From Eledone cirrhosa (lineage: Eukaryota): a DNA stretch of 64,000 nucleotides. The notes beneath the pieces were generated by a model, which did no database searches, had not been told where the DNA came from, and saw only the letters and a list, made by a program, of their open reading frames with translations. This document shows positions 1-64,000 of the stretch, one piece after another. Both the position numbers and the translations under genes were made by a program. How positions within the stretch are numbered: the first letter of the stretch is position 1; each line of letters begins with the position of its first letter. The DNA is taken from positions 246,264,001 to 246,328,000 of the forward strand of contig OZ024742.1 of the NCBI GenBank assembly GCA_964016885.1, read 5' to 3'.

Positions 1-610
1 TGATGCTAAGTTCAACGAGGTTGGTGCTTGTTGTCAAAAATCTGGTACGGGAGGTGCAACCTGCACCTCATGTGATACATCATAGAGAGGGTAAGCTTTC
101 AATAGGGTCAACCATCGATACCTGGAGGCAGCTGGCTTCGGTCCCATCTTCAGAGGCTAGATTGGTGCAATTCACAGCGGTATCTGCTCGGTGGTCAAAG
201 TTAAATAACCACCTATCGGAACCGTTACAAATAAAGCGCTTGATCCGTCTAGGGTTCCCTCTCTCCTCTCTTCTATATGTGTTTTCTCTCGGGCCATTTC
301 TACAGAATTTGGAATTGTTGTAGGGCATACCCCTCGAACCGGGTCGTTGAAAGGCTGTATCCAGCATATGCAGAAGATGTCACCATGATGGGGTCGAATA
401 CTTCGGAAATCGTGGTTGTCGGTAACTTTTTAGAGAAATATGAAACTTGGCGGGAGCAAAAATCAATCCGTATACGTCGGTGGGTTTGCAGCTCGGCACA
501 CGGTAAGTCAAATCCATGTCGTTCAACAGCGTCGTCGGGTGTCTTTCCGCAGCTCGTCTCTTTAACTGAGCTGCAGTCGTGGGTGGGTCAAGCGAAAGCC
601 GAGACGTGAC
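1..610 (+). mobile_element. Degenerate Tx1/L1-like LINE ORF2 (RT) fragment with an internal deletion
   Basis: The peptides 'NNHLSEPLQIKRLIRLGFPLSSLLYVFSL', 'AYAEDVT' and 'VFPQLVSLTELQSWV' match the LINE at 4278-7300 ('NSHLSEPFNIMRSVRQ', 'AYADDVT', 'VFPQLVSLAELQSWV'). It has frameshifts and stops. Confidence 0.85.
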
Positions 611-1367
611 TGTATGTCATTTGTACATACATGCTAAACAGTTATTTAATTATATCCTAGAAATGGATTATCAAAATATCCTTTTGATCTTTAATCACTT
701 CCACATATCAATAATCAACATAAGCCTTTGGGCTTTTCCTATACAAACAATACATTTGTCAAAACACATATTTCCCAGTTTGTATAATTGGTCATAAATC
801 CTGGTAAATATGGTATAGCAATGTTGAACAAAGTATATTTAGCGCTATTGCTGTTATTATTGATGCCCCTGGCCCACTAGTAATAAACACTTTTTTCCAA
901 CGTTTGTTTTACCTTCTTGTGTCAAAATTCATTTTGTTCGCCTACTAAGACTTTTTGATTGGTCATATTTATTTTCCGTGTTTAAAGAAGAAGAAAAATG
1001 AGGTGGAGAAAGAGGAGAAGGGTATTTATATTTTATTTCATTTTTTCGTGATTATTTTATTTGGTTAAATTTTATTTTATTGGTTAATGTGTTTTTGAAG
1101 AAATCGATATCTACACTTATACACTTTCACAAGAGACATGGATTAGTAAATAAAATAGGTGATGGTGCAGTCAGTGTTTGGTGGCTTAGAATTGGAGGAC
1201 GATTATGAAGGTATTTCTGTTTCAAATGAAATTGTGGCAGTTATAAATGTTGCAGAGGAGAAGAAGGGTCGTGCAACAAATAAAATCATGTAACATATTT
1301 TTTGTTCCCCGATTCTAAGTGTCATTTCCTGGTTTGTTATATCCCATTATTATTATTTTAAAAAAAC

Positions 1368-1563
1368 GGCGGTGGATTGGCAGCATCGGTAGAGGGTCGG
1401 ACGCTATGATTTGACGCATAGAGTTACGGTCCTTGCCATTCTGAATTCAAATCCTGCCAAGGTTAACTTTGCCTTTCATCCTTACGGGGTCGATAAAATA
1501 AAGTACCAGTAATGCACTGGGTAATTTGCTGGCCTTGTGCCAAAAGTAGAAACAATTGTTATT
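1368..1563 (+). mobile_element. tRNA-derived SINE, family A (short-tail form)
   Basis: A-box-like TGGCAGCATCGG and B-box-like GAATTCAAATCC. The central block GCCTTTCATCCTTACGGGGTCGATAAAATAAAGTACCAG recurs roughly 30 times in the window and resembles the Meta/MESC-type SINE domain (from memory). Confidence 0.9.
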
Positions 1564-1780
1564 AAAAAAAACACTATTATTTAATCAGAAGTTTGGGTTT
1601 GTGGTCAGGAGTTTGATATTTCAAAATTTTCATATTTTTCAAGAAAAAACATCTTTTAAAAATTTATCAGTTCATATAATTAAATCAACAGAGCATATAT
1701 TTATTTTATTACACAAGCTTATCAAAAGCAAACAAGTAAAAACAAATAACACTTATAAAGCAACTTATACACGTCAGAAA

Positions 1781-2850
1781 TAACTGGATTTCCGGTTGTA
1801 GTCCAGGTCGCATTCCCGCACTAGCCCCCAGATATAGTCACCCATCATTTTTTCATTGTAGTGGCCCTGGTATCTCCGCTCTATCTCTTTCCACATCCTG
1901 GTGGAATCGTTCACCTTGTTCTTCTGAGTAGGCGCCCATATTGTCCTTGAATTTTTCCAGGTGAGCGTCCAGCATATGGAGTTTAAACGACATCCTGCAT
2001 CCCATGGCCAAAAGCCTTTATCAGATCCTGCACCAGTTGCTGGTAGTTTTCAGCTCTGTAGTTGCCCAGGGAGCCCTTAACAACTGCCTTGAAACAGTTC
2101 CATGCTGTTCTCTCAATCCTATTGAGATTATTGGAGAACTCGATAGACTCAAACACCTTCTTTATCTGAGGTCCAACAAAAATACCACCTTTGATTTTGG
2201 CCTCAGATAACTTGGAGAAGAACTTAAGAAGGTACTTAAAAGCGGCTGATTCTTGGTTGAGAGCCTTCACAAACTGCTTCATCAACCCCAACTTAATGTG
2301 CAGTGGCGGCATGAGCACAATCCTGGGATCAACCAGTGGCTCCCACATGACGTTCCGGGTCCCAACTACAAATTCTGTTCGCTGCTCCCAGTTCTTTCTT
2401 TTGTAGTGGTCAGAGGTGGCTCTGCTGTCCAAAAGGCAGAGGAAGCATTGGAATTTAATAAAGCCTCCTTGGAGTCCAAGCAGGAAAGCCACCATTTTGA
2501 AGTCTCCAATGATTTCCCAATTGTACTGGTTGTATTGCAGAGTTTCCAAGAGGACGTTCACACTAGTAATCTTCCTTCAGGCAGACTGAATAAGCTAGGG
2601 GCAGTCTCGGGAACTTGTTTCCATTGTGGAGGAGGACAGCCTTCAAACTTGTGGTGGAGCTGTCTATAAATAGCCGCCACTCCTTGGGCACAAACGGCAC
2701 CCCAATAACGTCAAACAGTCCAGGCACGTCATGGCAGAAGCCATCCCTGAGAGTGTAAAAGCCTGAGAAAGGTTCGTGTCGACTTCTCTGACTTGTCACC
2801 TGCACTTCCTCCTTGACCAAGTTCCACTGCTTCACCCTGGAGACGAATGC
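1781..2850 (-). mobile_element. Degenerate CMC-superfamily (Chapaev3-like) DNA transposase
   Basis: Motifs WRLFIDSS..SLKAVLLHNGN, GDFKMV..LLGLQGGF.K..CFLC, PPLHIKLGLMKQFVKAL and, in a shifted frame, HMLDAH...SEEQGERFHQD. This is a DDE fold with the CxxC and HxxxH signatures. It is frameshifted and 5'-truncated, and no TIRs were identified. Confidence 0.75.
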
Positions 2851-3332
2851 TTAAAACACAACTTACCCTTTATTCAGGGTGCGAAAATCCAGTATCAATA
2901 AATCTCTTTAATCCATTTTTTAACAATTTTATACTTTATTGCACTTTTATAATTTTCTTTAGGTATTACTCTTTATTTTATAATTTTAATTTAACCTGAA
3001 ACATATATTAAAAAAAATCATTTAACATAAGCAAATTAAACTTACATACAACGTAAAATCCAGCATACAAATAATTCTAGTGAATAGCTTAGAATTTTTA
3101 CAAACCCCAACTTTTAACTGTTTAATAGCACTACTTTATTTATTTGGGATCTAAGCAACACAAAAAAAGTGATTACACGCCAGGAACAGAGAAAAAATTT
3201 TTTTTAATATAAATTCAGTCACTAGTTTGAACTTTCAGGGGTATATTTAATAAGATAACTTTTCCGCTTGAACTTAAATTAGCTTTCTGACGATAATATT
3301 TTTTTTCACTTTTAAATGTATTTATATTTATT

Positions 3333-3692
3333 GCATTGCGTCATAGAGTTACGTCCCTTTACATTTTCAGTTCAAATCCCGCCGCGGTTAGCTTTGCCTT
3401 TCATCCTTACGGAGACGATAAAATAAAGTACCAGTAACGGAACGGCGTCGATTTAATCGACTTTCCCTTCCCTAAAATTGTTGGTTTCGTGCCTAAATCA
3501 GAAACCAATTGGCAGTATCGATAGAGGGTTGGACGCCATGCTTTCTAGCATAGTTACGTCCCTTTACAGTCTGAGTTCAAATCCCACCGAGGTTAACTTT
3601 GCCTTTCATCCTTACGGGGTCGATAAAATAAAGTACCAGTAATGTACTGGGTATTTGCTGGCCTTGTGCCTAAAGTAGAAACAATTATTAGT
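3333..3692 (+). mobile_element. Two head-to-tail family A SINEs
   Basis: Two successive GTTCAAATCC...GCCTTTCATCCTTACGG...GATAAAATAAAGTACCAG units, with the junction near 3509. Confidence 0.9.
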
Positions 3693-4239
3693 TTATATTA
3701 TGTTACATTTTTTATTAGTTCCTTTTTATTATCTTTGTTATTTTATTCTTATTTTTATTGTATATATATTTTTAATATTATGTATATATTTATACTATAT
3801 TTTTTTTTATACACCTTCGTATTATATTTACAGTTTTTCGTGGTTTTCTTCTTTTTTTTTTTTGTCTGCTGTTTGCTCTTACCAGATTTTATGATCCGTC
3901 TTTACATTTTAATGTACAGAGCTGTCAAGTTGATTTATAAATTGCTCATTTTATATTCAATGATCTCTGTGAATCCCTAAATAGCCACGTAAATTGTCTA
4001 ACTATACCTTTGGGCAAACCACTCCTACTAGAATGACCAAACGCGGTAGATGAGGAATATTTTCTCAGTCATATATTACGATAATTGCCTCTCGTGATTT
4101 ATATTTTTCAGATTCCTGAAGAGACGCTTGCTCGTTGGAATTAAACCTTATAGATTACGTAATTGTGAAGCTGTCATGTACCTGTTGAAACGTGTGTTGA
4201 TAGGAATAAATTAGGAAATCTATTCCTATGGGTGTGTGG

Positions 4240-4277
<38 letters not shown>

Positions 4278-7200
4278 AATAATAATAATAATAATAATAA
4301 TAATGCTTTCTTTATTAACCACAAGGATTTACATAAAGTAGACATTAAGGACAGTACAGTACAATACAGGACGGTACAAATGGCCATTTCTGCGTGTAAA
4401 AAACAAAAACAGAGGATGTAACAAAAAAATAACAAAGAAAAAATGAAAAATTCCCCAATAGGGGGGAGACTTCCGAGGGACATTCGTGGAGAAAGCCCAT
4501 TAAAAAGCCACAGTGAACCTGACCACCAGGGCAAGTGCCCTCTCCCAGTTTTCCACCTTTAATTTACAGACACATACTCAGAGTAGGCCCATTCACTCGG
4601 GCCATTATTGCCTCTCACACCCATCTTTCAACAAAATGCTGGGAAGAGAGCACTTCCCTCTCTACCCTGATTTTCCTTTTCAAATGAAATTTGAAAAAGT
4701 TAATCAGGGCATCACCGAAGAGGTAAGTGCTCGTCTTCAGCCCTTTCAAACGTGTCCACCATACTATCTCTTTCGCCATGGCCACCAGACAGATAAAAAT
4801 TGCCTGCCCTTCCCGGCTAAAGGAAGAGGGCGGGGCAATCCTCACGATGGACTCAGCTGATAGCTGGATCCGTCCTACACGCGACAGCAGGTGTTCGACA
4901 TAAACTCACAAGTCAGCAATGCTCGGACACTGGACGACTGCGTGCAGGACGGTTTCGTCGCCCTCCGCGCATCTCGGACATGCCCGGCTGACGGCACCTC
5001 AATGTTTATCCCGAACAGGCAAAGCTCCTCGGTAGCACTGCAAGGCCAGGGATTTCTGGAAGTTGTCCATAGGCCCCGGCCCGAAATTTCTTCCGAAGAG
5101 ATTCGCTAGTTGATTTTCGTCAACGCCTAGATTTTCTCCAAGTACGTCGTCGCTCTTCCCCTCCACTAATCCTCTATAGAACGCCAAGGTGGAATTTCCA
5201 CCGATCACATTGCCCGATTGGTCGAGGGCTGTGAGCGCCTGAAGACATTCCAGCCTCCAAGCGCCCCCTCTCGGTCTTCGCTTGACCCAGGACTGCAGCT
5301 CCGCCAAGGAGACGAGCTGGGGAAAGACGCGTCTAACAAACGGCGACCACACCTGATCACCGTCGAGGAAGAGGTGGAGATGTCGTAGCCTGAGCGCGTG
5401 TCCGCGCATCATCAGCCACGGCATGCCCAGCCCTCCACGTAGCGGGTGTTGACAGCAGATGGACCGCCTGACCATCGGAGCGTGTCCATTCCACAAAAAG
5501 CGAAAGAGCAAACGCTCCAGCGCAGTCAGGCGGGGCTTAGGACAAGGTACGACCGTCAGGCGGTAGTAGATGACGGACGCGATATACGCGTTAGCCACCT
5601 CCGCTCGACCTTTCAGGGATAGCTTCCTCTCGGCCCATTTCTGGGTGAGAGAAGCCACCCTGCTCGTCACCTCGTCCCAGTTTTTGTCCGTCTGGAGGCC
5701 CGGACCGAACCAGACCCCTAGCAATTTAACCGGTCCGTCTGTCCAGCGCCCGACGACGCTGTTGGACGGCATGGACCTGCCTCTCCAGGTGCCGAGCTGC
5801 AGGCCCACTGACTTTTCCTGGTTGAACATTGCTCCTGTCACCGCTTCGTATTCTCTTAGTGTAGTGCCGATCGCCTCGATATGTTTGGCGTTCGACACCA
5901 CTACGGTGACATCGTCCGCATATGCTGACACGGATCTTCCGCATCCTAGTTCGCGCGGGACCCCCCCTCAACTTCTCCAGTTTGTGCTGTAATGGCTCGA
6001 GAGTCAATACGTACAAGAGGGATGAGAGGGGACATCATTGGCGGACCGAGCGCATGATGTTGAACGGTTCCGAAAGGTGACTGTTCACTCTCACCACAGA
6101 GCAGATGTCGCTGTGCATGGCAGCGATCCAGCCTCTGAAGACGGGCCCAAAGCCAGTCGCCCTCAGGACTACCGCCAGATATCGAAAGCTTTCGACTGAT
6201 CTAAATTGATCAAGGACCCACCCGTGCCAGGTTCCCAAGCTACCCTCTCCACGATGTATCGCATGAGATGGAGGTTGTCGTGGATGGATCTGTCGGGAAT
6301 GGCGCATGTCTGCGCCTATCCCACCAGACCACCAACGACAAGCGCCAACCTCTTTGCTAGCACCTTGGCCAAAATCTTGAACTCTGTGTTTAGCAGAGTT
6401 AGGGGCCTGAAATTATCTATGTTATCCCCCTTATTCGAATCCTTTCTCAGCAGCACCACCGCTCCTCGGCTCACAGAGCTGGGAATTCTCCCGTTCTGTT
6501 GCCAGTTGCAGTAGACGTCCGCCAAGAGGCCTCCGAACAAGTCTGGCATCTGTACGTAAAGTTCATAGGGCAGACCATCCAAACCAGGCGATTTACCCCT
6601 TGTGCAGCCAGACATTGCCTCCCGTACTTCAGCTGGTGTTATCGGCTTTTCGCAACACTCCGCCTCAGTGGCCGAGGTAGACACTAAAGTCCATCCCTCG
6701 ATCCGGCCCGCCGCTGCCCCCGAACAGCTGAGCGAAGTGTCGCTGAAAAGCTTCACACATTTACCCGGGATCGAATAGCATGCGCCCGTCGTGGTCCACC
6801 AAAGACCGGATCGTGGCTTTGTTGCCACGACGCGCGCTTCCCCCACTCGGGCCCATTGAACAGCTTTCGTCCCCTCGTGTCTGAGAGCACGCACTCTAGC
6901 TCTGACAACGCAGCCTTCGTGCTTTACATTGAAGAATTGGTCAAGGGCCAATTTCGCCGCAAGTACGTCGGTCGCGATGCCTTTGCTAAGCGCTTCGTCT
7001 AATTTTCTAACTAGTTCTCCCTCTGCTCTATTTTTCTCTATTGCTAAAGCCTTACTAAACCTAATGGACTCTATTCTAATCGCTTTATTCAGAGCAAACC
7101 ACCACTTGTTGTTGACGATGGCCCCCGTCAACGCCCGCTTAACTAGTTCGCTAATCCGGTCTCTGTAGGCCTTGCGAGCTGTTAATGACGCGTTTAGCTT

Positions 7201-7300
7201 CCAGTAGCCGGGTCCTTGTCTATGAAGCCTATCTAAGTCAAGCACACAGATCACGAATTTGTGTTCCGTGTAGCTGACTATCTTGAATTGTGGACAGCTT
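4278..7300 (-). mobile_element. Tx1/L1-like LINE: end of APE endonuclease, RT, C-terminal domain and 3' UTR (frameshifted)
   Basis: Motifs GPGYWKLN, KSPGLDGLPYE, NFRPLTLLNTEFKILAK, SAYADD, KLSLKGR and GGLG. An AATAAA precedes the (TAT)n tract at 4278-4303. Confidence 0.92.
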
Positions 7301-8190
7301 ATGTCCTTGGGGAATTTTTGTCTCCGATGTCCTTGGGGAATTTTTGTTTTTGCGTCGTATACGTTTTCTGTGTGATGCGGGTGATTTGTATCTGTGGAGG
7401 TGGTGTGAATTTTTGGCTGACCCTGTACCCATCTTTTTTTACCGTTCTCTTGGCTTCATTCAATTCATCCTGGCTTACCTCGATTGTTTCGCTTTTCTTG
7501 GCTGCTTTGGCAAAAGACATATTTTGTTTTTCGGTGGTGTTGATGTTGTTATTCTCATTGTTGTTGTTGCTGTTGTTGTTATTGTTATTTTTAGTTTCAG
7601 TTGTGGTGGAGGTGGTGGTGGTGTCAGTGGTGTTCGGCGTGGAAGAGTCGATTCTGGGTGAATCCATTTTGATGTCACGAGAAAATAATTTATTTTTTTT
7701 GGTTTCTGTTGTCGCTGTGGTGGTGGTATCAGTGGTGTTCGTTGTTCTTTTGACATTGTGGTGGTAAGGGTGGCGGCTTTAACACCTGCAGTTATTGTTA
7801 ATGGAGGGAAATCCATGTCTTTATGCGGCAATTCTAAATAATTCAGACTGCTATTAATTATATTTTCAGTGTTGGGAACCGTAGCAAGGCTTACAATGGT
7901 GTTGGTGTTGGTGTTGGTTGGTTGGGGGGGGGGGGGGGGGTTGATCTGTTAAAAACAGTAAATTTGTCGTCCATGTTTTTTTTTTTCAAAGAAATATTTT
8001 GTTTGATAAATAAAAAGTTTCATTTTTGGGCTCCAGGCCCCAATATTTTTTGTGTCCTTTTCAGAAAGCAATATATGTGAACTTATAAACACTTAACAAC
8101 AAACATTTTCCATAACTGGCAATTTGAAACAATTGAAAACAACAAACCTTTGCGGAGCTCACGATAATACGATTTCCTACGTAGGTCGCC
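7300..8190 (-). mobile_element. Probable 5' UTR and N-terminal ORF1 of a Tx1-like LINE, joined to the ORF2 remnant
   Basis: ATG at 7974 leads into a T/N-rich low-complexity peptide with a 'SFAKAAKK' motif typical of LINE ORF1s. It is in the same orientation as the adjacent ORF2 and is bounded by (AAT)n at 8191-8214. Confidence 0.55.
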
Positions 8191-8477
8191 AATAATAATA
8201 ATAATAATAATAATTGTTTCTACTTGTGGCACAAGGCCAGCAATTAACCAGTACATTACTGAATAATAATTATAGGTAGATTCTCGATGGGTATTGGGAG
8301 GTGACCATAGTTAAAAAAAGGTATTCAATACGTGACTAGAGTATAGATATCTTTATTTTACATAGAACTGACATGACTTCTACTGGACTATAATTATTTC
8401 TTTCACATAAAATCAACAGGAAAGTACTTTTCAAGTTATTTCATACGAATGAAACAGTTCTAGTCCTGTAGAAGTAA

Positions 8478-8480
<3 letters not shown>

Positions 8481-8515
<35 letters not shown>

Positions 8516-8537
8516 TCCCTCTCTTTCTCTCTCTCTC

Positions 8538-8575
<38 letters not shown>

Positions 8576-8629
8576 TCTCTCCCTCTCTCTCTCTATTTCG
8601 TACTTCTTTCTCTCTCTCTCACTCTCTCT

Positions 8630-8672
<43 letters not shown>
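8481..8672. repeat. (CT)n followed by (TA)n microsatellite
   Basis: Direct reading. Confidence 0.97.
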
Positions 8673-8673
<1 letters not shown>

Positions 8674-9049
8674 AGAACAACTAGAAAGTGAGAAACGATC
8701 ATCAGTTATTTCCCTTTGTTTTTGCGAAAGCCCTTCAAAATGCTTTTATATGAACATACAGTATATTATCAAATATGTACTACGTACATTCATATATACA
8801 TCGCTATTTCATAGCACCAACTCAGATTTCTAATTGATGCTGGGCCGGCAACCACTCTGTATGTAAATGAGTTTCAACAGCTCATAAACATAATTAGAAT
8901 TCTATTAGAATCCAGCTCCTATAGCTTACAGAAAAGGCGAAGGGATACATAGCCTTGACAACCAATAAAAAGTGAGAAACGATCGTTAGTTTTTTCCCTA
9001 GCGAAAGGCCTTCAAAATGTTTTAAAATAAACATACAGTATATTATTAA

Positions 9050-9179
9050 TACGCCCCTTTATGATCTGAGTTCAAATCCCGCCGAGGTTAACTTTGCCTT
9101 TCATCCTTACAGGGTCGATAAAATAAAGTACCAGTAATACATTGGGATAATTGCTGGCCTTGTGCCAAAAGTAGAAACA
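9050..9179 (+). mobile_element. 5'-truncated family A SINE with 8-bp TSD
   Basis: ATTATTAA at 9042-9049 and 9180-9187. A paralogous empty site lies in the duplicated segment 8685-8820. Confidence 0.88.
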
Positions 9180-9236
9180 ATTATTAAATATACAATACGT
9201 ACATTCATATATACATCCCTATTTCAGAGCACCAAC

Positions 9237-9321
<85 letters not shown>

Positions 9322-10579
9322 TGAGTGTAACAAAAGAAACAATAGATGGAGTTACTTCAGTTATTTATTCTTACACGTGTTTCTGCGAGGACTTGTTCAA
9401 CAACTGTTCTAGTTCTGTAGAAGTCCTTTCTATATAAAATAAAATACACTACCAACGTATTGAGTACCTTTTAAACTGTAGTCCACCCCCTCGATACCCA
9501 TCACGAATCTACCCATAATTATGTGTATATATATGAACTCACTATAAATATTAATTGAGAAAATCAGGTGAAGTATCTCTGCAGACAATAAAGTAAACAC
9601 AGGTACATGCAAGGAATCGAACACCACATCTATCAGATACCGGTCGAGTGCGTTAACCATTACACAAAGGAGTTCATGATTACCAACTGTCGTCTTTTTA
9701 GAAGATTTTAAGCTTGTAGCTAGAAGTTTAAACATCCGTTAATGCAAAGAGAGAGAGGGAGGGGGGGGGAGAACTTACAATAATAGCCATAGGATACGTA
9801 TCAACAATAGCTGTAATAATGGATTAGGAAATTTAGTGAAATCTAATAGGTCTAATAACAGAAAGATCTGTACATTAGGAGGCCTTACAATAAAGGTAGC
9901 TCTTACGCTACGCCCATATAGATGCTTCGCCTATATTGTGTTCCAGCAGAGAGCAGTGTAAGCGAGCACTGTCTTGACAACGACCAGAGACAGCAACGAC
10001 CTCACCGACACTTTTATATATTCAAATACATTTACACTTCGTCTCGATCAGAGATAACATTGTTTTAACCTTATTATAGCTACGATTAGCTTTCTATTTA
10101 GGACAGACACCACAGCTTGAGGTTCACTATCCCATTATTTTCTTTTCTTTCATCCTTCTATTTGTACTCTTTGTTTTATCACACACACATCATACCAGCA
10201 GAAAGATTTATTATCTGTTGCACGATCCAGCATTTTAAAATGGTACTCTCAATTAAATTGTGCAAAATCATTTTAAAATTGTCTTGTACACCGCCTTTCT
10301 TTATTTCCTTCTCCAGTCACTTCTGTGCACCAGCGCACTTCTCCTTGTCTTCCTCCTCTTTCGATCTTTTCTGTGTTTCATCTGCCTGTCACCCTTCATC
10401 TGCATTGTTTCTCTGTTGACTACTGGCTGCTGGTCTCTGTCCTGAGGCACTTTTGCCCATCGCTGTCTTTGCCAGCATTTAGCTGTTTTATAGGCTATTC
10501 TAGCGATGAGCTTTCTCATTTTTATATGTATTCAAATACACACTCGCTTTGTCTCGATCAGAGAAAACATTGTTTTAAT

Positions 10580-10581
<2 letters not shown>

Positions 10582-10668
<87 letters not shown>
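10582..10668. repeat. (CA)n microsatellite
   Basis: Direct reading. Confidence 0.98.
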
Positions 10669-10669
<1 letters not shown>

Positions 10670-11180
10670 GGTATAAATCGAAATTGTAGCTGCCATGTAA
10701 CAGGTACTATTCGGGTTGTTTGAGACAATCACAAAGCACTCAATGTAGCGAGAAGTGATTATCGCCCAGAGTAAACACAACAGTTAAAAAATGTGACACC
10801 AAGAAAAACGACCGAAGGTCGTGGCCTTACATATACCACAAGAACGATAAATACAGAAAAGTTGAAAACTAACCTGGACCGTCTCGTGTTGATTAGAATC
10901 GATGTAATCGATAAAAATCTCCGATATGTTTCTGGGATTAATAAGTTCCTAAAAAGCCTTTAAATTTGAAAAAGAAATCCAATAACTTCTACGAAAAAGA
11001 TTTTCTTTTCTTGATATAGTGGGCCAGCCGAACACGTGGTGTTGTTTCTTCGACGGTTGGCCGTCGAAGAAACAACATGTAATAACTCATGTAATAACTC
11101 TGAAGAAACCTGCTTTTTGTTAGGATAAAACAGTCGTTAGTTACTGAATGTTTGATTATTACTTTGATTATTACTTACAT

Positions 11181-11231
<51 letters not shown>

Positions 11232-11235
<4 letters not shown>

Positions 11236-12241
11236 GACGCTTTTATTCGTACATCTTTATTTTATTCGTTATACGTATTTCGAAGATGTAAGGTAGTTAT
11301 ATAATAACCCCATTGCACGTTTTCTTCAGACAAACATACAGACGAGATGTAATTTTCCATTAATATGCTACCAGGTAGACGTGTTATTCACCTCGCCGAC
11401 CAGTACATATATGGCCAGATTTCTCTTGTAGCAGTTTTATTGAGGGTGGGAGGTAGTATTGTTGCTGGCATTGGTGATTGTAAGCTGGCTGGAGTATCAG
11501 GTTACCAGATTTGTCGCTTGATTCACAGTATAGCATGGAAGTACTGTTAATTAATTTTTTTAAATATTATTATATTTCCGGACTAACTTTTTCTTACTTA
11601 GATTTTAATTTTAATTTTAGATATTGATACTTTGATGGTGATGTTATAATGTATCTATATATTCGTGAATGGTTTATTAATTAGTTGATAGTCTATTATA
11701 TATTATTTATGGAAGTTTTAACTATATACTCTGCGGGATGCATTATATATCTTATGTAAACAAGTATTATAAATGTCAGAGCGTTTATTTATAATGTGCA
11801 AAGTCTCTGTAGTACAGAGGTCACACCCAGAAGATATAGATCCATTTATATAGGGGAAAACATATGAAAGTTTTGACTATGAAAGGGAGTATTGTACTTG
11901 GTTATTTTTTTAGCGACCAAATCAGTTCCGACAGGGGTGTGCTAGACCTTTTATCAGTACAATATGAAGGTTTTGACCAAAAACCTTCATATGCGTTTTC
12001 TTATATCAATGGATCTATATCTTATGGCTGTGACCTCTGTACTGCAGAGACTTTGCACATCATAAATAGTAAGCACAAAATTATAAATAAACGCTCTGAC
12101 ATTTTTAATACTTGTTTACATAAAATATATACATTTCGCAGAGTATATAGTTAAAACTTCCATAAGTAATATATTACTACCCTACATCTTTGAAATACGT
12201 ATAACGAATAAAATAAAGATATACGAATAAAACCGTCTCTC
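11232..12241. mobile_element. Fold-back (long-TIR) non-autonomous DNA element with an interrupted left arm
   Basis: 11232-11302 is the reverse complement of about 12170-12241, and about 11700-11880 is the reverse complement of about 11975-12170. Confidence 0.75.
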
Positions 12242-12533
12242 TTATTTACTATACTAAAACTCCGGATGAACAAAAACCGTGGAGTGCTTCACGTCTGTTT
12301 AAGAATAAGTCGGCAAATTTTTAATCATCCAACTTTCTTCAATTGAAGGCGGGCTTTTTCAGCTGGGGTTTTGTGCCCCCGGGGAACCCTTTCACTAAAT
12401 GAAATATACTTATCCAAGTACCCTGGGCAATGTAGTTTCAGAATATATATGGTATGGGAGGTCTATCTCCAAAACCATAGGAGTATTTCGTGAATAAACA
12501 AACAAACAAACAGACACGAATACAACTATATAT

Positions 12534-12709
12534 ATAGGAAAATGTTTAACCCCGACGGCAGAGCTCAAGCCGTTTCGACGAAATAGCCGTAGAAACAGCT
12601 TGAGCTCTGCCGTCGGGGTTAAACATTTTCCTATTACCCACTCTACTACCCTAAGTATTGAGTACTCCGGTGCGTTATGGTCCATCTGGTTCCTTACCAC
12701 ACCTCCTTC

Positions 12710-12712
<3 letters not shown>
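12534..12712 (+). mobile_element. PLE-like fold-back element (hairpin plus ~80-nt tail), copy 1
   Basis: Near-perfect inverted repeat 12534-12634. The tail TACCCACTCTACTACCCTAAGTATTGAGTACTC...CCTTACCACA is shared with 14752, 44168 and 53968. It is flanked by (TA)n. Confidence 0.8.
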
Positions 12713-12782
<70 letters not shown>

Positions 12783-12973
12783 ATACTTGGGGAGGGTCAT
12801 ATTTGTGTAATAATATTGCTAGAATTAATAACAGAACACACTGTTTGGTTGGTTTTCGCTTCTGTGTTTTTTATGTCGGTTAATTTAATTTATTCGGTCC
12901 TCAATGTTACCATTGACTGATCAACGGTCAAAAATACAGATACAATATAGACACAAACACATATATATAGTCT

Positions 12974-13015
12974 AACAAATTTCTTTCATTGCACATCTGC
13001 AACATCGTCAGTGGT
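12974..13015 (-). ncRNA. Degenerate minimal hammerhead ribozyme motif in a PLE terminal repeat
   Basis: Minus strand reads ACCA-CTGACGA-T-GTTGCA-gatg-TGCAAT-GAAA-GAAAT-T-TGTT. It has the same layout as 30594-30636 and shares the terminus TTGGG(G)AGGGTC next to (TA)n. Stems I and III carry mismatches. Confidence 0.6.
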
Positions 13016-13306
13016 GCTATTATGTTTCCTCCCGTTGTATTGTATGCCTACGCCATCTTTATTCAGTCTGTTTATTTATATATATATATATATTCGTTAG
13101 TAGTGGGGTTCCTTCTTTCTCACACCTCATTCACGGCGTACGGTCTGTTTTTCTGACCGCTCATGAAATTCACCCAGCTTATGCTGAACGGATAACCATG
13201 TTGCTTGCTGTTTTCCGACCTTCGGTTTGCTTTTCCTTCTTGTTGTTTACTTGTCTCACTCACTTTACGCGATTCACTTGTCCCAATAGCTTATTTTAGT
13301 TATTGC

Positions 13307-13381
13307 TCGCACCAACCTGAGGTATCTGATTTTTAATGCGATGAAATACCAATGATGGTTGGCAAATCACTGATGAGGGAC
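13307..13381 (+). ncRNA. Candidate non-circularly permuted hammerhead ribozyme, copy A
   Basis: TCGCA-CCAACC-tga-GGTAT-C-TGATTT-ttaa-TGCGA-T-GAA-ATACC-aatgat-GGTTGG-c-AAATCA-CTGATGA-G. All core nucleotides are present and four helices can form. Confidence 0.7.
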
Positions 13382-13436
13382 TAATTTTATAATATGTAAC
13401 CCATGTGCAACCACGCAGTATTCCTCTTCCCTTGTT

Positions 13437-13483
<47 letters not shown>

Positions 13484-13506
13484 CGGCACTAGCTGAGCTT
13501 GTACAT

Positions 13507-13537
<31 letters not shown>

Positions 13538-13608
13538 TTATTTAGTCTATTTATTTATTTATATATATATACATATATATAGGATCGGCACTAGCTGAGC
13601 TTGTACAT

Positions 13609-13648
<40 letters not shown>

Positions 13649-13715
13649 AAAGAAAAAGAAAATGTTCGCTCTACATGGCTGAATACAATAAATGTAATCT
13701 GAGTTTTTCGAATAT

Positions 13716-13897
13716 TAATAATTGTTTCTACATTTGGCACAAGGCCAGCAATTACTCAGTGCATTACTGGTACTTTATTTTATCGACCCGTAAGGATGAA
13801 AAGCAAAATTAACCTTGGCGGGATTTGAACTCAGAATGGCAAGGGCCGTAACTCTATGCGTCAAAGCATGGCGTCCGACCCTCTACCGATGCTGCCA
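13716..13897 (-). mobile_element. Family A SINE
   Basis: Reverse complement of the SINE consensus. A further degenerate copy lies at about 14030-14150. Confidence 0.9.
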
Positions 13898-14491
13898 TAT
13901 AATAACATTCGATTCGTTTGCAATTATGCAAACAAGCCTCAATTTTATAGCCATGTCAGTAGAATGAACCCTTCATTCTTGCTCTTGTGTTGGCATGTAT
14001 ATGAAAGTCGTTTTTAAATAGGTCCTTGTACGTTACATGTACTTTATTTTATGATCGACCCCGAAAGGATGAAAGGCAAAGCTAAACTTCGCGAGATGTG
14101 AACTCAAAACGTAAAGGGACGTAACTCTGTGTCACAAAGTATGTCCAAGCAACAGAAAAGAACTATTTTGAACCTAAACTACCTCCTCAAACCAAATCTA
14201 TACGTCTGCTGAGCAGATCTATACTGGAATCAAATCTATTATATCGATTAGGACCTAGAACCAATCTTCTTCGAAGCACGTGTTGCATTCGATAATGAAT
14301 CAAAATATTTTAAAGTGAAACACTGCGTTCTTAAAAGGATGATGTTAGTAATCTAACACGTTGTGTTTATGAGGTTATTTGCTTGCTAACAAACTGAATA
14401 TTAATAATATTATGATATTATTATAATATTATTTTTATTCACTCACGAATACATTTAAGTATCCACCACGTTAAGAGCGAAAACAAATTTT

Positions 14492-14538
<47 letters not shown>

Positions 14539-14606
14539 TGAAAAATGGCGTGCTGCGTTGTTGCGAATATGAATATATGAATGAAAATAGACCGAGAAAC
14601 AAGAAT

Positions 14607-14678
14607 GTCCATCATCAGTAGCCTGCTGATTATCATTGGTATTTCTTCGCATTAAAGACTAGATACCTAAAATCAGTG

Positions 14679-14681
<3 letters not shown>
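14607..14681 (-). ncRNA. Candidate non-circularly permuted hammerhead ribozyme, copy B (diverged)
   Basis: Minus strand reads TCGCA-CTGATT-tta-GGTAT-C-TAGTCT-ttaa-TGCGA-A-GAA-ATACC-aatgat-AATCAG-c-AGGCTA-CTGATGA-T, with compensatory changes relative to copy A. Confidence 0.7.
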
Positions 14682-14751
<70 letters not shown>

Positions 14752-14754
<3 letters not shown>

Positions 14755-14853
14755 CAAAGGAGCGGTAAAATACCAGGTGGACCAAAACGCATCAGAGTAC
14801 TTGATAATTAGGGTAGTAGAGTAGACTCTTTTCATAGAGTAGACTCTTTTCAT
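14752..14853 (-). mobile_element. Tail-only copy of the fold-back family
   Basis: CCAGGTGGACCAAAACGCATCAGAGTACTTGATAATTAGGGTAGTAGAGT matches the tails at 44168 and 53968. It lies between (TA)n tracts. Confidence 0.75.
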
Positions 14854-16899
14854 ATATATTTATATTAATGTGTGCGTGTGCGCGTGCGCGCGTGTGTGTG
14901 TGTGTTATGGTAATTTCGTGTTAATAAAACCATTATTAGTTTTCAAGTGTAGATTAATAAATACTTGTGAAAGCAGGATTGAACACTCCACATAGTAGAG
15001 CTCCTCTGTTATTATATAATGTCACGTAAGTTTCTGTACGACAAAGTGTGGGTATAATATTGAATTAGAAGGCAGTGTCTTAAAATTTTACCACATTCTA
15101 TTTATTATATAATCACTGTTATATGTATTTCGATGGTACCTGTTATGTAATCCTCAAACTCGATCTCATCAGACAGTTTTTCCCTAGCATAAACATTAGT
15201 GATGTAAGTTCTTATGCGATATATCAGCTGGTGGGCTTAAATGCTGTTTCCCCACCGCTCAACTACCATATGCCAACTTTATGTGTTTAAGAATTGTAAT
15301 TTCCATGCATAACAGTGGTTGTTTGACATGAAACCTACCTTCAAGTGATATATTAAGTGTTGCAGATATAGCAACTGAAGTACACTGCTTGAAATAGTAT
15401 TTAGTATTTCCTGCTACAATTATCACCGCTATGGCTATCTTGTGGCTTATGGCTTGACGTTCTAACAGGTACACATTTGATCTACGATTTTTGTTCTTCA
15501 TAGGTAGTACTAGGAAATAGAACATATTTAGAGGGTTATAGATAAAATGTTGATTTCGTAATGGGCTGGTTGCCTGAAGGATTTGTTCATTTATAGTGGT
15601 AGTAGTGAAATGCGAAGTTGATGAGTGAGTAATGAGCTTGCAGTTTGAGTCATGGAAAGTGACGTGCGTCTCAGTGAGTCGAGAGACGTTTTGCTCTGTT
15701 CGAGGAAAGAATTAGTTCTACTCACTTGTTGTGGTGTGAAGTGACATTACCGTAGGGAAGATGATTTTCCCAAATACATGGATAAGAATTAACAAATCAA
15801 TAATTCTAATGTTTTTATTTATAACATGATTTACTTCAAAATCATGTGCAGTAATGAACAACGGAAAATGATTCAAATGTAGTGGTGTGTTATGTGTGCG
15901 AATGTAGAATTCCAAAGTAGTAAATTTACTAACCTATGATGTTGGTAGCAAGCTCAGCTAATGCCGATCCCAACAGGGTTGGCTAGCATGTGTGAGTGTC
16001 TGTGTGCTGACCAAACAAACTGTCTGTCTGTTACAGAGTCAAAAAGCAGATTCATTTGGGTAGTCAAAATCTCTTATATATATAAGGATTAGGTTGCCCA
16101 GAAACGTTAAACAAATGGCCTTTAGAACTGTCTTCTTTTCGAAACATCTGGCGTCGTGAGCCTCCTACAAGAGAACAAAAGTAGCTGCTCTACTTGGAGC
16201 GACTCACTGATCTCCGAGTAACGCACTCTATCGAATAACGTTATTCCAAAGACCCCCCCCCACACACACACACACCCACACCCACCCGGAGAAACCCCAT
16301 ACAATATCCCTCAGATACAATATCTCAGTAAAACAACATGCAACACGTTTGGAAAAGATCACCAAATGAATTACAAAACGAACCACTATATATAAACAGA
16401 AAAGTACAGTAAGAAGAGAAAATATTACATATATAATTTAATCTTCATAAAACAAACGCATTAAGACATATGACACAAAACAAATACTGATCGAATGACC
16501 TGGAAACAAGCCTAAAAACACAGCAATAAAAAAAGGAAACGAAACAAAATCGAACAAACGAAAACAATATTTATTTATTGATGGTTCATTTCTCTGTTTT
16601 AGCTTCTCCCGACTTCCTACCCCTGTATAGTGGGCCTCTCACACATTCCTCTGACCATCTTCCCCGTCATCCACACGATAGTCAGGTTAAATTAAACTTT
16701 GGTGGTCGGCAAAAAGAGTATTATTATAGAAAAACACCCCACCGATTTCAGTGGAAAATGATATTTTCCTTCGTTTTTATCCCCGTGCGCTTTCAATTAA
16801 GCTTACCTTCTAAAATGCTGCAAATGACTTTTTTCCTGGAAAAGCGAAGGAGAAGAGGGGGATCGGACTTACCCCAGCCCCTCAGAGTTTTCCTTATCA

Positions 16900-19430
16900 T
16901 TTTCCCCTTGTAACCAATATCACTTCAACTCCGACTTACTTCGCAGGGCAGAACCTTGTTCTGATGGGCATCTTCCTGTTGAGGATTTTTCCACCGCTCT
17001 CCGATGTTTATCCAAGTTGAAGCCCACCAACCGGGCTCCAAAGGGAACTCGGAATTGTTTCGCACGTGCTCTCTCCAAACTGTTGAGGAACGTTTGCCTA
17101 ACCAACAACACCTCGTATTGGCAGAAACTGTTTTTATTTTCTCACGTATCTCTCCATATGCCTAATGTGAAAACTAGTTACTCCTAATCTTCCCTAAAGC
17201 AACAGATCGAGTTGTTTGGGTCCACCCCAGTCACTGTTCATTTCAGATCGGATATAAGCACTGTTCCTAACAATAGACGATCTCCAAACCTCAAAGAAAG
17301 CTGCCAATGCCAAATTCAACGAATTTGACATTAAAGGAGCTGTTCGCTCCATCTCATCTTCCCTTGCCCACTGTAATCAGATTCCCTCGAACGATTGAGA
17401 GAGAACATCCTCCAGTCACTCCAGTTTTTACATTATTTCCTGCGAAATCTAGTGCGACGATTAATTATCTACGCCCATGGCATCTTAAGGATAGGATATC
17501 AATATCGCCATGTGATGCAGGCCTCGAGCTCTTGGAGAATCTGTTCCAGTTTGTCCACATGTTCTCATCCGAGAGTGTTCTCCCCAATATTCGCCCATTG
17601 TTCTTTGGGGCTAAACTGCTTGGCTCCGCAAAGTCCAATGGCTACCTCCGCTCCATTGGAATTGGATGCACTCTGCGACGGCTAACAGCAAAAGCGTGAC
17701 TGTCATCGGTCTCAGACTGCCTGTCTGCAGAATTTTCCCCTACTCAGCTAGAGGTGGGTACCAAGCTAGGTTGTGAGGCAGCCGTCCATGTTACAAGAGC
17801 TTTTACCAACTTGCTTTCTGAAATCCCCAAGATTATCCTCAAACTTTATCTCAAGAATGTCCTCAACACCATTTGTCGTAATGTCATCCTCCGCTCAGTA
17901 AAGAGGAAGGTGCCACAACTCTACCACTTCGCTTGGTTATCGAGAGCCCTCATACTTCTTTGGTGATCAATTCATTATATCCACCCCAGAAGTCCAACAA
18001 GGTGACTCGCTTGAACCTGGTCTATTTGCAAGGGACATCAATGGGGTTACTAAGATAGGAACTGTCATGGATTTGAATGCTTGGTATCTTGATGATTGAT
18101 TTTTTTAAAGGGGGGGGGGGGGGGGCATCCAGATAAAGTCTTTGCAACTGCGAAGACGCTGATTGAGGAACTTGGTTGTAGGTGCCACCATGTCAACAGT
18201 TCGAATTCGAAATGCAAGCTATGGGTCATCAACCACCTAGCTTCACAACATCAGCCAATTCTTGACCTGTTTACAGAATCCGTCTCTTCTATCGGCACGG
18301 TGCTCCCTGGGATCCCCAATTACTGAACCTAGATTTCAAGCCAGTATTTCTATCCAAGACGGCTAACCTCGAGCAACTACTAAAAATTAATAAGGAAATT
18401 GAGATCCATCAAGGTTTTTTTTTAATACATAGAAATTTCTATCGATTCCTAAGTTATATGGTCAGTCAGTTCCCCCGCCCCTACATTCTCGTCATCTCTC
18501 CAATGCTTTGACGACTTAATCTTTGGTAAACGTGAATGCTTGGTCCACACCAGGCTGCGTTGCCCAAACAATTTGGGTGCCTAGGTCTGCGTAAATACTT
18601 GTCTCTGTTTCTTCCCTGCTTTCTTGCCCCCCTCTGGTAAGTAACATCCTTTCCTTTCCAGCTTCCAATAGTTTTAACAGGCATATGGATGAAGCTCTAC
18701 TACAGTGAGAGGAGCCAGGTTTGTCAGTTCTTGGTATAGAGTAGGTTATACTGAAATATAGAGTTTAGAACAATTTATGTTTGAGGCACTTTCAACTCTC
18801 TTTGATTAATCTGATAAATTCTCAAAGTGCCGCCTACATTCCATCGGTAGTATACATCTCCATTGGAATCAAAGTAGCCAATGTCTGCGCTGGACTTAAA
18901 TGTCGCTGTTGTAGGACCTCTGATTCCACAAGTCTTCGTGGTTTGACTTGCTGCCTGAATGCAGGTCGCTTCGTTCGCCATTCTGAACCAAACTTAATTA
19001 TTAAGCGGGCCCTAGCTCGAGTAAATATGCCCTCAATTCAGAGTTGCTGGGAAGAGACCAGATGCTCTTACGTCCCTGGTTAAGAGGTAGATGTCTCATT
19101 TGGGACACCACAGTCAGTGACTCTTTTGCTCCTTCCCACCAGGATGTTGCGGTAAAAATGAGTCATTGCTTCTGTAACCGAACGGAATAAAAAATCTAAA
19201 ATACCAGGAACTATCGGTAAACTAACCCCCACCCCCAGCCAGTACCATTTGAGGCGTTTGGGGGAGTTGGGCCGCTAACAACGAAGTTTTTGTCATTATT
19301 GGCGGCTCACCTTACCGAGGTATCAAATGATGTCCGTGAAGGTGTTTAGTTGTTTCAGCGTCTTATCCTCGCTATGACCCGCGGTAATAGTGCCAGCGTG
19401 TTGGCTTGCCCGCAAAAGTAGATTTAGTGT
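16900..19430 (+). mobile_element. Degenerate CRE-clade non-LTR retrotransposon (RT, zinc knuckle, restriction-like endonuclease)
   Basis: Motifs 'PLFFGAKLL..KSNG.LRSIGIGCTLRRLTAK', 'GTKLGCEAAVH', QQGD, WYLDD, a C/H-rich segment 'CRCC...LTCCLNAGRFVRH', 'WDTTVSDSFAPSH' and 'FQRL..AMTRGNSA'. It has many stops and frameshifts. Confidence 0.85.
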
Positions 19431-19609
19431 TGAATTAATATTTTGTTTAGTTTTAATTCTATATTTTATGTGAAATATCCATAGGATTGCGCCCCAAAAC
19501 CTGTTTAACTGTTAGGTTGCTGTAGATATCAAAATAGCGTCAGGTAGTTCAACTCATATATGTTATAGTGTGTCTAAGTCTAAAGTCTGTCTTAAGCCAT
19601 TTAAGGCTC

Positions 19610-19872
19610 GTTAGGCTGGTGCTTGCTTATCCAGGTTTCATGGCGTGAAGCAACTGGGAATACAAGACTCCCCCGCCCCTGGACAGGACGCCAGTTCATC
19701 ACAGGGTTGAACCTCCCATCTATTGCTGGTACTAATTTTCAGCTGGGTATTCTGGAGCAACGTGAAATGAAGTGTTTTACTCAAGAACACAAAACGCAAC
19801 CCAGCCCAGGGATCGAACCCACGACATTATGATCGTACGTCCAACACCCTCACCACCAAGCCACACGTCAGC
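19610..19872 (-). mobile_element. tRNA-derived SINE, family B
   Basis: Minus strand has TGGCTTGGTGG (A box) and GGTTCGATCCC (B box), then GTGTTCTTGAGTAAAACACTTCATTTCACGTTGCTCCAG, which is shared with 38095-38400. Confidence 0.8.
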
Positions 19873-20389
19873 ACTTATATTGTGTGCGTGTTTTTTTTAT
19901 CTGGACTCTACCTTTCTATACTCGTGCACAATTTTCGTTTATCCAATTTCATAATAGCTGCTCCGTAACCGACTGCCATACAATGTGAAACTACAACTAT
20001 TTCACGATCATCAAAAATATTGATTGATTTACTGTTATAACAACATATATGTTTATTAATACTTACGCTGTACAAAATATTTATTTTCAGCCGTAGAAAA
20101 GTTTTTTTAATTTTTTTTACCTAATTGACTATATTAGCTCTTGTTGTATAAGACTAATCTGAATCCGAGACACTCGGGTTGTTTACTGTACTCTGTTCAA
20201 AATTGGTGTTGCGTCGTTGATATTTTTTTTTAATGTAATATGAAGTCATCACCTCCAGCAGCGCTAGCAACGGTTGCTCCTAGAAACGAAGGCTGCCAAA
20301 ACAGTTGATTTGTTCAAATGATAAGGCCATCGGTCAGTGTCTAGTCAGATAGCTTTAAATTGTAGTAACACTGTATATTTCCAGAATAT

Positions 20390-20925
20390 GAAATTTATTC
20401 AAAAGCAAAAAAAACAAACCTTATTTAGTAAGAAAAAATAAAAAAAGAGGGGAAAAAAAGGAAAGAAAGAATAGGGAAAAATAGAAAAAAAAAAGAGAAA
20501 GAAAGAAGAAAAAGAACGGAAAGGGGATGGGATGGAAAGAGCTCTGGTGTCACAGAAGAAAGGGGTAAGGGAGGGGGTGATTGGGCTTTGGGTCTAGGGC
20601 AAGGGGGCAGGAGTGCTGCATCCCGCAGACAAGACGGCAAAAGCATTCCCCCGGCCGATGGCTAGTGACACCAGCTACAACAGCCACCCAACCTCACGAG
20701 GCTCCTTCCTCAGACGGGCCGCCGACGCTCCGATCAGTACGGGGTCCAAGTACGCCTGAGGTATCAACGGCGACCGTTGCGAAGAGGACGCGGCCGGACA
20801 AACCCCGGTATTTGTTTATTTTACGTTCTTCTGCGAGGCGGGCTGCGATACCGGGGTTTGTGGCCGAAACGACTAAGTTGGAGGCGGAGAATGTGTCGCA
20901 GCAGGTGGGTAGTTGCCTAAGCAAC
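20390..20925 (-). mobile_element. CRE-clade 3' fragment (RLE domain and 3' UTR)
   Basis: Peptide TCCDTFSASN...AARLAEERKINKYRGL...VAVDTSGVLGP, then a pyrimidine-rich UTR and AATAAA. Confidence 0.85.
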
Positions 20926-22044
20926 TTTCCAAAGTAATCTTCTCTCCTTTACTCAGAGTATACCGCCACTCTCTCTTTCATGCTTGCTTTTGTCAATCAC
21001 TAACCCCCCTCTCTTTCTCATACTTTTGTGTGTTTTTTCTCACATAGTATACAATTTGCATTGTAAAAGAATTTATTGAAAATAATATAACTCATTGAAC
21101 AATAATTATAAAGGAAAAAGAAGGGCGGGGGGCAATTCACGACTAAGTGCGACAATCAGTCGCACCTCACAACTTAGGGGCTAACTAAACACTTTGAGGC
21201 ATGCCAACACGCTCGCAGCATTAGCTGATATACACACACTGTCACACTTAACCGTCAATGTATATCATATATCTTAACCAATAATCCTTTTGGCACCTTT
21301 CTATTTATTTACACTAGGTTTCACTATCTATAGCTAATGTTTCTAATAGTTGTATCATAGTATTAGTATTATTACTTATATAGCTATAATACAGGTAAAT
21401 ACAAATGAAGAAATAAGTAAATAAGTGTTGATGTTCTTTCTCTCTCTTTAACTCACTACCTCTGTCTCTCTCGGTCTCCCCACCTATCACTATTATAAAC
21501 AAATGAGGGCCCGCGCGCTGGCCGTCCGGCGGCTCCAGCGGACAGTATAGAGAAGGCGTTCTCTCGGAGGATAGTGAGGAAGACGCGTTGTAATAGTCAT
21601 TCCAGCTCGAGAGGCACACACCTGCGGGTAGCCAATCGCGTGCAGATGGTAGTATATTTTCTTCTTTATTTATCTGACTCCCCCACCACTTACTCTTGGG
21701 TCTCGAATAATCGACACCCCCCCCCCCTCCCTATTGCTTATTAATTTTTCAGATTTTTTTCCAATCCTGCAGCCCTTATTCCAATACCACACCCGTTTAT
21801 TAAATTTTATTAATCTATCTCCGGCGAAATTTTATTTTAAGTGGTAGCATTCCTGCGACAATTAATTTTCTTTATACATTAAAAAACATTATACGTGACA
21901 AAAAAAAAAGAACATTACAAGGAATTTCATACTTAATAAATTAAATATGGCTGGGTTGGAGCTTCAATATGTAAACTAAACGACTAATTCTGATTTAAAA
22001 GAAAAATCAGCAGAGACAACCTAGAAAAATTACCCATTAGGGAC

Positions 22045-22715
22045 CTCACGGGGTCGATAAAATAAAGTACCAGTAATGCACTGAGGGTCGATTTAATCGA
22101 CTTTCTTCTCCGCCCAAATCGCTGGCCTTATGCTTAAGCCAGAAACCGTTATTAAGATAGATAGAACATAGAATTCTATAGTAATAGGGGAGCAAACGAC
22201 AATGCCTTTGAAATGAGACTAATTCTTGGTTGTATTCAGTGTGTTGATCCTATAAATAACATCAATGTTGTCCTATCATCGCAAATCAATTAATGTTGTG
22301 CTATTTTGAAACAGAAGTCATTCCAATATTAATTGTTTCTACTTTTTGGCACAAGGCCAGCAATTACCCAGTGCATTACTGGTACTTTATTTTATCGACC
22401 CCGTAAGGATGAAAGGCAAAGTCAACCTCAGCGGGATTTGAACTCAGATCGTTAAGGGACGTAACTATGCTGGAAAGCATGGCTTCCGACCCTCTACCGA
22501 TACTGCCAATCCTCCAATATTAATGCTATTAATATATCACATTATTAGGATGATAGATAAAATCAGTAGAGAGACATATAAAATGCTATTGCGGTATGTG
22601 TTGCGGCTCTTTACATTCTGAGTTCAAATCCTGCCGAGGTCAATTTTGCTTTTCATCCCTCCGGGGTCAATAAAATAAAATACTAGTCAAATACTGAGGT
22701 TGATTTAATTAACTC
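22045..22715. mobile_element. Cluster of three family A SINEs (+ fragment 22045-22155, - 22330-22515, + 22580-22715)
   Basis: The SINE central block is seen three times, on both strands. Confidence 0.85.
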
Positions 22716-22894
22716 CTTTTGTTATATATAGACACGTAACTCACGAGGGAGCCGTAGGGGGCGCTATATTGATATACAGCATTTTAAAGGCATTTTTTAA
22801 AACCTGGCGGAACCCACTTCCTCTCCTAAGACTTCTTTTTAAAGCTGCGTGTTCTTTAAAAACAAAAGAATTGTATATTCAGAAGGTAATTAGC

Positions 22895-23032
22895 CAGTGC
22901 CGGATTTACCATTGTGCTTAAGCACCACAGGGGTCGGGGTGCATCTTCCTGCCCCCAAACATTTTTACGATGAATTTTTCAAATTCATAACTTAACTAGC
23001 ATAGGGCCTCATTTGTCCTTAATCCGACACTG
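22895..23032. mobile_element. Small MITE with CAGTGCCGGATT / AATCCGACACTG termini
   Basis: 12-bp TIR with one mismatch. Confidence 0.6.
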
Positions 23033-23601
23033 TTTTTAGCATTTAACCAAACACAAAATAAATGCACACTATGTATTACATTATTTTATTGCAATAGATG
23101 AGTTATTGTGGATACTACCTTTTCTCTAGAAATTTTAAGTTGACCTTATGTAGTCTAAATGAAGAGAGATTATAATTGTGTAGACACTCATCCTTGCTTT
23201 TTATTTAATAGACTGGCTTTTAACTGTCCTGTTTCCTCATATTTAAGATTTTCTTTTGTATACGCATTCATTATAATATTATTTTAAATCTTAAGTTGTT
23301 CGCACGTCGGTAGTCACTAGTTTAGTGATTAGGTTAACGTAGAGTGATCAGCCATTAAGTGATGAATGATTTAATGATAGTTTAAGATAATCACCAATTA
23401 ATTATGTTAGAAAGGCAATTACTTCAGAGAATTAGCGTGCAATGGAGGAAGAAGAAAAAAGAACGGATTTGGCTTTAACATCATAATAGAAAATAGAATG
23501 TTTTCATCAGCAGTAAACATAGAAATAGAGTTCATCTGTATGTATGTGTTATTACATAAATGAATATATATGGGTATTCCTAAGGTCAGCTGGTATTTAC
23601 A

Positions 23602-24065
23602 TTGGCAGTATCGGTAGAGCGTCGGAGAACATGCCTTGTAGCCTATAGTTACGTCATTTTACGTTCCGAGTTCAAATCCTGTCGAGATTAGGCTTTGCCT
23701 TTCATCCTTACAGGGTCGATAAAATAAAGTACCAGTAATGCACTGAGGTTGATTTAATCGACTTTCCTCTCCCCCAAAATTGCCAGCCTTGTGCTTAAAT
23801 CAGAAACCGTTATTAAGACATATAGAACACAGTATTCTATGGTAATAGGGGACCAAACGACAATGCGGCAGAAGCATTTTTCGAAGGCGTAGAAAATGTT
23901 TCAATTAATTTTTCTACATTTGGCACAAAGTCAGCAATTTGAAGGGGAAAGTCGATTAAGGATGAAAGGCAAAGCTAACCTCAGCGGGATTTGAACTCAG
24001 AACGTAAGGGGCTGTAACTCTAAACTGCAAGAAATGTTAACCGACGCTCTGCCGATACTACCAGT
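23602..24065. mobile_element. Two family A SINEs (+ 23602-23815, - 23905-24065)
   Basis: Match to the SINE consensus. Confidence 0.85.
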
Positions 24066-24179
24066 ATACCGCACTCCGTTATGTTGACAAGAGCATGAAA
24101 ACCAAATGATTCTAATAAGTCAACTTTTTATCGCTAGTTTGTTGTGTCTGTGTGTTCGGTTAGTGAGAGTTTAATATTA

Positions 24180-24445
24180 GGTATGTATTTGTACCCAATG
24201 GTGAGAAAGTGACGTCCGAACGAGTATCCTCCACTACTAACTTACTCTCAGGCTCTGAGTCCTGGCCCACAAGATGGAGAATATATTGCTCCGGAGGGCG
24301 GGGAGGGAGACGGGCTGGAACAATCACTCTATCTCGCGGGCGTCCAACTTCGCTCCAGTAACAATGAGTAGGGATGTGGTCCGTGGGCCAAGAACGCCGG
24401 AAGTTTCCACTGGTACTGGCTCTACCACAAACCTGTCTGGGGACG
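24180..24445 (-). mobile_element. CRE-clade 3' fragment
   Basis: Peptide 'PVETSGVLGPRTTSLL...GAKL', same family as 48053-48260. Confidence 0.8.
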
Positions 24446-24622
24446 TACATGTATGTCGTAGTTGTGGTGGTTGTAGTAATATAGTAGTAGAAGTAGCAGC
24501 AACAGCCAACAAGATTATGGAAACACATACTTGCTACAACAGTAATATTGATTTATAATTTAGGCACAAGGGCTGCAAATTTTAGGGCAAGTATGTAGTT
24601 GATTACTTCAACCAGTACTTGA

Positions 24623-25186
24623 CCCTTTAGCATTTACATTACTCTATATTTACTACTAGCAGATTTACCCGGCGTTGCCCGGGGTTTGAAATGCAACAAA
24701 GAATAAACAAGAAACAAACGATAATATTAGTGATTTATCTTCAAATAAATCTGATGTTTATATTTCTGTCAATAAAGTTGGTTATCTCCCTTACATCAAT
24801 TTTGCTATCAATAATTTTGATATCGATTTTTTATTGCTCAACGTGGGTTGATTTGAAAAATGTTTGTAATGTGACGATCTTAGGGACCTGTGCAACGAGC
24901 ACAGAAAATTTGGTCAAATTCGGTTGGTAATTGTAAAAGCCTTAGGTATCCAAAGTTGTACACAGACACACACACATCCTCGCTTTTATATATATAGATT
25001 ATATTTTCATGGTAAAGGCTTTACTTCCCATAATTATCTCACATAACATCGAATCTATGAGATTTTGATATTATTTATTTTGAGAACAATACTTTAACAT
25101 CAGTATGAGCGGACGGTTACAGCCGGTTTGAACAGAAAGAGGTGAGAGAATTCTGGTCGGATATGGCCGGTTTAAATGCTAAAGGG
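24623..25186. mobile_element. piggyBac-like MITE inserted in a SINE and interrupted by a Helitron
   Basis: Termini CCCTTTAGCATTTA / TAAATGCTAAAGGG with TTGA / TTAA flanks. The internal sequence matches 58174-58394. Confidence 0.85.
24656..24998 (-). mobile_element. Non-autonomous Helitron (343 bp)
   Basis: Minus strand reads A|TCTATATATATAAAA...CCCGGGCAACGCCGGG hairpin...CTAG|T. No TSD is present, and the host MITE rejoins cleanly across it. Confidence 0.9.
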
Positions 25187-25529
25187 TTAACTGGTACTAT
25201 TTTTTATCAAGCCCAGGTGGTTAAGAGGCAAAGGTGACCTCGGTGGGATTTTAACTAAGAGAGCTGGAACGAATACCTGAAAGTATCCTGTTCGCTCATC
25301 CTTTTGAGGTTGATAAAAAATTTAAAAAACAGCCTACTACTGTGATCGACATTTCCTCTACATATTTTTCTTACTTCACTTCTCTTTTCACCCCCCCCCC
25401 CTCTCTGGAAGAAATCAACTGTGTTCAGATCTGGAGAGGGGGTGAGCTCCGCCAGGTTTTAAATGCCCAGAACACGCTGCATGTCAAAACAGCGCCCTTA
25501 CGACTCCAACAGGAGTGACGGATCCATAC

Positions 25530-25840
25530 ATAGGTCCCGGTTTCGATTCTACTGTGTGCCATCTTATGCAAGTGTAATTATCCATAGCCTCGGTTCAACC
25601 CATGTCTTGTGAGTGAAACTGGGTGAACGGAAACTGTTTGGAAGCCAGTCGGATGAACTGTACTTGTAATTCAAAGGGCCAGTCTTGTCACACTGAATCT
25701 GCCTGAAATTACGTTCGGGGTACACGTGTCTATGAAATGCTCAGCCATTTACACGTTGATTTCACGACCGACCAGGGTGTTCCGTGTGATCGAGCAACCG
25801 GAACACTCATCGTCGGGACCGACGGAGGTCCATCGTCATA
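25530..25840 (+). mobile_element. Degenerate SINE sharing its 3' half with the family B copy at 38095
   Basis: GTTTCGATTC B-box-like motif. TGTACTTGTAATTCAAAGGGCCAGTCTTGTCACACTGAATC...TACGT matches about 38230-38300. Confidence 0.65.
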
Positions 25841-26287
25841 TAACGTGATTCGATGCAGTCATTATATTTTTATGACACAAACAAAAGAATAGAGAGAACG
25901 AAGGAAATAATAATTAACGCTACATAAATAGTGTTTTATTTATCTGAGTAGTTTATTGTTAGGGATTACTATTTTGCCTGTCAGAAAATAGTAAAGCAAT
26001 ATGTTACAGGTGATTTAGTTGCTGTGTTTTTTTTATTATACGTAATCAGTTTTATTTTACAAAGCTGCTTATACAAAACACAAAGCACTAATGAACCCTT
26101 TAGCATTTAAACCGGCTATATCTGGCCAGAATTTCCTCACCTCTTTCTGTTGAAACCGGCCAAATCCGGCTGCTCATTTATGTTAAGGTATTGTTCTCAA
26201 AATCAATAATATCAACATCTCGTAGATTCGATATTATGTGGGATAATTATTTGAGGTAAAGCCTTTACCATGAAAATACAATAGTAT

Positions 26288-28675
26288 TATAACAAAATAC
26301 TGGTTTGTATGAATATAGCAAGACACTAGGTTGTGTGTATAAAGTTTAATTAACAAGTTGAAGTTATGTAGAATAGTATAGTTGACATGTCCATGAGTAG
26401 ATGAAAGAATGAAGTAAAGTTATTTGTTACCGTTTTGAAGTTAGCTCGCAAGAGACCATGTTAGGGTTGCCAGGCGAACGCGCCTGGCCGAATACGCCTG
26501 GCCGAAGGGCCAGGCAGGTAGAAGAGAGTGAAGCATCGGCGAACGCGCCTGGCCAAAGCCAGGAGCAGAAAGGGCAAAAGAGAGGGAGAGAGCTGAAAGT
26601 TATTCCCTTTATAGGGTCCTGGGACGGAAGTGACAAAAAGGGTTCTGCTACCCCAACGGGAAGTAACTCCAGCTACTTCCCGCCTAGAGAGCGGTGATGT
26701 GATTGTCATAACAAGAGAGGCAACTCTTGCTACATTATCCACCGCCAGATTTTTAAAATATAAAAATCGAATGAACCATGTATGGCGTAAGATGGCGAGC
26801 ATGTAACACCAAAGTCCAGGCATGAAAATTACGAAAAAAAATAATGTTTGCAATAAAAGGAAAACAGCAAAATATATGCATGCAAAAATCAATGATAGAT
26901 ATCAAGGTAGCCAACCGCTCTTGGCCAGAGAACGACTGGACATCTATCTATCCATCACTCAAAGATACAATGTAATCAAAGTAAAAGAAGAGGTCAAAGT
27001 TCAAATGTTCAAAATACAGTTCACAGGTATGCAATCACATGACAGCAGGAAAGAAAGTGTGTCCTCCAGAGAATGTATGCAGGTGGTCTCTAGACTGTGG
27101 TACAACGTGAAATTCGGTGGGATTTTCTCACAGGAAGAGTGCTGCAAAAATAAAATCTGTTTTGTTCCGCTGGTTTGGGTTGTGATGTTGTTGTCTCGCG
27201 GAGTGAGCGTATTCGATGTTGTTTAAATTCACAGTAAAATTTTTCCCAGAAAAATTGAGTTGCGCAAAGTGCTAGAAATAACAGCCAAAGTTGATGGTAG
27301 ATGTTGAGAATGCGTTGACCTGGAAGGGTCAAGAGGCCAGCGACCAAAGAAATAAGCATTCAGAATAAATGCGCAGTTTTCAACGGCAAATTTACGTGGT
27401 AAATTTTTAAACCGGCAAATAGGAGAATATAGCTTAAGGCTGGAGAATCCTTGGCAAGAAACATTATCTATGGCGTGTGTTATCTCAGTGAGTCGAGATG
27501 TGTGCTCCCCACACGTGCCGAAACAAGGTTAAAGTCAAGTTGTAAAAAAAAAAATATTTCTATTGCGCGAGAAAATGGCGCGAAAATGATAGTGCAACAG
27601 GTCGTTGGCAACTATTTTGAAAAATTTGTGTGTGAACGTGATAATATGATGAAAAAGAAAGAAAGGCTTCTCTTGGTATAACAAATATGGCGAGTTCAAC
27701 TTTTTTGTGAACGATGAAAAAAGCTTGGCGGAAAGAATAAGCAATAGTTGAGATTCAGCGAAAATAAATGTTCATGTTTAAATATGTAAAAAAAAAAAAT
27801 CAAATTTCCTTTTTTTTTTTTTTAAAGTGTTCGTTGTGAGAAGAAACGAAAAGCATATATATATATCCAGTGAAATGCGACACGTGCGTGAAAGGCAAAA
27901 TTTACTGTTTATTTTGCTTGCTGAGAAAAAATTTCTTTTTTGATGTGTTCGTTATAAGACAGTGTATGCGGAGAGAAATCCTTGTCTAAGGAGGTCGGAT
28001 GGATTTCTTAGTCCGAAAAAGAAATATCACGTTAGGTGAGAGAAGAAGAGTCTGTCTGAACGAGAATTTCACATGTGCATGTGTTCGTTTCTGTGTCTAC
28101 GTTTTTTTCCTAGTTTGTTAATAAAGTTTGCTGCGTATTCGAAATGTTGGTCGACGCATTCCAACGAAAATGGGGTACTGCTAATTAATTTTCTTTTTTC
28201 CATACTCACACAACACCAGAACCTGTTATTTTTTTTTTTTTCGGGGTCACCACTTATAACAAAATACTCGGTTGTGTGTATAAAGTTGAATTAACAAGTT
28301 GAAGTTATGTAGAATAGAATTGTTGACATGTCCATGGGTAGATGAAAGAATGAAGTAAAGTTATTTGTTACCGTTTTGAAGTTAGCTCGCAAGAGACCAT
28401 GTTAGGGTTGCCAGGCGAACGCACCTGGCCGAAGACGCCTGGCCGAAGGGCCAGGCAGGTAGAAGAGAGTGAAGCATCGGCGAACGCGCCTGGCCAAAGC
28501 CAGGAGCCGAAAGGGCAAAAGAGAGGGAGAGAGCTGAAAGTTATTCCCTTTATAGGGTCCTGGGACGGAAGTGACAAAAAGGGTTCTGCCACCCCAACGG
28601 GAAGTAACTCCAGCTACTTCCCGTCTAGAGAGCGGTGATGTGATTGTCATAACAAGGGAGGCAACTCTTGCTACA
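26288..28675 (-). mobile_element. Non-autonomous Gypsy-type LTR retrotransposon
   Basis: LTRs at 26288-26734 and 28255-28675 differ by about ten substitutions by eye and have TGTAGC...GTTATA termini. TSD GTAT lies at 26284-26287 and 28676-28679. The PBS TGGTGACCCCGA (28241-28252) is complementary to the tRNA-Trp 3' end. A weak PPT precedes the 3' LTR, each LTR has a TATAAA, and there is no intact ORF. Confidence 0.93.
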
Positions 28676-28687
28676 GTATTTATAGAG

Positions 28688-29036
28688 CAGTGGTTCCCAA
28701 ACTGGGGTCCGTGGATGCTAGGGGACCACGAAGCGATTTTGGGGGGACCGCGAAGGCTTAGCCAAATTTTCATGGTATACTGTGATTGAAGTTTTAAATC
28801 TAGGAAGCAATTTTTCTTGAATAAACATTTGACGCTAACGTGCAAATCATAGGAGGTTCATTTCCGCATTATATGCGGATAGCATGCTAACACATGCATT
28901 TCATAAAAGTTGGTCTTTGAAAAATTTTGAAAATGCTGCCATAGTATGATAGGGGACCGCGAGGCATCCCCCCCCCCAAAAAAAATGTTAAGGGGACTGC
29001 CAAAAAAAAAAATTTGGAAAAGTTTGGGAACCACTG
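28688..29036. mobile_element. hAT (Charlie-like) MITE
   Basis: TIR CAGTGGTTCCCAAACT / AGTTTGGGAACCACTG, with 8-bp TSD TTATAGAG / ATATAGAG. Confidence 0.92.
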
Positions 29037-29517
29037 ATATAGAGTAATGCTAGAGTTAAGGAAAAGAAAAAAGGAAAATGAAAGTAAAGAAAAAATTAAG
29101 CAACGGAGGAAAGCAAGAGAGGATGGGGACAGACACTATACCCCAGTCCGAGCAGTGTTTCAGCCTCGCTCCGCAGACTAAATAGCAAAGGCATTACCGC
29201 AGAGAATGGACAGAGAAACCCGCTCAAACAGCCACCCCATTATAAGCGGGCTGCAGTCTTTCTGATTTTTACGAAATTAGCACTTCGGGGACCGAGAACA
29301 CGAGATCTCGTTGGCAGCTGGTACAAAGAGGAAGCGATCGGTCAGATCCCGGTATTTAACTACTGTTTACAATGTTAATGGTGTTAATGTTATTTATACA
29401 TAACCATTTAACAGGCCCGTCGACTGGCTTGGATAGTCTGGCGGGGGTGGGTGGAGAGTGGATGCGAAGTAGGTTTCAGAATATTTTGGGTGGGCACTCT
29501 TTCAAAAGGAACGTCTG

Positions 29518-29563
<46 letters not shown>

Positions 29564-29643
29564 GTTGCACAAGACTGTTGTTTATCTTAGTTGTTACGTA
29601 TAACTGTACAAAACTGTACAAAACTGCACAAATGATTGTGTAA

Positions 29644-29693
29644 GCATCTGACGAAGTCACATGAATAACATGTAACAGAAATATATATAATGC
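29644..29693 (+). ncRNA. Minimal type-I hammerhead ribozyme motif
   Basis: GCAT-CTGACGA-A-GTCACATG-aataa-CATGTAAC-A-GAA-ATATATAT-A^-ATGC, followed directly by AATAAA. Stem III is palindromic. Confidence 0.8.
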
Positions 29694-29787
29694 AATAAAC
29701 AATTATGGTGATTTAATCCCGTCTTAACTACCATTATTTGATATATATATATATTAACTACCATTATTGATATATATATATATATAT

Positions 29788-29899
29788 TGAGTTCAAATCC
29801 CGCCGAGGTTAACTTTGCCTTTCATCCTTACGGGGTCGATAAAATAAAGTACCAGTAATACACTGGGATAATTGCTGGCCTTGTGCCAAAAGTAGAAAC

Positions 29900-29905
<6 letters not shown>
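29788..29905 (+). mobile_element. 5'-truncated family A SINE within (TA)n
   Basis: Match to the SINE consensus. Confidence 0.9.
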
Positions 29906-29960
<55 letters not shown>

Positions 29961-30364
29961 AGAAATGCTAGCGGTCCATATGGCAAGTTCACGCATTTAA
30001 AATGGACCAGAACAGGGTACCAAAGATAGAAATCGGGAAATTGAAAGCCTGGAACGGCCAAAGAACACATAGTACAGAATAGTTGAAAGCGAGCTGAGAT
30101 AAATGTATCTTATATGGAACAACGTATCAAGACTTGCTCAAGACCTGTGTGATGGATGCCAAAACCATATTTCCCAATCAAGGAGAAGGGAATTAAAAAC
30201 TAACTAGACTACCCGTGACCCGTTGGGTCACGTTCACTTCAAAATATTTAAAAAAAATCATGTTCACTTAAAAATAATTTTTAAGTAATTAAAATATACA
30301 CAGACATTTATATAATGTGAAATAAAACTGGAAGGCCCATATATATACGTGTGTGTATGTATAT

Positions 30365-31192
<828 letters not shown>

Positions 31193-31202
31193 TTTATATA
31201 TA

Positions 31203-31255
<53 letters not shown>

Positions 31256-31258
31256 TCT

Positions 31259-31309
<51 letters not shown>

Positions 31310-31659
31310 TCACACACACATATATATATATATATATACACAACACCACCACCAACTCTCTCTTCCATTCTTCTTCTCTGTCTCCTCCCCATCTCTCTAT
31401 ATCTCTCTTTCAATTTACTCTGTCACAACCACTATCTCTTCCTCTCTATCTTTCTCTCTCTTTGTTTATGAAGGTACCCGGAAAAACCCCATATCTCGGG
31501 AACCGATGCTCCGATTTAGGCGAAACTTGTTTTATTCCATTTGTATTCCCAGTTGAGGGGCAACTTCGTTTCAAAGTATTTTCCCATTTTGCGCCCTTTT
31601 GGCTGTATTATATTACAGACAAGCAAGCAAGCAAGCACAGTAATATATAGATAGATCAT

Positions 31660-34600
31660 TATTTTTACTTTTGGCACAAGGCCAACAATTTGAAATGGAG
31701 AGTAAAGTCTATTAAATCGCCCAGTGCGTTACTGGTATTTTATTTTATCGACACCGTAAGGCTGTCAAGCAAAGCTAGTCTCGGCGGGATTTGAACTCAG
31801 AACGCAAAGGGTCGTAACTCTGTGCCACAAAGCATGTCCGATGCTCTACTGATACTGCCAACCCACTGCCCTTTAATAATTGTTTCTACTAAAGGCACAA
31901 GCGCAGCAATTTTGGGGGAGGGGAAATTCGATTAAATCGACCCCAGTGCATTACTAACAGTGCTCCTACCGCCATGTCTCTACAGACTACTCCCGCAGTA
32001 GTCCCGCTCTTCAGACGAAGGAAGGAATTGAGGGTGGCGTGCTGGAACGTCCGAACACTTCGTGACGACGGTGTCCAGGCACTTACAATGAAGGCTCTGC
32101 ACAGGTACTGCGTTAGTGTCGCTTGCCTTTCAGAAGTTCGACTTCCCGATGTTGGTCATCTTCCGATTAAAGTTCCTGGCGAGGACATCTCCTATCACTT
32201 GTACCATAGTGGCGTGACTGACAACAGTGGCCTTCACGGGGTCGCTGTAGCGCTCGGCCCCGACGCGCAAACGGCTCTGCTGGCGTGGCAGCCGATCTCA
32301 CACCAACTCGCGCTGGTTCCATTGAAGAGTCAAATCTCCAACGTCAGCGTAATTGCCGTCTACGCTCCCACACTCAATGCGGACGAGGCGGACAAGACGC
32401 AGTTCTAATCCGATCTCCAAACAACCGTGGATGGCGTCCCTTCCAGTGATGTTCTTATTGTCGCTGGGGACTGGAATGCGCGGACGGGGCCGGCTGATGA
32501 TACATCACGGCATATTCTAGGACGCTTCGCCCTAGGCGTACGCTGTGACAATGGTGAACGGCTCGTGTCCTTCGCGGATGCCAATCGTCTTATCGTCACC
32601 AACACCCGGTTCCAACATCCTCGCCGTCACCTCGTCACGTGGCGATCCAATGACAGAAGAACAGCCAATCAGATTGACTACACCCTTGTCAGATCTCGAT
32701 GGGCCAGCTCAGTGATGGACTCGCGTGCGTATCGGGGGGCTGATACGGGCAGTGAGCATGGGTCAGACCATACTCTTATTCGAGCAACCCTTCGTCTGCG
32801 GCTGCGGGCGAAACCTCCTCCCAACCGCCAGAAAAGGATCGACATCTCGCGACTCAAGCTCGATGCTGGAAATGCTTTCCGGCTAGAGCTGTGAAACCGA
32901 TTCCAAATGCTGAGTAACGAAGTGGAACAGGAGCAGGAGTGGAACGCGCTCAGGGCGGCGACGGTTGAGGTGGCCAGGGAGCATCTCGGGTCGACCCGAA
33001 GACGCCATCGTGACTGGATTTCCAGCGGCACTCTTGAACTCGCGGAGAGGGCGAGAGTGGCCCGACTCGAGGGTGCACCCAATCTTCGAGATCTCTGACG
33101 GCGCACATCACAGGCTATTCGGGCCGATCGGAATGCACACTGGCGCGAGTTTGCGGAGCAGACGGAGAGGGCAGCAGCCAGTGGTGACTCGCGCAAGCTC
33201 TACCAACTGGTGAAGCGGGCCAGCCGAAGCAGTACGGGTATCAACGAGACGATCCGTGATCGGAACGGGGCGATCCTTACCAATTTTCCGAGCTGCTCAA
33301 CCACCCGCCATCATCCACGCCAACCTACGTGCAACCTCCCGGAGAAGAATACGGGTGCAGCACTGCCCCACCAACGGTCGAGGGGGTACGTGGTGTCCTG
33401 AGACATCTCCGGAACAACAAGGCGCCGAGCGAGGATGGCGTTCCAGCTGAGGTCTACAAGGCCGAGCCTGATGCCTTCGCAGCCTGGCTCTATCGAGTCT
33501 TCTCCTCGGTGTTGTCGACGGAGCGGTTCCCTGGTGACTGGAGCGAGGCAACTCTCCTAGCCTTCTTCAAAAAGGGCGACAGGAAACTGTGTTCCAACTA
33601 CAGGGGTATCAGTTTAATTGACGTTGCTGCCAAGACCTTCGCAATTCTTCTGCTAAAGAGGTTCCAGGCCATCCGTGATGTCCGTACCCGTCCTTCTCAG
33701 GGCGGTTTCCGTCTGGGGAGGGGGGGTGTTAATAAAATCTTCATTCTCCGGCGTGTCCTGGAACAACGGTGGGCACATCAACAGCCTACCGTTCTCTGCT
33801 TCATCGACTTTGCAGCTGCCTTCGACTCGGTAGATCGGGAAGCCCTATGGCGTATAATGCAGGCGGACGGCATCCCAGTGAAGCTGCTTCGTCTCATACA
33901 GGGCTACTACCGATCGACTCGGGATCGAGTGAGGGTCTATGGTGGGGTGACGGAGTCGTTTGATGTTGGGACCGGTGTTCGGCAGGGGTGTGCGCTATCG
34001 CCAACTATCTTTAACTACGCCATTGACTACACTCTCAACACAGCGCTTCGGGATTACCCAGGCGTAGAGGTCGGGAGAGGGGTCGTGGTGACGGACCTGG
34101 TCTACGCGGATAACATTGTGCTGATGGGCGCTAACGGACAGATGTACAAGGTGCTCTCGAAAGGGTGCACACTGCAGCCGCCGCTGTTGGTCTACGAATC
34201 AATGCCCCCAAGCTGAAGGTCATGACGTCACTGGTCTCGCCTGATGCCTGGCAGCCAATATCTCTCGAGGGCATGGACCTGGGGGATGTGGAGTCCTTCG
34301 TTTACCTGGGCTCAACAGTGGTTCCAACGGACAGGGCGCAGCCGAGGTCAAGCATCGCATAGGTGCTGCCAGATCTGCTTTTGGGCGCCTACAGCGGTGT
34401 CTGTGGAACAGAAGAGAGATCACCTCGGCGACCACCAAAGGGCGAATCTACCAGGCCATCGTTCGAACTATACTCCTCTATGGCTGTGAAACATGGCCTA
34501 TGAGGGTAATCAATCAACGAGGGCTGGAGGTCTTCGACAATGACTGTCTCCGCCGCATTCTTCGCTACCGACGCATTGATCGGATACCTACCACCAGTCT

Positions 34601-35560
34601 TCGTCTTCGCCTGAATCTTCGACCCCTTCCTTCAGTGCTGCTGCAGCGGCTCTTGAGGTGGTTTGGTCACGCGGCCTGATCCGCGATGTTCTCCTCCCAG
34701 CTCCACTCCCTAACTGGCGCAAGCGCGTTGGCGGGCAGCTGAAGACCTGGGCAACGACGATCAAGGAGGACCTCTCCTAACTCTCAGGTCCGCAGGTGGT
34801 CGGCTTGCGCCGATGGAACAGTGACTGGCTCGCTATCTCCAGTGACCTAGCCCGGGACCGTCGTGTGTGGGCAGCCATGGTTCGGGATGCCGTCAGGACA
34901 AGGAAAGAAGCCGGCTCAACCTGTCTAGGGTGAATGTCGACACAAGTACAAGTAAGTGCATTACTGGTACTTTATTTTATCGACCTCGTAAGGATGAAAG
35001 GCAAATTTAACCTCGGCGGTATTTGAACTCAGAACGTAAAATGACGTAATTATTCTGCAAAGCATGGTGTTTGACGCTCTACCGATACTGCCAATCCACC
35101 GCCCTTTTATGATGGTTTCTGATTTAAGCACCAGGGCAGCAATTTGTAGGAGGGGGGGGGGGCAATTAAATCAGCCCCAGTGCGTGACTGGTACTTTATT
35201 TTATCGACCCCGTAAGGATGAAAGTCAAAGCTAACTTCGGCAGAATTTAAACTCAGAACGTAAAGGACCATAACTCTGTGCCATGAAGCAGGGTGACCGA
35301 CGTTCTACCGATATTGCCAATCCACCGCCCTAACGATAATGGTTTCTTATTTAGGCACAAGGCTAGTAATTTGGGGGGAGGGGGAAGTCGATTAAATCGA
35401 CCCCAGTACGTTACTGGTGCTTTATTTTAATCGACACTGTAATGATGACAGGCAAAGTTAACCACGGCGGGATTTGAACTCAGATCATAAAGGGCCGTAA
35501 CTCTATGCTGCAAAGTATGATGTCCGACCCTCTACTGATACTGCCAATCCCCGTCCTTTA
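31660..35560 (-). mobile_element. Tandem array of four family A SINEs, the second split by a LINE
   Basis: Units at about 31660-31875, 31876-31955 plus 34955-35105, 35110-35330 and 35335-35560. Confidence 0.85.
31956..34954 (+). mobile_element. Near full-length GC-rich RTE-clade LINE (EN and RT), disabled
   Basis: Motifs ACWNVRTL, LSEVR, VYAPT, GDWNA, NQIDY, SDH, NYRGISL, FIDFAAAFDSV, GVRQGC and YADN. It has a (CAAGTA)n tail and an 11-bp TSD AGTGCATTACT at 31945-31955 and 34955-34965. Confidence 0.95.
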
Positions 35561-35834
35561 ACAATTGTTTCTGATTGTTGCCGGCTTGAGTGTTCGTTAC
35601 TCGAGACAGTTCGTGAACCGAGGTTCCACTTATATATATATTTATATATTTCAGGAGTATATTGAAAAACATTCAGTTGATTGAACGATTAAATGCCCTT
35701 CGTTGAAACCGACGAAGGATCCATAATAATGTATATAACACATGAAGTGCGAGTTTTCTCCCTTATTTCAGCTGCCTATTGAGTTATTACAACATGTTTA
35801 GTAATCGGATCTCTTATCGTTATTTCTAATGACA

Positions 35835-36480
35835 AAGGTGGCAGTTTGGCTGCGTCGTTAGGGTGTCGGATTAAAATACCTCGGTATTTGTTCCGGCTCA
35901 CTGCGGTCTCTGTTCAAATCTTGTCAAGGTCAACTTTGCCTTTCATCCTTCTGGGTGGACGATAAAATAAAATACAAGTTAAATACTGAGGTCGTTACAA
36001 CCAACTTTCCTTTTCTAAATTGCTGGCCTTGTGTCAAATATAAAAGCAGTTATTTCTTAGGGCAATTTATTCAACGAATAATGCTATATGTAGATACATA
36101 TAATTGTTTCTACTTTTGGCACAAGGCCAGCAATTACCCCAGTGCATTACTGGTGCTTTATCTTATCGACCCCCCGTAAGGATGAAAGGCAAAGTTAACC
36201 TCCGGATGATTTGAACTCAGATCATAAAAGGCAAAGCATGGCGTCCGACTCCCTAGCGACAGTGCCAATCACCGCCCCTGTATGTAGATACATATAATTG
36301 TTTCTACTTTTGGCACAAGGCCAGCAATTATACAGTACATTACTGGTACTTTATTTTTATCGACCCCGTACGATGAAAGGCAAAGTTAACCTTGGAAGGA
36401 TTTGAACTCAGTCTATAAAGGGACGTAACTCTATGCTGGAAAGCATGGCATCCGAACCTCTACCGATACTGCCAATCTAT
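35835..36480. mobile_element. Three family A SINEs (+ 35835-36050, - 36100-36280, - 36295-36480)
   Basis: Match to the SINE consensus. TATGTAGATACATATA is duplicated around the middle copy (probable TSD). Confidence 0.85.
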
Positions 36481-37914
36481 CAATGGTTGTAAGAAACATC
36501 AGCACATCCGTTATGGGGCTGTAGTGGTGGGAACTCCCAACAATAGGTGGTTTTAGAGGCAAGAACCCACAGATTTGGTTTCGAATCTTCGTCAGGTAAA
36601 ACATAGGAGTAGTCCGTTACAGGGTTTTCCTGCAGTCCAAATACGGCGAAAGCTACTAATTAAATTTTCTAATTTCAATCGCAGACCTGCCAACCTCTAA
36701 AAACCCAAACGGGTAGTACTATGAAAAAAGTGCCCCAAAACCGGGAGAAATGAGGCAAATGGGGAGATTTTACAATTAACTCTTATATGTTAGAGTGAAC
36801 TTTTTACAAAGAATTCAGTTTCAACTTTATTAGCTTACTAAATTACAATTAGCAAAGCACAGAGTGAAACAGTGCTGTGAGGGATTTGTTGCCACTACTA
36901 TAAAAGAATAAAAAAATAAAATACAAGGTGATGGAGTTTATTATGCACTCTTGACAGGTGCAATGTGTCCGAACACGGAAGAGTCGAATTCCTACCGTCT
37001 TCTCCACAGGTCTGAGGGAAACATATAATAAAATAGGTATTCACTTGCTACAAGTAGCATTTAGTCATAAATATTACATTCTCCAGGACAAGGAAATTTA
37101 CTGATGTTTTTGTTAGGGTAGTTGTAGCAAGCTAGTTTCCTTTGGCGCATTTGTAAACTATTCGTGTGTGATTTGGCTAAGTCAGGCCAAATATATATCC
37201 GTGCACGGATATATATTTCCAACTTCCGCCTAAACAGATTTTTCCGCTTTCTTTCGATATACTATCTCTTGCAGCTTCATGAAAGGTAAACACCATGCCG
37301 TTCGACCACTAGCCAATATGTAACGACAACAACATAACTACGGCCTGGCCAGCACCTCAGCCAGTCGACCGTGCCTTCTAAACTCTCAATTTGTTTATTC
37401 CTTTGTTTGGCATGCCAGCTCAACCTTTGTAATCGGTTTGTAAATAAATTATGTAAAAATATTGTTAAGTCTTGTGATGCTATTACCACAGCCATAACCT
37501 TTAAATGTGATATGGAAAGATACTTTCCAGAGTTATTATCACTGCAGCAACAGAACCTAGGACTTACAGCCGAACCTCAATTCAACTAACATTGCCATAT
37601 AACAAAACCGTTACATTTATTGATATAACAAAACCATATTTTCCTGATACAACAAAATACATAATTTTTATTATTATTGTCGTTGATATTATTACATGGC
37701 ATAATGTTATTTTTCTGCTAAACTGGTGACTATTAAATATCTGCTATATTGGTGACCCCGATTGATACAAATAATATTATCATAACTATAAATCAGCTAA
37801 ATAGTTAATATCAATAAGCAAAGGAATCAAATACAAAAGAAAGAAAGACTATCACTAAACCATTGTATATAAAGAACTATTGAATTATTGGTATAAAGTA
37901 TGATAATGATAAAT

Positions 37915-38071
37915 TACTGTATTTCCCGACGTCCTCGAGGACGCACCCTAATTTTGACAACCAAAAATTTGAAAATATTAATAAACAACCTTCGGCCTCC
38001 AGGACGCATGGTAGATTTTTGAGACTTATTTTAGGAAAAAAGTAGTGTCTTCGACGCCGGGAAATACGATA
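37915..38071. mobile_element. Tc1/mariner(pogo)-like MITE
   Basis: TACTGTATTTCCCGACGTC ... GACGCCGGGAAATACGATA imperfect TIR with TA flanks. Confidence 0.7.
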
Positions 38072-38094
38072 ATAGTATAATAATCTAAATGTAA

Positions 38095-38400
38095 AGGTGC
38101 GTGGCTTTGACGTTAGGGTATTCGGCTCTCAATCGTAAGGTTGTGAGTTCGATTCTCGGCGGCGCGTTGTGTCCTTGCGCAAAATACTTTATTTCATGTT
38201 GCTCCATTCCACTCAGCTGGCAAAAATGAGTTGTACCTATAATTTGAAAGGCCAGCACTGTCACATTCTGTGTCACACTGAATCTTACTGAGAACTACGT
38301 TAACGGTGCGCATATCTGTGGAATACTTAGCTACATGCATGCGCAGGCTGATCCGTTGATCGTATCCAGTGGAACTCTCATAGTGCCAACGGCATGCCAA
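38095..38400 (+). mobile_element. tRNA-derived SINE, family B
   Basis: GTGGCT...GAGTTCGATTCTC head, then GTGTCCTTG...TTTCATGTTGCTCCATTCCACTCAGCTG. Confidence 0.85.
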
Positions 38401-38439
38401 TTAAAAAAAAAATCAAATGATACAACTATAAAATAAATT

Positions 38440-38820
38440 TCTTCCAGGTGGTCCGTGCCAACATGTGCATTCAAGTCTCCCATTATGATATATGACTCAG
38501 TGACTTCATCAAGGAAGGATCTGTATTCAGACTATATGTTTGGTGCATAAACTTGCACCACCCACAGAGACCTTTCTTTCAGCCTCAGCTTTAAGAGGCA
38601 CCCCATCACTACCACCACCAATAGGATCCAGTCCATAATACATTCCGACAGCAAGGGACTTGTGAGTATCCTCACTCCCGAGTGTGCAGTCATTTCTGGC
38701 ACCACACCTAAATAGTGGGGTTTCCATCATTCATCCAAGTGCTCGAGCCACGGAACTTTGTTGAGGAAACCCCGACTATATGTAAACCGGTATCGTCTTT
38801 CCCGCTCCATTAGTTCCTGC
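38440..38820 (-). mobile_element. RTE-clade endonuclease fragment
   Basis: Minus-strand translation by eye gives 'VVQVYAPN...IIMGDLNAHVGTD'. Confidence 0.75.
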
Positions 38821-38977
38821 TCCTTACCTGTAAGGGCTGTAACGTATCAATGAAAAAGAAATATATTTTTATACAAAAAACTTATTACGGCTGTAACTCT
38901 CCTAATTAGTTACATTTTTTGTAGCCTCTTGGATTGTGTTTACCATTATTCCTTTATTATATAACTATTATGCAATT

Positions 38978-39037
38978 AACACCTGATGATGTCACAAGGA
39001 TCTTACGGAACCTGGCCACTGAAATGTACATAGTGTT
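38978..39037 (+). ncRNA. Hammerhead ribozyme motif with a decayed stem II
   Basis: AACAC-CTGATGA-(31 nt)-GAA-ATGTACAT-A^-GTGTT. Stem I is perfect, stem III is palindromic, and AATAAA follows at 39044. Confidence 0.7.
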
Positions 39038-39319
39038 TGCTATAATAAATCTTTGAAGGAATTTCACCAGTCCGGTCTCCTGTCATTTTATTCAATAATA
39101 ATTAACTTCGTTCTCGCACCACCAACAAGATTCAACATCAAAGATGGATGAGTTGCATAATGTCGAGTGCTTTTTCCAATATTACATTATGGTTGGTTAT
39201 ATGGAGTGAACAGTTCTATCCAGTGGTCAACCACGAAACTTAAACTTTTCCACGTGTATATATATATATTATAGTATATATCCTTTGTGATCCTGTCTTT
39301 ATTTATTGTACTCCCGAAG

Positions 39320-39425
39320 AAAGTCTTATTAGTTTCATGCTTTATATGGAAAAAGAGAAAGAAAGTTCGACACGTCGAACTTTCTTTCTCTTTTTCCATA
39401 TAAAGCGTGAAACTAATAAGACTTT
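39320..39425. repeat. 52-bp-arm hairpin with a 2-nt loop
   Basis: 39320-39371 is the reverse complement of 39374-39425, with one mismatch. Confidence 0.95.
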
Positions 39426-39726
39426 TTGTATCTCTCTTCTGTCGTTTCCTTGAATTACATTCATACATACATGCATACATACATACACACATACATACAT
39501 ACATACATACATACATACATACATACATACATACATACATACATGCATACATACATACATGATGGCTGCCCCCTCGTTATCGAGTATGGCCATTGCACGA
39601 GGAGAAAAAAAAATATATATTAATAGATAAATAAAAAAAAAAGAAATATATATATATATATACACACATACATATACATATACATATATACACACATATA
39701 TATATATACATACACACATATACATT

Positions 39727-40762
39727 AATAACAATAATAATAATAATAATAATGATTTCATTTATTAGCCACCAGGGCCGACATGTAAGGGACAATACAA
39801 AGACAGGGACAGTGGGGGTTTACAATAAGGTCGAGTAAAAGTGCACAATGGCAAGACTAATTTAACAATGAAAATATAAAAATATAAAATAAACTATGCA
39901 TAAATATAACAAAATAATTACCCGATAGGGAGTGGACGACCCTGGGGTGATTCAGGTGCCCCACCAATCCTGAACCACCCTGCGCTTCTAGGGCACCCAG
40001 GGAGAGCACCCCTCTCCTCAAGTTAGCTAGCCTATAGGCGCATCGTCAGAGTAGGCCCATTCACACGGGCCATTCTCGCCACATTCATCCACCTTTTAGC
40101 AAATGTACTGGGGGGGGGGGGGGGGGCAGCACTTCTCTCTCCACCCTCACCTTCCTTTCCAGGTGAAACTTGAAGAAGTTGATGAGGGATTGGCCGAAGA
40201 GAAAAGTGTCTGTCTTTAGTCCTTTCAACCTGGTCCACCATATAATCTCTTTCGCAACTGCCACCAGACAGGAAAATGTCCTGCTCTTCCTGACCTAAGG
40301 AAGGCGGCGGGTCGATCTTCACTATGGACTCGGCCGATAGCCGGATTCGTTCCACACGCGACAGTAGCTGTTCGACATAACTCCACAAGTCAGTAATGCA
40401 CGGACATTGGACAAGTGCGTGCAGAACGGTTTCGTCGTTCTGTGCGCATCTTGGGCAGGTCCGTCTGACAGCACTTCCGTGCCTGTAGATTTTATCCCGA
40501 ACCGGCAGTGACCCCCGGTAGCACTGCCAAGCGAGGGATTTCTGGAAATTGTCCATCGTCCCCGGCTCAAAAGTCCTCCGGTACAGACTGGTCAGTTCGA
40601 CTTCGTCGAGGCCCAAAGCTTCTCCGAGTGCGTCATCGCACTTGCCCACCACTAATCCTCTATAGAACTCGAGAGTGGAAGTTCCACTGATCGCATTGCC
40701 CGCTTGGTAGAGGGCAGTGAGTGCCTGGCAACATTCCAGGATAATAATAACAACAATAATAA
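39727..40762 (-). mobile_element. 5'-truncated Tx1-like LINE (same family as 4278-7300)
   Basis: Peptide 'MDNFQKSLAWQCYRGSLPVRDK...CPRC...ETVLHALVQC' (CCHC). (AAT)n is present on both sides. Confidence 0.92.
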
Positions 40763-40819
40763 TATACATATACATATATATATACACACACACGTGCACA
40801 CATAAACATATCTATACAT

Positions 40820-43622
40820 ACTCACACACACGATAGCAACTAACAGCGCTGCGATCGAATGTGGCTTTTTAGCCCAGCCAATGATCTAAAATGTCTTGCA
40901 CAGAGTCGACAACCAAAACATTCACTGGGAATAGCCGGCTGTGGTTGGAGTTCATGTACTTTTGCATGTCGCTTGAGCTCTCCTGCTGATTTACATTCTC
41001 TACCACATGTTTGGCAAGCAAGATGAGTAGCATCTCCAACAGCAGCCTGGTAGTCAACCACTGGTCTTACTTTATGACTGCGAAGATGACTTTCAAGTCC
41101 AGCTTTGCTTAGGCAGAGTCTCGCACAGACGCTGCATGTCAGCACCATAGGAGGACCCTCGCCGTCTGGAAGTGCAACAGCAATGCCCTTCCTCACATCC
41201 CGCTTTACTTTCTCGTATGCGATTCGAGATGCCTCAAAGGCAACTTTTCCCTCATATACAGTCTTTCTCCATTTATTACGATCAGCAGCAATATTTTCCC
41301 ATGTATCAGCAGAGATGTTAGCGTCTTTCAAAGAGGCTTTCAAGGAATCCTTATACCTCTTTTTTGGCTTATGTGGCAGTCGTTTTCCTTTAACCAACTC
41401 TCCATAAAAGAGTTGTTTTGGTATTCTAGAATCCTTCATCCTGGCAAGGTGACCACTCTAACGGGGTCGTTGCTTAAACACAAGAGCTTCTATACTGTCA
41501 CACATAGAGCTTTCCAAAATCTCGACATCACTGATGTGATCCCTCCAGTGAACGCCATGGATCCGTCTGAGACACATCTGATGGAAACGCTCTAATTGCT
41601 TAAGGTGGTGTCGATATGTGACCCAGGTCTCGCAGGCATAAAAAAGACAAGAGAGCACACATGCCTTGTACACCTTTACCTTTGTCCTCCTGCATATGTC
41701 TCGCCGACCCCAGAGTCGCCTTTCTAGCTTTCCGAAAGCATCACTTGCTTTCCTAATCCTAAGTGAGATTTCACTCTCAAGATTGCTGTATCGATTGACA
41801 GTGCTTCCCAGGTAGACAAACTGATCAACCACTTCAAGTCGTTTACCATACACATAGATATTTATTTCAGTGTACTGCTTACCAGGGGCAGGTTGGTACA
41901 TGACGACGGTTTTCTTGAGACTGACAGTCAATCCTAGGGCAGTGCAAGCGTCAGAAAATGCATTCAAAATGTGCTGCATATCACTCTCTGTGTGCGCTAC
42001 AAGATCGCAATCATCTGCATACAAGAGGTCTCTTATGATTGATGTAAATACTTTTGTCTTTGCAGCAAAGCGCCTGATGTTAAATATGCTGCCTGAGGTT
42101 CGATATCGGATTTAAACACCATGCTCGCAATTCCTGAATGCAATACAGAAAACCATTGCAAAGTATATGGCAAACAGGGTCGGTGCTGGAATATCCCCCT
42201 GTTTCACTCCATTTTTTACTGAGATAGGCTCCGACATGTTACCTCCGACATTAACCCAAGCCTTCATGTCGTCATGGAAAGACCTAATTAAAGCAAGGAA
42301 CTTATCAGGGCAACCAAGTTTCTGGAGAAACTTTCATAATGCATCTCTGTTAACAGTATCGAAAGCTTTTGTCAGATCGACAAAAACCTGATACAGATCC
42401 AAACCTTGTTCCATGCACTTCTCCTGGAGCTGTCTAGCTGAGAAGATCATATCAGTAGTGCCGCGTCCAGCACGAAAACCAGATTGACTTTCAGGAAGAA
42501 CACAATCTGCAATGTGTGTCAGCAGACGGTCCAGAAGCACCCTACATAAAACTTTCCCTACGACAGAAAGCAATGATATACCTCTGTAGTTCCCACAATC
42601 ATTCCTGTTACCCTTTCCCTTGTACAAGACCACCATTACTGCATCTCTCCAGTCCTCAGGTACGGATTCATTAGCCCATATCCTGCCAAACAAAGAGTGA
42701 AGATGTTGCAGGAGTCTCTCACCACCATATTGTAGGAGCTCAGCATGTATGCCATCCATACCTGGAGACCTTCCACTGTTCAGCTTCGAGATAGCCACTG
42801 CAACCTCCACAAGCGTCGGAGGTTCTGCGAGAGCTACTTTCACAGGACTTTCTGGAATGAGATTGAGGAAACCTTCACTGACGACAGACGGCTGATTCAA
42901 AAGATCAAAGTGCTCTCGCCACCTTCGTAGAATTCCTTGTGAGTCACGAAGAAGTTCTTTGCCATCCTTGCTGCGAAGCGGTGTCACCAGAGATGAAGAC
43001 GGTCCATGAACCTCCCGCAAGAGACTGTACAACAGTTTGTGTTATTGGAATCTGACGCAGTTTGTATCTCACCAGCCTTCTCACTCCACCACTGATCCTT
43101 CATCTGAGAAAGACTCCGCCTAACACGTGATTTTACATCCCGAGTTCCTCATGCAACGTATTCCTCTCCTGTGGTTTTGCCGTCAAGTAGCGTGACAGAG
43201 CACGCCTCTTATCAGCCAACAAGTCTTCTATATGTACATCATTCTCATTAAACCAGTCCTGATCTTTTCTCTGCACCAATCCCAGAACACGTCTGCCTAC
43301 ATCATAAACCGACTTTTTAAGGGTCGGCCAATCCTCACCAAGATCTGCAGCCTGCATCTCTTCTTCCAATGTCCTCTTCACATTTTTATCCTTAAGACGA
43401 GCAGCATTCAATCTTTTGGGCAGGGCAACACCAGGAGCCCGGATTTTACGTTTAGTGATTAGTTTCACTTTTGCGCGTACCAGGCGGTGGTCCGTCCAGC
43501 ACTCAGCTCCACGAAGAGCACGAACACACCGCACATCCTGTCTGTCACGCATCCTGACTAGGACGTAGTCCAAAAGATGCCATCCTTAGATGCAGGATGC
43601 GTCCATGTGGTCTTGAATTTGT
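40820..43622 (-). mobile_element. 5'-truncated RTE/BovB-like LINE with C-terminal C2H2 zinc fingers
   Basis: Motifs DYVLVR, ECWTDHRLV, NYRGISLLS, LPESQSGFR, FVDLTKAFDTV, YADD and RIPKQLFYGEL, followed by three CxxC...HxxxH-type repeats. Confidence 0.95.
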
Positions 43623-43645
43623 TCATACATACATACATACATACA

Positions 43646-43729
<84 letters not shown>

Positions 43730-43731
<2 letters not shown>

Positions 43732-43826
43732 GGGAAGAAAGAGGAATACTGCGTGGTTGCACATGGGTTACATATTATAAAATTAGTCCCTCATCAGTGA
43801 TTTGCCAACCATCATTGGTATTTCAT

Positions 43827-43831
<5 letters not shown>
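43730..43831 (-). mobile_element. 5'-truncated copy C of the permuted-hammerhead element
   Basis: Essentially identical to 13336-13430. It begins at ATGCGATGAAATACC and is flanked by (TA)n. Confidence 0.85.
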
Positions 43832-43874
<43 letters not shown>

Positions 43875-44167
43875 TAGATCCACAACAGTTAGTACACCAT
43901 ACTGAGAACAAATGTTTCCCCTTATTCGGATTCTCAGCTCGGACTGAGTTAACTGTTGCGGATCTATTTCTACCAAACTCGTCCCATGGACTGAGTGCTC
44001 TACTACTACGGATATAACCCTCCAGTGTTCTACTATTATATATATATATTATAGTATATATCCTTTGTGATGCTGTCTTTATTTATTGTACTCCCGAAGA
44101 AGGGCTATATATATATTTATTAAAATAACAGATTAAAGTTTAAGCAAAGGCCGCTGCTTTCACGCTT

Positions 44168-44406
44168 AACGAAGGAATTGTGGTAAGGAACCAGATGAAC
44201 CATAACGCACCAGAGTACTCAATACTTAGGGTAGTAAAGTGGGTAATAGGATAAAGTAAAGTATGACCCCGACGGCAGAGCTCAAGCCGCATCGACGGCT
44301 ATTTCTGGACTAAATTAGAATTTTTAGCCAGGCTAAAAATTCTAATTTAGTCCAGAAATAACCGTCGAAACGGCTTGAGCTCTGCCGTCGGGGTCATACT
44401 TTTTCC

Positions 44407-44410
<4 letters not shown>
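44168..44410 (-). mobile_element. PLE-like fold-back element, copy 2
   Basis: 72-bp arms (44258-44329 and 44331-44402, 3 mismatches, 1-nt loop) plus the conserved tail. Confidence 0.85.
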
Positions 44411-44455
<45 letters not shown>

Positions 44456-44862
44456 ATGTTTGTGTGTGTGTGTGTGTAATGTTTGATGGTTTTGGTGTTA
44501 AAGAATACAAACTAATGATAGAATAAAATATATATATATATATATTTAAAAATGAGGGATCCCGAGGTTGTGTGGCCCTAAACTATAGCTTCTTTAATTT
44601 ATAGTTATGTCCGGCACTGATGTGTGTGTGAATGTGTGAGGGGAGGGTATCCATGCATGTATAGTTTATATACCTACATCAATACACACAATATCAATAT
44701 TTAATAAACTATGTTTCCTGATCAAGCTGTGACGAGATTAGGTCGCCAAGTTTTATACATTCACCACTGTCTTTCTAACATATTCACGAACATTGATATT
44801 TCTTAAGCATGTGCTAGTGGCTTAAGAATACGACCTCTCACCTCACCCTTTATTTTAGTTTA

Positions 44863-44908
<46 letters not shown>

Positions 44909-45162
44909 CTAGCCTCCAACCACCCCCAATATATTTACTACAACAGCTTTGTTGCTATCTGTTTCTGCTGGTTACCTGATTGACAATGTTGTAAGAATAT
45001 TTGTCTGTTTATTACACATTCAGAGAGAAGGAAAGAAAAAAAAAGGGGGGAAAAAATAAGATCAACGCCGACAAGGAAAGAGATTATACATCAAAGAGAA
45101 AAGGTAATACCCACATACACACACGCATATACAAGCACACACACACACACCACACACATATA

Positions 45163-45248
45163 CAGGGTGTCCCCCCCCAAAAAAAAAATGTATACACACT
45201 TTCATTAAAATGCTGTTGAAGTGTGTATACATTTTTGGGGACACCCTG
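45163..45248. mobile_element. Tiny Tc1/mariner-like MITE
   Basis: TA|CAGGGTGTCCCC...AAATGTATACAC / GTGTATACATTT...GGGGACACCCTG. Confidence 0.8.
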
Positions 45249-45250
45249 TG

Positions 45251-45307
<57 letters not shown>

Positions 45308-45404
45308 TATATACATACATATATACATATATATATACATACATATATATATACATATATATATATATATACATATATACACAAACATACATACATATAT
45401 ATAC

Positions 45405-46015
45405 ACATAGTGGTGGCTGCCAACTCGTTTTCGAGTACGGCCACTACTTTATATCCATGTAGGAGAACCCCTACCGATGCGCTGAACGAGTGTGACTTTT
45501 TAGTCCAGCCAGCGACTTGAAAACTCTGGTACAAACACTACACTTTGACAATTACTGACACAGTGCTGGGCCCATGGTACCATGTGACGACAAGTGCAGA
45601 GAGATCTCCAGATATATAGCAATGCCTGTGCCGTGAAGCTTTAATAGTGAACAAAGGCACTGCACAAAGCCAGTCCCACTCTCTTAACCAAGATGATATT
45701 TACCAAAAAGAAGAACAAGTCAACATCATTGGATACCGTCAGGGTTGCAGGTGTTATATCAGAGTTTTCCTTCTCCTAGAATTCTGCCTTGACAAAGGCT
45801 AAGGGGTCATCTCTCCCGGTGATTTTGGATGGCCATTGACTCTTAAGAGCTCCTTTGCCCTTTGACAGGTTTTGTTTTTAGTCCTGCAGGATGTCCAAAG
45901 TCACCCTCCTCACCAAGAAACCTTGGTGGGGTTGCCAGTTTAGTCGCCAACGACCCGACCATGGGACAGGTTGTACTGGGATACATGTTACCAGTAGCAC
46001 CAACTGGTGACCTGA
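45405..46015 (-). mobile_element. Internally deleted RTE-type element (5' UTR joined to the 3' end)
   Basis: TTTTCCTTCTCCTAG...AAGGCT and GGGGTTGCCAGTTTAG resemble RTE 5' UTR motifs (from memory). The end GGCTGCC..CTCGTT.TCGAGTA.GGCCA recurs at 39560. Confidence 0.5.
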
Positions 46016-46317
46016 CATATATATATACATACATATATACATACATACATATATACATACATACATATATATGTCCATATATACATACATACATATATAT
46101 ACACATACACACATATATATATATATATATATATACATATATCCATACATATATACATACATACATATATGTACATACATATATATACATACACACCCAA
46201 ACACACACATATATATATATATATATACATTATTCCGAATATTAATAAATGAAATATTGGCAGTACTGGAATTGAACCATCAAGACAGTTGAGGTATGTC
46301 ATACATCAATTCATGTA

Positions 46318-46379
46318 TTTTATCTGACGAGGACGTACTGAAAAAACAGCACAGTACCTTCGAAATATATATAATAAAA
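46318..46379 (+). ncRNA. Minimal type-I hammerhead ribozyme motif
   Basis: TTTTAT-CTGACGA-GGACGTACTG-(11 nt)-CAGTACCTTC-GAA-ATATATAT-A^-ATAAAA. Stem I has 6 bp and stem II pairs at 9 of 10 positions. Confidence 0.85.
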
Positions 46380-46520
46380 CATATTTTGATTATGTGAATG
46401 TGTTCATTTATTAATATTCGGAATAATATTAATAACTTCAGAAAACTTCTTTGTAGAGTGCTTTTAATCTATTGTAAAACTATATTCATTGAGTAATCAA
46501 TGAACCATATTAATCTTTGG

Positions 46521-46568
<48 letters not shown>

Positions 46569-46743
46569 GAAAGTAGAGAAATTAATGTGAGCAAGAAGCC
46601 AACAGTATTTCATAATATATAAGTGACTATAACGTCAAAATGGAAAATATTTAACGTAAGATGTGGGAAAATAAAAAAAAATATATATATATAAATGAAA
46701 AGTATAGAAATTATTATGAGCAAGAAGCACACAGTATTTCATA

Positions 46744-46796
<53 letters not shown>

Positions 46797-46903
46797 TAGA
46801 TATATATTATGTAAAACACATGGGAAACTGGAATACACCTTCCCATATAGTCGAAGTTCCCCCGATGCAGTCAATTATATGTATGTATGTGTGTATATAT
46901 ATA

Positions 46904-46958
<55 letters not shown>

Positions 46959-47094
46959 ATATATGAATGTATATATATATAACTGTTGCTACTTTTGGCA
47001 CAATGCCAGCAATTATTCCAGTGTATTACTGGTACTTTATTTTATCGACCCCGTAAGGATGAAAGGCAAAGTTATATATATAACACACACACAT

Positions 47095-47139
<45 letters not shown>

Positions 47140-47214
47140 TATATATTATGTAAAACACATGGGAAACTGGCATACACCTTCCCATATAGTCGGAGTTTCC
47201 CCGATTCAGTCAAT

Positions 47215-47246
<32 letters not shown>

Positions 47247-47369
47247 TGTATGTATGTATGTATGTATGTATGTATGTATGTATGTATGTGTGTATATGTG
47301 TGTGTGTATATATATATATATATATGTGTGTATGTGTATATATATATGTGTTTATGTGTGTATATATGC

Positions 47370-47409
<40 letters not shown>

Positions 47410-47684
47410 CACACACATTATATTATATTATATATATATATATATAACACATATATATATATATTTATATACATAAATATATACATATAAAAACGATAAG
47501 TATTTTATTTTTACATTTCCTTCTTCGTATTAAATTTAATATATACGAGTATACAAACTACAAAAATATATGTAATTTATTTGTTAAACTACGTTCGTAG
47601 TGGGTAATTTTCTTATAGTGTTAGAGTTTGACACAATTTTGACAACGTGCCAAACGTAGAAACAATTATTTAGAACTAGTACAA

Positions 47685-47880
47685 AGGGTGATGGATTGGC
47701 AGTATCGGTGGAGGGTCGGACGCAATGCTTTCCAGCACAGTTACGTCCCTTTACGGTCTGAGTTCAAATCCCGCCGAGGTTAACTTTGCCTTTCATCCTT
47801 ACGGGGTCGATAAAATAAAGTACCAGTGATACACTGAGATAATTGCTGGCCTTGTGCTAAAAAGTAGAAACAATTATTTA
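47685..47880 (+). mobile_element. Family A SINE
   Basis: Match to the SINE consensus. Further copies lie at about 46980-47075 (-), 49010-49190 (-) and 51520-51600 (+). Confidence 0.9.
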
Positions 47881-48052
47881 GAACAGTACATCATCAATAG
47901 ATTATTTGTAACATTAAAGACAGTGATGAAACATGTCCATTCATGAAACAAACAATTGTTATTGTGTCCTTTTAACAATATTGTAGGAATATTCTTTTTT
48001 TAATTTTACTCTGGCATGAATTTTAAATAATAACATCACCATAACTAGCTAG

Positions 48053-48260
48053 ATGAAAGTAGTGGAAACTTCTGGTGTCCTTGGTCCTAGGACCATCTTT
48101 TTACTCACCACCATGGGCACAGAGTTGGCTACCCGCAGGTGCGAGCCTCGTGAGCTGGAATGGCTCTTCCAGTGCGTCTCCCTCACAATCCTCCGGGGAA
48201 ACGCCTTCTCTATTCTATCAGTAGGGATCGCGAGTCGGCCAGCGCGTAGGCACCCATCTG
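48053..48260 (+). mobile_element. CRE-clade 3' fragment
   Basis: Peptide 'VETSGVLGP...EPRELEWLFQCVSLTILRGNAFSIL'. Confidence 0.85.
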
Positions 48261-48421
48261 TTCATAATAGTGAGAGATGGGGAGAGCGGGAAAGACCGCA
48301 CTTACACACACACAAACATAGTTGACAAAATCTAGTGTTTGACAGTCGTTTTCACCACACCAAAAACATTACTAGATGAATTTAATTTGAAATAGTGCGC
48401 GCAATCCGTTTATGATGCGAT

Positions 48422-48455
<34 letters not shown>

Positions 48456-48616
48456 ACATTATCATCACAGTTTAACGTCTATTTTTCCACGCTTGAATGA
48501 GTTAAACGGGTACTCACGTTATGAAACAAGTCAAATCAGATGACAGGGTCGGTGGAAGCATTTCCGAATTGGCGAGGCCAAATTTGGTCAATTTAATTGT
48601 AGTGATTAGTTTAGTT

Positions 48617-48936
48617 CAGGGGTGTGCAACATATTCCATTGGCGGGCCACTTTTGAACATTGGAACAACTATTAGGGTCATTAATATTTATTAAGCACTA
48701 TTCCAAAGATTCACCACAACTTCTTTCCATGACATGGAACTGGGAGTTTTATAACACCCATAACCCTATCAGTGAAGCCCTTTAGTATAGGTCAACTAAT
48801 AGAAAATTGTTTGACGGTTACGAAAAAAATTCTAAATAAGCCTACAAGGTAAAAATTAAAAACGGTCATCCCGGGCCACTCTGACTGGTCTGCCGGGCCG
48901 GATTGTGGCACGTGGGCTGCCTGTTGCACGCCCCTG
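48617..48936. mobile_element. hAT MITE
   Basis: TIR CAGGGGTGTGCAAC / GTTGCACGCCCCTG, with a perfect 8-bp TSD GTTTAGTT. Confidence 0.92.
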
Positions 48937-50815
48937 GTTTAGTTGTTATTATCAAATATCAACCAAGATATAAAAAACGATAATCATATGCGATAATCAT
49001 AACATGTACATAATTGTTTCTACTTTAGGCACAAGGCCAGCAATTACCCAGTGCATTACTGGTACTTTATTTTATCGAGCCGTAAGGATGAAAGGCAAAG
49101 TCAACCTCGGCGGGATTTGAACTCAGATCGTAAAGGGACGTAACTATGCTGGAAAGCATGGCGTCCGACCCTCTACTGATACTGCCAAATGCAAATAGAT
49201 ATGCATTTTTTTAGTTTTGGGAAAAAAATGTAATTATTGGAAGGGCCATGTCCCCCCCCCCCCCAATTCCATCAACCCTGGGTGACCATGTCTTGTTAAT
49301 ACGGATCTGTATTTTGGTTTGGTTTCTATAGCTCGATGCCCTTCCTCACGCCAACCACGTTACAGTGTGGCATGGGTACTTTTATCATGACACGAAAACG
49401 ACCATCAAACAGGGCGGACTGGGTGCTTTTACGTGTTCCCAGCACAACCGTCTTACAGACATGATGGACTGGGTGCTTTGTTGTAGCACCAGATCACCAT
49501 ACATACATATATATATATATATTATATGTGTGTGTGTGTGTGTGTATGTATATATGTCGATATATGTGTGAGTGTATATACATATACATATATGTAAGTG
49601 TGTGTGGTTCACCAACACTAAGTAGGTTGTCATATCTATGACACAGCTGAAGAGTCCTTCCAACTCTTTCTTTCTTTGGCAAGATTTCTACAACTGGATG
49701 CCCTTTCTATCACCAACCATTTTGCAGTGTGTACTGCATGCATTTATTGTATAGTTCACTAACGCATGAAAGTTTGCCATGCCCCTCATAAAACTAAAAA
49801 TCTGCACAACCCAATTGGAATGGTTTCTACAGCGGGGTGCCCTTCCTATTGCCAACCACCTTATATGTTTATGCTGTAACAAAGTCCCTTTCATTACCAT
49901 ATCTCCAATGAGAGATACACTTTTACCTGTTCCAGCCAATTGATTGAGACTATACTTGGGCACTGCCATTGAAAAAAGAAAAGCCTCTTGAGTGTGTGGA
50001 GCCCCAGAATGATGAAATTGTTTAAGATGTCTATGTTCACTGAGTTCTGTAATTCGCATCAGTTCACATAGATAACTGTGCTCTTCATTGATGGACAAGT
50101 CAAGTGATCCCCGGTCTAGTATGTCTATGATTTTCAAATAAATTTTGAAAATAATCTAGAATTTGAAGGGATTTATTTATATAACTAACATTTTTATTAT
50201 TAAACTGGTGCAACATAACTCAACAAAGGTTCTTACATTAAATTATGAGAGAAGCTTTTTAGATAAATATAAATATTTTAAGCTAGACAGTCTTTTTTAT
50301 CATAGAACCAGAGGCAGTTTCGGGTGAGTTGGTATCAAAAGGGTTAAAACACTACCCAAGTTGAATTCTTAAGGGACCAAATTTAAAGGTTATACTGTTT
50401 TTTCCCTATTGAATGAGAAGGTTTGAATTTCATAAATAGTTTTATGGTGTCATGATAAAAACCTACCCAGCCCACTCTGTAAAGTGGTAATGTTGGTGCC
50501 ATGATATAATGTACCCAAACAGTAAAGTGGTAGTGGTAATGCCAAGACAAAATAAACCTGGTACATGCCATGAAGTAGTTAACCTTAGGAAGGGCATCTA
50601 GTTGTAGAAACCATGTCAAAATAGTACACATGAGCTAGACAATGTCATCTGGCCTGTCTAGCTGCAGAATGTGACAACCCTTCTAACCCATGGAAAGTAA
50701 ATGTAAAATGGCAATGATGAGTTCAACCTTTGCTAGACATTAAAAGATGGTGATTAAAATTTTTAATTTTGGTAATTGGAGTTGTATTTCATTTGATGTT
50801 TTATTCCTTTCCTAG

Positions 50816-51439
50816 AAAATAAACAAACAAACAATCTGATGGAGAAATTTTCCAAGAATACGAACAGTGCAATGAAAAATGTTCTGTCAAGAATGTCACA
50901 TAAACTCAGCAAATCTAAACAAGAAGATTTGAAAGTGAGGCTGCAGTATGGTTGCAAGTTAAACTGCCAGAAAGTATCGAGATCTAATACTGATATTGAA
51001 AGTGGTGACCAGCAGAAGTTGTGTGAGAATTGTGTCCATGAAGAACAGTTAAACAAATTCAATCAATGGTTTCCAAAACTAAGTGAAGAAAACAAACAAT
51101 ACTGCATCTTTGGATTTGTTCACCGTCTTTCTAGTCACATTGACATACTAAAGCATCTCTCCAGAATAATGGCCCCAACATTTAGAAAGGACTACATGTA
51201 TACTTGCTGTAGAGTCACAACTAATTTGGAGACTGATGAACCAGTCACGGGCCTTCAGCAAACTTTGCCTAGTAATTTCAGTAACAAACTCATTGGATCT
51301 ATTTTGAAATGCTATGATGACATGTCGACACGGAGCAAGCTAAAATTTCTAGTTGCTGTCCTTCAGTCTTGTAACATACAGCTCATCTACCTTGTCTACA
51401 ACTTTATCACAAACTTAGTGCAGGCTGACCACACTCACA
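50816..51439 (+). CDS. FBXW10: Exon of an FBXW10/CDRT1-like F-box/WD40 gene (N-terminal region)
   Basis: Acceptor TTCCTTTCCTAG, donor A|GTAAGG (phase 1), ATG at 50839. 'LCENCV....NQWF.....KQYCIFGFV...IM.PTFRKDYMY' resembles the recalled FBXW10/CDRT1 N-terminus (CETC...KEWF...RRFLVGIL...GKDFIY). Confidence 0.7.
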
Positions 51440-52010
51440 GTAAGGACTCTCATTTAATTTCTTTGTTTTATGTTGCTAACCTTAGTTCATAGAATGCTTT
51501 CTGCTATTTGTTTTGGCTCTAGGCTCTGAGTTCAAATTCCACCAAGGTTGACTTTGCCTTTTATCCTTTTGCAGTCTGTAAAAAAACTACCAGTACTGGG
51601 GCCTATTCTCTTTCTCTCCATGGGAAAAATTGGTTGTGTTTAGACTTGGAAAGGGGATGGGCTCTGCCAGGTTTTTAAAATGTACAAAACTTATATGTCA
51701 TGATGGGGCACCTATGAATCCATCAGGAGTTGTGGATCCATCCATACATATATAGTCCTAGTTCATCTCTGAGCCTGTAGGCTTATAATGCAAGGTGTTC
51801 TAATCATGCCCATTCTGACATAGTGTACCATTAATCAATGTATCTCTTGGGGTCAGATTTTAACCTGGTGAGGCCCTAAGCTATATGAAATTTGAGACCC
51901 TTCTCTAAAAAGATTCAGGTAAAAAAATTTAAATAATTATACATGCTTACAATTTTTTATATTAAGCTTAATGATAAAGAATAAAGAATATATATATATA
52001 TATATATATA

Positions 52011-52796
52011 TACATGGCAGTGAGACTTGGGCATTGTGTGCAGAGGAAATATGCTGACTGGAGAGGAACAAAGCTTGCATGCTCCGTTGGATGTGTAATA
52101 GTAATATACGTGAACGGCAAAGCATAAATGAACTAAGTGAGAAATTAGGAATAAGAGGGATCAGATGTTGTTTACTTGAGAGAAGACTACGTTGGTATGG
52201 TCACGTGATGCGCATGAAAGATGACAGCTGTATAAAAAAGTGCAGGGCGATAAAAATAGACGGTAGCCACAGAGTAGGCAGACCCCAAAAAACCTGGGAC
52301 GACTTGATAAATTCCGACCTCACACACTTACACCTCTCCAAGACAATGTCACTGGACCGAGTTCTTTAGCGCTACACAGTAATACAGAAGACCTGCCTTG
52401 CCTAAGTACAAAGCGAAACCTACAGTCAGTAGGCACCTCTTAACAAAAATACATCCCCGTCCCACTTCCCCCACCCCATCCACATCACCCCTTTCGATGT
52501 AAAGTTATGTTGGTACCACAACATCCAGTCCGAAATAAATGAGGTTGTGTAGGTGTCACGACAAAAAAACACACAGTCCACGCTGTAATGTGGCTGTGTA
52601 GGTAACACAGTAAAAACCTCCCAGTCCACACTGTAAACGTGGATGGTGTTAGGAAGGGCATCCAGCTGTAGAAAACAATCAGACAGTCCTATACGAGCAA
52701 GACAACCAATCTTGCCTCAAGTGGGAAAATTCCCGTCCAAACCCATGCAAGCGTGGAAGATGGACGTTAAACGATGATGATGATGATGATGATGAT
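52011..52796 (+). mobile_element. RTE-clade LINE 3' fragment, same family as 59358-61090
   Basis: Peptide HGSETW...MLRWMCN...RRLRWYGHVMR...GRPQKTW, with a (GAT)n tail. Confidence 0.92.
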
Positions 52797-52837
52797 ATAT
52801 ATATGTATATATACATATATATGTATATATTTATATA

Positions 52838-53950
52838 TCATCATCACCATCATCATCATTTTACGCCCGCTTTTCCCTGCTTGCAAGGGTGGGACGGGTC
52901 TTATTCAGCACAGCATCTCTCCACTTGTCATGGTCCTTCGTCATCTCCACCGTGAGCTTCAGCGATCTGAGGTCTGTTCTCACCACCTCCGCCCATGTTT
53001 TTCGTGGTCTACCTCTACCACGTCTTCCTTCAACTGGCATTTCCTGGCACTTCTTCACCCATCGGTCATCACATGTCTATACCACCGCAGTCTCCTCTCT
53101 CGCACACTACATTCTATCCCTCTCAGACACAGTTTCTCTCTCAACACATCCATGCTGGGTCGTTCACGCACATTGACATTGCACATCCAAAGGAGCATGT
53201 TTGCCTCATTTCTCTCCAGCCATCCCATATCCTCTGCAGTTGCTGCCCAAGTCTCACTACCATGCAGCATCGCACTCCTCACACAGGTATCATATAACTG
53301 GCCTTTCGTACACAGGGAGAAACCCTTCTTCGTCAGCAGAGGAAGCAGCTCCCTAAACTTCTTCCAACCCGTCCTTATTCTAGATACTATGGCCTTGGAA
53401 CACCCCTCTCCCATGCTAATCTGATCTCCTAGGTACCGGAAGCTATCCAACCACCTCTATAGCAGCCGCCTGCATTTGAATAATGTGTCTATCAATGCGA
53501 CTTCTACTGTCTAATTTCCCTGTACATCTACTGAATACGTATTTCTCCCTACCTGTTAGTTTGCCTGCTACCCCACTACATCTCTTGTGTACCCAGGATC
53601 TGCATTGTGTGCATTTTATAGAATTTATGCCAGTTCCTTTTCTGCATATCGAACATGGCCATTTCCCTGACGGAATCAGAGTTTTGTCCTCTTTTCTACT
53701 CATCAACACTTTTGTCTTAGCTAGGTTCACTCTCAGTCCTCTTGCTTCCAACTGCTGTTTCCATAGACAGAATTTATTCTCTAGCTCCTCTACTGATTCT
53801 GCTATAAGAACCAGATCGTCAGCATAGAGAAGTTCCCATGGACAGTCAGTCTTAAACTCCTCTGTTATGGCTTGGAGGACTATAATGAAGAAGAGCGGGC
53901 TGAGGACCGAACCTTGATGTACTCCTACTTGTATCTGGAATTCCTCACTA
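52838..53950 (-). mobile_element. RTE-clade LINE 3' fragment (RT with a Cys/His insertion)
   Basis: Motifs VGVHQGSVLSP, LLYADDLV, CSICRKG...CTQCRSWVHKRC, FRYLGD and GRPRKTW, with a (GAT)n tail. Confidence 0.92.
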
Positions 53951-53967
53951 AATAAATATATATATAT

Positions 53968-54152
53968 AACATAGAAAGTGTGGTAAGGAACCAGGTGGAC
54001 CATAACGCACCAGAGTACTCGATACTTAGGATAGTAGAGTGGGTAATAGGAAAAGAGTCAGGACCTTGATGGCTGAGCTCTGGCCGTTTCAACAGCTTGG
54101 ATCTGGCTTGTCAAAATAGCTGGAGCTCAGCTATCAGGGCCCTGACTCTTTT

Positions 54153-54157
<5 letters not shown>
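53968..54157 (-). mobile_element. PLE-like fold-back element, copy 3
   Basis: Imperfect hairpin 54046-54157 plus the conserved tail, with (TA)n on both sides. Confidence 0.8.
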
Positions 54158-54200
<43 letters not shown>

Positions 54201-54789
54201 TATATATATATATATATATAATGAGGGATCCTAAATAAGCTATAGCTTATTTAGCTATAGTTAAGTCCACCACTTGTGTCCCTTCTTATTTAATATGTTA
54301 GGGTTTAATCTGAATGAAATTTGGATGCTATGACAGCACAAATGTTCATTCCATAGCTCCTTTTCTTTGTGTGTTAAATCTGTTCTTGGCATATTGTGAC
54401 AAAAGTTAAATCTATAACTGTTGGACCTAAATATTGGTTTCCTACTTTATATGAAGTGGAGAGTTGTAAAGGGGTGCCATCATGGAATACAGCATGTCTT
54501 TGACGCTTTAAACCTGGCAGAGTCTGTCCCCTCACAAGATCTAAACACACCCAAAGAAGTAGATAGAGAATGAGAAAGAGACATTGAGTAAGAATTGATC
54601 TCCAGTACTGAACTGGTATTTTTCTCATTGACCAAGAAAGGACAAAAGGCAAAGTTGAACTAAGATAGTGTAGAGAAACAGAACAAGTACTACAAAGGAT
54701 TTTATCTGATGGTCTAACAGTTATCTCTTATTTTTTTTAGAAGAACCTCACAAATTTATTAGAATATAAGTGCTATTAATTGAATCAAC

Positions 54790-55009
54790 TTGGTGTATAT
54801 TACTCAATATTTACTATTGTTGTATTTTTACGGTAACCACTTTATCTCATAATTATCTCACATAATATTAAATCTATGAGATTTTGATATTATTAATTTT
54901 GAAAACAATACCTTAACATAAGTATGAGTGGCCAGTTACAGTTGGTTTGAACAGAAAGAGGTGAGAGAATTCTGGCCAGATACAGCCAGTTTAAATGCTA
55001 AAGGGTTAA
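54790..55009. mobile_element. piggyBac-like MITE copy (left end decayed)
   Basis: Ends TAAATGCTAAAGGG-TTAA, and the internal sequence matches 58174-58394. Confidence 0.8.
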
Positions 55010-55434
55010 GGTATCAAAGGCAAAGTTGATCTTGGTGGTAATTGATGTAACTAAATACTGTAAATCTGTTTTTCTGTCATTCTATTGTGACTTCATTACC
55101 ATGTTTGCAATGTCTTACTCAAACCATTATAGAGTGGCAGTCATAATAACGTGGACAGACTGTTTTCTTTACAATCATATGGAAACAGTATATTCTACAC
55201 AACTTTGTAGAGAAATTATTCCACACTAGTATAAAAACAGTCTACTTGGAGACACAAGTATCTTGACAGTGGGGAGCTTGTATATAGTCATTCAACCTTC
55301 TAGAAATAATAGTTAAATCTTCCTCAGCTCCCATGATTCTATATTATGAAATAGGAAAAATCACATTGGATAATGTAATCCTTGCTACTCATAAAAAAAA
55401 TAAGATGGTTATGCCTGGAATGCCTATGATTATA

Positions 55435-55533
55435 CAGGGTGTGTGAAAAGAAACACCCTATTTTCACACACATACTACACATATATTTGTGTGTGTGTGT
55501 GTGTAAATAGGGCGTTTCTTTTCACACACCCTG
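55435..55533. mobile_element. Tiny Tc1/mariner-like MITE
   Basis: TA|CAGGGTGTGTGAAAAGAAACACCCTATTT ... AAATAGGGCGTTTCTTTTCACACACCCTG|TA. Confidence 0.88.
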
Positions 55534-55684
55534 TAGATCTGTACAATTTAGAATGACATTTACTAAACAACAACTGTATTTTACACATATATGTAAACAG
55601 TATGTTCCACCCATACATATGCAAACATGTGCATCTTCTCTCCATATCTTTATTCCTTATCTCTCTACATTGCTTTCATTACAG

Positions 55685-55974
55685 AGCTTGCCCTCAGTGA
55701 CACCAACCAAAATATCCCGGGGTCCAATGAGAACACAACTGAATGGTCTAATATTTTGGAAAGCTGCTCAAAGAGAGGGATAATCCTGCATCAATTTAAA
55801 GATATAATACATCATCTGCCTGCACCTTTAGCCAAGTATATCCTCAATATGTTAGATGAAGTCAGCTTACGTAATGCTCAAAAGGTCAGTCGAAAATGGT
55901 ACAGACTTGTAAAGCAGTTAATGAAGGAAATTATTCTGAGTCAACAAGTCATTGAAGAGGCTATACTTCTGCAG
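55685..55974 (+). CDS. FBXW10: F-box-encoding exon of the FBXW10/CDRT1-like gene
   Basis: Acceptor TTTCATTACAG (phase 1, compatible with the upstream exon) and donor CAG|GT. F-box 'DIIHHLPAPLAKYILNMLDEVSLRNAQKVSRKW'. No WD40 exons were seen in the window. Confidence 0.78.
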
Positions 55975-56029
55975 GTTACATCTATGTTACATATTATCCT
56001 CTGGAATGTGTCACGTCTGTGTCTTGTAG

Positions 56030-56500
56030 TCTATTACATATTGTCTTCTGTGTGTTACATATTGTCTGGTGTGTGTTACATATTGTCTGGTGGGTGTTAT
56101 ATTGTCTGGTGGGTGTTATATTGTCTGGTGGGTGTTATATTGTCTGGTGGGTGTTATATTGTCTGGTGTGTGTTACATATTGTCTGGTGGGTGTTACATA
56201 TTGTCTGGTGGGTGTTATATTGTCTGGTGTGTGTTACATATTGTCTGGTGGGTGTTACATATTGTCTGGTGTGTGTTACATATTGTCTGGTGGGTGTTAT
56301 ATTGTCTGGTGTGTGTTACATATTGTCTGGTGGGTGTTATATTGTCTGGTGTGTGTTACATATTGTCTGGTGTGTGTTACATATTGTCTGGTGTGTGTTA
56401 CATATTGTTTGGTGTGTTACATATTGTCTGGTGTGTGTGTTACATATTGTTTGGTGTGTGCCTTATATATCGTCTGATGTGTGTTACATATTGTCTTTCT
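56030..56500. repeat. Minisatellite of mixed 19- and 21-bp units
   Basis: GTGTTA(CA)TATTGTCTGGTG(T/G) repeated about 20 times. A decayed relative lies at about 57580-57850. Confidence 0.95.
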
Positions 56501-56754
56501 TGCATCAGGTTTATGTCATCTGTTTTCTTGTGGGGTGTGTCAGCTCTGTGTCACATATTGCTTTCTAATACAGGATGTGGGGTGGGATTCATCAATTTGT
56601 ATATCATTTCATCAATTATCCTTCTATATTGGTGTTTTCCATCTGGCATGGGTTAGACATGTATCACAGCATGTGACCACCCATCTTGGTCTTTTGTCAT
56701 CTGGCGCATATATCAGTGAAAAAGACAGCTAACTTTGTTGTGTATCATTATTTT

Positions 56755-57365
56755 TTGCAGCCTAGAGTTACGCCCTTTTACGGTCTGAGTTCAAATCCCA
56801 CCAAGGTTAACTTTACCTTTTATCCTTACGGGGTCGATAAAATAAAGTACCAGTAATGCACTGGGATAATTGCTGGCCTTGTGCTAAAAGTAGAAGCAAT
56901 TATTTTAGGCATGGTTAGGGTAGTGGATTGGCAGTATCGGTAGAGAAGTGGACATCATGCTTTGTGGCATAGAGTTATGGCCTTTTATGTTCTGTGTTCA
57001 AATCCTGAGAAGGTTAGCTTTGCCTTTCATCTTTACGAGGTCGATAAAATAAAGTACCAGTAATGCACTGGGGTCAATTTAATCAACTTTCCCCTCCCTC
57101 AAAATTGTTGGCCCTGTGCCTAAATCAGAAACCATTATTTTAGATACAGCTGTAATTAGCAGCATCAGAGGAGCTTTCGACAACATGCTTTACAGCATAT
57201 GGTTACGTCCCTTTATGTTCTGAGTTCAAATCCTGCTAAGGTTAGATTTGCTTTTCATCCTTATGGGGTTGATAAAAAAAGTACCAGTAATGCACTGAGA
57301 TTGAATTAATCGACTTCCCCTCCCACAAAAATTGTTCATCTTATGTCTAAATCATAACCGTTGTT
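56755..57365 (+). mobile_element. Three tandem family A SINEs
   Basis: Three successive GTTCAAATCC...GATAAAA..AAGTACCAGTAATGCACTG units. Confidence 0.9.
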
Positions 57366-58173
57366 TTAGAAATGGCTCTGACATTTGGATTTCCTTCTCA
57401 TCCCCATTTAATGTGTGACATTAGTGATGTCCATGACATTTTAAAAAGTCCCCTCTTCCCTACATTATCTGCATTTGTTCCATGTGCATTACATATCCAT
57501 ACCAATGCAGTCTCCTGTCCTGCACACTATTTGTTACAGATTGGTTTCTGGGGAAACCTCGAACAGTGTACTAAGCACTAAGTTGTATGTGTTACATAAC
57601 AGATTCTGAAAATCTTATCTATGTCACATATTGGCTACTGTTTTATATAAGGTGTGCCTTTTGTGCCTTATATGTTCTGTGTAACAAAGATGGTAATTCT
57701 CTGTTACATAGGTTTATTCTGTGTTACACAGGTATGTATGTATTCTGTGTTATATAGATGTATATTCTGCATTATACATGTGCGTATTTTCTGTTACATA
57801 GATGTGTGTTCCATGTTACATAAATATGTGTATCTATGTTACATAGATATCATCATCATCTCTGATAGCAAGGGTTGGATAGGTCTACATAGACCAAGTC
57901 AGTACTGAAGCAGGGCTACTGACCTCCCAGACAGGTTGGGGGTCTGTTATCTCACTTATGTATGGTCTCACATTTTACTGAGTTCACAGGAGAGGTTATA
58001 ATGTCCTTGACATGACTGAGGGTCCCCTAACTCTTTGTTTGGCAAGTTTTCTACAGTTAGAAGCCATTCCTATCACCAACTATTTTACAGTGTGAACTGG
58101 GTGTGTTTATCATGAGGTTGTCATATCATGGCACCAGTGAAGGGGCCTCTGTCCCCCCCCCCCTCTTTTTTAA

Positions 58174-58394
58174 CCCTTTAATATTTAAACCGGCTGTATC
58201 TGGCCAGAATTCTCGCAACTCTTTCTGTTCAAACCGGCTGTAACCAGCCTCTCATACTTATGTTAACGTATTGTTCTCAAAATAAATAATACCAAAATCT
58301 CATGGATTCGATATTATGTGGGATAATTATGTTAGATAAAGCTTTTACCACGTTAATACAGTAGTAAATATAGAGTAATGTAAATGCTAAAGGG
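58174..58394. mobile_element. Intact piggyBac-like MITE (221 bp)
   Basis: TTAA|CCCTTTA...TAAAGGG|TTAA. Confidence 0.9.
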
Positions 58395-59020
58395 TTAAGA
58401 GAGGAGAAGATAGATATATTCAACTGATAGATATATTCAACTGATAGATATATTCAACTTAATTGTCTGTTACAAAAATCTATTAGTCCATGTATTCTTT
58501 GCACTATATTAGAAACAGTCTTTGTTATAGTTAGTTACACTCAAGTATAGCAACAACTATACTTATGCTTAAAACAATTATAGTTATATATAACTGTTAC
58601 AGTTACTCATAGTTACAGTAGGACATAGCAACAGTTACTTAGATGTCTAAAGTAAGTTTTTACTTTCCATCCTGTCTTTAGCACCTCTTAATTAGAAGCA
58701 GATGTATGGAAGATGATTGGGAGACAGAAAAAATAAAAATACAAAGACAGAGAGAGAAAAAAGTAAGAGAGAGAAAAAGTAAGATAAAGAGAGAGAGAAA
58801 GAAAACAGTGAAGAACAAGTAAAAAGAGAGATAGTGAAAAAAGAAAGAATAGACAGAAAAAATAGAAGATATAAGAGGAAAAAGAAAAAGGTTAACCCTT
58901 TTATTACCATATTTCTAATGAAAGACATTGCTTATGTGTTCCGTTTAATTTTGAAAATAACCAAAAATTTTTGAGGAATTTAACATAATAAAATTTTTCA
59001 GTAAGCAGTTATTTAGAAGA

Positions 59021-59345
59021 TTCTTCTTCTTCTTCTTCTTCTTCTTCTTCTTCTTCTTCTTCTTCTTCTTCTTCTTCTTCTTCTTCTTCTTCTTCTTCTT
59101 CTTCTTCTTCTTCTCCTCCTCCTCCTCCTCCTCCCCCACTTATTCCTGGGAAGTTTGTTGGGTAGAGTCCACTAACACTTCATCCAGCAGATTCTGTCAG
59201 AAGCCACTGTCTCCAATTGGGCTGGCTGAATCTCTAAGCGATACCGTGAGCTCATTGATTTTATCCAGCCATCTTGCTCGGGATCTACCCCCTGTGTCTC
59301 CTGCCAGTTGGTTGCGCCTGGAAAATTTGTCCAGCAATTCTTGAG
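59021..59345 (-). mobile_element. RTE 3' end with a long (GAA)n tail
   Basis: Peptide 'GRSRARWLDKINEL'. CAGGAATAAGTGG before the tail also occurs at about 63200 (+). Confidence 0.7.
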
Positions 59346-59357
59346 ACATTCTAACCG

Positions 59358-61090
59358 CCAGAGAGCGAATTGATCTAGATGAAATGCAGTTTGGGTTTGT
59401 GTCAGGTAAAAGTACCACAGACACTCTTTTCCTTGTACGACAACTACAAGAGAAGTACCTAACTAAAAGTAAACCCCTCTACTTAGCTTTTGTAGACCTG
59501 GAGAAAGCTTTTGACAGAGTCCCCCGCTCCATTATCTGGTGGGCTCTTAGAAAACTAGGTGTAGATGAATGGCTTGTGAGAGCTATACAAGCTATGTATA
59601 ATGAAACAGTCAGTAAGGTTAGAATTAACAATGAATATTGTGAAGAATTTAGTGTAAAAGTCGGTATTCATCAAGGCTCTGTCCTTAGCCCCCTCTTATT
59701 TATTATTGCCCTTCAGGCTATAACAGAGGAGTTCAAGACCGGCTGCCCCATGGGAACTCCTATACGCAGATGATCTAACGCTCATCAATGGCTGAACTAG
59801 AGAAGAAATTCGAAACATGGAAGCATGGCCTAGAATCAAAAGGCCTTAAAGTTAACTTGTCTAAGACTAAAGTTCCAGTTTGTAGAAAGGAAAATAGAGC
59901 ACAGGTGCCCTCTGGGAAATGGCCATGCTCAGTGTATAGGAAAGGAGTAGGCAGACATTCCATTTTATGTCCCAAATGCAAAAATATGGGTACATAAAAG
60001 ATGTAGTGGGATCACAGGTAAACTATCTAAGAACGTAGTCTTTATATGTGGCCAATGCTCAGGTGCAATAAGTAGCAAGTGTCCAAAGGATACTAGCCCC
60101 TTCTATTGCCCAGATGGTTCTATAGAAATAGTAGACACTTTCCGTTACTTGGGTGACGAAATCAGCAGTGGTGGAGGGTGTTCTGAAAGTACAGTAGCCA
60201 GAGTCAGAATGGGATGGAAAAAGCTCAGAGAGCTTATACCGCTGTTGGCCACAAAAGGTTTCTCTCTAAAAATGAAAGGCAGATTGTATGATGCCTGTAT
60301 ACGAACGGCAATGCTACATGGCAGTGAAACATGGGCATTACATGCAGAGGACCTGCGTAGACTGGAAAGGAACGAAGCATGCATGCTCTGTTGGATGTGT
60401 AATAGTAATATACGTGAACGGCAAAGCATAAATGAACTAAGTGAGAAATTAGGAATAAGAGGGATCAGATGCTGTTTACTTGAGAGAAAACTACGTTGGT
60501 ATGGTCACGTGATGCGCATGAAAGACGACAGCTGCATAAAAAAGTGCAGGGCGATCAAAATTGATGGTAGTTACGGAGTAGGTAGACCCAGAAAAACCTG
60601 GGATGATCTGATAAATTCCGACCTCACACATTTGCACCTCTCTATGACAATGTCACTGGACCGATATCTTTGGCGCTACGCAGTAATACGAAGACCCGCC
60701 TTGCCTATGTACAAAGCGAAACCTACAATCAGTAGGCACCTCTTAACCAAATATACACCCCAATCCACTACCCCTACCCTATCCTCCCACTCCCACCAAC
60801 AGCACGAGAAAATGAGATCGAGATCGTGTAGGTGTCACGACAAAAAAAACACACACAGTCCACGCTGTAATGTGGTCGTGTAGGTGACACGGCAAAAAGT
60901 TCCCAGTTCCACACTGTAAATGTGGTTGGTGTTAGGAAGGGCATCCAGCCGTAGAAAACCTGCCAGATAGTCCTATATGAGCGAGACACGGTCACTCGAC
61001 CAGCCTTGCCTCAAGTGGGACAACTCCCGTCTAACCCATGCTAGCATGGAAAATGGACGTTAAACGAAGATGATGATGATGATGATGATG
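59358..61090 (+). mobile_element. 5'-truncated RTE-clade LINE
   Basis: Motifs MQFGF...AFVDLEKAFDRVPR, GIHQGSVLSP, YADD, a Cys/His insertion and LRWYGHVMR, then the 3' UTR and a (GAT)n tail. Confidence 0.94.
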
Positions 61091-61194
61091 CTCGAAGTAT
61101 CGAAGAAGTAGTGGGCTCTACCTAGAGCAACTCTGTATTAGTTAACAAAATTTCTAAAACAAAATTCCGATGCAAGCGTTTAATATAAGTATAA

Positions 61195-61411
61195 CCCTTA
61201 AGCATTTACATTACTCTATATTCACTATTGTATTTTTGTGGTAAAAGCTTTATCTCACATAATTATCTCACATAATGTCAAATCTATGAGATTTTGATGT
61301 TTATTTTGAGACGATACCATAACACCAGTATGAGTGGTCAGTTATGACCGGTTTGAATAGAGAGAGGGGAGAGAATTCTGGCTGGATACGGCTGGTTTAA
61401 ATGCTAAAGGG
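61195..61411. mobile_element. piggyBac-like MITE copy
   Basis: CCCTTAAGCATTTA...TAAATGCTAAAGGG. Confidence 0.85.
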
Positions 61412-61771
61412 ATAAACGTTTCAACCTGAGTAGTGGAGTATGATAAATCCCGGGCAGTTTCAGGTGGTTTGGTATCAAAAGAGTTAAAGAAGAAAAGAGC
61501 AATTATATAGAGAAAAAAGAATGAGAAGTAGGAAGAAAAATGAAGAGTGATAATATTTTTTACAGTTTAATCAGAGAAAGAAGAGCAGTGCCCATAACCC
61601 TTTATTAGTGGTGGTGGCAGTGGTGAGGTCTGGTGGGATGCCATTGGGTGGATAGAAGGAAATTATCCTTATATAGTGAATGTATCCAACAATGTGAAAT
61701 CTGTTTAAAACTACCGTGGACTAGTGGGTAGTCCAAGATCAAGCTATGTTATGCGTGTGTGAGTCACTTGT

Positions 61772-61819
<48 letters not shown>

Positions 61820-62077
61820 TCACTTGTGTTATGTGTATATGTATGTGTTAAGAAAAACAAGAGAAGGATGAGTAAAATAAATACAGAGTAAGAGAGGGAG
61901 TGGTGGCGGGGGGCAGTGGAGACGGGGGGGGGGGGTATATGTAGGAAAAATAAAACAGATATATGCGAAGAGGTTGTAGAGTAGGGTTGAATGTAATTGA
62001 AGACTTAATATATAGTGGTGTGGTATATGAATGTGTCTTGACATGTTAATGTAGGGATGATTTATAGATCCATATGA

Positions 62078-62182
62078 AATATATATATATACACACATAT
62101 ATATGTGTATGTATATATATATATATACATATATGTGTATGTATATATGTGTACATATATGTGTACATATATGTGTATGTGT

Positions 62183-62217
<35 letters not shown>

Positions 62218-62243
62218 TATATATGCATATATACATATATATA

Positions 62244-62284
<41 letters not shown>

Positions 62285-62317
62285 ATATACATATATATAT
62301 GTGTATGTATAAATATA

Positions 62318-62352
<35 letters not shown>

Positions 62353-62355
62353 GTG

Positions 62356-62400
<45 letters not shown>

Positions 62401-62411
62401 GTATATATGCA

Positions 62412-62444
<33 letters not shown>

Positions 62445-62447
62445 GTG

Positions 62448-62505
<58 letters not shown>

Positions 62506-62533
62506 CATCATCGGTTAACGGCTATCTTCCATA

Positions 62534-62605
<72 letters not shown>
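62078..62605. repeat. Long degenerate (TA)n/(TATG)n microsatellite
   Basis: Direct reading. Similar tracts lie at 30340-30470, 45255-45405, 46015-46230 and 46740-47490. Confidence 0.97.
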
Positions 62606-62608
<3 letters not shown>

Positions 62609-63569
62609 TCTTTAACTTCACTTTTTAATTTGATATGTATATATATGTACTAGAGTGTTACCTGGCATATGACAGGTTAATTCCAGAAGTATACAGTTTG
62701 TCACTGTAGGTAACAGGAGGTAAATACATAAAAGTGTATAAATAATCATCATCGTTATTTTGTTTTACAGACAGATGCCCTTCCTGTCAAGGAAAAAAAA
62801 AACAGAGTCCATCCTGTAAGATGATCATGTAGGTGACACGAGGGACAAGTATCCAGTCCACTCTGTAGGGTGGTCATGCTGGTGAAACAAGAAAGAAAAT
62901 ACTATCCTCTCTGTAAGGTGGTTGTGCTGGTGACACGAGAAAAAAGCTCCCAGTCCACCCTGCAAGGTGATCGTGTTGATGAAACAAGAAAAAAAGCACA
63001 CAGTCCACCCTGTAAGGTGGTCATGTTGGCAAAAACCAACCAGCAAGAGACGCACGTGTAGACCCCAAGCAAGATGGTTGGATAACATCCATGAGCTTGG
63101 ATGGTCACACTTGGGGATCCAGCCGGATCAGTTATAGATGGTCGCTTCTGACAGGACCCGCTGGAAGGAGTGTTTGAGGACTCTGCCCCCATGACCCTCT
63201 CAGGAATAAGTGGATGAAGAAGAAGGAGGAAGAGAGGGATTATAATAATAATGATGATGATGATGATGATGATGATTATAATTCACAACAACTGTATTAA
63301 ACTAAAATGATTCATTATATTGCTTACCCTCAAACACTACTAATATAGTATTAAATAAAGCAGTGAGTTGAAATAAAGGAAAGAAAAATATTTGAGAAAA
63401 GGAATATATACTTTCATATATGTTTATTCCATTCATCAACAAAGAAAGAATAAAAAGAAAATGTAATTTTGTACAATGTTATCAGCATTCACTGTTGTCC
63501 CAACAGATGACAATTACTTGTGTTTGTTTGTGTGTGCATATGTGTGTATTCATATGTGCAGGTGTGTGT

Positions 63570-63960
63570 GTAAAATGGTCATGTTGGTGTCAAAACAAAA
63601 AGCACCCAGCCCACACTGTAAGGCGGTCGTGTAGGTGTCATAGCAAAAAGCTTCCAGTCCACGCTGTAAGGCAGTCGTGTAGGTGTCATAGCAAAAAGCT
63701 TCCAGTCCACGCTGTAAGGCAGTCGTGTAGGTGTCATAGCAAAAAGTACCCAGTTAACACTGTAAAGTGGTCATGTATGGCAAAAAGCTCCCAGCCTACA
63801 CTGTAAAGTGGTCGTGTAGGTGTCATTCCAAAAAGAACCCAGTCCACACTGTAAAGTGGTCGTGTAGGCATCATGACAAAAAGCACCCAGTACTCACTGT
63901 AAATGAAGTTGGCGCTAGGAAGGGCATCCAGCTGTAGAAACCAAGCCAAAATCGGTTCTG
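63570..63960 (+). repeat. ~44-bp minisatellite ending in an RTE/SINE 3' motif
   Basis: CCAGTCCAC(A/G)CTGTAA(A/G)G(T/C)(G/A)GTCGTGTAGGTGTCATAGCAAAAAG repeated about 7 times, then AGGAAGGGCATCCAGCTGTAGAAACC. A decayed array lies at 62790-63030. Confidence 0.9.
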
Positions 63961-64000
63961 TATGAGTATGACATTGTCACCTGGCCTAGCATTGCTCACA

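Follow-up and report, generated by a model that had tools for sequence, protein, structure and literature searches.

A putative 5′-truncated hammerhead core in S-G-C order near the 3′ end of a high-copy, probably retrozyme-like repeat of Eledone cirrhosa

What does a piece of DNA encode when its helices are kept while the letters that form them change? The question is raised by positions 14607..14681 (minus strand) of a 64,000-nucleotide stretch of the Eledone cirrhosa genome, hereafter the window. A preliminary description had recognised there a diverged second copy (copy B) of a paired motif present elsewhere in the window (copy A), and had read their conserved cores and covarying stems as selection on RNA structure across at least two subfamilies. 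The cores, the stems and the selection stand, the latter across many more than two families (in a tree of 27 aligned rows); what had gone unnamed are the permuted order of a hammerhead core, a four-way junction, a predicted kink-turn and the host elements. The listed helices are real, but the full motif is about 105 nt long and starts about 30 nt further 5′. The reading that we favour with good confidence, judging by the letters and their covariation, is that copy B is a 5′-truncated S-G-C hammerhead core near the 3′ end of a high-copy non-coding repeat, that it likely self-cleaves after C17, and that the repeat is likely retrozyme-like and moved by a Penelope-like reverse transcriptase.

All the motifs listed in the preliminary description were present on the minus strand at 14681-14607 and line up exactly with those of copy A (13307-13381, +). 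The two copies are identical at 57 of 75 bases without a gap. Eight of the 18 differences lie in the CCAACC/GGTTGG helix, where they make four two-sided changes, and seven lie in stem I, as three two-sided changes and one U-A to U-G wobble, which upholds the covariation proposed for both helices. Two more are positions 10.1 and 11.1, and the last, an unpaired TGA to TTA change, had been overlooked. All 23 proposed pairs are intact in both copies, and 18 random substitutions left all of them intact in 102 of 200,000 trials, a null that is soft because the structure came from these same two copies. The weak part of the earlier comparison is the “single stem II pair”, said to change from G-U to U-A. 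This change is present in copy B but is not a fixed compensatory change of family B, since position 10.1 varies (U 31, A 14, C 9 in 54 distinct family-B copies) opposite an invariant A.

The conserved blocks identify the core. GGUAU-C corresponds to block S of a hammerhead, GAAA to block G and CUGAUGA to block C, and we found CUGANGA, GAAA, a U-H cleavage triplet and stems I and III flanking it. The order of the blocks is S-G-C, which is not a circular permutation of hammerhead types I-III; the canonical types I, II and III (CGS, GSC, SCG) were rejected on this order and on the crossing of the stems. Neither a hammerhead nor any other Rfam family matches at the locus. The S-G-C order, U16.1, the short stem I-to-II linker and a helix that joins these two stems are those of type SGC, whereas block C is not uninterrupted: CUGAnGA is not followed by its own stem II strand, which comes from upstream. 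The putative ribozyme would work like the SGC type yet is a distinct variant. Hammerhead cleavage triplets follow the NUH rule, and N17 is C, A or U at the family level, G being as rare as the rule predicts (2 of 105 copies of families A and B, and one of the 27 rows). The pair 10.1-11.1, normally conserved, counts against an active core, being unpaired in 23 of 54 family-B copies. It is formed contiguously in 19 of the 27 rows (70%), and the partner comes from neither strand in three of the 27. In families E and H the upstream strand supplies the partner of 11.1, so that two strands likely exchange at a four-way junction after A9. De la Pena and Flores are said to have shown in 2001 that natural hammerheads tolerate an extra base at the step after A9.

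Read along the minus strand, copy B (14607..14681, without the upstream Pa strand and the hairpin) opens with the stem II 5′ strand TCGCA (14677..14681), which comes from upstream, is noncontiguous with CUGAUGA and has its partner at 14651-14647. The 5′ strand of the helix linking stems I and II, CTGATT (14671..14676; partner 14631-14626), is followed by TTA (14668..14670), the non-bulged strand of a predicted kink-turn, with U at 2n as in Kt-23, where family A has TGA. Block S, as read from the sequence, is the stem III strand GGTAT plus C17 (14662..14667), and the predicted cut lies at 14662/14661, by analogy with the legend of Fig. 1 in Eckert 2023 (PMC10085705). Beyond it come the stem I 5′ strand TAGTCT with a 4-nt linker to stem II (14652..14661), then block G, comprising the stem II 3′ strand, 11.1, GAAA and the stem III strand TACC (14638..14651), and, on the bulged side of the predicted kink-turn, three bulged nucleotides and then G-A-U (14632..14637). 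The segment 14606..14631 holds the linking-helix 3′ strand, the stem I 3′ strand, CUGAUGA, a variable base and GGACA, the Pa 3′ strand whose partner is absent. The 3′ tail of the family-B element (14536..14605) ends in (TA)n. On the other side copy B starts at stem II, its 5′ part of about 30 nt (the Pa partner GTCC and the hairpin) being replaced by a (TA)36 run, to which no strand applies, at the truncation point (14682..14753).

Copy A (13280..13382, plus strand) is a complete ribozyme of about 103 nt, with the Pa helix, hairpin, four-way junction and canonical kink-turn sequence; its predicted cut lies at 13326/13327 (+). It sits in a family-A element at 13093..13440 (+), itself 5′-truncated (the full unit is about 530 bp) and with (TA)n at both sides. 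Copy C (43725..43831, minus strand) is a family-A 3′ fragment without block S, flanked by (TA)n runs and more truncated than copy B, with the motif at 43831-43786. A profile search found only these three copies in the window. Elsewhere the window contains a degenerate 5.8S rRNA copy, probably a pseudogene (49964-50123, minus strand; Rfam 49 bits), exon-like ORFs of a host gene at 50797-51492 and 55597-55995 (plus strand), the second with an F-box domain, and a remnant of a Neptune-like Penelope-like element (PLE) endonuclease region (30839-31309, minus strand).

The full motif comprises six helices: Pa, hairpin Pb, stem II, the I-II linking helix, stem III and stem I. We parsed 140 distinct copies, of which 110 passed a pairing filter, and chose 27 rows by hand for intact 5′ parts and diversity. 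In these, 92.5% of the cells are paired and 26 of 35 pairs show two-sided changes, among them 3 of 5 in Pa (GGAC after CUGAUGA-N, paired with the upstream GTCC), all 6 in stem I (helix 6), and 3 of 5 in stem II (helix 3, TCGCA/TGCGA), which is invariant between A and B and covaries in other families. Slid registers, used as a control on the same rows, are 30-48% paired. None of 500 shuffles was as high on four of five measures and seven were on pair types, counts that are not probabilities because the rows are hand-chosen and related. Folding without pseudoknots does no better for copy B (75 nt) than for its shuffles (z −0.55) and predicts competing nested folds; as expected for a structure with pseudoknots, nested folding misses it. 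On the tree of the 27 rows, pairing was kept or restored in 45 of 52 pair changes on internal branches (25 of them two-sided) and in 37 of 79 changes on terminal branches. The source lineages are thus under selection while their copies decay. Further copies that break the helices had been proposed as what would speak against selection. Individual copies in the genome are indeed decaying, with 40 of 64 changed pairs broken in family B and 17 of 31 in family A, while the source lineages keep pairing; that criterion was mis-specified, since dead copies are expected to decay and selection is visible between source lineages.

Between stem III and the linking helix, the sequence fits a kink-turn, which we infer at this place. 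A 3-nt bulge is followed by GA in 90 of the first 100 matches listed, judged by eye, and the search pattern did not require GA. On the opposite strand, 13 of the 27 rows have NGA and family E has ATC, whereas family B and the majority of the G, H and J rows have NTA, with U at 2n. The canonical combination of a 3-nt bulge with G1b-A1n and A2b-G2n is confined to 13 of the 27 rows and is absent from family E, which counts against the proposed fold. Some family-E variants (L102, L104, L107, L118) have an insertion of 5-6 nt on the non-bulged side of the kink-turn position, which suggests that another bend may replace the kink-turn there.

The motif is abundant. In the 3.0 Gb of genome searched, the core pattern GAAAYRYC-N17-20-CTGANGA gave 26,183 matches, against 257 for a reversed control. 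Family searches produced 1257 family-B and 1629 family-A candidates, and two patterns excluding both of these returned 1462 (control 0) and 958 (control 98) matches in other families. The units that carry the ribozyme are non-coding and pyrimidine-rich, end in (TA)n and measure 528 bp in family A, 567 bp in B, 533 bp in C and 753 bp in E; the ribozyme is 15-75 nt away from their 3′ end. The units are often tandem, five in a row at one place, and family A has at least 40 copies that are 99-100% alike. Insertions are often 5′-truncated, and 11 of 29 distinct B loci have a divergent inverted copy. Craig et al. 2021 (PMC8557442) described partial tandems, inverted 5′ copies, 5′ truncation and (TA)n targets for Penelope-like elements, in the sections used here, and all four are found in these repeats. 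Like non-LTR retrozymes, the units are non-coding tandem repeats with one hammerhead each; the hammerhead is not of type I, its order being S-G-C. The monomer is not highly self-paired (z −1.11), unlike described retrozymes, which counts against this kinship. Three contig runs of one sample cover the unit, such contigs being silent on RNA ends, strand and level. Also seen in the genome were an old repeat family in S-G-C order with a stem I of 6-7 bp and an AT-rich stretch replacing stem II (L233, L235, L250 and related loci), and a frequent short MITE-like element with long inverted repeats beside (TA)n runs (L003, L004, L031, L255, L264).

Which autonomous elements carry the module? Naiads, a group of Penelope-like elements, are described by Craig et al. 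(PMC8557442) as having no canonical hammerheads, Ovul and Esco being flagged “HHR_half_core”. Read by eye, published octopus and squid Naiads nevertheless end in this fold: the consensus sequences Naiad_Ovul and Naiad_Obim have at their 3′ ends all six helices, the hairpin loop of our families A, C and D and a canonical kink-turn sequence, and the 3′ end of Naiad_Esco has the S-G-C order; no such motif was seen at the 3′ ends of Naiad_Omin, Naiad_Adux and Naiad-1_Skow, again by eye. A 6-letter word, in the 60 of 81 places that were read in published Naiads, revealed 7 places in S-G-C and 6 in C-S-G order, three of the latter in nematode families to judge from adjacent headers (all from PMC8557442, in part). 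In the E. cirrhosa genome a strict Naiad RT motif found 0 places and a looser one 18 (control 6), 8 of which are Naiad-like remnants by eye. A Naiad protein search gave 75 decayed matches, the longest open frame being 321 aa, and the ribozyme lay downstream of the remnants in 0 of 28 decayed loci. Two other families are young and intact: a Neptune-like one (30 loci, ORFs to 1217 aa), with a canonical-order core in its 3′ region, and a Penelope-like one (30 loci, 784 aa), with a type-I-order core and a long stem II insert; neither core is SGC, and both labels rest on the reading of a C-terminal GIY-YIG-like motif, as there was no Pfam match. A tblastn search of their proteins against the ribozyme loci found no consistent upstream ORF. 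In the Penelope-like family (L171-L200) the type-I-order core lies about 500-600 nt after the ORF and has a structured insertion of about 70 nt in stem II; relaxed descriptors might also miss a core of this kind.

The second carrier is a LINE with a restriction-like endonuclease (RLE), which may belong to the “HERO-like” clade. It came to light in a metagenome, where, in 6 of 64 parts scanned, 4 of 119 scored matches have the same fold, overlapping the stop of an ORF, and 115 do not. Relatives of this ORF have an RT and a zf-RVT domain, and a restriction-like endonuclease motif can be made out in them by eye; the domain layout of RLE-type elements is that given in PMC5678591, seen in part. Four metagenome contigs (L321, L333, L334, L389), probably animal, have the LINE stop in or beside hairpin Pb. 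In E. cirrhosa the RLE-LINE protein has at least 115 matches (150 of 1089 candidates scored), decayed among those scored, with a longest open frame of 363 aa. Eight of 30 loci have an intact SGC core with Pa, Pb, the upstream stem II strand and the linking helix, one of them without part of Pa, and four further loci of the same family, among these 30, have a damaged motif. The motif begins about 12 nt past the stop; its core is found about 80-100 nt beyond where the protein match ends and aligns in register with that of family A (nhmmer E 2e-6 to 6e-3). A second RLE-LINE family (L432, L439, L441, L447) has a related SGC motif about 350 nt after the ORF, with an 8-bp Pa and no obvious kink-turn.

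How would such an RNA work and spread? Stems I, II and III would form the usual hammerhead core, the 10.x strand of stem II arriving from upstream through the four-way junction inserted after A9. The kink would bend stem III back toward the far ends of stems I and II, where its extension, folded by the kink-turn, would meet them in a second junction, in place of a loop-loop contact. Cleavage after N17 is very probable. Read-through transcripts of tandem units would receive one cut per unit, and it is somewhat more likely than not that this yields monomers which are then re-ligated or circularised. The predicted cut site is continuous in genomic copies, so the template must have been uncut or re-joined; in this fold several helices would keep both products paired, which would favour re-ligation. 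A Penelope-like enzyme could nick (TA)n and start synthesis at AU-rich sites located 15-75 nt beyond the ribozyme; by going on around the template it could produce the tandem and inverted copies. The module may have originated at the 3′ end of an autonomous retrotransposon, a Naiad or an RLE LINE, both decayed in the loci seen, and may now depend on intact Neptune-like or Penelope-like elements that move it in trans. We somewhat prefer an intact Penelope-like enzyme as the putative mobiliser; the canonical-order cores of the two intact Penelope-like families examined, and the absence of the ribozyme downstream of the 28 Naiad remnants, count against it.

The main competitor accepts the ribozyme and has the repeats moved by the RLE-type LINE, as SINE-like mimics of its 3′ end; we consider it possible though unlikely. 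The LINE is the only autonomous element shown in this genome with the motif, its core is in register with that of family A, and several of its copies also end in (TA)n. However, by eye, its tail past the ribozyme is unlike the tails of families A-H, and the decayed state of the matches seen sits poorly with a family A whose copies are still nearly identical. Moreover, a partial tandem accompanied by an inverted 5′ copy is a published PLE pattern, and, by eye, the octopus Naiad consensus agrees with families A, C and D in its hairpin loop and kink-turn (both from the sections of PMC8557442 used here).

The remaining explanations concern the RNA itself. A hammerhead-derived 3′-end structure that no longer cleaves at a useful rate, and instead binds a reverse transcriptase or a host kink-turn protein, would account for genomic copies that cross the predicted cut, for the frequent unpairing of 10.1-11.1 and for the fact that a cut in the LINE would sever its priming end from the ORF. 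We find it improbable because the core letters are common to all the families, the LINE and the metagenome copies, though the patterns required most of them, and because N17 avoids G though no pattern constrained it. Slightly less probable still is ordinary connectivity with blocks acting only between tandem units or in trans, as a domain-swapped dimer like that of minimal PLE hammerheads. The units are indeed often tandem and dimeric cleavage is known for type I motifs (PMC6155905, in part), but all the partners lie within about 105 nt and none is palindromic, a 2-5-nt linker and the kink-turn would hold S near G, the LINE copies seen are single, and monomeric SGC constructs cleaved (PMC10085705, in part). 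We attach hardly any weight to a box C/D-like small RNA or to chance complementarity in a neutral repeat. CUGA and AUGAUG of copy A resemble boxes D and C, and there are weak Rfam C/D matches (E 1.7 and 5), far below the gathering scores; the covariation and the copy counts exclude chance.

A self-cleaving S-G-C hammerhead moved by a Penelope-like enzyme would invite a wider view, towards which we incline only slightly. Non-circularly permuted hammerheads would be a general, overlooked 3′-end module of animal retrotransposons. They would be the “missing” ribozymes of Naiads, of the SGC type in the families of cephalopods and cnidarians and of the CSG type in those of nematodes and others; they would have passed between Naiads and RLE-type LINEs, and in this genome they would drive retrozyme-like copies in the tens of thousands. 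The variant that combines a four-way junction with a kink-turn would be a hammerhead architecture of a new kind, and a host protein of the L7Ae family could control its cleavage; the soil-DNA CSG ribozymes of Eckert 2023 (PMC10085705) may be fragments of animal Naiads. If this is true, non-circular hammerheads gain a host, a setting at retrotransposon 3′ ends and a large natural covariation set. There would also be a testable answer to why Naiads, dominant in many invertebrate genomes, seem to be without hammerheads, and an entire class may escape ribozyme censuses of animal genomes that rely on descriptors.

The closest known system is type SGC. Eckert et al. (PMC10085705) were the first, in 2023, to show non-circular permutation in a natural RNA; their sequences were environmental, with neither host nor function known. 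In the sections of that paper used here, five SGC RNAs cleaved in vitro as monomeric constructs, the non-circular RNAs were only environmental, and genomes of known organisms gave one doubtful GCS candidate. The scrambled order had thus been reported only outside the genomes of known organisms, whereas tens of thousands of genomic copies are present here. The literature searched, outside subscription journals and Repbase, yielded no account of an SGC or CSG hammerhead from an animal genome or a transposon, and permutation is unmentioned in the portion used of a PK hammerhead structure paper (PMC11300833). HRIMA-1 and its variants (PMC10085705, in part) share with our motif the block order, the short linker, the I-II helix and the core letters; the linking helix of copy B (CTGATT) is analogous to their helix “I”. 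Unlike the “block C” assumption of that study, stem II is here noncontiguous with CUGAUGA, the RNA ends emerge from stem II, and stem III and the I-II helix are one duplex with a predicted kink-turn, a feature not named in the text of Eckert 2023 used here. Those authors flagged the SGC geometry as not obviously compatible; if our reading holds, the kink-turn and the four-way junction are a way to build this connectivity. Where the predicted kink-turn has the canonical sequence, a 3-nt bulge is followed by G-A and A-G, as in Kt-7 and Kt-23 (Schroeder and Lilley 2009, PMC2790904, in part). Family B would have the Kt-23-type A-U at 2b-2n, as read from its letters, whereas in family E the kink-turn sequence is eroded, unlike in Kt-7 or Kt-23.

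The host units likewise have known counterparts. With metazoan non-LTR retrozymes (Cervera and de la Pena 2020, PMC7229834; Li et al. 2026, bioRxiv 10.64898/2026.07.22.740005; both in part) they share non-coding tandem units with one hammerhead each, thousands of copies, low GC and a PLE-like insertion pattern; those retrozymes are, however, defined by type I hammerheads, whereas the units described here are 530-750 bp long, pyrimidine-rich and known as DNA repeats. With Naiads (PMC8557442, in part) they share the (TA)n targets, 5′ truncation, partial tandems and inverted 5′ copies, but Naiads encode GIY-YIG and RT and the repeats have no ORF. Finally, the ribozymes reviewed in non-LTR elements are mostly 5′ and HDV-like (PMC6765202, in part), as in R2 and L1Tc. 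The RLE-type LINE has in common with these two a self-cleaving-type motif at an element end, and differs from them in that the motif is a permuted hammerhead at the 3′ end, after the stop of the ORF.
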